From: Tubulanus polymorphus
Taxonomy: Eukaryota; Animalia; Nemertea
Direction: 5' to 3'
DNA: 64,000 nucleotides
Assembly: GCF_964204645.1 (NCBI RefSeq)
Contig: NC_134035.1
Location: forward strand, 13,176,451-13,240,450
Shown here: positions 1 through 64,000 of the stretch, in pieces
Layout: every line of letters starts with the position of its first letter
Position numbering within the stretch: the first letter of the stretch is position 1
Notes under the pieces: generated by a model
Database searches by the model: none
Seen by the model: only the letters and a program-made list of their open reading frames with translations
What the model was told of the DNA's origin: nothing
Program-made: the position numbers and the translations under genes

Positions 1-284
1 ATGCCCTCAATATTCAAATTAACATATAATGATGTATATCCAAAAACAAAGGTTTTAGAATCTCCATTTTGACACAGCAGCTATCAGTAAACAACTGTAA
101 TAGTAACAATATCGACCAGTGCATAATTCCTCATTAAATGACAAAACCATTTAATAATGCTTTTTCTAAAGTGTCACCTCCCCAGTAACCCGGATGTAGC
201 TTGTTGCCTGCTGGTGAGGGAGTCCACCTACCGGCGCTTCGACTAACTAAAATGCTTGACGTATTGCTTGGGTTTTTATTGTAG

Positions 285-2926
285 AATTATTGGTACTGGA
301 ATCCTTCAAAGTCAAAGGACAATAATAGTTCCTTATTTTTAGCAATCCCGGATCAGTCAACCCCGAACGGCATGGTAAGATAGACCACAGATAAATGCAG
401 CACTCACTAGTCTTTAGCCGCACGTTTCGATCAAAGAGATCGTCACAGTTTAAAATTAGTTAGCAAATTAAAGATGAATTTCTTTACTTAAGTTACCGGT
501 TATTAGAAACATTTTATACTCACATTTAGAAATACTATGCAAATATGAGTTGTGTTAATCAGTAGTGATGTTCCATCGTGTATTTGATTCGACACACGAG
601 AATATGATGAACTTATACAAATAAAAATACCATCCATACACGGTGTATTTGCTCAATATATCTGAACTTTCATCGTTTTAAGCACCGAGCAAATCCTTTT
701 TAATTATTAGCTAAGGTGATAGCCAGGAAAAATTCCACAGTAAGTTGTTAACATTTGATTCCTAGAGTTAAAACATTGTAAGCGAACCTATTCAATATCT
801 ACGGTCAATCTCAACCGGGAACTGTATAAGAACCGGCCTCACATTTGGCGCAATCGAACCTTGATCATTTCTAAATTTCTCCGGATTTTATACTAAACGT
901 GAAAACCAGGTAGCCACTGTATAGATTAAATCATTCATCAGAAATAACGAGCTTTATCAGGTAAATTATTAACGTCAATGAAGTCAGTACTTTATGGATG
1001 TTATTTCTCCATTCTAATAAAATCAGTTCACCTACACAGTTCTACCTATTTTCTTCACGTTCTAATAGAAGTTGATACCAGGTTGACGCGGCTCCTCTAA
1101 CACTCGTCTGCTGATATTTTGAATATGTAGGTTTTCGGAGGTAATAACGATAAGGACACGGCTCGTCATCACTACCTAAACGCGCCGTTTATAGCGAGAT
1201 TTATCCGCTTTCACCCGGTGGAATGGCAGGATCAGATCGCAATGAGAGCAGGACTCATCGGATGTCCGTACAACGGTTAGTGTTCTACTCACAGAAACGA
1301 CTAATACACCAACTACAATAACAGACAAATCCTTCTAGTCAGTTGAACCTCTGAATTCTATCACGATGATTTATTATGATAAACGATTTTGTTGAACCAG
1401 TCTAAGAATATCAGATCTCAAACTGTCACGTGATTTGATCGTTTCAATTCCGAGTGACTCGGAGAGTAGCGTCAATATTAAAGAAACGACTGTCACAATA
1501 TACATTTTTTGTTTGTGAATATTTTTAGGCGAATGCGGAGAAGGCTTTATGAAAATAAACCCCGACACTCCCTGCAGTAAGTACCGCAATGTTCAAACGA
1601 ATATTTCACCGGTTCATCATAAAAATCGAAAACTGAAATTTCTTCCGATTTTCTCTCTAGTTGAGAATATGGCGTTCAAAAAGAGATCGTGGATTCAAAC
1701 TCAACCGTCATTGAGTAAACGTCATTTGAGGAAAGGTGATTGGTTGAACGGTCAGGCGGCCAGGGCTGTAGACGGTAAACTGGATAATAATTTACACAGT
1801 TGCGCAATACTCGATAACTCAAAGGTCAGTCCCGCTGTAGATTACGTGCCTATAACTTCAGTGTGCACCAACATTTAGGTAGACCCGGAAGGGAGTCCCA
1901 TACTCCCATGGGGGAGTAGTATCTATCTATCTATTGGACCACTGAGGGCTCAGAAAGTTTTAAGATACACTCTTGTTTCTGATTGAAGATATCGAAGCCG
2001 GTCTGGATGGTCGATCTGGGAACGAAAACTAAAGTGTCCGGTGTCATCATCTACACGTGGCAGGGAAACAGCGCCGAGCAACTTCAAACGCGCAGATACA
2101 CTCACAGACTACAACAACAACAACAACCTGATACACGCGGTATCAAAGGTAACTTAGAACCGCGTCATATTGGCCGTCAACTGAGACTTATACTTCGGTC
2201 ATGGCATACAGTTAAGACCAGTATAAGACCATCTTTTTATTGTCAATCTAATAACCTTAATACTAGTCTTAAGATTAAAGAACACTTTCTTTTGAACTTA
2301 AGTCTTGACTGCGGAACTGGCCTCTGTTCAGTTTATTAAATTCTAGTAGCAGGACCCAGTTACAGATTTTGACTCAGAGTTAACTCATTGAAAATGAACG
2401 GATTTTAACTCGGAGTTAACTCTAACTCAGAACTATGGAACTGGGCATTCTCGAATGTCAGATTTATCTCAGAACCGTAGAATTGGATCCTGAGTTCAGA
2501 GTTGACTTTGACTCTCAACCCTGTGGCACTATACGCCCATGCTCTAACTCCATCCATGGAATCGGATTAAGATTCACAATTCACATTCTATTAGTTTTAT
2601 ATCGTCACACTTTAATATTTTTATGTTTTCTCTTTGTTTCTCTACCTGCGCCAGATCCTGAATACAGATACAGAGACTACACGTATAATCTGGACCGTTT
2701 AACCGTTTACGTCGACACGAAAAAGAAACGACCGAATATTCACATCCCCGAAAACAAGTGCGGATTCGTGACGCGTTTGAATCACGCTCTGTTCAGACCG
2801 CGGTTACATCTCGAATGCGTCAGGCCGCTGAAAGGTCGCTACGTGTTCATCGAAGCGGTCGGCGTCGCCAAAAAGTGGAATACAATATTCAGCGCCGTGT
2901 TGTGCGAAGTGATGGTCTATTCGTAG
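285..2926 (+). CDS. 5'-partial gene: F5/8 type C (discoidin) domain followed by a divergent F-type-lectin-like domain; exons 285-374 (tentative), 1131-1275, 1529-1576, 1661-1824, 1989-2148, 2655-2926
   Basis: All junctions are GT-AG with matching phases (0,1,1,0,1). 1131-1275 reads VFGGNNDKDTARHHYLNAPFIARFIRFHPVEWQDQIAMRAGLIGC, the FA58C C-terminal motif. Later exons read ENMAFKK..ARAVDG..SCAILDNSKISKPVWMVDLG..C..C..GRYVFI..LCEVMVYS*, F-type lectin fold motifs. The first exon is supported only by splice sites and an open frame. Confidence 0.85.
2351..2447. mobile_element. Harbinger-like MITE family A (TIR ~GGACCCAGTTCCACAGT) in an intron of gene 1
   Basis: GGACCCAGTT...GGAACTGGGC ends; internal GAGTTAACTCATTGAAAATGAA shared with copies at 25569-25676 and 48158-48263. 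Confidence 0.6.
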
Positions 2927-4891
2927 GTGAACTCGCTGCAGAAACAATGACTCGAAAACCTTTCTCAAAACTCGCGAAATACATAAACTCAAAAACTATT
3001 TCGTATGCTGACCGCCATATTGGATTTTGTCATCGAGTCTCACGAGACTCTGGACGAGATCACGCGCGATCCAAGAAGGCTGATCGATCGTGGAATAAGT
3101 GTATTAAATGCAAATTTCAAATAATGAGATCTAAAACTGTGGAAAAGCTTCATTTCTGGACGTTTTTGGGAGGTTTTTCTTACCGTTCAAGACTTATTTA
3201 TAGTGTTGGTTTTTTAAACCTGTCAGTTTGTGTAATCCTGTTTAGAATTCGATATCAAGATTTTGTTTGAGTTTCGGTTGAACAAAGTGTAAAACTAGGA
3301 ACTCCACGCTGAAATATATAATATCATGATTGTAGTTTGACGATATGTGGAATTATTTTTCAAATATTGCTTGCTTTGTACTCGATGAATGAAATGTATC
3401 ATAAATAAGTGATTACTTATAATCAATTTTATTTGTAAATCGATATGACTTGTACTGTATTCATGTATTTCATGTATTTCATTGATATTTATATATAGAC
3501 ATCTATATTAGTATTAAGCGCATCATAGGAAACTTTGAGATTTCAGTTAAATATTCTTTTTACGAGAATATCAACTGATACGCGTCTCAGTTTATCAATT
3601 GAAGCAGAGTTTCGATAGATTTTTGAGATTCGTTTTTCAGAGACCCTTCGAACGTTTCTGATACAAACTAGAATCAAGGGTTATAGTCAGCAGCGTTATA
3701 GTCATGATTTGAAACATTGAAAATGATTTAATTTTAACCCTCCGATCACCGAGAACTGGGACCTGTATGCAAATTAAATACCATTTTGAAATATGTTGCT
3801 CTAATTGCCACAATGTCAACTATCCACTGTTTTACTTTAACATTATTGAGTTACTGCCCCCCTCCCCCGTGAAGGAAGAATGCTCAGATGACTTATTCAA
3901 CTTAGAATCATTGTCCAGTGGTCAGGTGTTCTGATATTTCTAGGCTTGGTCTCTCTCAGATTTTAGTCGCTTGCATGTTTTAAACGACGGGAGAGCCGTA
4001 TATTCACAGATCTTCTTCATCTTGTGCTACGGGAAATTACTATAAAAAAACAATAAATCCACCGTTTTGTAATGTATAGCCTGTAGATGAATGAATAATC
4101 AGATAGATAAAATAATTCAAGACAAATCTATGTAATCGACTTTTATTTCAATAATGGAAATTACTATTACTATCATCATTATTATTATTATAATTATAAT
4201 AATAATAATTATTATTACTATAATTATTATCATTATTGTTAATAAATAGAAAATTTATATAAAACATAAAATCTCTGTTGTTTTTAGATTTCTTTAGATA
4301 TCAGACGTCGGGATTTAGACATTCGATACTTATAGGGAAAGATTTCATAAAAATCCTTTTTCAGATTTTCAATGAACTGATAGAATTACTTCAATTATAC
4401 GAATCGGTGCCGGTTAAAAGAGGGGGATTTCAACAAAACATATATAACAAAAATCTATCTACTTCGCATCGTTTTATAAATCGCGTACGGTTGAACTTGT
4501 ATGGTCTCCAAAGATGATATTCTGAAAAGGGTCTGAGGAACTGAACACAGAAACGTTTTATAAACGATGTTTATTATTACTGCTTCTAATCAAACCGTTT
4601 ATGGTTTTGCAGAAAGCCTTAAAAAGTCGTTTAAAAATGTTTTTGCGATGTGGGTGTTTGATTGCCGAATGGGGGTTCTCAGATTGCCGATCGCCTAGAT
4701 ACCGCGTAATAAAGGTAAACATCATATGCCATAAAAGATATGCTGTAAAATCCCCGAACGACGCGACGACGTAAAACAATACAAGTGGAAAACGCGACCA
4801 CACGTATGGATGGCTATCCGTCATTTCAAATATAGATCAATCTAATTATGAATTCAAACCGGTTTTCGGCGGTAGTTTGCAGGAAGTACAT

Positions 4892-6608
<1,717 letters not shown>

Positions 6609-6691
6609 CGACGACGATATCACGTGACCGATATGAGGATCGTGGCCGGACGCATACGCTGCGCGATTGCGCAGGTACTCTGCGCAGGTTA

Positions 6692-6924
6692 GGCCACCTT
6701 CGGTTATCTGAGTTAGTCGACTATAGTCGAACTAAACGAAACTGAATGCCAGTTAGTCGGAACTATGGTCCGGAAATAGTCGACTACGGGATCGAGCACG
6801 GTCGCTATAGTTCGAACCTAGTTCATGGCCGGCACTGTGAAATACGTTACGACCGAACTATAGTGCGTTCGGTTATTAGTTCCGACCACTCCTAGTCGAC
6901 TAGCTACGAAAACCGAATTTGGCC
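6692..6924. mobile_element. MITE family B copy in the 3' UTR of the dispanin gene
   Basis: TIRs GGCCACCTTCGGTT / AACCGAATTTGGCC; diverged inverted copy at 20438-20658 and deleted copy at 28776-28856. Confidence 0.75.
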
Positions 6925-8237
6925 CAGGGTGTCGTGCCGTAAGAGTCTTACGATGCCGTCAGGTACTCGATCCCGTCCTGCTCAAGGAGTAATACTCGGG
7001 TCCATGATGTCAAGGTTCCATTTTGTTGGCTAGTATTTTAGACTGTTTTAGATTGGAACATTCTAAAGCGTTAACCTACACTAATTGTGGGACTGAGTAA
7101 AAACCACTGTCTCAATTTATCTTTTTTTAACTGTTTGTAAATAAATAAATCACATTATTTTTACTCCACGTGTTGTTATAGGTTTGTCTTTATGTTCATT
7201 ATTAACCGTCTTTGTGTCTAATGTCACTAGGATCGTAGAGCAACCGATATCGCAGTGGAAATAACCTCTTCCAGAACTTCATGCTGACCTAATTCTAAAT
7301 AAAACCAATCGTTGCGTTGCGTCGAGAAATTGTAACGTCGTTAATCGGCTGCGTTTGTCGATGCCCCGCCCCCTCAGTTTACTGAACCGTTAAAACTATT
7401 GTTTCTAGTGAAAACCCGAAAGTAAACCTCACACTAGAAATTACACACAAAAATTTCGAAGATTGACTTTTAATATGGAACATGTTCACGTGTTTGACCA
7501 GTTTTTTTATATATTTGATGATCAGTTAAAATTAAGCGATTCTAGTACAAAATCAATTTCAGAGGCTGCGTTGAGAGAGAGAGACAGAGAGAGATAGAGA
7601 CAGGTATGAGAGGATTCCATGTTTCAGCGCGTGTGACGTCATTTCCGTCAGTTGAACACGCGCACCGGGCTTGTCACGTGACGTTAACGGCTGGACTCGG
7701 TGTAAATGGAGAAACATTTATCGATTATTCCCAGTTCTGAAAACAGAAAACAAATAAAATAGGCCTACATGTTAATATGATACCTGGACACGCGCCGAAT
7801 ACGTCCGAATTATACCGAACAATGCCGAAGTTTTGTTGTCATGCTTTCGAGACATTTTATGCTCGATATATACGCCACTGAACAGTAAGCCCGATCACAC
7901 AAAGTCACCGATATCTGTAGCACAAAATACATGGCGGTTTATTACAATATTGCCTCAAGTGCACGAGGCCACTATTTTGGCGAAACTAACTTGGTTCCTA
8001 TAGTTTGAGAGGGATTTTCGAATTTTGAATGTGATAAGGGAAAATCCAATATACACGTCCGCTTGGACATTGCGCATTTAGTGTCACTCTTAAGAAAATA
8101 ATCATTAAATAAATTCTGTAATGAATATATATGAAATATAGCGAAAGTGAGAGAAGTCGGTGACTCAAAGTAATCGGGCTCCATGAGATGAATTTGTCAC
8201 TGGATAGAGAGAAGTAGGTAAGACTTGCAGCGCAGAA

Positions 8238-8344
8238 GGGCCCAGTTTCATGGTCGGGTTTATCTAAAGATTTGTTGGTGCAGTTGATAATCTAAACTTT
8301 AAACTCGTCTTAAGCGTAAACTTGGTTTTCATGAAACTGAACCC
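8238..8344. mobile_element. Harbinger-like MITE
   Basis: TIRs GGGCCCAGTTTCATG / CATGAAACTGAACCC. Confidence 0.6.
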
Positions 8345-8512
8345 TGATCAGTAATTCATGCAATTATAAACCGCAGCATAAAACAGTCAGCAATCTAAAA
8401 CCGCGCTACGATGTGTAGGGAGAATCTTACACTGATAAAACGAGAAAAATGAAGCCCGGATGGTTCTCCATTCAGTATTCCTGAATACCTGAACGTATTA
8501 GATTTTTAAATT

Positions 8513-8882
8513 ACTTGGGGCACAGAAAATGGGAACATTTGGAGGGCGAAGGGGAAAATAAAAATAGAAATAAACATTTTTTTATGATAAGCGTTTCAAA
8601 ATGAAAGGGACCGCGTATTTTCCATGCACATACAACCTCGGAAGGACTGCAGAAAAAAATTGAAAAGGTGTGGAAAAATTGTTATAAATATCATTCAAAT
8701 GATGGGAGAAATGAAGAAAAAAGACTATAACTTTTTTGCAAATCATAAGATTTAAAATTGATATGAACACAACTTTTACAAGTAACTAGTTTGAAAAAAA
8801 TCACGGACAAAAATTGTGATGGAAACACAAAGAAGGACTATAAAAACTTTTTTTGATTTGATGTTTGATCCGTGCCCCAAGT
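8513..8882. mobile_element. MITE-like element with ACTTGGGGCAC termini
   Basis: ACTTGGGGCACAGA ... TCCGTGCCCCAAGT inverted ends around an AT-rich interior; no clear TSD. Confidence 0.5.
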
Positions 8883-9320
8883 GAAAAAAAACTTTAGGGT
8901 ATAGTAGAAGCGCCGAATCAATTAAATGATTAGCTTTTCGGACTTCATCTTTCTCGTTATATCAATGTGGCATTAGTTATCATTTCATCCAGACATTTTC
9001 CAATTCATGACATTTTCGGGGGGTTTTAGATTGCGACCATTTTGTACTCATTAGAAACATATAAGGCATTGAATTTTGTTTTTCGAGAAAGAAAGGAAGC
9101 GCAGATAGAATCATTCATTAGCGTCGCATTCAAGAGATTTTACTTTAGTGAAAATAAAGTGCTTCCCGAAAAAAAACAGTCAATTCTTCATCGTCGCAAA
9201 CACATCTCATGTTCGACAGTTCTATAGCTGTACAAGTTTCCGTATGAAGAGATAGAAAAGATTTCGTAGATTCGATTTGAAAAAGATAGAATTGTTTGAC
9301 CATCAGCATGGGTGCAACAA

Positions 9321-9825
9321 TACTGCACCCAGTTCCACAGTTCTGGACCCAGTTCTACAGTACTGAACCTAGTTCCACAGTTCTGGACACAGTTCCACAG
9401 TTCTGCACCCAGTTCCACAGTTCTGGACCCAGTTCCACAGTACTGAACCCAGTTCCACAGTTCTGGACCCAGTTCCACAGTTCTGGACCCAGTTCCACAG
9501 TTCTGCACCCAGTTCCACAGTTCTGGACCCAGTTCTACAGTACTGAACCTAGTTCCACAGTTCTGGACCCAGTTCCACAGTTCTGGACCCAGTTCCACAG
9601 TACTGAACCCAGTTCCACAGTTCTGGACCCAGTTCTACAGTACTGAACCTAGTTCCACAGTTCTGGACCCAGTTCCACAGTTCTGGACCCAGTTCCACAG
9701 TACTGAACCCAGTTCCACAGTTCTGGACCCAGTTCCACAGTACTGAACCCAGTTCCACAGTTCTGGACACAGTTCTACAGTACTGAACCCAGTTTTACAG
9801 TTCTGGACCCAGTTCCACAGTTCTG
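9321..9825. repeat. 20-bp minisatellite (~25 copies) equal to the MITE family A TIR
   Basis: Tandem GGACCCAGTTCCACAGTTCT and variants. Confidence 0.95.
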
Positions 9826-10141
9826 TTTAAAGATTTGGCCCTTGATAACAGTTCATCCTTACTTTGTTTTCAACTTGTATGTCTTAACTCACAATGTGAA
9901 ACTGGATTCAGTTTATGAATGTAAGTTTCACTCTTAGATTTTAAGAGCTTTCTGTATTCGTTATCACAGTTGTGAGTTAGGATTTAACTTTGAAAACAAA
10001 CCAATTATAACTCAGTTTTCTGTAACTCAGAACTGTGGAGCTGGGTTGTCCCTGGTTGCCGTGGATGCTGAGAGGATGCTTCCACCCATGCTTATGTCCA
10101 TACAATCGATGATGCTACATGCTCGGACAAGCGTTACCTAT

Positions 10142-13100
10142 CTATTCCAGAACTCCTTCATCTGAAACAGAGCATGATTCAAACTTATCAAAGAACAAAA
10201 CAAAAAGTGATTTTGAAAAACCATTGAAGATCTGGACAAATGAATAAACTTCCGTAGCTTTTTTTTAGAAAAATGTAATCCTTCTCTTTTTTGTCTCTAA
10301 AAATTTTTTTCCATATAGAAAATCACTCTTTTTTCTACATCGTACGATTATTTGCATGATTTCTTAAATTGTTAATCTTTCTATTCCCTGATTTCACAAT
10401 TCAAAGTTTATCTATTAAAGTTCATTTTTCCCCACAAATAAAATGCTCTGGAAACATACAAACTTCTTCATATAGCTCAAAATAGGGAATAGAATATCAT
10501 ATCATTGTTAACTGACCTTTTAGACGGAGATATCGGAGAAAGTCTTTCATCATCGAGACACCTTGGACTTTATTATTTCTGTTTATATTTCGTGCGTTTC
10601 CCAATAGCCTTTTGTTCATGTGACCCATTCCTGAATAAACCAGAATAGAAATATATCGATTTTCGCTGAAAACTGAACTGTTTTGCGCGCGTCAGGAAAG
10701 GCACATATCATTTTACCAGGGCATTTGGTTTTATTAACTAGTTACATTTTGAGATACTGGTTTAACTTTACATTTACAAACGCTACCTCCCATTCTACTG
10801 CCTTATCATGTACAAAATTCGAAAAATTGTCAGCGCCGTGGAGTAGTGTTAACCACTGTATAGGGGACCGAAAATAGTGTTGATGATAAAGGCAAACATC
10901 GTCTTACAAAGCTCGATAATATAAGATACGTAGAAAAAAAACGATGAAAAGAACAAAACCGGTATACAGATGACAAGCAGATGAACAAGTATTAGTTTCT
11001 GAACTACAGTAAGAATCGGGTTTGTATCAATATCACATCTTGTCTGATATCAATAGTGATAAATACATGTTATTAATTAATCAACCACGTTGTCAATCCG
11101 TATTGGTTATAAGCGTCTAGCTAATTTACTGACTAACAGCCACGATATCTCGCTATCTGTGTTTATCGAATATTTGCGCTCTAATTAATGGTTATCTAGA
11201 ACACGAATAAATACTGCTATAAAGAAGTCATGTTTCCGACGAGCTGTTGATTAGAAGTTATTCCGTATAAACCGATAATTGACAGGTGTAGAGCCAGACT
11301 ACCTCACCTCACCTCTTCCCAGCAGCTCGGAGGTAAGATTCGACTCTTGGAATTAACTTCATTGAAAGTGAAATGAGATGAATCTGAGTCGAAGCCTTAC
11401 TCCACGGAACTGGAGCTAGTGGATGGTATCACCACCAAATAGTACTTGAAAATACGTGTATTAGATATAGCGGAGTAAATTCGGAACAGAATTCGACATT
11501 CGAGTCGGTGTTTGCGGCAAATGCAATATAGATTCATGATACTCATATGAATTACTTACCATATAACCAAGCTCCGGGTATCATTACATTTCCTTGTTGT
11601 CTTCTTTCAAAACCAGTCGCTAGAATTATTGTACATCATAATAGATCCACTTCAACAGGGCATTGGCAGTTTGTTAGTTTTACTCAATAGATAACTCATC
11701 GAAAATGAATTAATTGTATCTCAGAGTTAGCCCTAACTCACAACTGTGGAACTGAATCCTGAGTTCAGAGTTAGCCCTAACTCACAACTGTGGAACTGGA
11801 TCCTGAGTTCAGAGTTAACTCTAACTCACAACTGTGAAAATGTATCCTTATTAAGTTAAAAAACTATTTTAGAAATCCACAGAATTGTGATTTTACATAT
11901 TCTGATTGAAAATGTCGATTCAGAAGGATATTCGAAAGGAAAACGTGCAAATTTTGAAGATCCTAAAAAAATGTGACGTATGCGCACATTACGGTCTCTC
12001 GTACATTGCATTTAACAACGACAGATGTTGAAATTGGCACACGCGAGTGAAAGCGCCAAAAAGTGCTTTCTGAAAATGTCACCGCTAACACAGTAGGTAT
12101 GAAACTCGATATTTTGCATTATTCCGATAATGAATTCCCATTTCATATCGAAAAGACAAAAATGATGACAAACATCATCTAAAGATCAGTTATCAGTCAC
12201 GTGTCTAACTCTTTCTGTGGTTCCTGTATCAAGAGAACGTTTTGAGGCCTCGGAAAACAATAGAAAACTAGATAGATAAAACGAGCTGGATTTATACCCG
12301 AGATACAACAGGGAGCCGACTGATTGTACTTACACGGAAAATCATCTTCCACGTCCTATAGAAATAAAAAAAAAAGAAATAAAAAGTTAATAGACAAATG
12401 AAACGAAGTTTCAAAGATTGAATTTCATCATTTAAAGACTGCGGCGACCTTGCACTGGTTCAATCCCTAGACTACTGATCGTATGTCGTTATTTTTGTGG
12501 TTTTTTGTGGTTTTTTTTGTCATTTTCTAACAAAAAATAGAACAAAACTCACGTTACGGCCATGGTAGAAATGTGACACTGTGACGATCGAGAACAGATG
12601 ATATCTTTAAATAGATCACTAGAGATCATCGTCACATACCGTCCAGACCATGATCTGTGATAGTTCGAACGTCGCCGTGTCTTATGATTTTAATACTTGA
12701 TAAATAAAATTCATTCTTAATCCTTTAAATTCTGTTTTTAGCGCATTGGGTTCTTCTAAGAAATGTGGCCGTATAAAGGCGTGGCCAATTTCTGAGAGGT
12801 GAAGTGAATGCTCTTGTAGTAAGCAGTCATTGAAGTTGTTGACTCGACGCTCTCCAATGTCAGGTGAGATCAGATGAGATGTTCGCAGAATCATATTCCT
12901 CTGCGGGATGGTAGTAAAGAAAAATGTATTTTGTGTTGGTTGTGAAGGGATTTTATATAATAGTTTTAAGTGATAAAATTTTCAAGTGAAGACATAATAA
13001 TGATATATAGGGATTTATTCATTTATAAAGCGCTGGACCCAGTTCCATAAGTCACATCATTAGATACGAACTTACTCTAAACTCGCGATTTAGCTCTAAG

Positions 13101-14944
13101 CCGAATCTTAACTTACAACTGTGGAAATTGGTCCAGGGATCGGTTGCTGAAAAGTTGGTTAGATTTAACCAGTGGATAGTTGAAAAGTTCATCGTTCATT
13201 GCGGTGTCTATCGTTAGTTCATTATTTCTCCGCTATCAATATCCATGAAGATGTTAAATGAAGTTAAATGAAAAATGAATTATTATTATGATAACCAACG
13301 TTTGAGCAACCGGTCCTAGAACTTCAAAATAGTGTCTGCGCTTAAGCTTTACATGATAGAAATTTAAAAAAAAAACATTTGATTGAAAATATACAAGTCC
13401 AAAAATAGGTTTTAAGATGTGATCCTGAATCTATACTAATCCATCCTCCCTCGGCAGGGATTCGAACCTGATGGCATCACTAGACTCAGCCATGGTGGTA
13501 GTCTCGATGCCAACAGGCTCGAATCCGTGCCCGGGGAGGATGAAACTAATCGTACCTCTTTATTTATCTCATCGCTCTCCTACAAAACAAGTATATGATT
13601 TTACTAAGATTTATCGAAGTATGAGGGGTACACAAAAATAAGGTTTGGAGATACTGATATTAATCTCAGTATTTCACACAGTTAATGAGCTAAATCCACA
13701 GTTGACGATTTAACTGTTTATTCTGACAGTTTCAAAGTCTCGGCTAAACTTCATCATCAGAGAAACTAAAATAACATAATGATAAAGTATTAGATGAATG
13801 AAGTTAAGAAATAACATAATTATGTTATTTACGTTTCTTTAATGATGAAGTATAGTAAAAACTTCGAAACTATCAGAATAAACTGTTAAATCATCAACTG
13901 TATGGGTTTTATTCATGAGATATAACGGTGAACGTGTCTTTCTAGTGATACATTATTTGAAAATCATTAAGATGTTTAGTGAGCACAGATTACAGCTTTA
14001 AAGCTTCACAATTCACTCCTCTATTTGTCGTCATCTGATCGCAGATATTTGTGAGAGACAGCGACTCGTTAATGAAGTGTTGTCTGGGTGGGTGTATAGG
14101 AAATGAAGCGTATTGATAGCCGCATAGTTTCATTTCATTGACAGATACCGATCAGGAATGCGCCGATAGCCAGTGGTTATACATGGATATAAAACTACTT
14201 CTGAATATCGTATATACATGTATTTGAATTTGACCTGTTGATGTCGGTTTCAATCTACACGGTCTGGTCCAATCAAACAGACATTCAGGGGGCTATATGA
14301 TGCATAAGGCCCACATTATCGCCATTCCTGCAGTTTTCGATAGTCCCAGGCTTCAGTGCTTTACCTGAGATATCTAAAACTAACTACAAACACCAGACAT
14401 TAGACTTTTTTATCTACACACTTTCAAAAACTGTTCGTCCACACTTCATCTGTGTCGGAGGACTTCACCTGAGATATTTTCAATTGAAAATGAACTACAA
14501 ACACCAGACATAAGACATTTTATCAGCACATTTCCAGAGATCTGATCGTCCACACTTCACATGTGTTCAGTGCTTCACGTGTGTTCAGTGCTACACATGA
14601 AACATTTTCAATTGAAAATGAACTACAAACACCAGATCCCAGTTTCACAAAAAGGTTTAACTCATATCGATTTAATTTGTTCATGAATTCAAAGTATCTT
14701 AAATCGATTTAGGCCCTAATCCTTTTTGTAAAACTGGGCCAAGATATTAGACATTTTATCAGCAAACTTTAAAAAACTGATCATTCACATTTCACATGTG
14801 GTCAGTACTTCACCTGAGACATTCATGAATGAACAACTAAACTTTACTCAAACACGAAGCGGATATTTCACTTACTTTAGCGTGTGATAGCGACTGGTAA
14901 AAACAGCAAATCAACATCAAACAAAGGCTCGATTTTACAAACAT
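10142..14944 (-). CDS. Galanin-like neuropeptide precursor, 94 aa; exons 14944-14876, 12355-12334, 11619-11560, 10630-10517, 10161-10142
   Basis: Five exons with canonical splice sites and matching phases (0,1,1,1) give MFVKSSLCLMLICCFYQSLSHAK-DVEDDFPSTGFE-RR-QQGNVMIPGAWLYGMGHMN-KR-LLGNARNINRNNKVQGVSMMKDFLRYLRLKDEGVLE*: signal peptide, dibasic-flanked 19-mer, C-terminus resembling GMAP (EFLSFLHLKEAGAL). Confidence 0.8.
13036..13316. mobile_element. Two abutting Harbinger-like MITEs (13036-13133, 13137-13316)
   Basis: GACCCAGTTCCA..TGGAAATTGGTC, a CAG spacer, then GGATCGGTTGCTGAAAAG..TTTGAGCAACCGGTCC. Confidence 0.65.
13442..13542. mobile_element. Palindromic element with B-box-like arms (relatives at 29706-29760, 37019-37188)
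   Basis: CATCCTCCCTCGGCAGGGATTCGAACCTG ... CAGGCTCGAATCCGTGCCCGGGGAGGATG. Confidence 0.65.
13721..13764 (-). ncRNA. Minimal type I hammerhead ribozyme (left arm of inverted repeat 13685-13915)
   Basis: Minus strand UUCU-CUGAUGA-U-GAAGU(loop)ACUUU-GAAAC-U-GUC-AGAA: intact core, stems I and II pair. Confidence 0.65.
14350..14830. repeat. Degenerate ~120-bp tandem repeat interrupted by a MITE (~14636-14740)
   Basis: Recurrent AACTACAAACACCAGACATTAGAC..GTCCACACTTCA; insert with CCCAGTTTCACAAAAAGG / CCTTTTTGTAAAACTGGG ends. Confidence 0.75.
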
Positions 14945-16270
14945 ATCTGAAAATCAGTAAATAAAATATTCAACTGACGCCAGGTTTATTGTAACCCATC
15001 ACGATGACTCGAAACAACTTGGGATTTAATTGAAAAGAAACAGTTTCGTGAAAATGTGGGGTCCGCGTGTATGTGGGAACCAGGGAATCACATGAACCAT
15101 CGCCGTCTTTCATAATTCGACCTTCTCTACTCCTCGGGGTTAAGAAGTCTATCGTCGGGAAAAGATAATACTGAATATCGCCCAGGGTCTAGAAAAAAAC
15201 CATTTTTTTCGTAAAGGAGATCAACGGGTAAAATAAGAACACGTATTGTATGAAATCCCTTAACAAACGGATGTACCGTCGCGTGGTTGAGATTTGATAT
15301 TGCCTATTGTTCGAAAGATTCTTCGCTTTCGCGTAAAGTTTACATACAGCGGAAACGATTAAGAAAAATTCTCTCATTCGCTTGTGATTCCCTGGAAATC
15401 AAATCTGATGAATCAAATGCTGAAAACTATAGTGGCAAAGCAGCGGTAACGGGTTTTCTGCCGTATGCAAAATATGCGCGAGGTCAATCAAAATCAAGAC
15501 TAGTGAAATCTGTATGTATTGGGGTTAAGCAAAATCTTAGAAAATTTAATAGAAATTCGTGCAGTAGTTTAGAAGCCTTAGATTTTTACTGACCTATTAT
15601 TATCTGCTGGATAATCTGCTTGCGAAGGAAAAGGGTAATTATGATTATAACAACTGTAATGATAACAAATGGCAACAATGATTGTAATAATAATCTGGAG
15701 GAAAGCAATTATGGTTATCCGTGAAACAGCAGAAAACCCGTATAATCTTTGTAAATAAGATCCATTGATCTAAGTTCATTATCCGATCTTGAATAAGTTT
15801 ACTTTGTCCGTCGTCGTAGATTGCAAAAATTGAAAATTGTAAATCGTATATCGTTAATCTGATATTCACTTAACGAATGTCGTCGGCGCATAAACGATTT
15901 TTTAGCCGACATACGATTGAATTATATCCACACTGCGGGCACCCGTCCAATTTTACCTCATAACGCGGCGGACACCCGTCAAATGCACGAGTGACCAAAT
16001 TATCTAAAATATTCGGTATCAATCGATAGAGGTGACGTTACGAAACAAAGGTTAAAGAGTTTAAGGCGAACTTTCTTATAAAGGGAGATTCGCCTTAGGT
16101 GATTTCGCCTTAATTTGGGAATGGGCCAGGATAACCTACAACCTCCCGAGCTCTCTCCTTCACTCAACGCTTCTTCTTTCTCTCCCCTTTATCTTCCTTT
16201 CTCTCACCCTCCCATTCCCCCCTCTCCTCTTTTCTTTTCAACCGTCCCTTTCTTCCTTTCCTCCCCCTTC

Positions 16271-16745
<475 letters not shown>

Positions 16746-17419
16746 AATATTACTAGTCTCTTTCTCCCTCTCTTCTTCTTTCTCTCCCTTTCTTTTTTGA
16801 ATATATTTGTGAAGCATTCATTCAGATCATATGAAAACAAAACTTAAATTTAAGGTTGTTTTCGACATCATATTGAAAATGAAATAATTAACTTAGTTAA
16901 GATAATACATTTCAGTTCTTACTTCGTAGAAATGGTATCGAGGTTATACAGCGTAACGACTATCCAACCACTATCCTCTCACGTTGCGGCGATTCAATTA
17001 TTTTTTTCTTCGCGTCAATTTTTTTCTCGTAAGAGGTGTTCGAATGGATGAAACTTCACAGCAAATATCTCATTATAAACGACTTATATTTAAACACTGC
17101 CTCTCGTAGCAGCGGATCCAGCTGTATTGATAAGCAGTGAGGGTAAGCGGGTGATAAGGTGATAAGGAGGTGTCCCCCATTAAACATGACCTACAGCTTT
17201 CGGTGTGACCAGGCATTTGTGCTTTTATGGCTTAAGGTCCATTATCACAGACTTAATTTGCCCCAGGGTCCGGTTCTGTAATATCGAGTTTAAACATGGA
17301 CTCTAGTTAGTTCATTTTCAAGTTTCAGCAGATACCTGTAGAACTGGATCAAACGATTAAACCTAATGGCTAAACTAATAAGTTAAGACTGAGGCCAATT
17401 GTGCAGTATTACCTCACAA

Positions 17420-17972
17420 CTTGTGACCAATATAAGCTTATTTTAATTCTATAACCAATCTAACGACATATAAGATTGGTCTAAGCTTAATTTGGCGTTT
17501 CTATATCCGATCTAACAAATTAATACCTCATTTTGGTTCTATAGCCAATCTAACAAATTAAGACCAGTCTAAGCTCGTCTTGGTTCTATAACCAATCTAA
17601 CAACTAAAGACCAGTCTAAGCTCATTTTGGTTCTATAACCAATCTAACAACTTAAGACCAGTCTAAGCTCATTTTAGTTCTATAACCGATCTAACAACTT
17701 AAGACCAGTCTAAGCTCATTTTAGTTCTATAACCAATCAAACAACTTAAGACCAGTCTAAGCTCATTTTAGTTCTATAACCAATATAACAATTTAAGACC
17801 AGCCTAAGCTCATTTTGGTTCTATAACCAATCTAACAACTTAAGACCAGTCTAAGCTCATTTTAGTTCTATAACCAATCTAACAATTTAAGACCAGCCTA
17901 AGCTCATTTTGGTTCTATAACCAATCTAACAACTTAAGACCAGTCTAAGCTCATTTTGGTTCTATAACCAAT
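17420..17972. repeat. 47-bp satellite derived from MITE family C interior
   Basis: Unit CTAAGCTCATTTTGGTTCTATAACCAATCTAACAACTTAAGACCAGT, period 47. Confidence 0.92.
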
Positions 17973-18288
17973 CTTAGCAGATGTAGGAAGGACACATAAA
18001 ATGATGGCGGCCGTGATGATGCTTTAAATCAGCAGTTAGAGCCTTTCGTCTAAAAAGAGAGTAATTGATGGCTTTTACTGGAGAGAATCTTTCGAGGCAA
18101 ATGTAACTGGTGGAGTTAAATATATTCTGACAACTATTCCACCTGTATTTACATCAGTGACACATGTGACGAGAAATCTACAGTCGACACCCATTTCCAC
18201 ATAACACATTTCTCCAGTTGATAACCACTGATGAAACACACTCCGTGTTGAAACATCCTACGGACAATCAAAAGAGTCCGAAATATGT

Positions 18289-19500
18289 CCTTGAGTTAGT
18301 GTAGTTTATTCAACGTTTTGACTTGATCCTGATAGTCATCTTCAGGAATACTGTATTCCTTGAGCTAGTGTAGTTTATTCAACGTTTCGACTTGTTCCTG
18401 ATAGTCATCTTCAGGAATACTGTATTCCTTGAGCTAGTGTAGTTTATTCAACGTTTCCACTATATCCTAATAGTCATCTTCAGGAATACTGTATTCCTTG
18501 AGCTAGTGTAGTTTATTCAACGTTTCGACTATATCCTAATAGTCATCTTCAGGAATACTGTATTCCTTGAGCTAGTGTAGTTCATTCAACGTTTCGACTT
18601 GATCCCAATAGTCATCTTCAGGAATACTGTATTCCTTGAGCTAGTGTAGTTTATTCAATGTTTCAACTATATCCCAATAGTCATCTTCAGGAATACTGTA
18701 TTCCTTGAGCTAGTGTAGTTTATTCAACGTTTCGACTATATCCAAATAGTCATCTCCAGGAATACTGTATTCCTTGAGCTAGTGTAGTTTATTTAACGTT
18801 TCCACTATATCCTAATATTAATCTTCAGGAATACTGTATTCCTTGAGCTAGTGTAGTTTATTCAACGTTTCCACTATATCCTAATATTAATCTTCAGGAA
18901 TACTGTATTCCTTGAGCTAGTGTAGTTTGTTCAACGTTTCGACTATATCCTAATAGTCATCTTCAGGAATACTGTATTCCTTGAGCTAGTGTAGTTTATT
19001 CAACGTTTCGACTATATCCTAATAGTACTCTTCAGGAATACTGTATTCCTTGAGCTAGTGTAGTTTATTCAACGTTTCGACTTTATCCCAATAGTCATCT
19101 TCAGAAATACTGTATTCCTTGAGCTAGTGTAGTTTATTCAACGTTTCGACTTTATCATAATAGTCATCTTCAGGAATACTGTATTCCTTGAGCTAGTGTA
19201 GTTTATTCAACGTTTCGACTTTATCCTAATAGTCATCTTCAGAAATACTGTATTCCTTCAGCTAGTGTAGTTTATTCAACGTTTCGACTTTATCATAATA
19301 GTCATCTTCAGGAATACTGTATTCCTTGAGCTAGTGTAGTTTATTCAACGTTTCGACTTCATCCTAATAGTCATCTTCAGGAATACTGTATTCCTTCAGC
19401 TAGTGTAGTTTTTTTCAACGTTTCGACTATATCCTAATAGTCATCTTCAGGAATACTGTATTCCTTGAGTTAGTGTAGTTCATTCAACGTTTCATCTTCC
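18289..19500 (-). ncRNA. Tandem array of 17 x 69-bp units, each a Penelope-type minimal hammerhead ribozyme
   Basis: Minus-strand unit UAUUC-CUGAAGA-U-GACUAU(UAGGAU)AUAGUC-GAAAC-GUU-GAAUA: conserved core, stem I UAUUC/GAAUA, stem II GACUAU/AUAGUC, loopless palindromic stem III (ACGU). Confidence 0.85.
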
Positions 19501-19511
19501 AGAATACTAGT

Positions 19512-19644
19512 ATCTTTTTTTAACCCCATCAACCCGCTAAGCGCATTACAAGCGGGTTCGATGTTTCTTTTTCCCAATGGGGGAGAGACCAGAGAAGGAC
19601 CTTCGACCAAAAAGAAACTCTGTCGCCACTAGGGTCTGTAGCCA
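19512..19644 (-). mobile_element. Short retroposed insertion with 13-bp TSD
   Basis: CCAGAATACTAGT at 19499-19511 and 19645-19657; T-run at the left end. Confidence 0.6.
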
Positions 19645-20437
19645 CCAGAATACTAGTGATATAACAGAATATTTCTGAAGATAGCTATTGGAAAATTTAG
19701 ACTCGACTTTTCTTTGTTAACGTGAAGTTGGCAGTTAAGTTTGGCCCCGAGTAAAAATGTGTCGACTGTTCAGAATATTAGAAAACATTTAGATAGATAA
19801 CATCGGACATTTCAATCAATTTAACGCAAATTGAATTTGAGTAGTTTTAATAATAGTTAATGCGAGTGATGTAATTGACTGCAAGGGTACGTGTTTATCC
19901 GGTTGTAGAGAGAAACCTCGTTATAGCAGGTACTTCCTCGACCAGGTGCGGACGATCAGTGGTCTAGATCCGGTGAACACTCGTCCAAAGACCGGCTATC
20001 AAACCCAATAAAGACGCGGCGTAGTCTGCCTAATTAACGTGGTTAGTACGCGCGATGCAATTTACGCGTTAACCGCGACCACTGGAGTTAACATCGTTAA
20101 ACCCGATGCCAACATGACGGGAGATCATTAATGAAAGCAGTAGCTTTGATCTCGGGCGCGAAAAAGAATACGACGAATTTCTGTAACGTGTCTTTGTTGA
20201 ACAGTGATAATAGATGTGTATAGTGTATTCTGACACGACCCATTTAGAATCACCTGTGTCATTCTTTCCCCGGTGTAAAGATCACTTTGAGCTCGATATT
20301 AACCTAGTATTTATTCGTTAATAAACGCCGACACCTCGGTATTAGAGGAATTGATATAATAGCGGTATCTATTGGTTAGGTTGATGGGCAACTCGGGGAC
20401 TGTAATCAGCGTGTGTCCAACCAGTGATCGATATCTT

Positions 20438-20658
20438 GGGTGAACTTCGGTTTTCGTAGCTAGTCGACAAGTGGTCGGAACTATTAACCAAACTATAGTT
20501 CGGTCGTAACGTATTTCACAGTGTCGGCCATCTTGGAACTGGGCCCGAACTACAGCAACCGCGCTCAATCACGTGATCGACCATTTCCGGTCCATACTCT
20601 TGACTAACTGACATTTAGTTCGACTATAATCGACTAACTCCGCTTACCGAAGTTCCCT
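20438..20658. mobile_element. MITE family B, inverted diverged copy
   Basis: Reverse-complement similarity to 6692-6924 (GAAATACGTTACGACCGAACTATAG; GACTAGCTACGAAAACCGAA). Confidence 0.75.
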
Positions 20659-20769
20659 TGCGCGTCAGTATTTAAAATAAAAGCCTCAGTTAATGTTTCC
20701 TTGAGCTGTCAAAGTAAGATGACGAAATAGTTATATAAAATCCTACATCAAGAACGAAAAGGTATTTCT

Positions 20770-21020
20770 CTTGAGCTAGTGCAGTTTATTCAGCATATTC
20801 GACTATATCCTAATAGTCATCTTCAGAAATACATTTTTGAGATCATTGAGGAAACACTCTGAGTCCGTGTTGTAAAGATGATATCAAATCCCCGCACACT
20901 AAGAATGAAAATAAATCTGAAATGTTCCCTTGAGCTAGTGAAGTTTATTCAACGTTCTGACTATACCCTATAATTGTCATTTTCAGGAATCCTGTATTCC
21001 TTGAGCTAGTGTAGTTTATT
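20770..21020 (-). mobile_element. Hammerhead-family repeat with ~160-bp monomer (retrozyme/PLE-like), degenerate
   Basis: Two copies of the 69-bp hammerhead unit separated by the spacer CATTGAGGAAACACTCTGAGTCCGTGTTG..CTGAAATGTT. Confidence 0.7.
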
Positions 21021-21597
21021 TTCGAACTCCCGTTTTTATTGTGGTATTTCATCTCTGAGTGTATATAGTTTATACGTCCATTGTCGCATTTAAGTTCAAT
21101 GTCCTCACGTCAACTCAATTCGAAATAAAACACTTGATTCGAGGCACATTTTTATATTTCGCAAGTGTTTTTGGCCGCCTTAAAAAATTCGAGATTCTAT
21201 GAAATGTTTGAGATTCGTGAAGGTTACGGTGTTAGATTTCACAGCGCCTACGTGAACACGTTGTACTGATAACAATTGCTGTTCGTTTTCCCTTATGGGT
21301 AATAAGTATTCGACTGCGGCTTCGTCTCACATCTGATCTCACAGTTTTACCGTCAATAATCCCCCCGATTCTAACACCGTTTTACTGGTCACCTGCTTGC
21401 AATAAAAATGTCTTTTTCACAATTCCCAATTTGCTCTTGAATTGGAGTATTTTTATCGCACGTTTCATCAGGTTCAACTGTCGTGCATTTCTCGCAGCCA
21501 CTCTTCGGACCCTGGAGGTTCCACGGATTAGAGTTAGAGTTAACTGGTGTTAACGTATTTCAGCGACTTTTCAAATACAAATATCAGGATAAGAGTA

Positions 21598-21740
21598 TCT
21601 GACGTTTAGACTGAATTCTATGAGACATTTTCAAAAACTAAGAGAATAGTGACGTTTAGACTCAATTCTATGAGCCATTTTCAAAAACTAAGAGAGTAGT
21701 GACGTTAAGACTGAATTCTATGAGACATTTTCAAAACGAT
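21598..21740. repeat. ~50-bp tandem repeat (3 copies)
   Basis: TGACGTTTAGACTGAATTCTATGAGACATTTTCAAAAACTAAGAGAATAG. Confidence 0.8.
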
Positions 21741-23699
21741 TCTATGAAACATTGCGTCTAAACCCAAATTGAACCCACACAACTGTGGAACTGGAGTTAA
21801 ATCTTGCTAAACCTGGTGTTAGCATATCTCAGTTTCTTTTAGATACAAATAACAGGATCCATTGTGAGGTGACGTTTAGACTCAATTCTATATAGGACCA
21901 GTTTTATACTACGAGAGAAGTGACGTTTAGCCCAGAGTTAATTCTACACGCCATTTTCAAAACATTTTCAAAAAAGAGTCTAACCATCATTGCTTTCTTG
22001 GTTTTTTGTCTCCAATCAAATTGTAGGTTATTAGATTATTTCAATTGAATTATAGACAGTCACTAGTTTAAAGAAGCCAACTTACAATTTACTACTAAAT
22101 CTGACGTCAAAATTTCTTCCCTCAAATCTGCGTTCGCGAAAGTTTAGAAAGAAAACGAAATTTTTTCCACTGTTAGATTTCATCTCTTGTTTTTAGTGCA
22201 ACTCGATAGATGATTAAAATTCGCCTATGATCCGTAAGACTTTTAGATGAAGTCACGAATTTTACAAACGCAACATTTTTCAGAATGAAAAATTCGTCGA
22301 TCAAAAATTAATTACGAAACGAAGTCGCTATTATAATCCGACGACGCAAACTCGTTTTCATATGTCATAAGCTTCCTGAAGACTGGTCCCCGGTTTTTTT
22401 TTTAATTTTCGTCGATCAAACCCTTTCAACTTATCCCGTGAGAGTTCTTTCTTATTTCCGTGGCGTCGCAATACGTGTCAGGTATAGGTGAACGCTACGA
22501 ATTTTCTATGATAATTTCTATGAATTGTCGGTTAATTTCTATTGCAACTTCATAAGAAAAATTTTTCTGATCGTAGGAAAAACTTAAGCTGTGTCGTCGG
22601 GTCGGAAATCTGAGCTCGTGGTGATTTCGGTATCCAAATTCAACAAAATGACGCATCAAACGAAGCGCAACATGTTTTATTTTGTTCTCAAATTGAATCT
22701 ATTCATCAAACCTGTCAGCGCATTTCGGTAGAGGAAATTTGACGCAAAAACGGATAAGTAACCGCTTACACACAAACGTCTCCGGCAAATTCCACAAATT
22801 TTCCGGCGGAACTACTTTTCGACGGTTTTGTTTTGTTTGAAATTCCGCCGCAGTGATAAAAACCAATACAGTTTTTTTTTGTGATTTAACTTCGGTTTTG
22901 ATTGGTCATTTATAAGTCGTGTCCTGAAAGCCGTGCTTTACCAAAATTCTATCCTATATTGAAAGTCATTTAAACAGGCGTTAGTTGAACTATAGTGACT
23001 CAGATTCGCTATAAGCATTTAAGAATTAAACTTGAATTTCATTTTATTTACGACGATAAGATGATAGAATCAGTCGAATGCATAAGTATCATATTTTTCT
23101 CCTTCATTATTTTTTCCCTTTCTCTATTTTCTCTTTTGCTTCTCATTAATAAGAGAGAGACCTCCGTCATAAAGTTTACAGACAGTGACCTACAGGAGTC
23201 CTTCACGGGGGGCCTTTCATTGTGCCACAATTTATAGAATATTGAATGTATTGCATATCATCATTGATACGACGAAAAATGAATTCATTCGTTCATTTCA
23301 TTCAATAAACAATCTAATGACTCAACACCAGGACCCCGAAAGTTGTGAGTAGTGAGAATTATCTTCCAGATTCAGTGGTGGTCATAATTATTATCATAAC
23401 TTGGCGCATTTTAACTTTTAAATCAATTAAAACACGTACACACTATTTACACAAATTCTGACGAAATCATCCAAAATTAAATGAAAATCATCCCATATTT
23501 TACCATTCCATTTCTTTAAATCGAAGAAAAATATGAAAAAACTCATATTTTGTTCTATGACTTGATTTGTGGATTTAATTTTTTGTACGTCAACTTAACG
23601 CGCATTTGATACTTCAATATTTGATATTTCAATAGCATTTGATACTTCAATATTTGATATTTCAACGTGTTTGATACTTCAATAGTGTTTGATACTTAC

Positions 23700-23860
23700 T
23701 TGTGTAGCTGAGGATAGTATTTCTAGTGTAGTAATTCCTATTGGTGTTTATGCCGGCCGGGCGGGAGGTGAGTCGTCGAGATCTACGCGGGGATGAACGA
23801 ATGAAACTCGGCCACCAGAAGAACGTTTCGATCCGAACAAGCGCTCTCTATTTAAAAGTA
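23700..23860 (-). promoter_or_regulatory. Candidate promoter / non-coding first exon of the galanin-like gene
   Basis: Minus strand: TTTAAATAG (23856-23848), TCATTC Inr-like (~23804), GC-richer stretch, then AA|GTAAGT donor at 23699. The ATG exon has an acceptor 2 nt upstream of the ATG, so an upstream exon is required. Confidence 0.3.
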
Positions 23861-24972
23861 GTTCTCGTGTCGCAGTACGCACGTGGGTGTCAATAGATCA
23901 CTACGCGGTGATACGCCTCGGGGTTGTATTGGGATTTCTGATATGATGTATGAGTTTGCGGCTCGATCGCGCTTGTTTGTTTGCTAAGATTCGAATCACT
24001 AAATACTGATCGCGTTGAAGGTTCGGGTTTTTAAAGAGGCGCACCCCTAATGACATATCGCGGCCAGAGGTCGTGTTTTCTCTTATCAGCGGCTATTTCC
24101 GTTTCCGGTTCGTGCTACGACAGCATCTCGCACTGGCCGTCGATGAGTCTTTCACGAGGAGCCGTAGATACACGACGCTGTGTCTTACTCAATTTCCATA
24201 CTCTGTCTCTTTACCCCCCGGGGCGACGTAGGTTTTTGGAACCCATTAGAGATGATGTTCAGGATAGAGTATGATATTTTCTATTACTTGAGGTTCTCGT
24301 CCGTTTTTCAAAGTGGAGTTGCAAGTTCAGATAGGTCGTACAGCGGAATACCATGCACCTTTTCGACGTGATTTAAACGCCACTTCGGTTGGCAAACACA
24401 ATAAAGTGATTTTTGAAATTGAAATATGGATGAATTTCCCTCCGTGACGGCGCTGGTTGAGAACCAGATACCGACGCTAAGACATCGACGTGTGTAGTTT
24501 AATTCAGTACTTATTTATTTTACGTGAAAACAACTCGATATATATCCGCAGACTCAATACAAAATTTATGAACCATATTTGATGATAGTATGGACGCAGT
24601 ATAATTAAATTCAATTCAAAAATACTCTTTGTTGTATTGAAAACCCTTACGGACTGAGGCTAATAGGTTAACAATGATAATAAGAAAAATTTGAGAAAGA
24701 AAAAAAACGACGTTAGTTATTATTTAAACACCTATTTCTATTATCTGAGGAATTATACAGCGGTAATAAAAAGACTAAAGAAGAAGTTATCATCAAGACT
24801 CAAAACGGATACTTGAATGATTACACGACTATCAAAGCCATCATAATTAACTGTTCTAATAAGAGAATCGTATCGTTGGCACGTCATGAGACTGGTCACC
24901 GGTCACCACACCTGACTGGTCACCACTCATCACATTGACCAGACAAACTTATAAACTTAGTCAATCGTCAAA

Positions 24973-25038
24973 GGCCCGTGGTCTAGTGGTTTGCGTGCCC
25001 GGCTCACATGCGGCAGTTCTGATGTTCGAGTCCGTGCA
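24973..25038 (+). pseudogene. tRNA-derived SINE head or tRNA pseudogene
   Basis: A-box TGGTCTAGTGG, anticodon-like CTCACAT, B-box GTTCGAGTCC; no acceptor stem. Confidence 0.5.
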
Positions 25039-25204
25039 CATTGTAGATACTGTGCCCTTGAATTTTGTTTCATTTTTTGTTTATCTGATAAAAACATCAG
25101 TGACGGATAGCCTCGTTTTGTTACTATATATAGAATCCCATACTTGGAATAAGTATCGTCTCCTTGAGCTAATGTTTATTCGCGATGAAGGCCATTAGTC
25201 TTTA

Positions 25205-25722
25205 ACTTGGAATAACTTGGATATTAACATCAGCCTGTATTTCAATTCACTGAATATGTTTGATTATATATTGAAAATGTAAATTCTGACTATAAGGCGT
25301 CCCTGAAACTTACCACACCACGGTTTACAACAACTTAATCTCACTATAACAGCCTCATTTAAACTCAATAATTATGAGAGATGCAACTATCTCTAAATTC
25401 TTGTAAAACCTGTACTATGATATCCTTTTGTATGTAAATATGTAATTATCATTACTATATGCTATTTGCTACTATATACTATATGCTATAAAGTATATTA
25501 CTATTATATGCACATTTTATCTCGCCCAATGCTATTTGCGTGTGGCGAGGTCCATTCTTATACTACTGGGTACAGTTCCACAGTTTGGAGTTAAGATTTG
25601 ACTATGAGTTAACTCATTGAAAATGAACTAATCTTAACTCGGAGTTAACTCTAACTCACAACTGTGGAACTGGGTCCTGATGTTAATATTATGACAATAA
25701 AGATTACTTTAACAAGAAAAAA
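25205..25722 (+). mobile_element. 5'-truncated LINE 3' end with 9-bp TSD, containing a nested MITE
   Basis: TSD TAGTCTTTA (25196-25204, 25723-25731); starts TWNNLDINISLYFNSLNMF, like the CR1/L2 ORF2 C-terminal WN.L...SL..F motif; ends in AATAAA and an A-rich tail. Confidence 0.55.
25569..25676. mobile_element. MITE family A full-length copy
   Basis: CAGTTCCACAGTT / AACTGTGGAACTG TIRs; CTG on both flanks (3-bp TSD). Confidence 0.8.
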
Positions 25723-27567
25723 TAGTCTTTAGCCGAAACGTTGCCCAAAATACACGGTTATTCAAGAACTCAACATCTTCGGCTAAATTCATGAGGGATA
25801 TCTGTAATTAAGCGTCTTACACGGCGAGTGTGCGTATCTTCTCGAACTATTCAAATTCGTTTTTCACATGTTTTAACTATATAGTCATACCTGCAGCACT
25901 CCTTCAGTATTCATATTAGGTTAAAGAAACATTTCGGACTCGTTTTATTTTTATTTTTAGTGTAAAGATTTCATATCGTCGTATTGAGAGTGTTTCATCA
26001 ATGGGTACGGTAGATATATCACACGTAACGCAGGTCACACGTCTAGACTTTATGCTATTTCGTTTTTCATTTTGCGTGTAAAAAAAATCAGCAACAAAAT
26101 CCGCCGTTTCTGCGAACGGACAGCTAAAAAAAATCTGTTGACGCGTTTCTCACTGCGGAATAAACGGCTTCTTACAGCGAATCAGATTTACTCCGAGCTA
26201 TCACCAGTGAGAAGGAGAGAGACAGATAGATAGAGGCGTTATCAGCGATTCCTCTCTGAAACAAGCTTTTACTGTTGTTCTTACAATGATTAAACTGTCG
26301 TTGTGTCTCTGAGTCGAATACCGTATAAAACGCTAACGGGGATCAAAACACTTAACGTGATGAAATATGAAACCGATATTGCGTTACCATCTTGAAGTCC
26401 TTGCGTTTTCTGTATTTTACCTAAGAGGAGAATTCGACGCTTGGTTTTTTTTCCTGTTTTTTGCGGATCTTGGTCAAATTTCATGAACGGATTTAAGCTT
26501 TAAGAAGAGACTTCGGTCACCAAGAACGAGGCTATTACTATACGATAGCTCCTCTCATTTCTTAGGGTCCTGATATTTCACGGTATGTTTTAGGTTACAT
26601 CGGTTTAAGTTTGAATTGTAAGTTTATATCGAAAAGGTTCAGTTGTGGATATCCGACACTGACATCAGATACTTATTACTGGCGGAATTCATCCGATGGT
26701 CTTCAAACTATTTTTCAGCGAATGGATCCCGATGAATACAATGAAATCCGGGTCCGGTTGCTCAAAGGGTGGTTAAAAATAACCGACGGATATCAGTCGC
26801 TTGCCGGTTCAGACTGATTGGAAGATTGTTTGTTATGAACCGGAACCGAATTTCCAATTATGTACGTCGATTTAAACAAAAACCTTTGTAAACTCGACCG
26901 CCGATCACTCAACTATATCTGTACTTCGATTTCCGATTTTAAAATAAAACCCCCTGTTTCGCTTCCTGTTAGGGACATCAAATCCAACGATCAAACAAAA
27001 TCTACCAATTTAATAGATATCAAGGACAATCCCTATTTCAAGATAAAATAAAAATAATTAAATATCATAGTAACAATGAACTTTTTGAAAACTATGTCAA
27101 CTATCTACTAGTTAACTCTAACCAACTTTTGAGCAACTGGCCCCAACTGAGTTCTGCTGTAGTCTCCGACCTGTGGCTTAGTGAAACCATCTTTCGAGTG
27201 ACATTGACCCCTCGTTTTCCTCGCTGATCATTAGCGTTGCTATGGTTTACGATTTGAAGCGACTGATTCATTAACTCATGACGTCATTATCAGCGACCAG
27301 TAGATCCAACATAAGCCATTGATGACAGGACAATGGATTCATAATCCCGAATTAGTGTTTTCTATTGAACGTTAACGAAGTCAAAGAGTAAATCGGAAGA
27401 ACTGTCAACTGAGTGATATCCGTTCATGACCTGCCCTTCCTCCTGCGTCCATTTCATGGTAAAGCGCCGGGATTGATATCGAACGACTGTATTATGGTAT
27501 TATAGACCCCTGGATGAGTCCTCAATATAGAACACTGTAGGGCTTTGATTGTGGTATACGCCAGCAG

Positions 27568-28300
27568 GGGACCAGTTCCATAGTCAAGACTTAAGACCAA
27601 AAGTGGTCTTAAATCTTAAGACTGGTCTTAAGTTGTTAGATTAGCTATAGAACTAAGTTGGTCCTTGAACGGTCTTAAGTTTAAGCACTGACTATGGAAC
27701 TGGCTCCAGGGGCCAGTAGCACAGTCGTGACTTAAGTCCAAAACTGGTCTTAAATCTTAAGACTGGTCTTAAGTTGTTAGATTGGCTATAGAACTAAGTT
27801 GGTCTTAAACTGGTCTTAAATCTAAGTCATGACTATGCAACCGGCCCCTGGAGTTGAAGTTGTTAAGTCACAGCTTATACTTAAGACCAGTCTTAGACCA
27901 TCTAAGTTCGATAAAACAATGTAACAACTTATGACCAGTCTAAGACCAACTCATAGTTCTGACATCAATTGAACAATTCAAGACCAAAGATTTAATATCA
28001 TTTTCGGACTTGTGCCACGACTGTGCGACTGACCCCCAGTTTGACTCGTTGAGAAGGACCTGATCTTAAACATTACTTTAGTTAACGATAACTCAGTACT
28101 GTGACACTGGATCTTGAGATCAGAGTTGACTCTAACTCAACTGTGGAACTGGTCCCTGTTAAAACTCATCGGGGTCGGTTCCATAGTGATGGCTTAGACT
28201 TATTACCAGTCTAAGTCCTTAGTTCCAATCTAACATCTTAAAACCAGTTTTAAGATTCAAGACTTCTTTTGGAATTAAGTCTCTACTAAGGAACAGGGCC
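27568..28300. mobile_element. Cluster of MITE family C copies (27568-27706, 27710-27847, further decayed copies)
   Basis: GGG(A)CCAGT termini, CAG spacer, shared interior AAGACTGGTCTTAAGTTGTTAGATTGGCTATAGAAC. Confidence 0.75.
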
Positions 28301-28348
28301 CAGGGTCGATTTTGAATCGTATCTCAATTAGTTCAATTTACGCTGGAC

Positions 28349-28432
28349 CCTCGCTTGCCAGGGCTTGGTTGTAACCCGAACCGAAGTTCACGTGAGCTTC
28401 AGTGGAAGGAAACAAGCCCTGGCAAGTAAGGA
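28349..28432. mobile_element. Short MITE with CCTCGCTTGCCAGGG TIR (relative at 45298-45641)
   Basis: CCTCGCTTGCCAGGGCTTG ... CAAGCCCTGGCAAGTAAGG. Confidence 0.65.
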
Positions 28433-30974
28433 TCTCAAAATGCATGTAGTTATATGACGTGAATGAATAACGTCGTATATGTTATACTACCTACGCGACA
28501 TCTAGCGGTGCCATTGGATGACACGTCGGTCGTCTCTCTATCCATCCAAACATTGCTAAAAAACGACTGTAAGAAATTTTAAGAATCGTTTCATCTAAGG
28601 CCTTTTGGGAACTCTTCAATCAACACCTGACTCTCTAAAGCTAGCGCACATTGAAAAACACAAGAAAAATCTAATCTTTTGAAGCCAATCTAACAATCTT
28701 ACGACAAATGTTATGACTCAGTTAATGACTAAAGTCACGAACTGGGCTCCGGACTGCAGGACGGGGGGTTACTCTGAGCGAACTTCCTTTATCGGAATTT
28801 GCGGCTATTACTCTTATTAAGTGAATTCGACTAGCTACGAAAACCGAAGTCCGCCCTCAACTGTAGGATGTTCCCTGAAACTGGCGGAATTCGCAAAAGC
28901 ACCAAATCTCATTTGTCGTCTGAATGTACTGCGACCTTGACCGTTGATTGTAAACCACTCGCGCACGGCACGCACTGTAGTGTGTGCGCGGTATCCAATT
29001 GACGAAGGAAATTCCATCGGATTAAAAATCAAATGAAAACAAACGATTGAAATAACGATAGACGACGCGTGATGATCTGCTGCTGCTACTTGTGGTGAAA
29101 ATTACAACTCGTTTGCGTGTAGTGTGTCATTCTAATCAAAAATACACCAATCACAAGGGAATTCTACGTGTAATACGCACCGCCGCTTTGAAGCCACAAG
29201 CTTTCAAACGGATGTAACCGTCTATTCGCGTTTCCGGTCTCAACTTCCAAAAATTCACCTTTTCATCTCCGGTGATCTAACGGTGGTGACGATCACTGAA
29301 GGGCATCGCGCAAAATAACAGATACCTCTGATGCTGATATGATACACGTGACACTAGGTAGTTAACAGCGGGATCACAGTAACGCTACAAGCAGAGTCAC
29401 GCGTCTGGGGAGTTCTCTTCATCACAGTTTACGCTACGAGCGAGTCTGATTCACTACGTCACAGGGGTGTTCTCAAAGGCAGGCGCCATTACCTATAAAT
29501 AGGACTTATTATTCTATTTCTTTTCTGTAGCTTTGTGATAAATTGTTTTCCGTTGTTTCGTTTTCTCTTCATCCGCGTTTCATCGACAGTTAACAATTTA
29601 TTATGATGAATAAAAGAAAACTTTAATAAAAAACTTATTCAAACATGGCGGGATTCTATCCGGTATCTTCTCACTGTTGCATCAGGGAGGGCGCCACCTC
29701 TGTAGCATCCTCCCCCGGCAGGGATTCGAACCTGATGGCATCGAGATTGCCACGGCACGAAACGCTGCCATAATCGACCGTGTGCGCAGATACATGCGCA
29801 GTTCAGATGATGTGATTTTTAGCCAATCAGAAATCCCGTTTTATTTTAGCCCGGGTTTTCCCATTTATAGTTCTTCCTTGAAATTTGCCTCAACGATTAT
29901 ACAACGATGCCTCTGTAGTTACATGAACCACATATACACGCATTATTGTTCATTATTAATCAATATTGTTTATCCCTTGGAGTTTTTAAAAATGTTTGCC
30001 TTGTATAAAAAAACATTGTAATCTAATCCGATTTGTAAATGTCTACTTATGAGGACCAATAAAGAAAGTTTAGAATTCTGAATTGTGAATTCCACGGTAC
30101 AATCACCAATCTAGACAAAATCCACCTGGGGCTCCAACCATACACACGCACCTCCTCCGGATCACATCCCCAAAACTCTACATTGCAGCGTTTTCCTTCG
30201 ATACCTCGGGTTTTCCTTGTTCCTCACGGGTAGTGTTTCTGTTATGTCACATTTTAAAATAGAAACACGTTCTGTATCTGTCTCTGTCTCTGTCTCGCTC
30301 TCTCTATCTCCCGTCGCGCAACCACCACCTCTCATCTGGTATCACATTATTCCATTTCACACGCCCGATGGCTGTTCATTCGCTACAGCTGTGAAAATAT
30401 AAAACGAAAAACCTTCAAATTGAAATCCGAATTTCTGTCAACAACCCGTAACGCCACGTGGATGCCTTGCGGCCATCTTTGCAAGTGCACTCAGCGAAAT
30501 GAAACGTCGTCGCCGCCATGTTGGTTTTATTCGAAAACCGAACGCAATTAAACAAGTGGAAGATTGGTCTATTTTTCATATATTTGTTTTATTAATTTCT
30601 AGTTTCAGCTGCGGAGAGAGATAGAGGGGGAGGGTCATTGATTAATACACAACCACAATCAGCATTTTGACGGATTAGAAGCAGAATATCTCATAAAAGC
30701 GGCCATCTTGGATCGAGCACGTGCTCAAGTCCCGCGTGATCTCTTCAAACTCACGTACAATCCAAAATGGCGGCGTTTACGCGGATAACCGAGAGCGAAA
30801 CTTTCAAGGCACAAAATACGAAAGTAGAATATGAATGATTTTATAGTACGTGATTACTGTTAACTTCGGCTGTGGATGTACAGATTATATTAGAACTCTG
30901 TATCGAGCAATCTATCTGAAGTGACAGGTATTCGCGTCAACACAAGGCTTAACAAGATATTTCTATGAAAAGTA

Positions 30975-31295
30975 GTTCTGGATCCAGTTCTATAGATCTG
31001 AACTCAGTTCCACAAATCTGGACCCAGTTCCGCGATTCTGAACCGTGTTCCGCAGTTCTGGGCCCGGTTCCCCTGTTCTGGATTCAGTTCCACAGTTCTG
31101 GACCAAATTCCGCTGTTCTGGACTCAGTTCGATAGTCCTGGACCCATTTACACAGTTCTGGACCCGGTTCTATCAGATCTGGATCCAGTTCCACAGTTCT
31201 GGACTCAGTTTTACAGTCCTGAGTCCAGTTCTTGGGTCTGGATCCAGTTCCACAGATCTGAACCCAGTTCCGCATGGGCCCAATTTCGCAGTTCT
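30975..31295. repeat. Degenerate 20-bp TIR-derived minisatellite
   Basis: Variants of GGACCCAGTTCCACAGTTCT. Confidence 0.85.
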
Positions 31296-31660
31296 CATAA
31301 AAAACGAATGAATTCTAAAAGTATACATTTTGAGGTCCTTTGATAATGGTTGAAAATACCGTTTAAAGTTAATCGAAAATGAACTGATTTTCACCACTTA
31401 AGACTGAGCGAGCGCTCGTGATGCCATCTAGCGGTTTCCCATATGGAGGACAGAAATAAATCTTCCAGGAGGAGAACTTCAATATCGTCTGCATTGGGTT
31501 TTCGACTACATGTATAAAAAACTCATGTTGATTCTGTTTTTTTCTTTTTTTCGAAGTTTCAGTCCATCGATGGCAAATCGCCGCAGTGTCTAGTAGCGTA
31601 CGTGTACCGACACTCGATTGCCAGGGTTGACTTTCGTTTAACCCTACGCAGCTTTCTGCT

Positions 31661-38228
<6,568 letters not shown>

Positions 38229-38359
38229 TGTAATAACTGTAGTGTCGTTTTACACTTGTTTGGTATCTGAAAATAAGAAAAGAAGAAAAATCGGTTGATT
38301 TCATTTCACGTTAACAAGAATGGAGTGAGACGAGAAAAAATGGGTAAGAGTTGATGAGA

Positions 38360-38700
38360 AATTGGAGGAAGAGAATAAGAGGAGGAGAGAGGAGGGAGGA
38401 GGGGCGGAAGGATGGAAGGAGGATAGGGGTACGAGGAGGGATGGAGGGAGGGGGCTGAAGGGGAAGGGATGATGAGAGAAGGGAGGAGGGATGGAGAGAG
38501 GAGGTAGAAGGAGGGAGGGACGGAGAGAGGAGGGAGGGGAGGAGGATGTAGGATGGAGGGAAGGGGGGAGGACGGAGTTAGGGAGGAGTGAGAAGTGAGT
38601 AGGAAGGAGTAATGGAGGGACGGAGAGATGAGTGATGGAGGGATAGCGGGAGTAGGAAGGAGGGAAGGAGAGAGGAACGAGGAGCGAGTAGAAAGTGAGG
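38360..38700. repeat. Purine-rich low-complexity tract
   Basis: GGAGGGA/GAGA-rich sequence. Confidence 0.85.
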
Positions 38701-40097
38701 GTGAACTCGGTAGGATATTTTCGAGTAGAGATCCAATGACACACAGTTCACATCTCGCGCGTGGAACTGATTTTCTATATACGGTCGCTTATTTGGCCGT
38801 TATAGTATTTTAGATGCTGGGCACGAACATTGATAAATAAACGGTGAGGATCTACAGGGCTCTAGACTGGTGAGTAAATAATGCACTGAGCGAATACAGT
38901 TGTAGTTAGATTGTTTTAGGACTGGACGTCGGAAACGGTCAAGAAGCCAGTTGAGAATTTTTATCAGATCACGGACAAGAGGTATAGCGGTGACCAAACT
39001 GTAGATTAGACCGAGTGTAAAGCTCTTAAAGCTGGCGTAAATACTTCTGACGCTTAAGCTGCAGATTCTGGCTCGTGAAGGTTTGGCGACCAAAATTACA
39101 GCCGTCATCGATCATTCGCGTCTTATACCGACTCAGATTCTAACAGACTGAGACTGCAAGAATTTATTGTTACAACAAATTGTCGTGATGCGTATATTCA
39201 AGCATTCAGAGTCTATTTTACTATCATGATGAAGTCTACACTTGAGTTATCAATTCACCAACGTATCGTGAATTCAGTCCTAATGATTTTTATTACATAA
39301 AGTCATCCAGAATTTAAACATTTGATTTCGTGATATATTTAAGCATTGCACAATCGTGACTTAGGTCCGAAAATAGTGTTAATGCGTTCGATTGCCTCGC
39401 CTTGAGTTGTTAGAGTGGATACAGTTTACAAAATGAACTCATAGTTTTGGAAGATTCTACAAACATTCATATCAAAAGCACTGGATCTCTAGTTCCATGA
39501 AGTCAAATTGAACCCAGCGGAACTGTAGAATTGTTGTATCTTACAAATGTCACGAGAAATTTTAAGGTTTTGTAAATTCGAATCCAAAGTTCAGAACAAA
39601 CGTAACACTGTTGTTAATGTTTTGTTGAGTTGGATTTAGTGCCATTGTCAGATGAAACCCTAGCGGCAACGTAGAACTGTAGTTTGTATCTTGCAAATAT
39701 TACGAGACTCGTTTTCTAAATTTGTCACTGAATAGAAACCAAGTTTTTTTTCTCAGTGCAACGTCGGTAGTGACGCAGTGGGAAACAGTAAGCCAGTAAG
39801 CATGTATTTTATCCGATGGCTCCAAATCGAATAATAAGGTTTATTTACCGGTTTACAGAGAAGCGTCACGTTACCTGCTGTTGTTAATCTGATCCGGCGG
39901 TAACATTTATTCTCTCATGGGTAAAGAACGCATTCAGGGAACCGGAATATCCGCAAAGATCAACATCCCCCGGATCATTTCATGCTCAAGAGCATTCTCT
40001 ACACTTTTAACGGTATGAGGTGATATTTTTTACAAATATTGACGATGAAAGAAGTCCCGTATTGTGCGAGTGTTCTCAAAAAAGAATCTTCGTCATA

Positions 40098-40362
40098 ACC
40101 ATTGATAAAACACTCCGAGTCCGTGGCCCACACACGAGTCTGAAATGTTTCCAATTGAGCTAGTGTAGTTTATTCGACGTTTCTACTTTATCCTAAATAG
40201 TCATCTTCAGGAATACTTTTGGAGACCATTGATGAAACACTCTGTTGTAATGAAAATATCAATTACCACGATAAAAAATGAAAAAGCGTCTGAAATGTTT
40301 CCTCGAGCTAGTGGTTGTCTATTCAACACATCGACTGTATCCTATCAATATTCATCTGCAGC
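40098..40362 (-). mobile_element. Hammerhead-family repeat with ~150-bp monomer, degenerate
   Basis: Spacer-HHR-spacer-HHR with the same unit as the 18289 array (TTGAGCTAGTGTAGTTTATTCGACGTTTC..AGTCATCTTCAGGAATAC). Confidence 0.7.
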
Positions 40363-40980
40363 GAACAACACACCAGGTTGATAAATCTTCATGGCTCCGG
40401 TCTTATAGACTTGTACTACCTTTAACCCTGGGGTAAACCCAATAGACAATGAAGTGAGTTAAAGGTAATACTAGTCTATAAAACCGGGGCATGGAGATTA
40501 AAGTCGAAACGCGGAATAAATAAATTTATAGCTTAAAGGAAACTTCATCTTTCTGGTTATATCAGTGTATGGTATTGATTCTATATCTTCACAATATAGT
40601 AGGTATTTTACACTTCAAATACTGTGTCTCATGATTCCAATAAGTTGTTAACTTTAAAGTTTCTAACGAGCCTTCTTTAGCCATTACTCTGCATCAGCGT
40701 GGTAGACGAACTGAGTCGAATCTTGAATCATTAAAATCTAAAATCAGTTAGTTGTTCGTTCACGATAAAGCATTTCAGACTAAGAATTATTTATAGAACA
40801 CTTTAAAGAGTTTCTAGGTTGTTGTTTTAACAAATCGACAATAACTTATCAAAGATACGACACGACAAAGAAACGACACGAAACCGATTTTAGAAAATCT
40901 TGTTTGATAGAAATGAAATTAACTAATTTCAACTCAGAGTTACTTAACTTTAAACGATAAACTGTGGGTCGAACCTGTGG

Positions 40981-41170
40981 CACCTGCTCAGTAGCTGAGC
41001 AAGTGGCTGAGCAGTGCCTGGTATCTGAGCAGTACCTGAACAAGTGACTGAGCAGTGTCTGGTACCTGAGCAAGTGGCTGAGCAGTGTCTGGTACCTGAG
41101 CAGTACCTGAACAAGTGTCTGAACAATGTCTCGTACCTGAACAGTACCTGAGCGATGCGTGGCTGAGCGG
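40981..41170. repeat. Complex short tandem repeat (CTGAGCAGTACCTGAACAAGTG variants)
   Basis: Directly visible. Confidence 0.8.
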
Positions 41171-42656
41171 ATGAACACGGATAGAACTAATCACATGTAA
41201 CCACCGCCTCTAGAGTTAGAGATACGTGACTTGTCACAAACCGATTAGAATCACATAAACAACTCGTAAGCATATCGTGTATCCAGTTTCTGAAACATCG
41301 ATAGGAACCTGATGAGACACACGCGAGACACGATACCGCATTATCTTTTTCGTATACACTACATCGAAAACAATATCCCGACAATGCGTATATACATGAA
41401 TATATCGGAAATTGTCGAGGTAAAATTGACCGATCACGGCGAATTTAGAACGCGTCTCCTGTCTGTAATGGTTTACTGTAAGAATTTAGCGCTTCACTTG
41501 TTTTTGCCCGTGTTCGATATTAGATTTGTTGGTAGAGAATTATTACTCACTTATTTTACCGGGTGAAGTATCGCACAAAATCAATTGGTACAAGATATGG
41601 TATGTTATACCCCAGGACAGATAGGTCAACTCTTTATACTTTCACCATCAGGAAAAATCATTTTTTCCTGTTTCCGTTTTAGAATGATTTCTTACGAGTC
41701 ATTTATATATGGTTCAATAAAATTTGCCACCTCCTCAATTTGCTCTCAGTGTTGAAAGTTAGATCGGTACAAAACTGTCTAAATCGAAATGAATCATTCG
41801 TATGATTATATATTCCTATCGTGCAACTATTTATTCAGAATTTGGCATTTTATACTAACTATTCTCTTTCAGAATGAAGCATTCCTAATATTAGGCCTAG
41901 ATATAGTATATAGTCGCTGAGAGAAGGTCCGTTAGATCTTTGGGGCATTGAAGCCCAGGGGTCTTGTGCAGTAAAGGGTTAGAGTTAAGATCGGTCTTAC
42001 AAGAACTTAAAACCTGTCTAAGCTAACTAGATAGTTCTGGGTCTAATTTGTGGGTATGGCATACAATTATAGTTATCGATCATTGAAGTTATTAGGGAAC
42101 TCAAATAAGAAAATTCCTCTGTAACGTGGCGAACAGTTTATAGATTCAGATTTTTATCAAGTTGACGAATTTCCATCTCTCTAAAATCTAATTTGAAATC
42201 GTTTCACAATTAACCCGCTAACCTTCCTTTTAATGAACTAATTAGCGAAATAAACCGACTCTAGTCTTCAACGTCTCTTAAACATGTTCCGGTTTGGCAG
42301 CTTCCGGGCAAATCAATTCCGAACAATCTAATTATTTCCGCTCTGAACAACGACTTTTAATTGTTTAATCATACATCAAAAAAAACATCGTTATCAAATC
42401 GCTTTAAGGGCGGTTTTTATAATGGAATTATCCAATGTCGGTTTTATAGTTATTTCAAATTGGTAACGACCAGCCTTCTGTAAGACTGATCAGAATCTTT
42501 AGTAGATTGTTGTTAAAATCGCTCTATAAAAGCGATCACAGGACAAAGTGCAAACACAGTTGTGGCACGATCCAATGGGCAGCGTAACTCTCAAGTCTCG
42601 GTCTTAACTAAAATGGTCTTAGACTGGTCAACTCATAACGTCAACTCACATAGCCG

Positions 42657-43008
42657 CAGTGGTGGATCCAGGGGGTGTCTGTGTCCCCTAACGTTTTGAG
42701 GTTTCTCAAAATTTCTATCTTCAAATATTCCGAACTGAATTTTTTTATGAAGAAAGATTTCTTTTTAACAGTAGGTTTTATTTCAGACAAGTCTTTTAAA
42801 CATTGATAATTTCATGCCTCAAAATTTAGGTTGACGAACTGAAAAATACCTGCATTTTGTTGTGGCAATAATAAGCCGTTTTGCTAATTCTAGAAGATCT
42901 GAAACATCATTAAGTGTATGTGAACAACGAAATTGCGACGAAGCTTGGAAAAAGGCCACAATTTCTTAAGTGGATTATTCCTTAACTTTGGCCCTAGATC
43001 CGTTCCTG
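42657..43008. mobile_element. hAT-like non-autonomous element inserted in a MITE A terminus
   Basis: CAGTGGTGGATCCAGGG ... CCCTAGATCCGTTCCTG; flanks rejoin to AACTCACA..CTGTGGAACTG. Confidence 0.5.
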
Positions 43009-43389
43009 TTAGCTGTGGAACTGTGGACATTTTATAAACTATGATTCGCAATGATGCTAATTAAAGTTTGTATGAGTGTGAACTATATACATATGTTAAG
43101 GTGGATGTAATGATGAACTAGGGATAGATCGAAATAGAGCCAGGGGAATTATCGTGTGCGATGAGAAGTGGTTTAATTTAGAGAGATCCCGGCAGCTAGT
43201 TTGTGATTGATAACCAGCCGCATCGTAATGACAGAGGAAATCTTTTCATACATACATAAACTACATCAATGAACTCAGAGATCTCGGATCAAACTAAATA
43301 ATAATCAATCTATCTATTACAAAGAGTATATACATGATTCAGGATGGAAAACAACACAGGAATAAATCAATTGTGATCTCTCTAGTTAA

Positions 43390-43532
43390 GCGACCCGATC
43401 TCTCTTGCGGGGTGACCCCATCTCTCTTGTGGGGCGACTCGATCGAACTTGGGCGACCAGCTCTATCTTGTGGGGTGATCCGCTCTCTCTTGTGGGGCGA
43501 CTCGATCGAACTTGTGGGGCGACCCGCTCTCG
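43390..43532. repeat. ~22-bp degenerate tandem repeat
   Basis: GCGACCCGATCTCTCTTGTGGG variants. Confidence 0.8.
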
Positions 43533-45297
43533 CAGTTTATAAGATTCCATTTGAAAAGGCAGTGAAAGGTTAAGAATTCTTTCAGAAAACATTTTAGGGT
43601 CTCGTCGGGAATACGAGGAATCATCCATGGATATACACTTCCACCGAACATACTCTTTTTGAATAATGCTATTCGGACAATATTTGTTTTACTTGTCTAT
43701 ATGTCTATGGCTGGCTGCCACCGCAAGGTCGCTTATATAAGGGGGAATTTTTACCGGTTTTTTGCCGCGTATTACCGGTACCCGCGGTATTCACCGTATA
43801 GAAACGGAGGAAATAGCGGCGTGCGGAGCGTGTGAAGAGAAAAGTGTCACAAATCCCCGATCAAAGAACGCTTAATCAGTTTGATCGCATGTGTGGAGCC
43901 GACGTGTACTCAACGACAAACGGCACAAAAGAGAAAAAACGCTATACAAATGTATTTTAGTTATTTTTGTAAAATCTCAGTGAGATTCAGTGTGTCGATT
44001 CCTCCATGCGTACGATGCCGTTATTTATATATTTTTTTCTAAAACTCGTATCCAGATTAAAACCCCGTCAGGTGAAGTTACGATGTTTTATTTTTCTATA
44101 CTCCGCCACGATTTTCTTTTTATTTTGATTCACAGTGAAATGAATCAGAGCGTTGATCCCGCGAGAACGCGGGAAACATTTTCTATTTTTTCATTTCTCA
44201 ATTCTGACGAAACATGTTTTGTTCTGTTGCTTGTCGATGTGTACAGGGTGTAGTGAACGGAGAAACCGAGTGTAAAAATGGCAATAGTTCCGAAGAAAAA
44301 ACCGTCAGTTTTTCGAGCTAGAATTTCCGAGAAATCCAACCAAATGTGATAACTAAGGCAGGTTTTGATTTGTCTCAGTCAGAATACACTCTACACATTC
44401 CGGAATAACATTATCTGTAAACCCGATAGAAGCGGCCGGTTGAGAGTGTTTGGTAGGTTTCGATTGGTCTTTACCGATTCCGGATTCTCTTCTGGAGTGT
44501 TCGTTTCGACCAGAATACGCTCTACCTATTCCGGAATAACATAATCTGTTAACCCGATAGAATCGGTCGGTAGATTGGGTTTGGCACGTTTTGATTGATC
44601 TCAGCCGATTCCGGAATTCTCTTCTCTGCTGAATTCCTTTCGTCTTGATGGTCACATCTATGGCACAGGACTGACGTCACAGTGACATTAAAACAACAGA
44701 AACCCTTTTTACAGGAGAAGTATCTAAACAGACGAAACTAAAAATACTACGATGACGATGATGTCAGAAAAGCGTAATGAACAAACTGATTACAAAAAAC
44801 CTCTCGACTACAAAGTCTATTTAAACAGATTATTACAAAGACATTTATCCCTGTAACTGGACGTCGAGGTCTGTCGTTATTCTTTGATGTGGTTTATCGG
44901 GACAGTGACGCATTCTAAGGCTTCTATGACGTCATGAGCGAACAAAACTAATTATAAAATAGATCCGCGCATGCGACACTGCATCGAAGCCCACGCATTC
45001 TTTTGTCTTCTATCTCAATGACCTACGGCGCGTTTCGAGTAAGGAGTGCTCCGGTTGAGGAACTCCGATAAACGGGCAGTCACGCCTGGTAGATTTTCGA
45101 CACGGCCGATCGATACTCGCTATGAGACGATTGATTGTTGGAGTGACGCGATATTTCACCATATTGGGTTTTTTTGTCTCGGTCCAATCGACGGAGTTGT
45201 AACGGGACATACGCTGACTGTATACTTTCTGTAGTCGAATTGATACCCAGTGTAACCAGTGTTACTCGGCTTGGAGTCGCCCATCAAGTTGCTCTGT

Positions 45298-45641
45298 CAT
45301 CCTCGCTTGCCAGGGTTTGATAGCTGTCCGCTGGAAACCCTGGCCGCAAACCCTTCATTTGTCTATTACATAGCCAAAGATTTCTTGGGCGGACGGGTTC
45401 CCGCTCGGCGCCACCAGTCTACATATGTAGAAGACTGGTCGCCTGTCCAATTCTGCTCAACCTGCAATCGCAGTCAGAGTAGGTAGCCGAAGGTAGAGAC
45501 CGGCAACCAGTCTAGCGTATCAGATAAGTGGTATTTATAGAGCAAACGTCGTCGTGTCTGTAAAGACGCCATTGACTGGCTAGATATATGGACTGGCGTA
45601 AGCTCCAGCGGGCGGCAATCAGACCCTGGCAAGCGAGGATG
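45298..45641. mobile_element. MITE with ~24-bp TIRs and a nested small MITE (45432-45513)
   Basis: CATCCTCGCTTGCCAGGGTTTGAT / ATCAGACCCTGGCAAGCGAGGATG; inner AGACTGGTCGCC / GGCAACCAGTCT. Confidence 0.75.
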
Positions 45642-46057
45642 TTGCCCGTTGTAACTGAGTCACTCCACTCGGAGTCACCAACCCACTCAGCGGACTCTCT
45701 TCACGGCAATAAATCCCGAATACCAATCCAACACAATTAGCGGTAATCACATGACCGACGTGTGTCGTGTTAGACGACGTATTAACTATTACAGTCAGAT
45801 AGTTCTAGTCGATTAAATAACTCAGATGAGCGGTCACAGATTGGTGCAATCAGTGATAACATATCCCTGAGGGACAGATAGCGGCACAGTACCAATCCGG
45901 TACACACAGATCACCGCTACCTCGATAATCCACTCTCAATCTCAGCAAGGGACCGTTTCACAAAACAGATTACCAATCTGTCTCCAGAGCGTCGGTTTCG
46001 AGTTTTCTAATTACGAACAGATTTTTCGAAGAGATCAAGTCCTGAATCGAAGTTCAA

Positions 46058-46185
46058 GCGGCCTCGGTAGCTCAACGGAATTGGTCGACACTATCAGTGC
46101 TGAGTGACAAGTGGGCTCGAGTCCTGCAGTGTACGGGCATTTACTTGAAAAGGCTGCGGACCCGACGTGAGGTTAAATGAACAAT
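46058..46185 (+). mobile_element. tRNA-derived SINE-like element
   Basis: A-box GGTAGCTCAACGG, B-box GGCTCGAGTCC. Confidence 0.45.
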
Positions 46186-46781
46186 CGAACAGGGTCGGTC
46201 TCGGAAAAAACTAAGATCCGAACGATTTAAAGCTATAAGGAAACCGACGAACAAGTTGTTTGATTATGTTATCGTGATGTCTATAGTTTCTATCAGTGTA
46301 GCCCGGCATTGTCTTGATACCTCTTTCTCGCTTATATCATTTCCGTTCTAAAAAAATACCCCAATAATGCTTCATCTTAATGAAAATAAATCTCGATTCT
46401 ATATTCTATTCATGTCGGTGTTAACGAAAACCTTCTAAAAATCATCGAAATTGTTGTTAAAACTTTTTTCATTTTTCCTAGGTTTTCAACACGAATACTC
46501 GCGCACGTGATCACGTGATCACCGGTTTTAATGAGAAGCTTAAACGAAGCGCGAAGTTATTTCGGTATTTAAGTCGTCGTTTGACAAATGAACACGTTTT
46601 TCAACTATCGAAAATTAAATCGTTTTTAAGTCGAAAACGGATTTTTAAGACGCAATCTTGAACGAGGAGATGTCGCATTGAGTAATTAGCGATGCGCTGA
46701 AAGTTGGCGGGGGATTAGACAATATTGTTGATTAAAACAAATATCCTATGTAGAGAGTATACTGTGCGTTTAGCGTCCGGG

Positions 46782-47324
46782 ACTCAGGGTGGGTGGTCGA
46801 TCCGGGCTGGGATCTCAGGGTCAGTGGTAGGTCCGGGCTGGGATCTCAGGGTTAGTGGTAGATCCGGGCTGGGATCTCAGGGTGGGTGGTCGATCCGGGC
46901 TGGGATCTCAGGGTCAGTGGTAGATCCGGGCTGGGATCTCAGGGTCGGTGGTAGGTCCGGGCTGGGATCTCAGGGTGGGTGGTCGATCCGGGCTGGGATC
47001 TCAGGGTCAGTGGTAGATCCGGGCTGGGATCTCAGGGTCGGTGGTCGATCCGGGCTGGGATCTCAGGGTCAGTGGTAGATCCGGGCTGGGATCTCAGGGT
47101 CGGTGGTAGGTCCGGGCTGGGATCTCAGGGTCGGTGGTAGGTCCGGACTGGGATCTCAGGGTGGGTGGTAGGGCCGGGCTGGGATCTCAGGGTCAGTGGT
47201 AGATCCGGGCTGGGATCTCAGGGTCGGTGGTAGGTCCGGGCTGGGATCTCAGGGTCGGTGGTAGGTCCGGGCTGGGATCTCAGGGTCAGTGGTAGGGCCG
47301 TGCTGGGATCTCAGGGTCAGTGGT
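46782..47324. repeat. 31-bp G-rich minisatellite (~17 copies)
   Basis: GATCCGGGCTGGGATCTCAGGGTCAGTGGTA. Confidence 0.96.
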
Positions 47325-48157
47325 CGGTAGGATAAAAGATCCTCCCCAGGATCAGTCTCACTTGAGTGAATGAATGGAGATTTTCCCTAAGAACTCGTGT
47401 CGGTCGGGCGTCCGTGTCGAGTACGCAGCAGCTATAGTCGTGTAGTGAAAACGATCGCATCTCTAATAAAACTGAATGAATTTGTAAGATGAGATGACAG
47501 GGAGAGGGAGAGGGAGAGGGAGAGGGGAGATCGCTCGTCCAGTAGTAGTCCGGTTCAGGTGGAGGGCGATACATCATCCAGTAGTCTGAGGATATATGCG
47601 GACGGGAGAGAGAGGGAGTGAGCTAGGGGGGGGGGAGAAACCTATTAGATTAATACCGACGATAAGTAGATATTTAATCCGCTGATAATATCATAATAAA
47701 TATATACGGCTTCTGTTATATTAAAACCTAATAAAAGCTGATTAAATGGCGGAACGTTGAGTCGTGTTAGATTAAATCTGTCGAAACAAGACGCGTCGTC
47801 ATCAGCAACAATTCCTACAATCGACGACTGACAGAACGTCAGGTCAATGTAGAGTCGATTTATTCAAATTCACAGTGATGTAAGGTGAAATCTTTCACTC
47901 TCTTTGAGTCAGATAGAAGTCTTTAGGATGCAAGCTTTACTCAAATTGCTACAGGAAAATCGGCGTATATTTTCATCATTTTCTGTATATAGTAAACTGT
48001 ATATCAGTTATTGTCAGAGATACCAAATTAAACTCAGTTTAAACTGTTTCCTGAGTCCAGTTCCATCTTATTTTCCCTGACTGAACTGTAACTAAATAAT
48101 GATAATAGATACTAAACTTTAACTAAAAACATTAACATTCAATTGTTCCGTTCATCA

Positions 48158-48263
48158 GGGTCCGGTTCCATAGTTCTGAGTTAAGATTTGACTCAGATTC
48201 AACTCATTGAAAATGAACTGATTTTGACTTAGAGTTAACTCTAACTCACAACTTGAACCTGGG
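48158..48263. mobile_element. MITE family A copy
   Basis: GGGTCCGGTTCCATAGTTCTGAGTTAAG..GAGTTAACTCTAACTCACAACT. Confidence 0.65.
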
Positions 48264-48620
48264 GTAAATTGATTTTACCACACTGTATAAAGCCGACCCC
48301 TGGTGCTTTTTTTAACTAATCATTTAGATTTGTAGTTACATCACGGGTAGAGTTAGGTCACTGCGTTTATCGTGGTTTTAAACGTTTGGCAGAATTACGT
48401 GCAAATAATCACTTAATTGCGATGGATCAATAGCGCGTGCAGTTTATCTGAATGAGAGTTTAATGGTTCTACATTTTATGATACTATTTATCGTTTATTG
48501 AACTGGTTATCAGTGAAGACTGCACAGTAAATAAAGCGTTATATTTGCGGTAATGACAAATCAATGTTAATCATTTCAACGGTTTGTGAAAACTATCAGA
48601 CCGATTAAACATTCGAGTTA

Positions 48621-48880
48621 CTCCCTCCTCTCTCCTCTCCTCATCTCTCCTCTCTCCTCTTCTCCCACTCCCCCTCTCCCTCTCCTCTTTCATCTCCTCC
48701 CTCTCTTCCCTCTCCTCTCTCTCATCTCCATCTCCCTCCTCCCTCTCGCTCTCGCTCTCGCCCACCCTCTCTCTCCCCTCTCTCTACTCTCTCCTCTCTC
48801 CCCACCCCCATTCTCCTCTCTCCCTTATCTCACCTCTCTCTCTCCTCTCACTTCCGCTCCCCCTCTCTCTCCTCCCCCCG
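48621..48880. repeat. CT-rich low-complexity tract
   Basis: Directly visible. Confidence 0.9.
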
Positions 48881-50085
48881 TTTACTGATGACTTTCCCAT
48901 GTCAGTGACATCGTTCATTTCACAATTACAAACAATACTTTACGAACGATGTGACGAGCAACACAATAAACACGTCATTTCATAACCGCGATGCATCCCA
49001 GCGATTTACGGAAAATAATCGGGAAAAAATCACTATTTCTGAATTGACGCGTGTGTTTGAGGTCATTAAGAACAAAATGATGGATCATTGTCGACAGGAA
49101 TATCGTGTCATGAGCTGCAGCCACGGGGCGATGTTTTATAGTTACGAGTTCGTAACTTCTCCCGGTGTCCATCAACTTGAATTACATCGCTTTGTTTTCT
49201 CCATATAATTTTCTAACGTAATTCAAATCGTGAATGAAGAAATGACAAAAAAAATCACTATTCGGGGTTGAAATGTGCTCAATGAACGTTAAAGATTCTA
49301 AAATCCTATGACGTACTCATCTTAGTCGTGGTCTCTACTATCCTCGGGGCTAACCAGGCCAGAGCCAAGGCTTAGATGTCGAGACTTTGTCCCCTCGCAG
49401 ACCGAGGGAGCACGAAACAGTACACAAACCGATACACAAATATATAATTGAATTCTGATCGACTGGTTGTTACTTGGAAATAAGAATATTTCCGCAGCCA
49501 CCGCGACCACGATAACGCGTACAGCATGTAGGCTATCGTTAACCTTGCTATTTTCAAGTATTCGCTATATCGGGCAATTGATATTTCTTAGACTCTCCCG
49601 ATGAAGGGTGATATTGATATATCACGCGTGATATATCGAAGTCCACCTGATATTGCTAAATTACTAGAAACGCTTGTCACAATGACGTTTAGTGTGTGTG
49701 ATTAGTACCTGTTATTGTTTTAGTATCGGCACGTCGACGGTTTATACATCTCGCCTCGCTAGAATAATAAGACGCCGGTTTTTGCGGCTCGGAGATTCGC
49801 CGACTATTCGTAATCACCGGGTAGAGCTATACCTCACTCATCTTAAAACTGTGTCGTTCTTTTTACATTGAGTTGACTCATTTACCCGATAAAGTAGCGA
49901 AAAAAAAACTTGTGATGGTAATTAGAATCAGGTTCAGGGTGTCGCAGTGATCTGCGTGGCTCTACGATCCAAGTGTACCTAACCACCCGGTAACGAGTAT
50001 TCGCCGGTGCGAATTCTACTTCACGGAAAGTGGCCAGATTTTAGACGAAAAAGGTGTCTGCGTTACATCAAACACTCGGTGAATG

Positions 50086-50120
50086 CTTGGAGTAATCATT
50101 TGACAAATGATTACTCCAAG
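50086..50120. mobile_element. 35-bp perfect palindromic mini-element with 7-bp TSD
   Basis: GTGAATG|CTTGGAGTAATCATTTG-A-CAAATGATTACTCCAAG|GTGAATG. Confidence 0.7.
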
Positions 50121-51412
50121 GTGAATGTTACTGTTGAACTGCTCCGGGTTTCACAATGTGGAGGAATTAATGAATGATTGATATTTGAACGGGCGCGATG
50201 GTTGAGGAAAGATTAACTCCGATTCCGATGTGGCAGATGTCTAATACAAAAATTAATCCTCTGTCACCAGCACCACCAACCACACGTGAGACGGAGAGAG
50301 AGAGGGGAAAATATCTCAATCCGAATTAAAAACAATGCTCAGGTGCAATGACGTCTAAAATCTGTCAAAACACATAAAGAATTGATTCGCCTTATATCAC
50401 ACACATCTAGAAATACGGATACATGGATAGACCATAATATGGAGTCTAAACACTTAAGAGCCGTCTTTGATCTCACCGCTGTAGGATCCGAGCGATAGGT
50501 TTCTGGGGATCTAAAGATCCCTAAACACAATCCGCAGTTTTTGTAGATTTCTTTGGCCCGGTTGAGGAATTTCTGTCTTGGCAAATGACAAAACATAGGA
50601 GGGGGCCGGGCCTGCCGGCACCGCCTATAGATTCGTTTTTTTTAAGAGCGTGTATGACCATGAAACATAAATGTTTGAGTCAAGTTTTTCAGTCTCGACT
50701 TAAACCCAAAAGTGGTGTTAGATCCTAAGAATCGTATTAAGTTGATAGAAAAGGAAGTTGCTGTTATACTGGTTTTAATGCTGGTAATAATCAGACCTGT
50801 GGAACTGACCCCTTATTGTTGTAGTGATTATTGTTGTTTTGATACTGGAATTCAAAACAAAAAAAATATAAAAAGAGAATTCAGCCGTGTACCAAACACA
50901 AAACAGAGTCAGAAAAATGTCCGGTATTTAGAATTAGCCAATCAGCGCGGAGTGTGTTAGACTAGCCGCCACCGAGGAAAGACGATGTCGAAATTAGTTC
51001 GCTGTTTTTTCTGACCGGTAAATGAAGGAAGCGTAAAGGATGTCACGTTTAGGAAGAGAGAAAGAGAGAGTTAGTGAAGAGGGAAGAGAGAGAGAGAGCT
51101 AGTGAGAGTGCGGTAGAGTGATGCGGTGCGTAATGAACTCGATTCATTGATGTAAGAACAGGGAGGGAGATGAGGGGAGGGATGAAGGAGAGGGGAGGGG
51201 AGAGGGGGAGGGTGCGCTCAGTGATCACTGATCAAAGACTATAGCACTATATCCCGTACTGTATCAAACGATAAGCGTCAAATTGACGCGTAGTTACTGG
51301 ACTCGACACTAAACAGAGATCAACTGATTCTGGCACCTGCTCAACTTAGAAAACTAGATGAAGAATGATGAATCGAGGAGTCAGCTGGATGTATGCAGGG
51401 CTCACACTAGCT

Positions 51413-51890
51413 TTAAGACCAGTTTAAGCTCATTTTGGTTCTATAACCAATCTAACAACTTGAGACCAGTCGGTTTTGGTTCTATAGCCAATCTAACAAC
51501 AACTTGAGACCATTCTAAGCTCATTTTAGTTCTATAACCGATCTAACAACTTGAGACCAGTCTGTTTTGGTTCTATAGCCAATCTAACAACAACTTGAGA
51601 CCATTCTAAGCTCATTTTGGTTCTATAACCAATCTAACAACTTGAGACCAGTCTAAGCTCATTTCGGTTCTATAACCAATCTAACAACTTGAGACCAGTC
51701 TGTTTTGGTTCTATAGCCAATCTAATAACAACTTGAGGCCATTCTAAGCTAATTTTGGTTCAAAAACCAATCAAGCAACTTAAGACTAGTCTAAGCTCAT
51801 CTTATATTTCTAAAGCCAATAAGACCAGTCTAAACTCATTTTGGTTTTTATTTGGTTCTATAACAAATCTGCCAACATAAGACCAGTTTT
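51413..51890. repeat. 47-bp MITE-derived satellite (alternating length variants)
   Basis: Same unit as 17420-17972. Confidence 0.9.
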
Positions 51891-53020
51891 ACGATTGGCT
51901 ATTTTGAAGTGAAGACACTGCAGTGTAACTCGGCGTTAATTGAGTCGGGATTATATGTCGATAACGCAACATGTGTGGCGGTTATGAGGTTGTATGAATC
52001 TGCAGTAACGTGAGGCGGTTAATTATTGTCCCGTTACAGCCCGATTGACAAGTTCGAAGACAACGGACTCTTTTCAAATACACGCTCTACAAGAGACACT
52101 GTGTTAATTACAAACTGTTTCGCGCGGGACATCAATTTGTCAATTATATTCAGACGCACACGTATATCGATATTTTGGCTTAAGGCTACATAGCTATAGA
52201 TTACTATATGAGGTAGTAGACCTAACTCTTCTGAAGACAGTTGCATTACCCATTGATAAACGGTTCCGTATTACTCGTTACAAGCAGTTGTGCATAATAA
52301 CCACAAGTGATAAACGCTTCCGCAGATATATGTCATTTTGTTCAATTCAAGTCTCATCTGATAAACATAACTTTTCCCTGCTTGCTTTGACACTCCAGAG
52401 CGCAGCGCTTTGAACTTTGTCTCTGAAATAACGTATTTTAGTGTAGTCTTAGTTCACCCAGTCCTGGCAGTGGTTATCTACACAGTGATCTCCGTCGCTC
52501 TACGATCCTAGCGTCTGTGGTACATCAGACGCTGAGGTTCTTGGTGAAAATATTTACGCTGACTATCAATATGAAGAATGGCATCTAATTTTTTTCTATA
52601 CCGTCGATTGTTCAGCCCACGTCCAGTCAGAAAAACAAGTCTCATCCATTGATAAATTGCGCCTAGGTACTAGAGCCACCAGTTCTACAGATTTTATACA
52701 GTAATAAGGGGATGTCATCAGGCATATGTTATCTAGGATTATCACCTCCTCCGAATATGAAGGTCGCAGATCGGCGATTTCTCAGAATTGCATTCTGGTC
52801 AGTATCACTGTGGTCACCACGTATCACATTACGCCCTAAGATGACTTGTAAGAAATAACCGCATAATCAATCATTTATTTTCTGTATCTCGCCATAAAAA
52901 GCGTCACAATCTTGATTGCAATTAATGATAATGTCGGCTTCGCGTACGTGGCATCGAAAGCACGAGAGCCGCGAGAAACAACACGAATACGTCCATCTAT
53001 CATCGCGCAGTCGCTGATGT

Positions 53021-53100
53021 GACTTCGGGTTATTTCGTAGTACCGAGCAGCAGGGGTATGTGACGTCATCAAAGATGGTGGATTTACGCGCAAAAAACTA
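53021..53100 (+). repeat. Dispersed ~80-bp repeat (second copy ~57228-57307)
   Basis: GACTTCGGGTTATTTCGTAG..TGACGTCA..AAGATGGTGGAT..GCGCAAAAAACT. Confidence 0.7.
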
Positions 53101-53232
53101 ATTTTCAGTTAATGCGGCTTCGGGTTATTCCGTGTGGCTGGGATAATTCATCGAGAGATAACTTTTATACCCAATCAATAAATCTGGATCATTCCTTCCC
53201 AGACATTCATACACAGTCTGTAAAGATAATCT

Positions 53233-54113
53233 TTGATACCCAGTCCAGGAGACTGAATTCTTGATACCCAGTCCAGGAGACTGAATCCTTGATACCCAGT
53301 CCAGGAGACTGAATCCTTGATACCCAGTCCAGGAGACTGAATCCTTGATACCCAGTCCAGGAGACTGAATCCTTGATACCTAGTCCAGGAGACTGAATCC
53401 TTGATACCCAGTCCAGGAGACTGAATCCTTGATACCCAGTCCAGGAGACTGAATCCTTGATACCCAGTCCAGGAGACTGTATCCTTGATACCCAGTCCAG
53501 GAGACTGAATCCTTGATACCCAGTCCAGGAGACTGAATCCTTGATACCCAGTCCAGGAGATTGAATCCTTGATACCCAGTCCAGGAGATTGAATCCTTGA
53601 TACCCAGTCCAGGAGACTGAATCCTTGATACCCAGTCCAGGAGACTGAATCCTTGATACCCAGTCCAGGAGATTGAATCCTTGATACCCAGTCCAGGAGA
53701 TTGAATCCTTGATACCCAGTCCAGGAGACTGAATCCTTGATACCCAGTCCAGGAGACTGAATCCTTGATACCCAGTCCAGGAGACTGTATCCTTGATACC
53801 CAGTCCAGGAGACTGAATCCTTGATACCCAGTCCAGGAGACTGAATCCTTGATACCCAGTCCAGGAGATTGAATCCTTGATACCCAGTCCAGGAGATTGA
53901 ATCCTTGATACCCAGTCCAGGAGACTGAATCCTTGATACCCAGTCCAGGAGACTGAATCCTTGATACCCAGTCCAGGAGATTGAATCCTTGATACCCAGT
54001 CCAGGAGATTGAATCCTTGATACCCAGTCCAGGAGACTGAATCCTTGATACCCAGTCCAGGAGACTGAATCCTTGATACCTAGTTTAGGAGACTGAATCC
54101 TTGATACCTAGTC
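53233..54113. repeat. 28-bp minisatellite (~31 copies)
   Basis: TTGATACCCAGTCCAGGAGACTGAATCC. Confidence 0.97.
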
Positions 54114-54256
54114 TACGAAGCCATGAAACTTCTCTCCCTTCGGTCTCTTCATACACACGTTCGATGCAATCTTTTATACCGTGGTAATTATTGTCATAAC
54201 CTTAATGATATAGAGCGCTACGAAAGAATTGTAACCGATCTATAACAGATCTACTA

Positions 54257-54261
54257 GCGGC

Positions 54262-54302
<41 letters not shown>
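54257..54302. repeat. (GCT)n trinucleotide repeat
   Basis: Directly visible. Confidence 0.95.
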
Positions 54303-54304
<2 letters not shown>

Positions 54305-54735
54305 TCTGGGGCTATACGTATTTCTAATTAGATACTGATTAATACTAAACGATCAGTGGCCGCCGATAAATGGTCAATAGAACATATTTATCAACGCTTT
54401 ACGATAAATCAGTTCGAACCGGCGGTAATGAGAACCAACACGTAATAGTTGCTATTATAACCCGGAACGTTATATAGTAATGCAATAATTTCCATCAGCG
54501 AATATAGAAATATCGGAGTGATTATTACAACTACAGAAGGATAGATTTAAGATCACCGTGATTACTGCACGGATAAATCTATATAATCTATATAACTTAA
54601 TGATGTGGTGTGATATTGCTAAATACGTTATAGCATCAGAATCGTTCATACTGATGACGAATGAAACACTAATCCGTGTTAACTGTAGATTGATGAAAAT
54701 GTCCCGCAATAGATTCTTAATGATAGAATCTATTG

Positions 54736-55050
54736 AATCGAAAGCACAAATTTCAGCTGTTGACTAACGGCCATCAACATCCACCCGATGATGGCTGTTA
54801 GTCAACAGTCGAAGCGTTGTGGTTTCATTTTATTAAACGATTAAACGAATAACCTTTTTGGCATCTATTTAACGAAGGCTGATAGTTGTAGCTTCGTATA
54901 AACTATTATGAATTCTTAACATAAAACTTAAAACACCTGAAGGAACCCGACCCAACTGCATATGTTAACATTCATTACATTTGTAGATTACTATATTATG
55001 GTAACGATAAACCATTTAATTCTGAACTTTAAGATTTCGCTTTCCAATAT
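54736..55050 (+). repeat. ~315-bp near-identical direct repeat, copy 1, with internal hairpin
   Basis: Matches 58501-58832 apart from one ~17-nt indel and a few substitutions. Confidence 0.9.
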
Positions 55051-56079
55051 GTTTGGCATATAGATATGCAATCTATCTCTTTTGACTCAATTCAATTGAA
55101 ACTATTTGAGGCATTTCTATGAAAAAGAATCTTTATGTAACTCTACGTCAATTATCATCATTTTATGTATTTTTTCAATTTATGAAATACGTAGCTGAAG
55201 GCGGAATTGGTGGAGGGGAAAGGGGAGAACATATGGGGGTGGCAGAAACCAAATCACAAGAAACAGGATCCGATGATGAAGGAAAGGGCGATGAAATTTG
55301 TGCCGGTCTTATTTGCCTTTATCGAAGAAGACCCATAAAAAAACGATGGCAGTGTCATCAGCGTCGACACTTCGCTCGTTCGGGGCAGATTGCTGTCAGT
55401 TTTGTTTTTTATCGTTACTACTCGCAAACCGGATGAACTATCTATAATACAAAAGATAAATTTACAAATAATGACGTCATTAGGTGTGTACCACCGCCGA
55501 AATGTATAAATAACGCGAGCACGGGCGGTGCCAGTGACGTCACACACAGTAAAACAAGACGACAACTGACGATACATGCACAGACGAAATCTCGCGTATT
55601 CTCGCATGAGGCGCGAGACGTCGACGACGAGATTTCAAAGCTAATCATCGGTAGAACGATTGGTAATAACGACGCTCGGCGAGCGAGGCTATCAATCTTT
55701 GTTGATTTCCGATCGAGTTAATAGGTTTGACTTGTTGTGGATTATAGTTAAATCTGTGACAGTGTTTGTACTCTGATTGCCACTCGTCATTCAACTCGAC
55801 ACAAAACTACGACACGCCGGGGATTTTTTGTCCTTCGTTTCTCATTCGAATAATCAGGTGTTAACTGTGAGAGCTCTTCGCGACACTGCTCCTCAATAAA
55901 CCGTTTACACAAATCGATTTCGCATATTGCGAGTGCGCGCGCGTCGTCTTTTAAAAACGTTCTGAAACATCAGATCGAAGTTTTTTTTGGTCGAGAATTG
56001 GGAAAGTTCAATCATTCGTTCAAAAGAGTGTATAATGAGAATTTTGATTTTCAAATTTTTAAGATTGCTAGATCGACTA

Positions 56080-56430
56080 TCGAACCAAAATGAGTTCAGT
56101 CTGGTCTGAAAGTTATTAGATTGGTTATGGAACTAAAATGAGCTTAGTTTAGTCTTCAGCTGTTAGATTGGTTATAGAACCAAAACGATCGTAGACTGGT
56201 CCAAACTTGTTAGATTGGTCATAGAACAAACAATGATCTTTGGTATTGAATTGTTTGCTTGGCTATAGAACCAAAATGGTATTTAAGTTGTTATATTGTT
56301 TATAGAACTAAAATGAGCTCAGACTGGTCTTCAGCTGTTAGATTGGTTATAGAACCAAAATTATCTTAAACTTTAGGTCTTTAGTTGTTTGCTTGAAATG
56401 ATCTTTGACGAGTCTTGAGTTGTTAGATAA
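56080..56430. repeat. Decayed 47-bp MITE-derived satellite
   Basis: TTAGATTGGTTATAGAACCAAAATGAGC variants. Confidence 0.8.
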
Positions 56431-57567
56431 GTTTCGGCTGATCTTAAGTCTAAGGCTTGATTGTGCGGCATGTTCCAGCAGAAAAAAATGCTCATGATGG
56501 TGTCATGCAAGTCAAATCAGGGAGGGAAACATCCCTATCAAATCAAAGTCTTTATCGAATCAAAGAACAAGAGAATGACCGCCTTAATGAACTAAGAATA
56601 CTTGCATCTAGCAATCAGAGATCAGACAATCGTCATCAGACAGCACAGTACAGGTGATGGTCAAACGAACTACCGCTACTAAACGACGAACATCAAATCC
56701 GGCGTAATTGCTTGACTTCAGCAGCAACCCCCGATTGAGAACGGTATAACTCATTCGTCGAATTATTGTATTAATCGCCGTATTTTTTTCCCCTGTATAA
56801 ATAATTATCATTCGAATAATCGGTATTTCGTGAAAGATTCCCGAACTAACGACGGTAAGAGTGTAATTTACTCGACAATATCGGTCATAATTTATAATGA
56901 TTCTTCCGGTGAAAATAATGCGCTTTGATCTATAAAGACGACTCGAACCAACTAAAATATTCATGGCTTCTTAGATCAGACTGTCGCTCGTAAATTAGGT
57001 ATTTATGCCCGCCGATATTAAACCCTTGTCCGGCAGCATCGCACGCGCACTGTTGCCGCTCTCCGTGAGTTCCTGTAGGTAGCATCACACCTGAACTGGG
57101 CTTTAATTATTAATTCGTGTTAAACTACCGCAGTGTCACGAAACAGAATAACCCAGTAAAATAAATGATTGATTATTAAGAAATAAATAACACGAATATA
57201 TATATCACCGTCGCACTTCGAAGTAATGACTTCGGGTTATTTCGTAGGTCGAGCGGCAGGGAGAAATGACGTCACACAAGATGGTGGATCTTGCGCGCAA
57301 AAAACTGAATGATGATCTTCTCTCATTCTCAAACCTTCTCAGACCTTTTCATAATGATGAGTCGTTAACGACGACCTTCTCGTTGTCAATGACTTCAGCG
57401 ATTCGGTAAAATGGTGATTACTTTCTTAACGATTCGTCATTTCGTCATTTGAATTTTCAACTTTTCAGTTATGAAAGTTTCAGTAATGTCGCTCCTAGCA
57501 TCGAACGCATGAATAAGGATATATCATTATGAAGTCTGTAACTTTTTTCGAAGCATCCTATTCCTGT

Positions 57568-57831
57568 CCCCTCCCTCTCTCTCTCCCTATCCCTCTACCC
57601 TCTACCCTCTCCATCTCCGTCTCCGTCTCCGTCTGCCTCTGCCTCTGCCTCTGCCTCTCCCTCTCCCTCTCCCTCTCCCTCTCTCTCTCCCTCTCCCTCG
57701 CTCCCTCGCTCCCTCGCTCCCTCGCTCCCTCTCCCTCTCCCTCTCCCTCTCCCTCACTCCCTCTCCCTCTCCCTCACTCCCTCTCCCTCTCCGTCTCCGT
57801 CTCCGTCTCCCTCTCCCTCTCCCTCTCGCTC
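57568..57831. repeat. (CTCCCT)n-type pyrimidine tract
   Basis: Directly visible. Confidence 0.93.
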
Positions 57832-58500
57832 TAATTTTTTCTTATGTAATCTGTTGACAGACGACGGTGAGAAGAAATTGTATTTATTGACTAAAAAGAA
57901 ACCGTGTTTATCGTAGAGCAGCGTTCGGCTGTCGTTCTGTCGTTCTGTCTAGATGCCGGTTGTACGTTGTAACACGAACTGTTAGCTGTCGTATTTCAGT
58001 AATTCTTTCATAACCAATGAACTAGGGAGAAACATGAAACTGACTATAATTTGAGAATGAGTGAGAAGAGAGAGAAAGAAAGAAGCGAGAATGCTGAGAT
58101 GTTGGGTGCTGAATCTACGACGAATAATGGCGTCGTGTGTCTTCATACGCCCAGTGGCGAAACGTATTTAGGTAGATAGTTTTTTCTAGGGGAAACAAGT
58201 ACAAAACTACAAGCAAAACGGTGTGGATAAAACTTGCACAACTTGGGGGGGGGATCTTTCTTTAAAGGATGATTTACTTCTACGTTTGATATAGAACCCG
58301 TGCCAAAAAACGTCGAAGGAGGTCTTTTAACTATTCAGATCCTACTCTTCGGAATTGATTATAACCTCGTAACAAAAGACAATCTCCATCTGTCTCAGCC
58401 TTAAAATCCAGATTGAAAACACTGTTCTTTTTATAAACACCTATACGGTGATTAGTTTTTAACTTGTAATATAAGAAATCCAGTTTTAGAATGTGATACA

Positions 58501-58832
58501 AATCGAAAGCACAAATTTCAGCTGTTGACTAACGGCCATCAACATCCACCCGATGATGGCTGTTAGTCAACAGTCGAAGCGTTGTGGTTTCATTTTATTA
58601 AACGATTAAACGAATTTTAAAATTCTATTGTGCGACCTTTTTGGCATCTATTTAACGAAGGCTGATAGTTGTAGCTTCGTATAAAATATTATGAATTCTT
58701 AACATAAACTTAAAACACCTGAAGGAACCCGACCCAACTGCATGTGTTAACATTCATTACATTTGTAGATTACTATATTATGGTAACGATAAACCATTTA
58801 ATTCTGAACTTTAAGAATTCGCTTTCCAATAT
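58501..58832 (+). repeat. ~330-bp direct repeat, copy 2
   Basis: Matches 54736-55050. Confidence 0.9.
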
Positions 58833-59534
58833 ATGTATAAGAAAATATGCTATTATTATATTATCATCATTACTTTTATCATTACATTATCAAATTGATA
58901 ATAACCATATCTACAGAGTAATGTCTGTACTTTATGTAAGATGAGAAAATAGATTCATTTTTAAGAAGATATCCGATTTGCTCGAATCTGTCGCTTTTCG
59001 AGAGGATAAATTTCGCGTGTATGTTTCACACGACGGGTACTCAGCGATATTCATACAGACTACACGCGTTTCCTGTTTATCAATATGCGGAAATTCCAAG
59101 GCAAAATTTGACGTAAAACCATTAAACACAACTCTCTTAAAACTGATAGAAAACGGATACAACAATAGATAACACATGATTTTTCGATTTTCGAATGCGC
59201 TAAGAACAATTCTAAAGTGTGGTTCTTGAAACTAAACCCCGCTAGTCTACTTGATGTCGTCAAGGATCTAACAACGTGTGAATTTAAGGGCTCTCGTCGT
59301 GGTAAGGTTAAAACTTGAAAAAACGTAATTATTCATTTTAAACAAGTATTTCATTATCATTTGCAGTAGGATCCAGCGGTTCATAATTCGAGTTAACTCT
59401 GAGTTCGAATTTAAGATTCGATGAATTTACTCTGAAGCCAATCCACAGTTCCGAGCTCAACTCAGAGTGAAAACATCGAAAATGGAGTAATCTTAACTCT
59501 AACTCACAGCTGTAGTACTGGGTTCAGAAATTTC

Positions 59535-59912
59535 GAACTGTGGAACTGAGTCCAGAACTGTGGAACTGGTTCCAGAACACCGTGGAACCGGGGTCTTAAC
59601 TGTGAAACTGGGTTCGAACTGTGGAAATGAGTCCAGAACTCTGTGGAACTGAGTACAGAACTGTGGAACTGAGTATAGAACACTGTGGAACTGGGTCCTG
59701 AACTGTGGAACTGAGAACATAACTGTGGAACTGAGTACAGAACTGTGGAACTGAGTCCAGAACAGTGTGGAACTGGGTCCAGAACTGTGAAACTGAGTAC
59801 AGAACTGTGGAACTGGAACCTGAACTGTGGAACTGGATCCAGAACTGTGGAACTGTGTCCAGAACTGTGGAACTGAGAACAGAACTGTGGAACTGGAACC
59901 TGAACTGTGGAG
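59535..59912. repeat. 20-bp TIR-derived minisatellite (reverse orientation) attached to a MITE A right end
   Basis: AGAACTGTGGAACTGAGTCC variants directly following TCTTAACTCTAACTCACAGCTGT. Confidence 0.9.
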
Positions 59913-62900
59913 TCCAGCTTAGTAAATATTTAACATTTAGAACGAAAACAAAAGTCTCCGTTGAATTTCATCCCGATTACGATGGGAATTACTACGCGCT
60001 GATTGTTAGGTAAAAGAAACAGTCAATGATGTTCGAATTCCAACCCGACCGTAAACTATTAAAAACATCACGGCTTCACTTTTCTGAGAATCGTGTCGTT
60101 GAATTCCCCGTAGAATCTCTCGGTGTGTGTGTGTGTGTGTGTGTGTGTGAAGTTAGCGCGAAATTCAACGGCACGAAATTATTCAAATTAGGACTCGAAT
60201 CCGGCGATGATTACAAAACTACATCGAACTTAGTTCACAGGACCTCGCTTGCCTGTGTAAATCGGAGGACGGCGAAAAAATCAAAGCGCGAGTTATCATT
60301 TCATTTGTTTGAAGTTGAATTCAGTTTTCAATGTTTTTGTGATTAGCTATTTATAATAACATGTAAATTAGACTGATCTGGCAGTGTTGAAAATCGAATG
60401 AATGAATATCATCAATTTCTTCATCGACTTCTTCGTCTCAACTTGTGTTGAATCTCGAATGAATAAATATCGCGAATCTAATGACTTAAATCTCAGAGCG
60501 GTAGGAGAATACGAATAAATACATATTGAAAACCGACGAAGCGACAAGATGGATCATGGATGGTTTAATGATCTATCTAAAATCTAAAACAAAGTCTCCG
60601 GACGCCGGTTAGAAAATATAGCACAAACTTCAATGGCAAATGAGTTTAAAATGTTCTCAACATTCTTATGGTGTTTTAATTCCTTCTCTTCGAATATTTC
60701 ACTAATTCCAGATTCTATAAGACCGCGGCTTAAACTGTGTTCAACGCTCAAAAGCATATTCTGTTTTATATCTGAATAGAACTTAGCGCGTAATCTGTCC
60801 TCAAATCTCTGCAGGGCTTTAATCTCGACCTGCTACAGGCCAAATATCCACGTTTTCATTGTATCATTAAAAGCTTTTTAGCTTAAAGTTTTATCACATT
60901 CCAAATTTAAAGCGTCTTCCTTAACGACCGTATTGATTGGCCTTGTCATCACAACTCTATATGAATCTAGTCCGCAAAGCAAATAAATTATTCATACTTT
61001 AAAATGTCGGTTCTTTGTGTAGAATTTATGTAAAATGACATGTAATGTTTTTCTTAAAATGTCAGCATCTAATGCAGCTTCCACGCGGGGTGTTTATTTG
61101 GAAGGTGGGTTTTTTCAAAGGGTAACACTAGCCACAGGTATCGGAATAGTTTGTTGTAATCAACTCTATTATAAGTGAACAGAGTCCGTGACAATATGTC
61201 ACTTTGCTGAATAACGATATCGGTTTTAAAGTATTTAAATGTCAATATTCAGAGAGAATGTGATGACAGTGAGTTATTATTCATTACCCCTATCTCTAAC
61301 TGTTTATCAGTCATCTCCCGCTGGAGACACACCGAGCTACTTCTTTAGTGCTTAAAAGTCATCTACCAGGTCAGGAGGGGAATGAGAAAGATAAAACTAA
61401 CTTGAAAATGTGTTGACGCCTTTATAAATAGCACAGTCATTTATTGCTTGTCGACAAAGAACTAATATAATATGAATTATCTTTTATATTAACGACCAAA
61501 TAAAGTTATTTTGGATTTGAATATAACGATAATTGAATTGAATTGAATTGAGTGGCAACCAGTCAAGCTCCGATATATCGATGACGTAGTACACATCCTC
61601 TCAAAAGTGGTTATTGATATTTATCAAAAATTAAATAAGAGTTATGAAATATGTTGAATTACAAAATAAACGCTAATTTTTACGCATTTTGTTGAAACGC
61701 AATTTTTGATGACGTAGTGCACATCGACTCACACAGAACCCCGTATCAATGTATATACACATTATTGTAACGGTTTTTATGGAGTAAATGTGAAGATGTT
61801 AAAATTGAAAATAATCTTATGGATCATATCGGATAAGATATCATTTTTCTTTATGTCCAAAAACGAGCATTCGATCCTTTCAATTAGCGTTTGGAAAAAG
61901 ACCTGTTGTCGATAATGGACGGAAATGTGAGGAGATTCCTGATTTATTGGCAAGTAAACTTTCAACTTCCGGTAACGGGTTCATCAACTCAACACGCACA
62001 CACGCGGCGGCGGTGTGCGGCGGCGGCGGCGGTGTGCGCACGTGGCTGTGATATCAATGCGAATAAGGTATAAACAACGCCTGAGAAAGATGTTCAGATT
62101 GTTTACCAGGATAATGTTCTCGGGGACCATTAGCGAGCGCATCTAATGCGTGGTGTCGTGTCTACAGTGTAAAATACAGGTTGACAAATTAATACAGTCA
62201 ATATCGACTATACTACTAAACAGACCATTATCAGCAAAACGCATCATCACTAGAGTATTTACTACACGATTGGATCTCCGCGAAGAGCGTGACCTACTAA
62301 CACCCAACAGCACATTCTTGCTACCAAGTTCTGAATTTTGCAGGGGTCAGTCTTATTCAAGATTTGGTTCTAATCATGGATGTCATAAACTGTCATTAAA
62401 TGGTATATCTCATGGAAAAAAATCAACTTTGAGTAAAAGCTACCCACTGAGAGATATTATAAAGTATTTAGGCCTAAAAATGAACTTAACTTATCTTTTA
62501 AATGGCAATCTCATAAAGAATCAACTTTGAATATACCCCTGTAAAGTACTTAGGCCTAAAAAGGAACTTTATAACTCGGAGACTAATTAAAAGTCTATCC
62601 CATGAAGTGACCTTCACACACCTACGTACATACTCGGTAGTGAATCTTTCATATATCAACGAAAATGTTCGTCACATGAATATTTCAGTAATTATTCGTT
62701 TGATGACGGTTTTTGTGATGTGGACGAAATGGAATATTTGATGTTGATGCGAAGCACGTGTTGTAAAGAATTTAGAAAAATAAAAACAATAGCAATTCAG
62801 ATAATATTTCCGTAACTCCTTTTAATGTCGAATAAAGCAATCAAAACACATACTACCAGAGAACGAAAATTATGTCGGGAATATTTAGGATATTTCTGGT

Positions 62901-63172
62901 GTCGGCTTTCATTTTATTAGTTTTCCCGACAGGCTTCGGCTCTGCGCATGCGTATTTCGTATCTTGTATATTTTCACGTTTTCCGGTGTCAGCCATTAAA
63001 CAAGAGTCTGAGTCGACAGAAATTTAGTCGTTGTCGTTTTCGCTCTGTTCTGTTTTAATTGTTCGTGAGCGACAAGTTCTGAGCCGAGAGAGAGAGACGA
63101 TACCGATGAGTTAATGGATAGAACATGACAATGGAAACTCTACAAGCAAATAATGGCCATCAACGGTTACCG

Positions 63173-63453
63173 CTCGGAATAGTTTCCCATAGACGAGTGA
63201 CTGTCTATATTTGAAACCTCTCGGAATAGTTTCCCATAGACGAGTGACTGTCTATATTTGAAACCTCTCGGAATAGTTTCCCATAAACGAGTGACTGTCT
63301 ATATTTGAAACCTCTCGGAATAGTTTCCCATAGACGAGTGACTGTCTATATTTGAAACCTCTCGGAATAGTTTCCCATAGACGAGTGACTGTCTATATTT
63401 GAAACCTCTCGGAATAGTTTCCCATAGACGAGTGTGACTGTCTATATTTGAAA
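63173..63453. repeat. 47-bp minisatellite (6 copies) with internal dyad symmetry
   Basis: CTCGGAATAGTTTCCCATAGACGAGTGACTGTCTATATTTGAAACCT. Confidence 0.95.
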
Positions 63454-64000
63454 GCCGACAATATCTTCCGACGATTCGACGCAAGCGAAACGAGTTATTC
63501 TCAAAGCTGTCCTGAAAATGGCTCATAACGACAGAATTCAAAGAAAATCACCTCTCACGAGCAGCAGTCCTTCATTGTCTTATGTAATACATGCGCATTG
63601 TTATCGGGTATGCGGACCACGTGCTATAGACATTATGTCAACGCCGTACTGGCGGTCAAACAATGAGTGATTAGTATAATTATATATATACCCGTAAGAA
63701 TGGTTCACCGAACTAGGTGGGACCTCACTTTGTCACATATTATATTTCACCAGCTCGGCAGGGTGTCACAAAGATGACGTCACACACATGGTCGCAATTG
63801 CCTTAATATGTTTTTTTTTTCAACTGTCGGGCGAAAATAAACCTTTTAGCTATAAGTGTAGAATATCCGATCTTAGAAATGTGCGTCAACTTAATGGTCG
63901 GATTGTAGAAGGTATATACATCGATTGGATCGGTATTTAATAAAAGGACAGAAGATATTCTGTCAAAACACATTATACAGTCTTTCATAAATAAAAACAA

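Follow-up and report, generated by a model that had tools for sequence, protein, structure and literature searches.

The minus-strand locus that we describe here, lying in a 64,000-nucleotide stretch of Tubulanus polymorphus DNA (the window), is by its sequence a single-copy orthologue, in a palaeonemertean, of the nemertean GxGH-peptide proneuropeptide. Read with a conserved last exon at 7736-7684, its C-terminal tail holds a core that appears homologous to that of GMAP, which makes the GxGH family most likely a divergent protostome member of the galanin/GMAP precursor lineage; we give this reading as a whole a probability of about 0.7.

In receptor trees, the allatostatin-A (AstA) receptors of protostomes fall together with the galanin and kisspeptin receptors of vertebrates. 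The literature searched reports no preprogalanin-like precursor from a protostome, and AstA/buccalin is for this reason usually treated as the equivalent of galanin in protostomes. If the GMAP domain is true, the galanin precursor lineage would predate the protostome-deuterostome split and would have coexisted with AstA, and the equation of AstA with galanin at the ligand level would need revising, possibly towards a pairing of AstA with kisspeptin. The question is testable, as the GxGH peptides are short, unmodified molecules, one of which, that of Lineus, has been shown to exist, and the candidate receptors are few.

Gene Structure and Precursor Processing

A first-pass annotation of the window had proposed five small exons that splice in frame to a signal peptide and an RR-peptide-KR unit, and all five were recovered, in place, on the minus strand (as are the parts of this gene given below). 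Joined in frame, they give 285 nt (94 aa), with intron phases of 0, 1, 1 and 1, donors that read GTAAGT in three introns and GTCAGT in the other, pyrimidine-rich acceptors ending in AG, and a product in the order signal peptide, RR, 19-mer, KR and tail. Coding exon 1 (14876..14944) contains the ATG and the signal peptide (residues 1-23); this exon and the published T. polymorphus transcript both begin MF.K and both end the leader with ..S.AK. Exon 2 (12334..12355) is a 22-nt micro-exon that codes for DVEDDFP and ends one base into a Ser codon, its counterpart in the transcript being QEIDEFPS. Exon 3 (11560..11619) encodes the end of the propeptide, RR and the opening 13 residues of the 19-mer, together with one base of its next codon; the coding of the 19-mer starts at 11599 and ends at 10614 in exon 4 (10517..10630). 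Exon 4 provides the last residues of the 19-mer, KR and a spacer, followed by the initial half of the GMAP-like core (MMKDFLRYLRLK, 10553-10518), and has a GTCAGT donor in phase 1. The same order of segments across the first three joints is present in the T. polymorphus transcript, and exons 1-4 are corroborated by alignment with this cDNA. Of the sequencing runs compared with 5101 nt of the locus, three carry it as genomic contigs and a fourth, possibly of RNA, gave no match, and splice junctions were seen in none of them. In an independent DNA contig covering 10000-11689, 21 listed differences and 2 insertions all fall outside exons 3-5, which is weak evidence (P about 0.07), since exons make up only 11.5% of that interval. 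In the species' own genome, a search with exons 3 and 4 gave no paralogue of either, which bears out the earlier description of the precursor as single-copy.

Intron 1 contains a tentative cassette micro-exon of 24 nt (13556..13579, ESDEINKE, in phase 0 at both ends, its donor, GTACGA, being weak), which ranked best of 65 stop-free AG..GT segments scored against the 10 extra residues that T. polymorphus isoform seq1 carries exactly at the joint of exons 1 and 2 (shuffle p 0.035). About 30 nt upstream of the ATG, a CRE-like octamer (14975..14982, 7/8 of TGACGTCA) followed by a T/A-rich stretch is a possible core promoter.

As proposed, the gene would occupy 14944 to about 7470 of the minus strand, and exons 1-4 joined, most likely, to 7736-7684 would encode a precursor of 105 residues. 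By the -3/-1 rule, the signal peptide would be removed after Ala22, prohormone convertases would then cut at Arg36-Arg37 and Lys57-Arg58, a carboxypeptidase would trim the basic residues, and the N-terminal Gln would probably cyclise to pyroglutamate. The predicted product is one non-amidated 19-residue peptide, pQQGNVMIPGAWLYGMGHMN, together with a 47-residue C-terminal associated peptide, the conserved helix-like core of which would be interrupted within a Glu codon by a phase-1 intron. The cleavage pattern has been shown in the Lineus orthologue: mass spectrometry of Lineus larvae detected the 21-mer between RR and KR, unamidated and ending ..HLN, plus a 17-mer starting at Gly (PMC8557429), and these are exactly the cleavages that the first-pass annotation had assumed for a non-amidated peptide between RR and KR.

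Membership of the GxGH Family

Whether precursors of this type were already described had been posed as a question, and the answer is that they were: the GxGH peptide (MS peptide 5) proneuropeptide is a nemertean family published by Thiel et al. in 2021 (Mol Biol Evol; PMC8557429), found in nemerteans only and given there with no galanin link and no gene structure. The supplements of that work include precursors from Lineus (three species), Cerebratulus, Notospermus, Baseodiscus, Paranemertes and T. polymorphus (PMC8557429). No statement of a galanin link for the family was found in the literature searched.

The listed T. polymorphus precursor shares FPSTGFERRQQ.NVMIPGAWLYGMGHM.KR and MM..FLRYL.LK with the Tubulanus locus, with identity in 17/19 residues of the peptide and about 60% overall (by eye), the two being taken to represent different species or lineages. 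An intronless HSP70, used to place the taxon, is 94% identical to a RefSeq T. polymorphus protein. Residues 36-58 of the locus consist of RR, the 19-mer with PGAWLYGMGH, and KR, i.e., the family pattern P-G-x-W-[LI]-Y-G-x-G-H between dibasic sites; the C-terminus of the peptide is non-amidated (..HMN-KR, with no Gly ahead of KR), and the C-terminal pattern MM..F[LM].[FY]L[KR]L[KQ]E is found as MMKDFLRYLRLK plus Glu, counted here as supplied by either terminal exon.

Terminal Exon

The last exon of the first-pass annotation (10142..10161, DEGVLE and stop) has a good acceptor and is entered in phase 1 at an Asp codon; it is probably not the conserved one. A better candidate, which lies outside the span annotated earlier and 2.8 kb past this decoy acceptor, is the exon at 7684..7736 (E5b), which encodes ELGIIDKCFSIYTESSR and a stop, is entered in phase 1 (G|AA, Glu) behind a strong acceptor, a 20-nt pyrimidine-rich run ending in CAG, with the phase correct, and holds the second half of the GMAP-like core (7736-7714). 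When 7000-10516 was scanned with heteronemertean tails, E5b was the top match (score 25, next 15), and the match covers E.G..DKC. An ATTAAA at 7469..7474, 209 nt after its stop, is the likely polyadenylation signal. From these features E5b, and not 10161-10142, is probably the conserved last exon, and we infer that it is used in the Tubulanus gene.

Were exon 4 to join 10161-10142 instead, the protein would end in DEGVLE and 7736-7684 would be unused or minor. This arrangement draws on an acceptor that is nearer to exon 4, on a tail that, although short, still fits the hallmark K-[DE]-x-G-x-L, and on the related T. polymorphus transcript, which likewise has a short acidic tail (ENRVEPLED), different from that of the locus and resembling what the 3' part of E5b encodes in the other frame rather than in the GMAP-like one. 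However, the DEGVLE tail is absent from all nemertean orthologues compared, while the heteronemertean tails match E5b; it places Asp after LK, where every orthologue, GMAP and E5b have Glu; and no AATAAA or ATTAAA occurs within 2.2 kb downstream of its stop. We therefore regard DEGVLE as an improbable end of the main product, and 10142..10161 may be an alternative terminal exon, or else a short ORF behind an acceptor that occurs by chance within the last intron.

Similarity to GMAP and Galanin

Galanin precursors for comparison were taken from the supplement of PMC6753867. With E5b, the tail has 11/20 identities to the gar GMAP core and a BLOSUM62 score of 56 (P 4e-11 per position, about 4e-9 per protein; in 20000 shuffles, z was 9.6 and the maximum score 39), and identities to the zebrafish, human and Ciona cores are 10/20, 8/20 and 7/20, respectively. 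The GMAP-like tail noted in the first pass thus becomes stronger once E5b is used. Four heteronemertean tails score 34-42 against the rat GMAP core and the T. polymorphus transcript scores 27, and the invariant positions of the nemertean tails (F, L, L, E) all carry the GMAP residue. The core F-L-x-[FY]-L-x-L-K-[ED]-x-G-A-L-D is present C-terminal to the peptide, dependent on E5b. The core amounts to about 29 bits, which is not significant database-wide and becomes so only when the comparison is limited to known prohormones.

Database searches with the exons were silent. Pfam Galanin (PF01296) and GMAP (PF06540) gave no match with E up to 10 for exons taken singly, the core being split by an intron; phmmer with the 37-residue exon 4 query found nothing among 1.84 billion representative proteins, a word-indexed protein search with exon 4 gave no hit, and the ESM Atlas gave nothing useful. 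String searches with LKE.G patterns through the precursor collections in PMC8557429 recovered no tail of GMAP type from other spiralians, and the Tubulanus GxGH gene itself is absent from the protein collections searched.

The mature peptide is a different matter. Its ungapped alignment to galanin, which the first-pass annotation had put forward, scores 9 over galanin 1-13 with 3/13 identities, with no Trp2 and no Asn5; when slid over the protein, the best match lies elsewhere (shuffle p 0.15; P 0.005 if anchored), and the resemblance is at chance level by this comparison. Since the galanin signature GWTLNSAGYLLGP does not stand directly after the dibasic site, we do not call the peptide a galanin.

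The one vertebrate galanin boundary documented in the literature searched lies between residues 13 and 14 (PMC12749109). In the worm peptide, a phase-1 intron falls in the Gly codon of LYG|MG, aligned with galanin residue 12, and is thus 5-6 nt, or one to two codons, from the vertebrate boundary, which is near but not the same place; in the tail, a phase-1 intron falls in the Glu codon (G|AA) after LRLK in the model with E5b, and the counterpart proposed in the first pass is a putative phase-1 intron of human GAL in the Glu codon after HLK.

Elsewhere around the locus, a precursor at 31.6-38.2 kb, which ends in peptides of the ..LLDA-amide and ..LFKA-amide type, resembles neither kisspeptin nor spexin precursors, and the GPCR genes 20-40 kb before the window are of aminergic-like or orphan rather than galanin type.

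Alternative Explanations and Evolutionary Implications

The locus could in principle be no functional gene at all but a decayed copy or a fortuitous series of short ORFs, and its absence from the protein collections would fit this. We consider that extremely improbable, in view of four strong splice-site pairs with the frame intact, the identity to an expressed orthologue, the single copy in the genome and, weakly, the polymorphisms that avoid the exons. A more substantial objection is that GxGH may be a nemertean invention, with the resemblance of its tail to GMAP arising from convergence of amphipathic helices (e.g., a sorting or processing motif) or from chance across many families. The family is found in nemerteans only, the string search of other spiralian precursor lists gave no GMAP-like tail, the peptide is galanin-like only to chance level, Pfam is silent on single exons, and the hypothesis arose from a scan of very many windows, which carries a real look-elsewhere cost; the GxGH precursor of the hoplonemertean Paranemertes, which has no GMAP-like core, also counts against a galanin link. 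On the other hand, the identities to gar fall in the right part of a precursor of the same architecture, GMAP residues occupy every invariant nemertean position, and the exon responsible for the better match came to light through nemertean orthologues and not through GMAP, while the per-protein P of 4e-9 is still about 1e-4 even after 1e4-1e5 prohormone windows. An independent origin within nemerteans is therefore rather unlikely in our judgement, and we infer from the aligned tails homology rather than convergence of the GMAP-like core.

Taking homology as the preferred reading, we lean slightly towards a further step, in which GxGH would be the missing protostome counterpart of galanin. The bilaterian ancestor would then have had a galanin/GMAP-type precursor beside an AstA/kisspeptin-type one, and among sampled protostomes it would have been kept in recognisable form only in nemerteans, where the GxGH family would coexist with AstA precursors. 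Against this, a family confined to nemerteans would need many losses, or divergence beyond detection, in other protostomes. The receptor would be a galanin/AstA-type GPCR or an orphan kisspeptin-type GPCR; three Gal/AstA/FLamide-type receptors and one kisspeptin-type receptor are present in Lineus (Thiel et al., PMC8557429).

Comparison with Known Precursors

Vertebrate preprogalanin (about 105-125 residues) has the same order of parts as the Tubulanus precursor, namely a leader, a short propeptide, a dibasic site, one peptide, KR, a spacer, a core and a short tail, with one intron within the C-terminal third of the peptide, and its GMAP core D/E-F-L-x-[FY]-L-x-L-K-E-x-G-x-L-D is matched at 8-11/20 positions. 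The worm peptide differs in having no GWTLNSAGYLLGP, in its 19 residues, in being non-amidated, in the Gln-Gln ahead of Gly and in the offset of its intron by one to two codons, and the worm gene has the extra 22-nt micro-exon. Spexin is a short, amidated peptide of the galanin/kisspeptin group that is coded across two exons. It resembles the Tubulanus peptide in an aromatic-aliphatic-x-G segment and in spanning two exons, although the best ungapped score between the two is 13 and spexin is amidated.

Among invertebrates, the Ciona precursor has one peptide followed by the core D-F-x-L-F-L-x-V-K-E-S-G-x-L, in which K-E-S-G resembles the heteronemertean Q-E-S-G, and in the Ciona peptide G-x-G follows an aromatic residue; unlike the Tubulanus gene, with which it shares only the 7/20 core identities, it keeps GWTLNS. 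As Ciona is a chordate, its precursor is not informative on protostomes. Allatostatin-A/buccalin precursors, which give rise to the accepted ligands of galanin/AstA-type receptors in protostomes, occur in the same animals, nemerteans having two AstA precursors, and are defined by several copies of Y/F-x-F-G-L/I-amide (PMC12509031). The likeness of LYGMG to AstA YxFGLG suggested in the first pass finds no support, since these precursors are multi-copy and amidated and have no GMAP-like tail, while the Tubulanus gene encodes a single copy and lacks both an FGL motif and an amidation site. The closest known system is the GxGH proneuropeptide, with its signal peptide, one dibasic-flanked peptide, no amidation Gly and a conserved tail; in contrast to the listed T. 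polymorphus transcripts, the Tubulanus gene has the heteronemertean-type tail E.G..DKC.

Gene Structure

The exons of the galanin-like precursor were located on the minus strand of 10000-15300, their boundaries were fixed, and the pieces were joined by a local script. Exons 1 to 4 (14944-14876, 12355-12334, 11619-11560 and 10630-10517) and the exon 5 of the first-pass annotation (10161-10142), all read from the sequence, add up to 285 nt and 94 residues; when exons, splice sites and frame were re-read, the earlier five-exon description proved accurate at the sequence level. The donors are GTAAGT (three times) and GTCAGT (once), the acceptors are all pyrimidine-rich with an AG end, and the intron phases are 0, 1, 1 and 1. 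The product starts with a typical leader and an acidic propeptide; after RR comes the 19-mer QQGNVMIPGAWLYGMGHMN, then KR and a tail that in this model ends in MMKDFLRYLRLK followed by DEGVLE.

Exons 3 and 4 occur in one copy each in the genome (268 Mb, 77 contigs). In an independent contig over 10000-11689, the 21 substitutions listed and the 2 insertions all fall outside exons 3-5 (11.5% of that stretch), which is a weak sign of constraint. Three sequencing runs with the locus consist of contiguous genomic pieces crossing the introns, i.e., DNA, and a candidate RNA run with the same species label has no sequence at the locus. In homology searches done exon by exon, exon 4 found no match in a word-indexed protein collection, in the ESM Atlas or, with phmmer, among 1.84 billion representatives, and Pfam was empty for each exon piece taken singly.

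The introns are rich in short interspersed repeats (9965, 11735-11835, 13080-13140, 13440-13560 and 14275-14960); one repeat has the core AACTCACAACTGTG and forms a tandem array of two and a half copies at 11735-11835, and a tRNA-like foldback element lies at 13440-13560, where contig depth exceeds the single-copy level by three to four orders of magnitude.

Membership of the GxGH Family

The first-pass annotation had called for a literature check on precursors of this type. Short strings of the gene model are found in the precursor lists of Thiel et al. 2021 (PMC8557429) under “GxGH peptide (MS peptide 5)”, so the family is already published. Judged by its predicted product, the gene belongs to this family, with all defining features examined being present. 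The lists include GxGH precursors of three Lineus species, Cerebratulus, Notospermus, Baseodiscus, the hoplonemertean Paranemertes and Tubulanus polymorphus (two isoforms), and according to the same paper, the family occurs in nemerteans only. For the Lineus orthologue, mass spectrometry in PMC8557429 detected the 21-mer between RR and KR and also a 17-mer from the Gly after a single Arg, both with oxidised Met and neither amidated. The name GxGH was not found in the other neuropeptide literature searched.

The published T. polymorphus cDNA shares with the gene the leader ends, FPSTGFERRQQ, the KR site and MM..FLRYL.LK, and these common segments give cDNA-level support for the exon 1/2, 2/3 and 3/4 junctions. 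The 19-mer is identical at 17 of its 19 residues, whereas overall identity is only about 60% (judged by eye), so that the gene comes from a different species or from a lineage that has diverged deeply. An intronless 633-residue HSP70 gene elsewhere in this genome (contig C5, L002:1489-3390, plus strand) is 94% identical to a “low quality” RefSeq T. polymorphus protein, its best named relative, and shares 75-80% identity with proteins of molluscs, annelids and other nemerteans; these identities indicate a Tubulanus-like palaeonemertean genome. The second T. polymorphus isoform has a 10-residue insert exactly at the exon 1/2 junction; a candidate micro-exon of 24 nt (ESDEINKE) in intron 1, at 13579-13556 on the minus strand, came out of the isoform comparison (shuffle p = 0.035) and may be its counterpart.

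The Terminal Exon

The last exon of the first-pass annotation is unlikely to be the conserved one, as its tail DEGVLE occurs in no orthologue; the orthologous precursors end in tails that do not resemble it. When positions 10516-7000 of the minus strand were scanned with the heteronemertean and Tubulanus tail ends as queries, a single place stood out, 7736-7684 (score 25 against the heteronemertean ESGALDKC.., next best 15). This candidate exon, E5b, also on the minus strand, has a strong acceptor (a 20-nt pyrimidine-rich run with a CAG end), opens with GAA (Glu) once the G from exon 4 is added, and is translated as ELGIIDKCFSIYTESSR, followed by a stop. An ATTAAA lies 209 nt downstream of that stop, whereas within 2.2 kb after 10161-10142, there is neither AATAAA nor ATTAAA. 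Directly behind L-K or L-Q, all orthologues have Glu, as do GMAP (the C-terminal part of the vertebrate galanin precursor) and E5b, but the annotated exon 5 has Asp there. Because of the scan score, acceptor, phase, hexamer and this Glu, we take 7736-7684 as the predicted conserved terminal exon, giving a precursor of 105 residues, and treat 10161-10142 as a putative alternative terminal exon or decoy.

The ENRVEPLED tail of the T. polymorphus cDNA resembles the other frame (+1) of the 3' part of E5b (7702-7679, HRVQPLTS, score 22), as if that species spliced to an acceptor lying about 33 nt deeper in the exon. The resemblance suggests an internal acceptor specific to that lineage, or else an indel removing the GMAP-like E.G..DKC in that species or isoform. 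At most 60 nt 3' of the E5b stop, there are a perfect CRE palindrome TGACGTCA (7634) and an E-box CACGTG (7675), and a CT-rich run follows this block (7634-7680), which could be a 3'-end regulatory block of the GxGH gene or the promoter of a neighbour.

Proposed Relation to Galanin and GMAP

Kinship with galanin had been proposed from both the mature peptide and the tail, and the two fared differently. The ungapped alignment of the 19-mer with galanin 1-13 gives 3 identities (BLOSUM62 score 9), and when galanin 1-14 is slid along the protein, the best match lies elsewhere (shuffle p = 0.15); P falls to about 0.005 once the alignment is anchored at the N-terminal Gly. Trp2 and Asn5 are important residues in galanin, and their equivalents are missing from the 19-mer. 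The galanin signature was tested and is absent, the 19-mer as a galanin was rejected, and the peptide sequence by itself is no evidence for galanin kinship.

The GMAP-like tail, on the other hand, was borne out once exon 4 was continued by E5b. The rat GMAP core was taken from PMC3516677, the supplement of PMC6753867 holds 15 vertebrate galanin precursors and the Ciona Ci-GALP precursor, and these paper-derived sequences were compared as short cores only, by a local scoring script. The corrected tail has 11/20 identities with the gar core (BLOSUM62 56, P per position 4e-11), 10/20 with zebrafish (53, 1.9e-10), 8/20 with human (42, 3e-8) and 7/20 with Ciona (36, 5.6e-7); for gar, this means P = 4e-9 per protein and z = 9.6, with a maximum of 39 in 20000 shuffles. 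Against the rat core, four heteronemertean tails score 34-42 and the T. polymorphus cDNA 27. The four nemertean-invariant positions all carry the GMAP residue, which is present in at least one nemertean at 11 of 17 positions. As E5b was found via nemertean orthologues and not via GMAP, the agreement is not circular. The match of about 29 bits is not significant against billions of proteins, and is significant only against a limited prohormone universe (expectation about 1e-4 after 1e4-1e5 windows).

The worm gene has a phase-1 intron within the Gly codon of LYG|MG; in the anchored alignment, it lies 5-6 nt from the vertebrate exon 3/4 boundary, which PMC12749109 places between galanin residues 13 and 14, i.e., near but not at the same site. 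With E5b, another phase-1 intron falls within the Glu codon directly after LRLK. The first-pass annotation places a phase-1 intron of human GAL within the Glu codon after HLK; if this is true, residue, position and phase would be the same as in the worm, and no other single argument for homology would be as strong. Through its tail, the predicted precursor is probably homologous to the galanin/GMAP precursors, with a probability of roughly 0.7.

Processing, Receptor and Comparison with Known Systems

In the Lineus orthologue, the dibasic sites are cleaved and the C-terminus is a free acid. In the present gene product, the leader would be cleaved after Ala22, and the N-terminal Gln would become pyroglutamate, modifications of this type being reported in general terms by Thiel et al. 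(PMC8557429). A 47-residue associated peptide would also be released, and its conserved core might have a sorting role or be a second signal. Whether GMAP functions as a sorting element or a signal is debated. As the PMC8557429 lists for Lineus hold three galanin/AstA/FLamide-type GPCRs and one kisspeptin-type GPCR, together with two AstA precursors and one FLamide-type precursor, the candidate receptors are those three and the kisspeptin-type orphan.

Two intronless GPCR genes lie 20-40 kb before the window start (L007:769-1764, minus strand; L009:4643-5575, plus strand). One is aminergic-like (best solved relatives beta-adrenergic, octopamine and histamine H2 receptors, E 1e-31 to 1e-25), the other, an orphan, has no solved relative and matches Pfam only weakly, to an Srw-type model, and both were rejected as galanin-type receptors. 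A second secreted precursor lies at 31664-38228 on the minus strand, with its leader and first exon at 38228-37767 and paralogous terminal exons ..KSFKNLLDAGR* (about 34511-34332) and ..KEFEKLFKAGR* (about 31897-31664), each ending in an amidation site; it is not alike to kisspeptin, spexin or AstA, and was rejected as such.

In current reviews and receptor papers, allatostatin-A/buccalin is treated as the protostome counterpart within the galanin system, and a protostome precursor with a GMAP-like part is not mentioned there. The word “galanin” is absent from the main text of PMC8557429, and the neuropeptide papers searched contain nothing linking galanin with nemertean peptides. The locus itself is, by its predicted product, a further member of a known family; a galanin-type reading of the GxGH family appears to be new to the literature searched. 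Preprogalanin and the predicted worm precursor have the same order of parts: leader, short propeptide, dibasic site, one peptide, KR, spacer, core and short tail.
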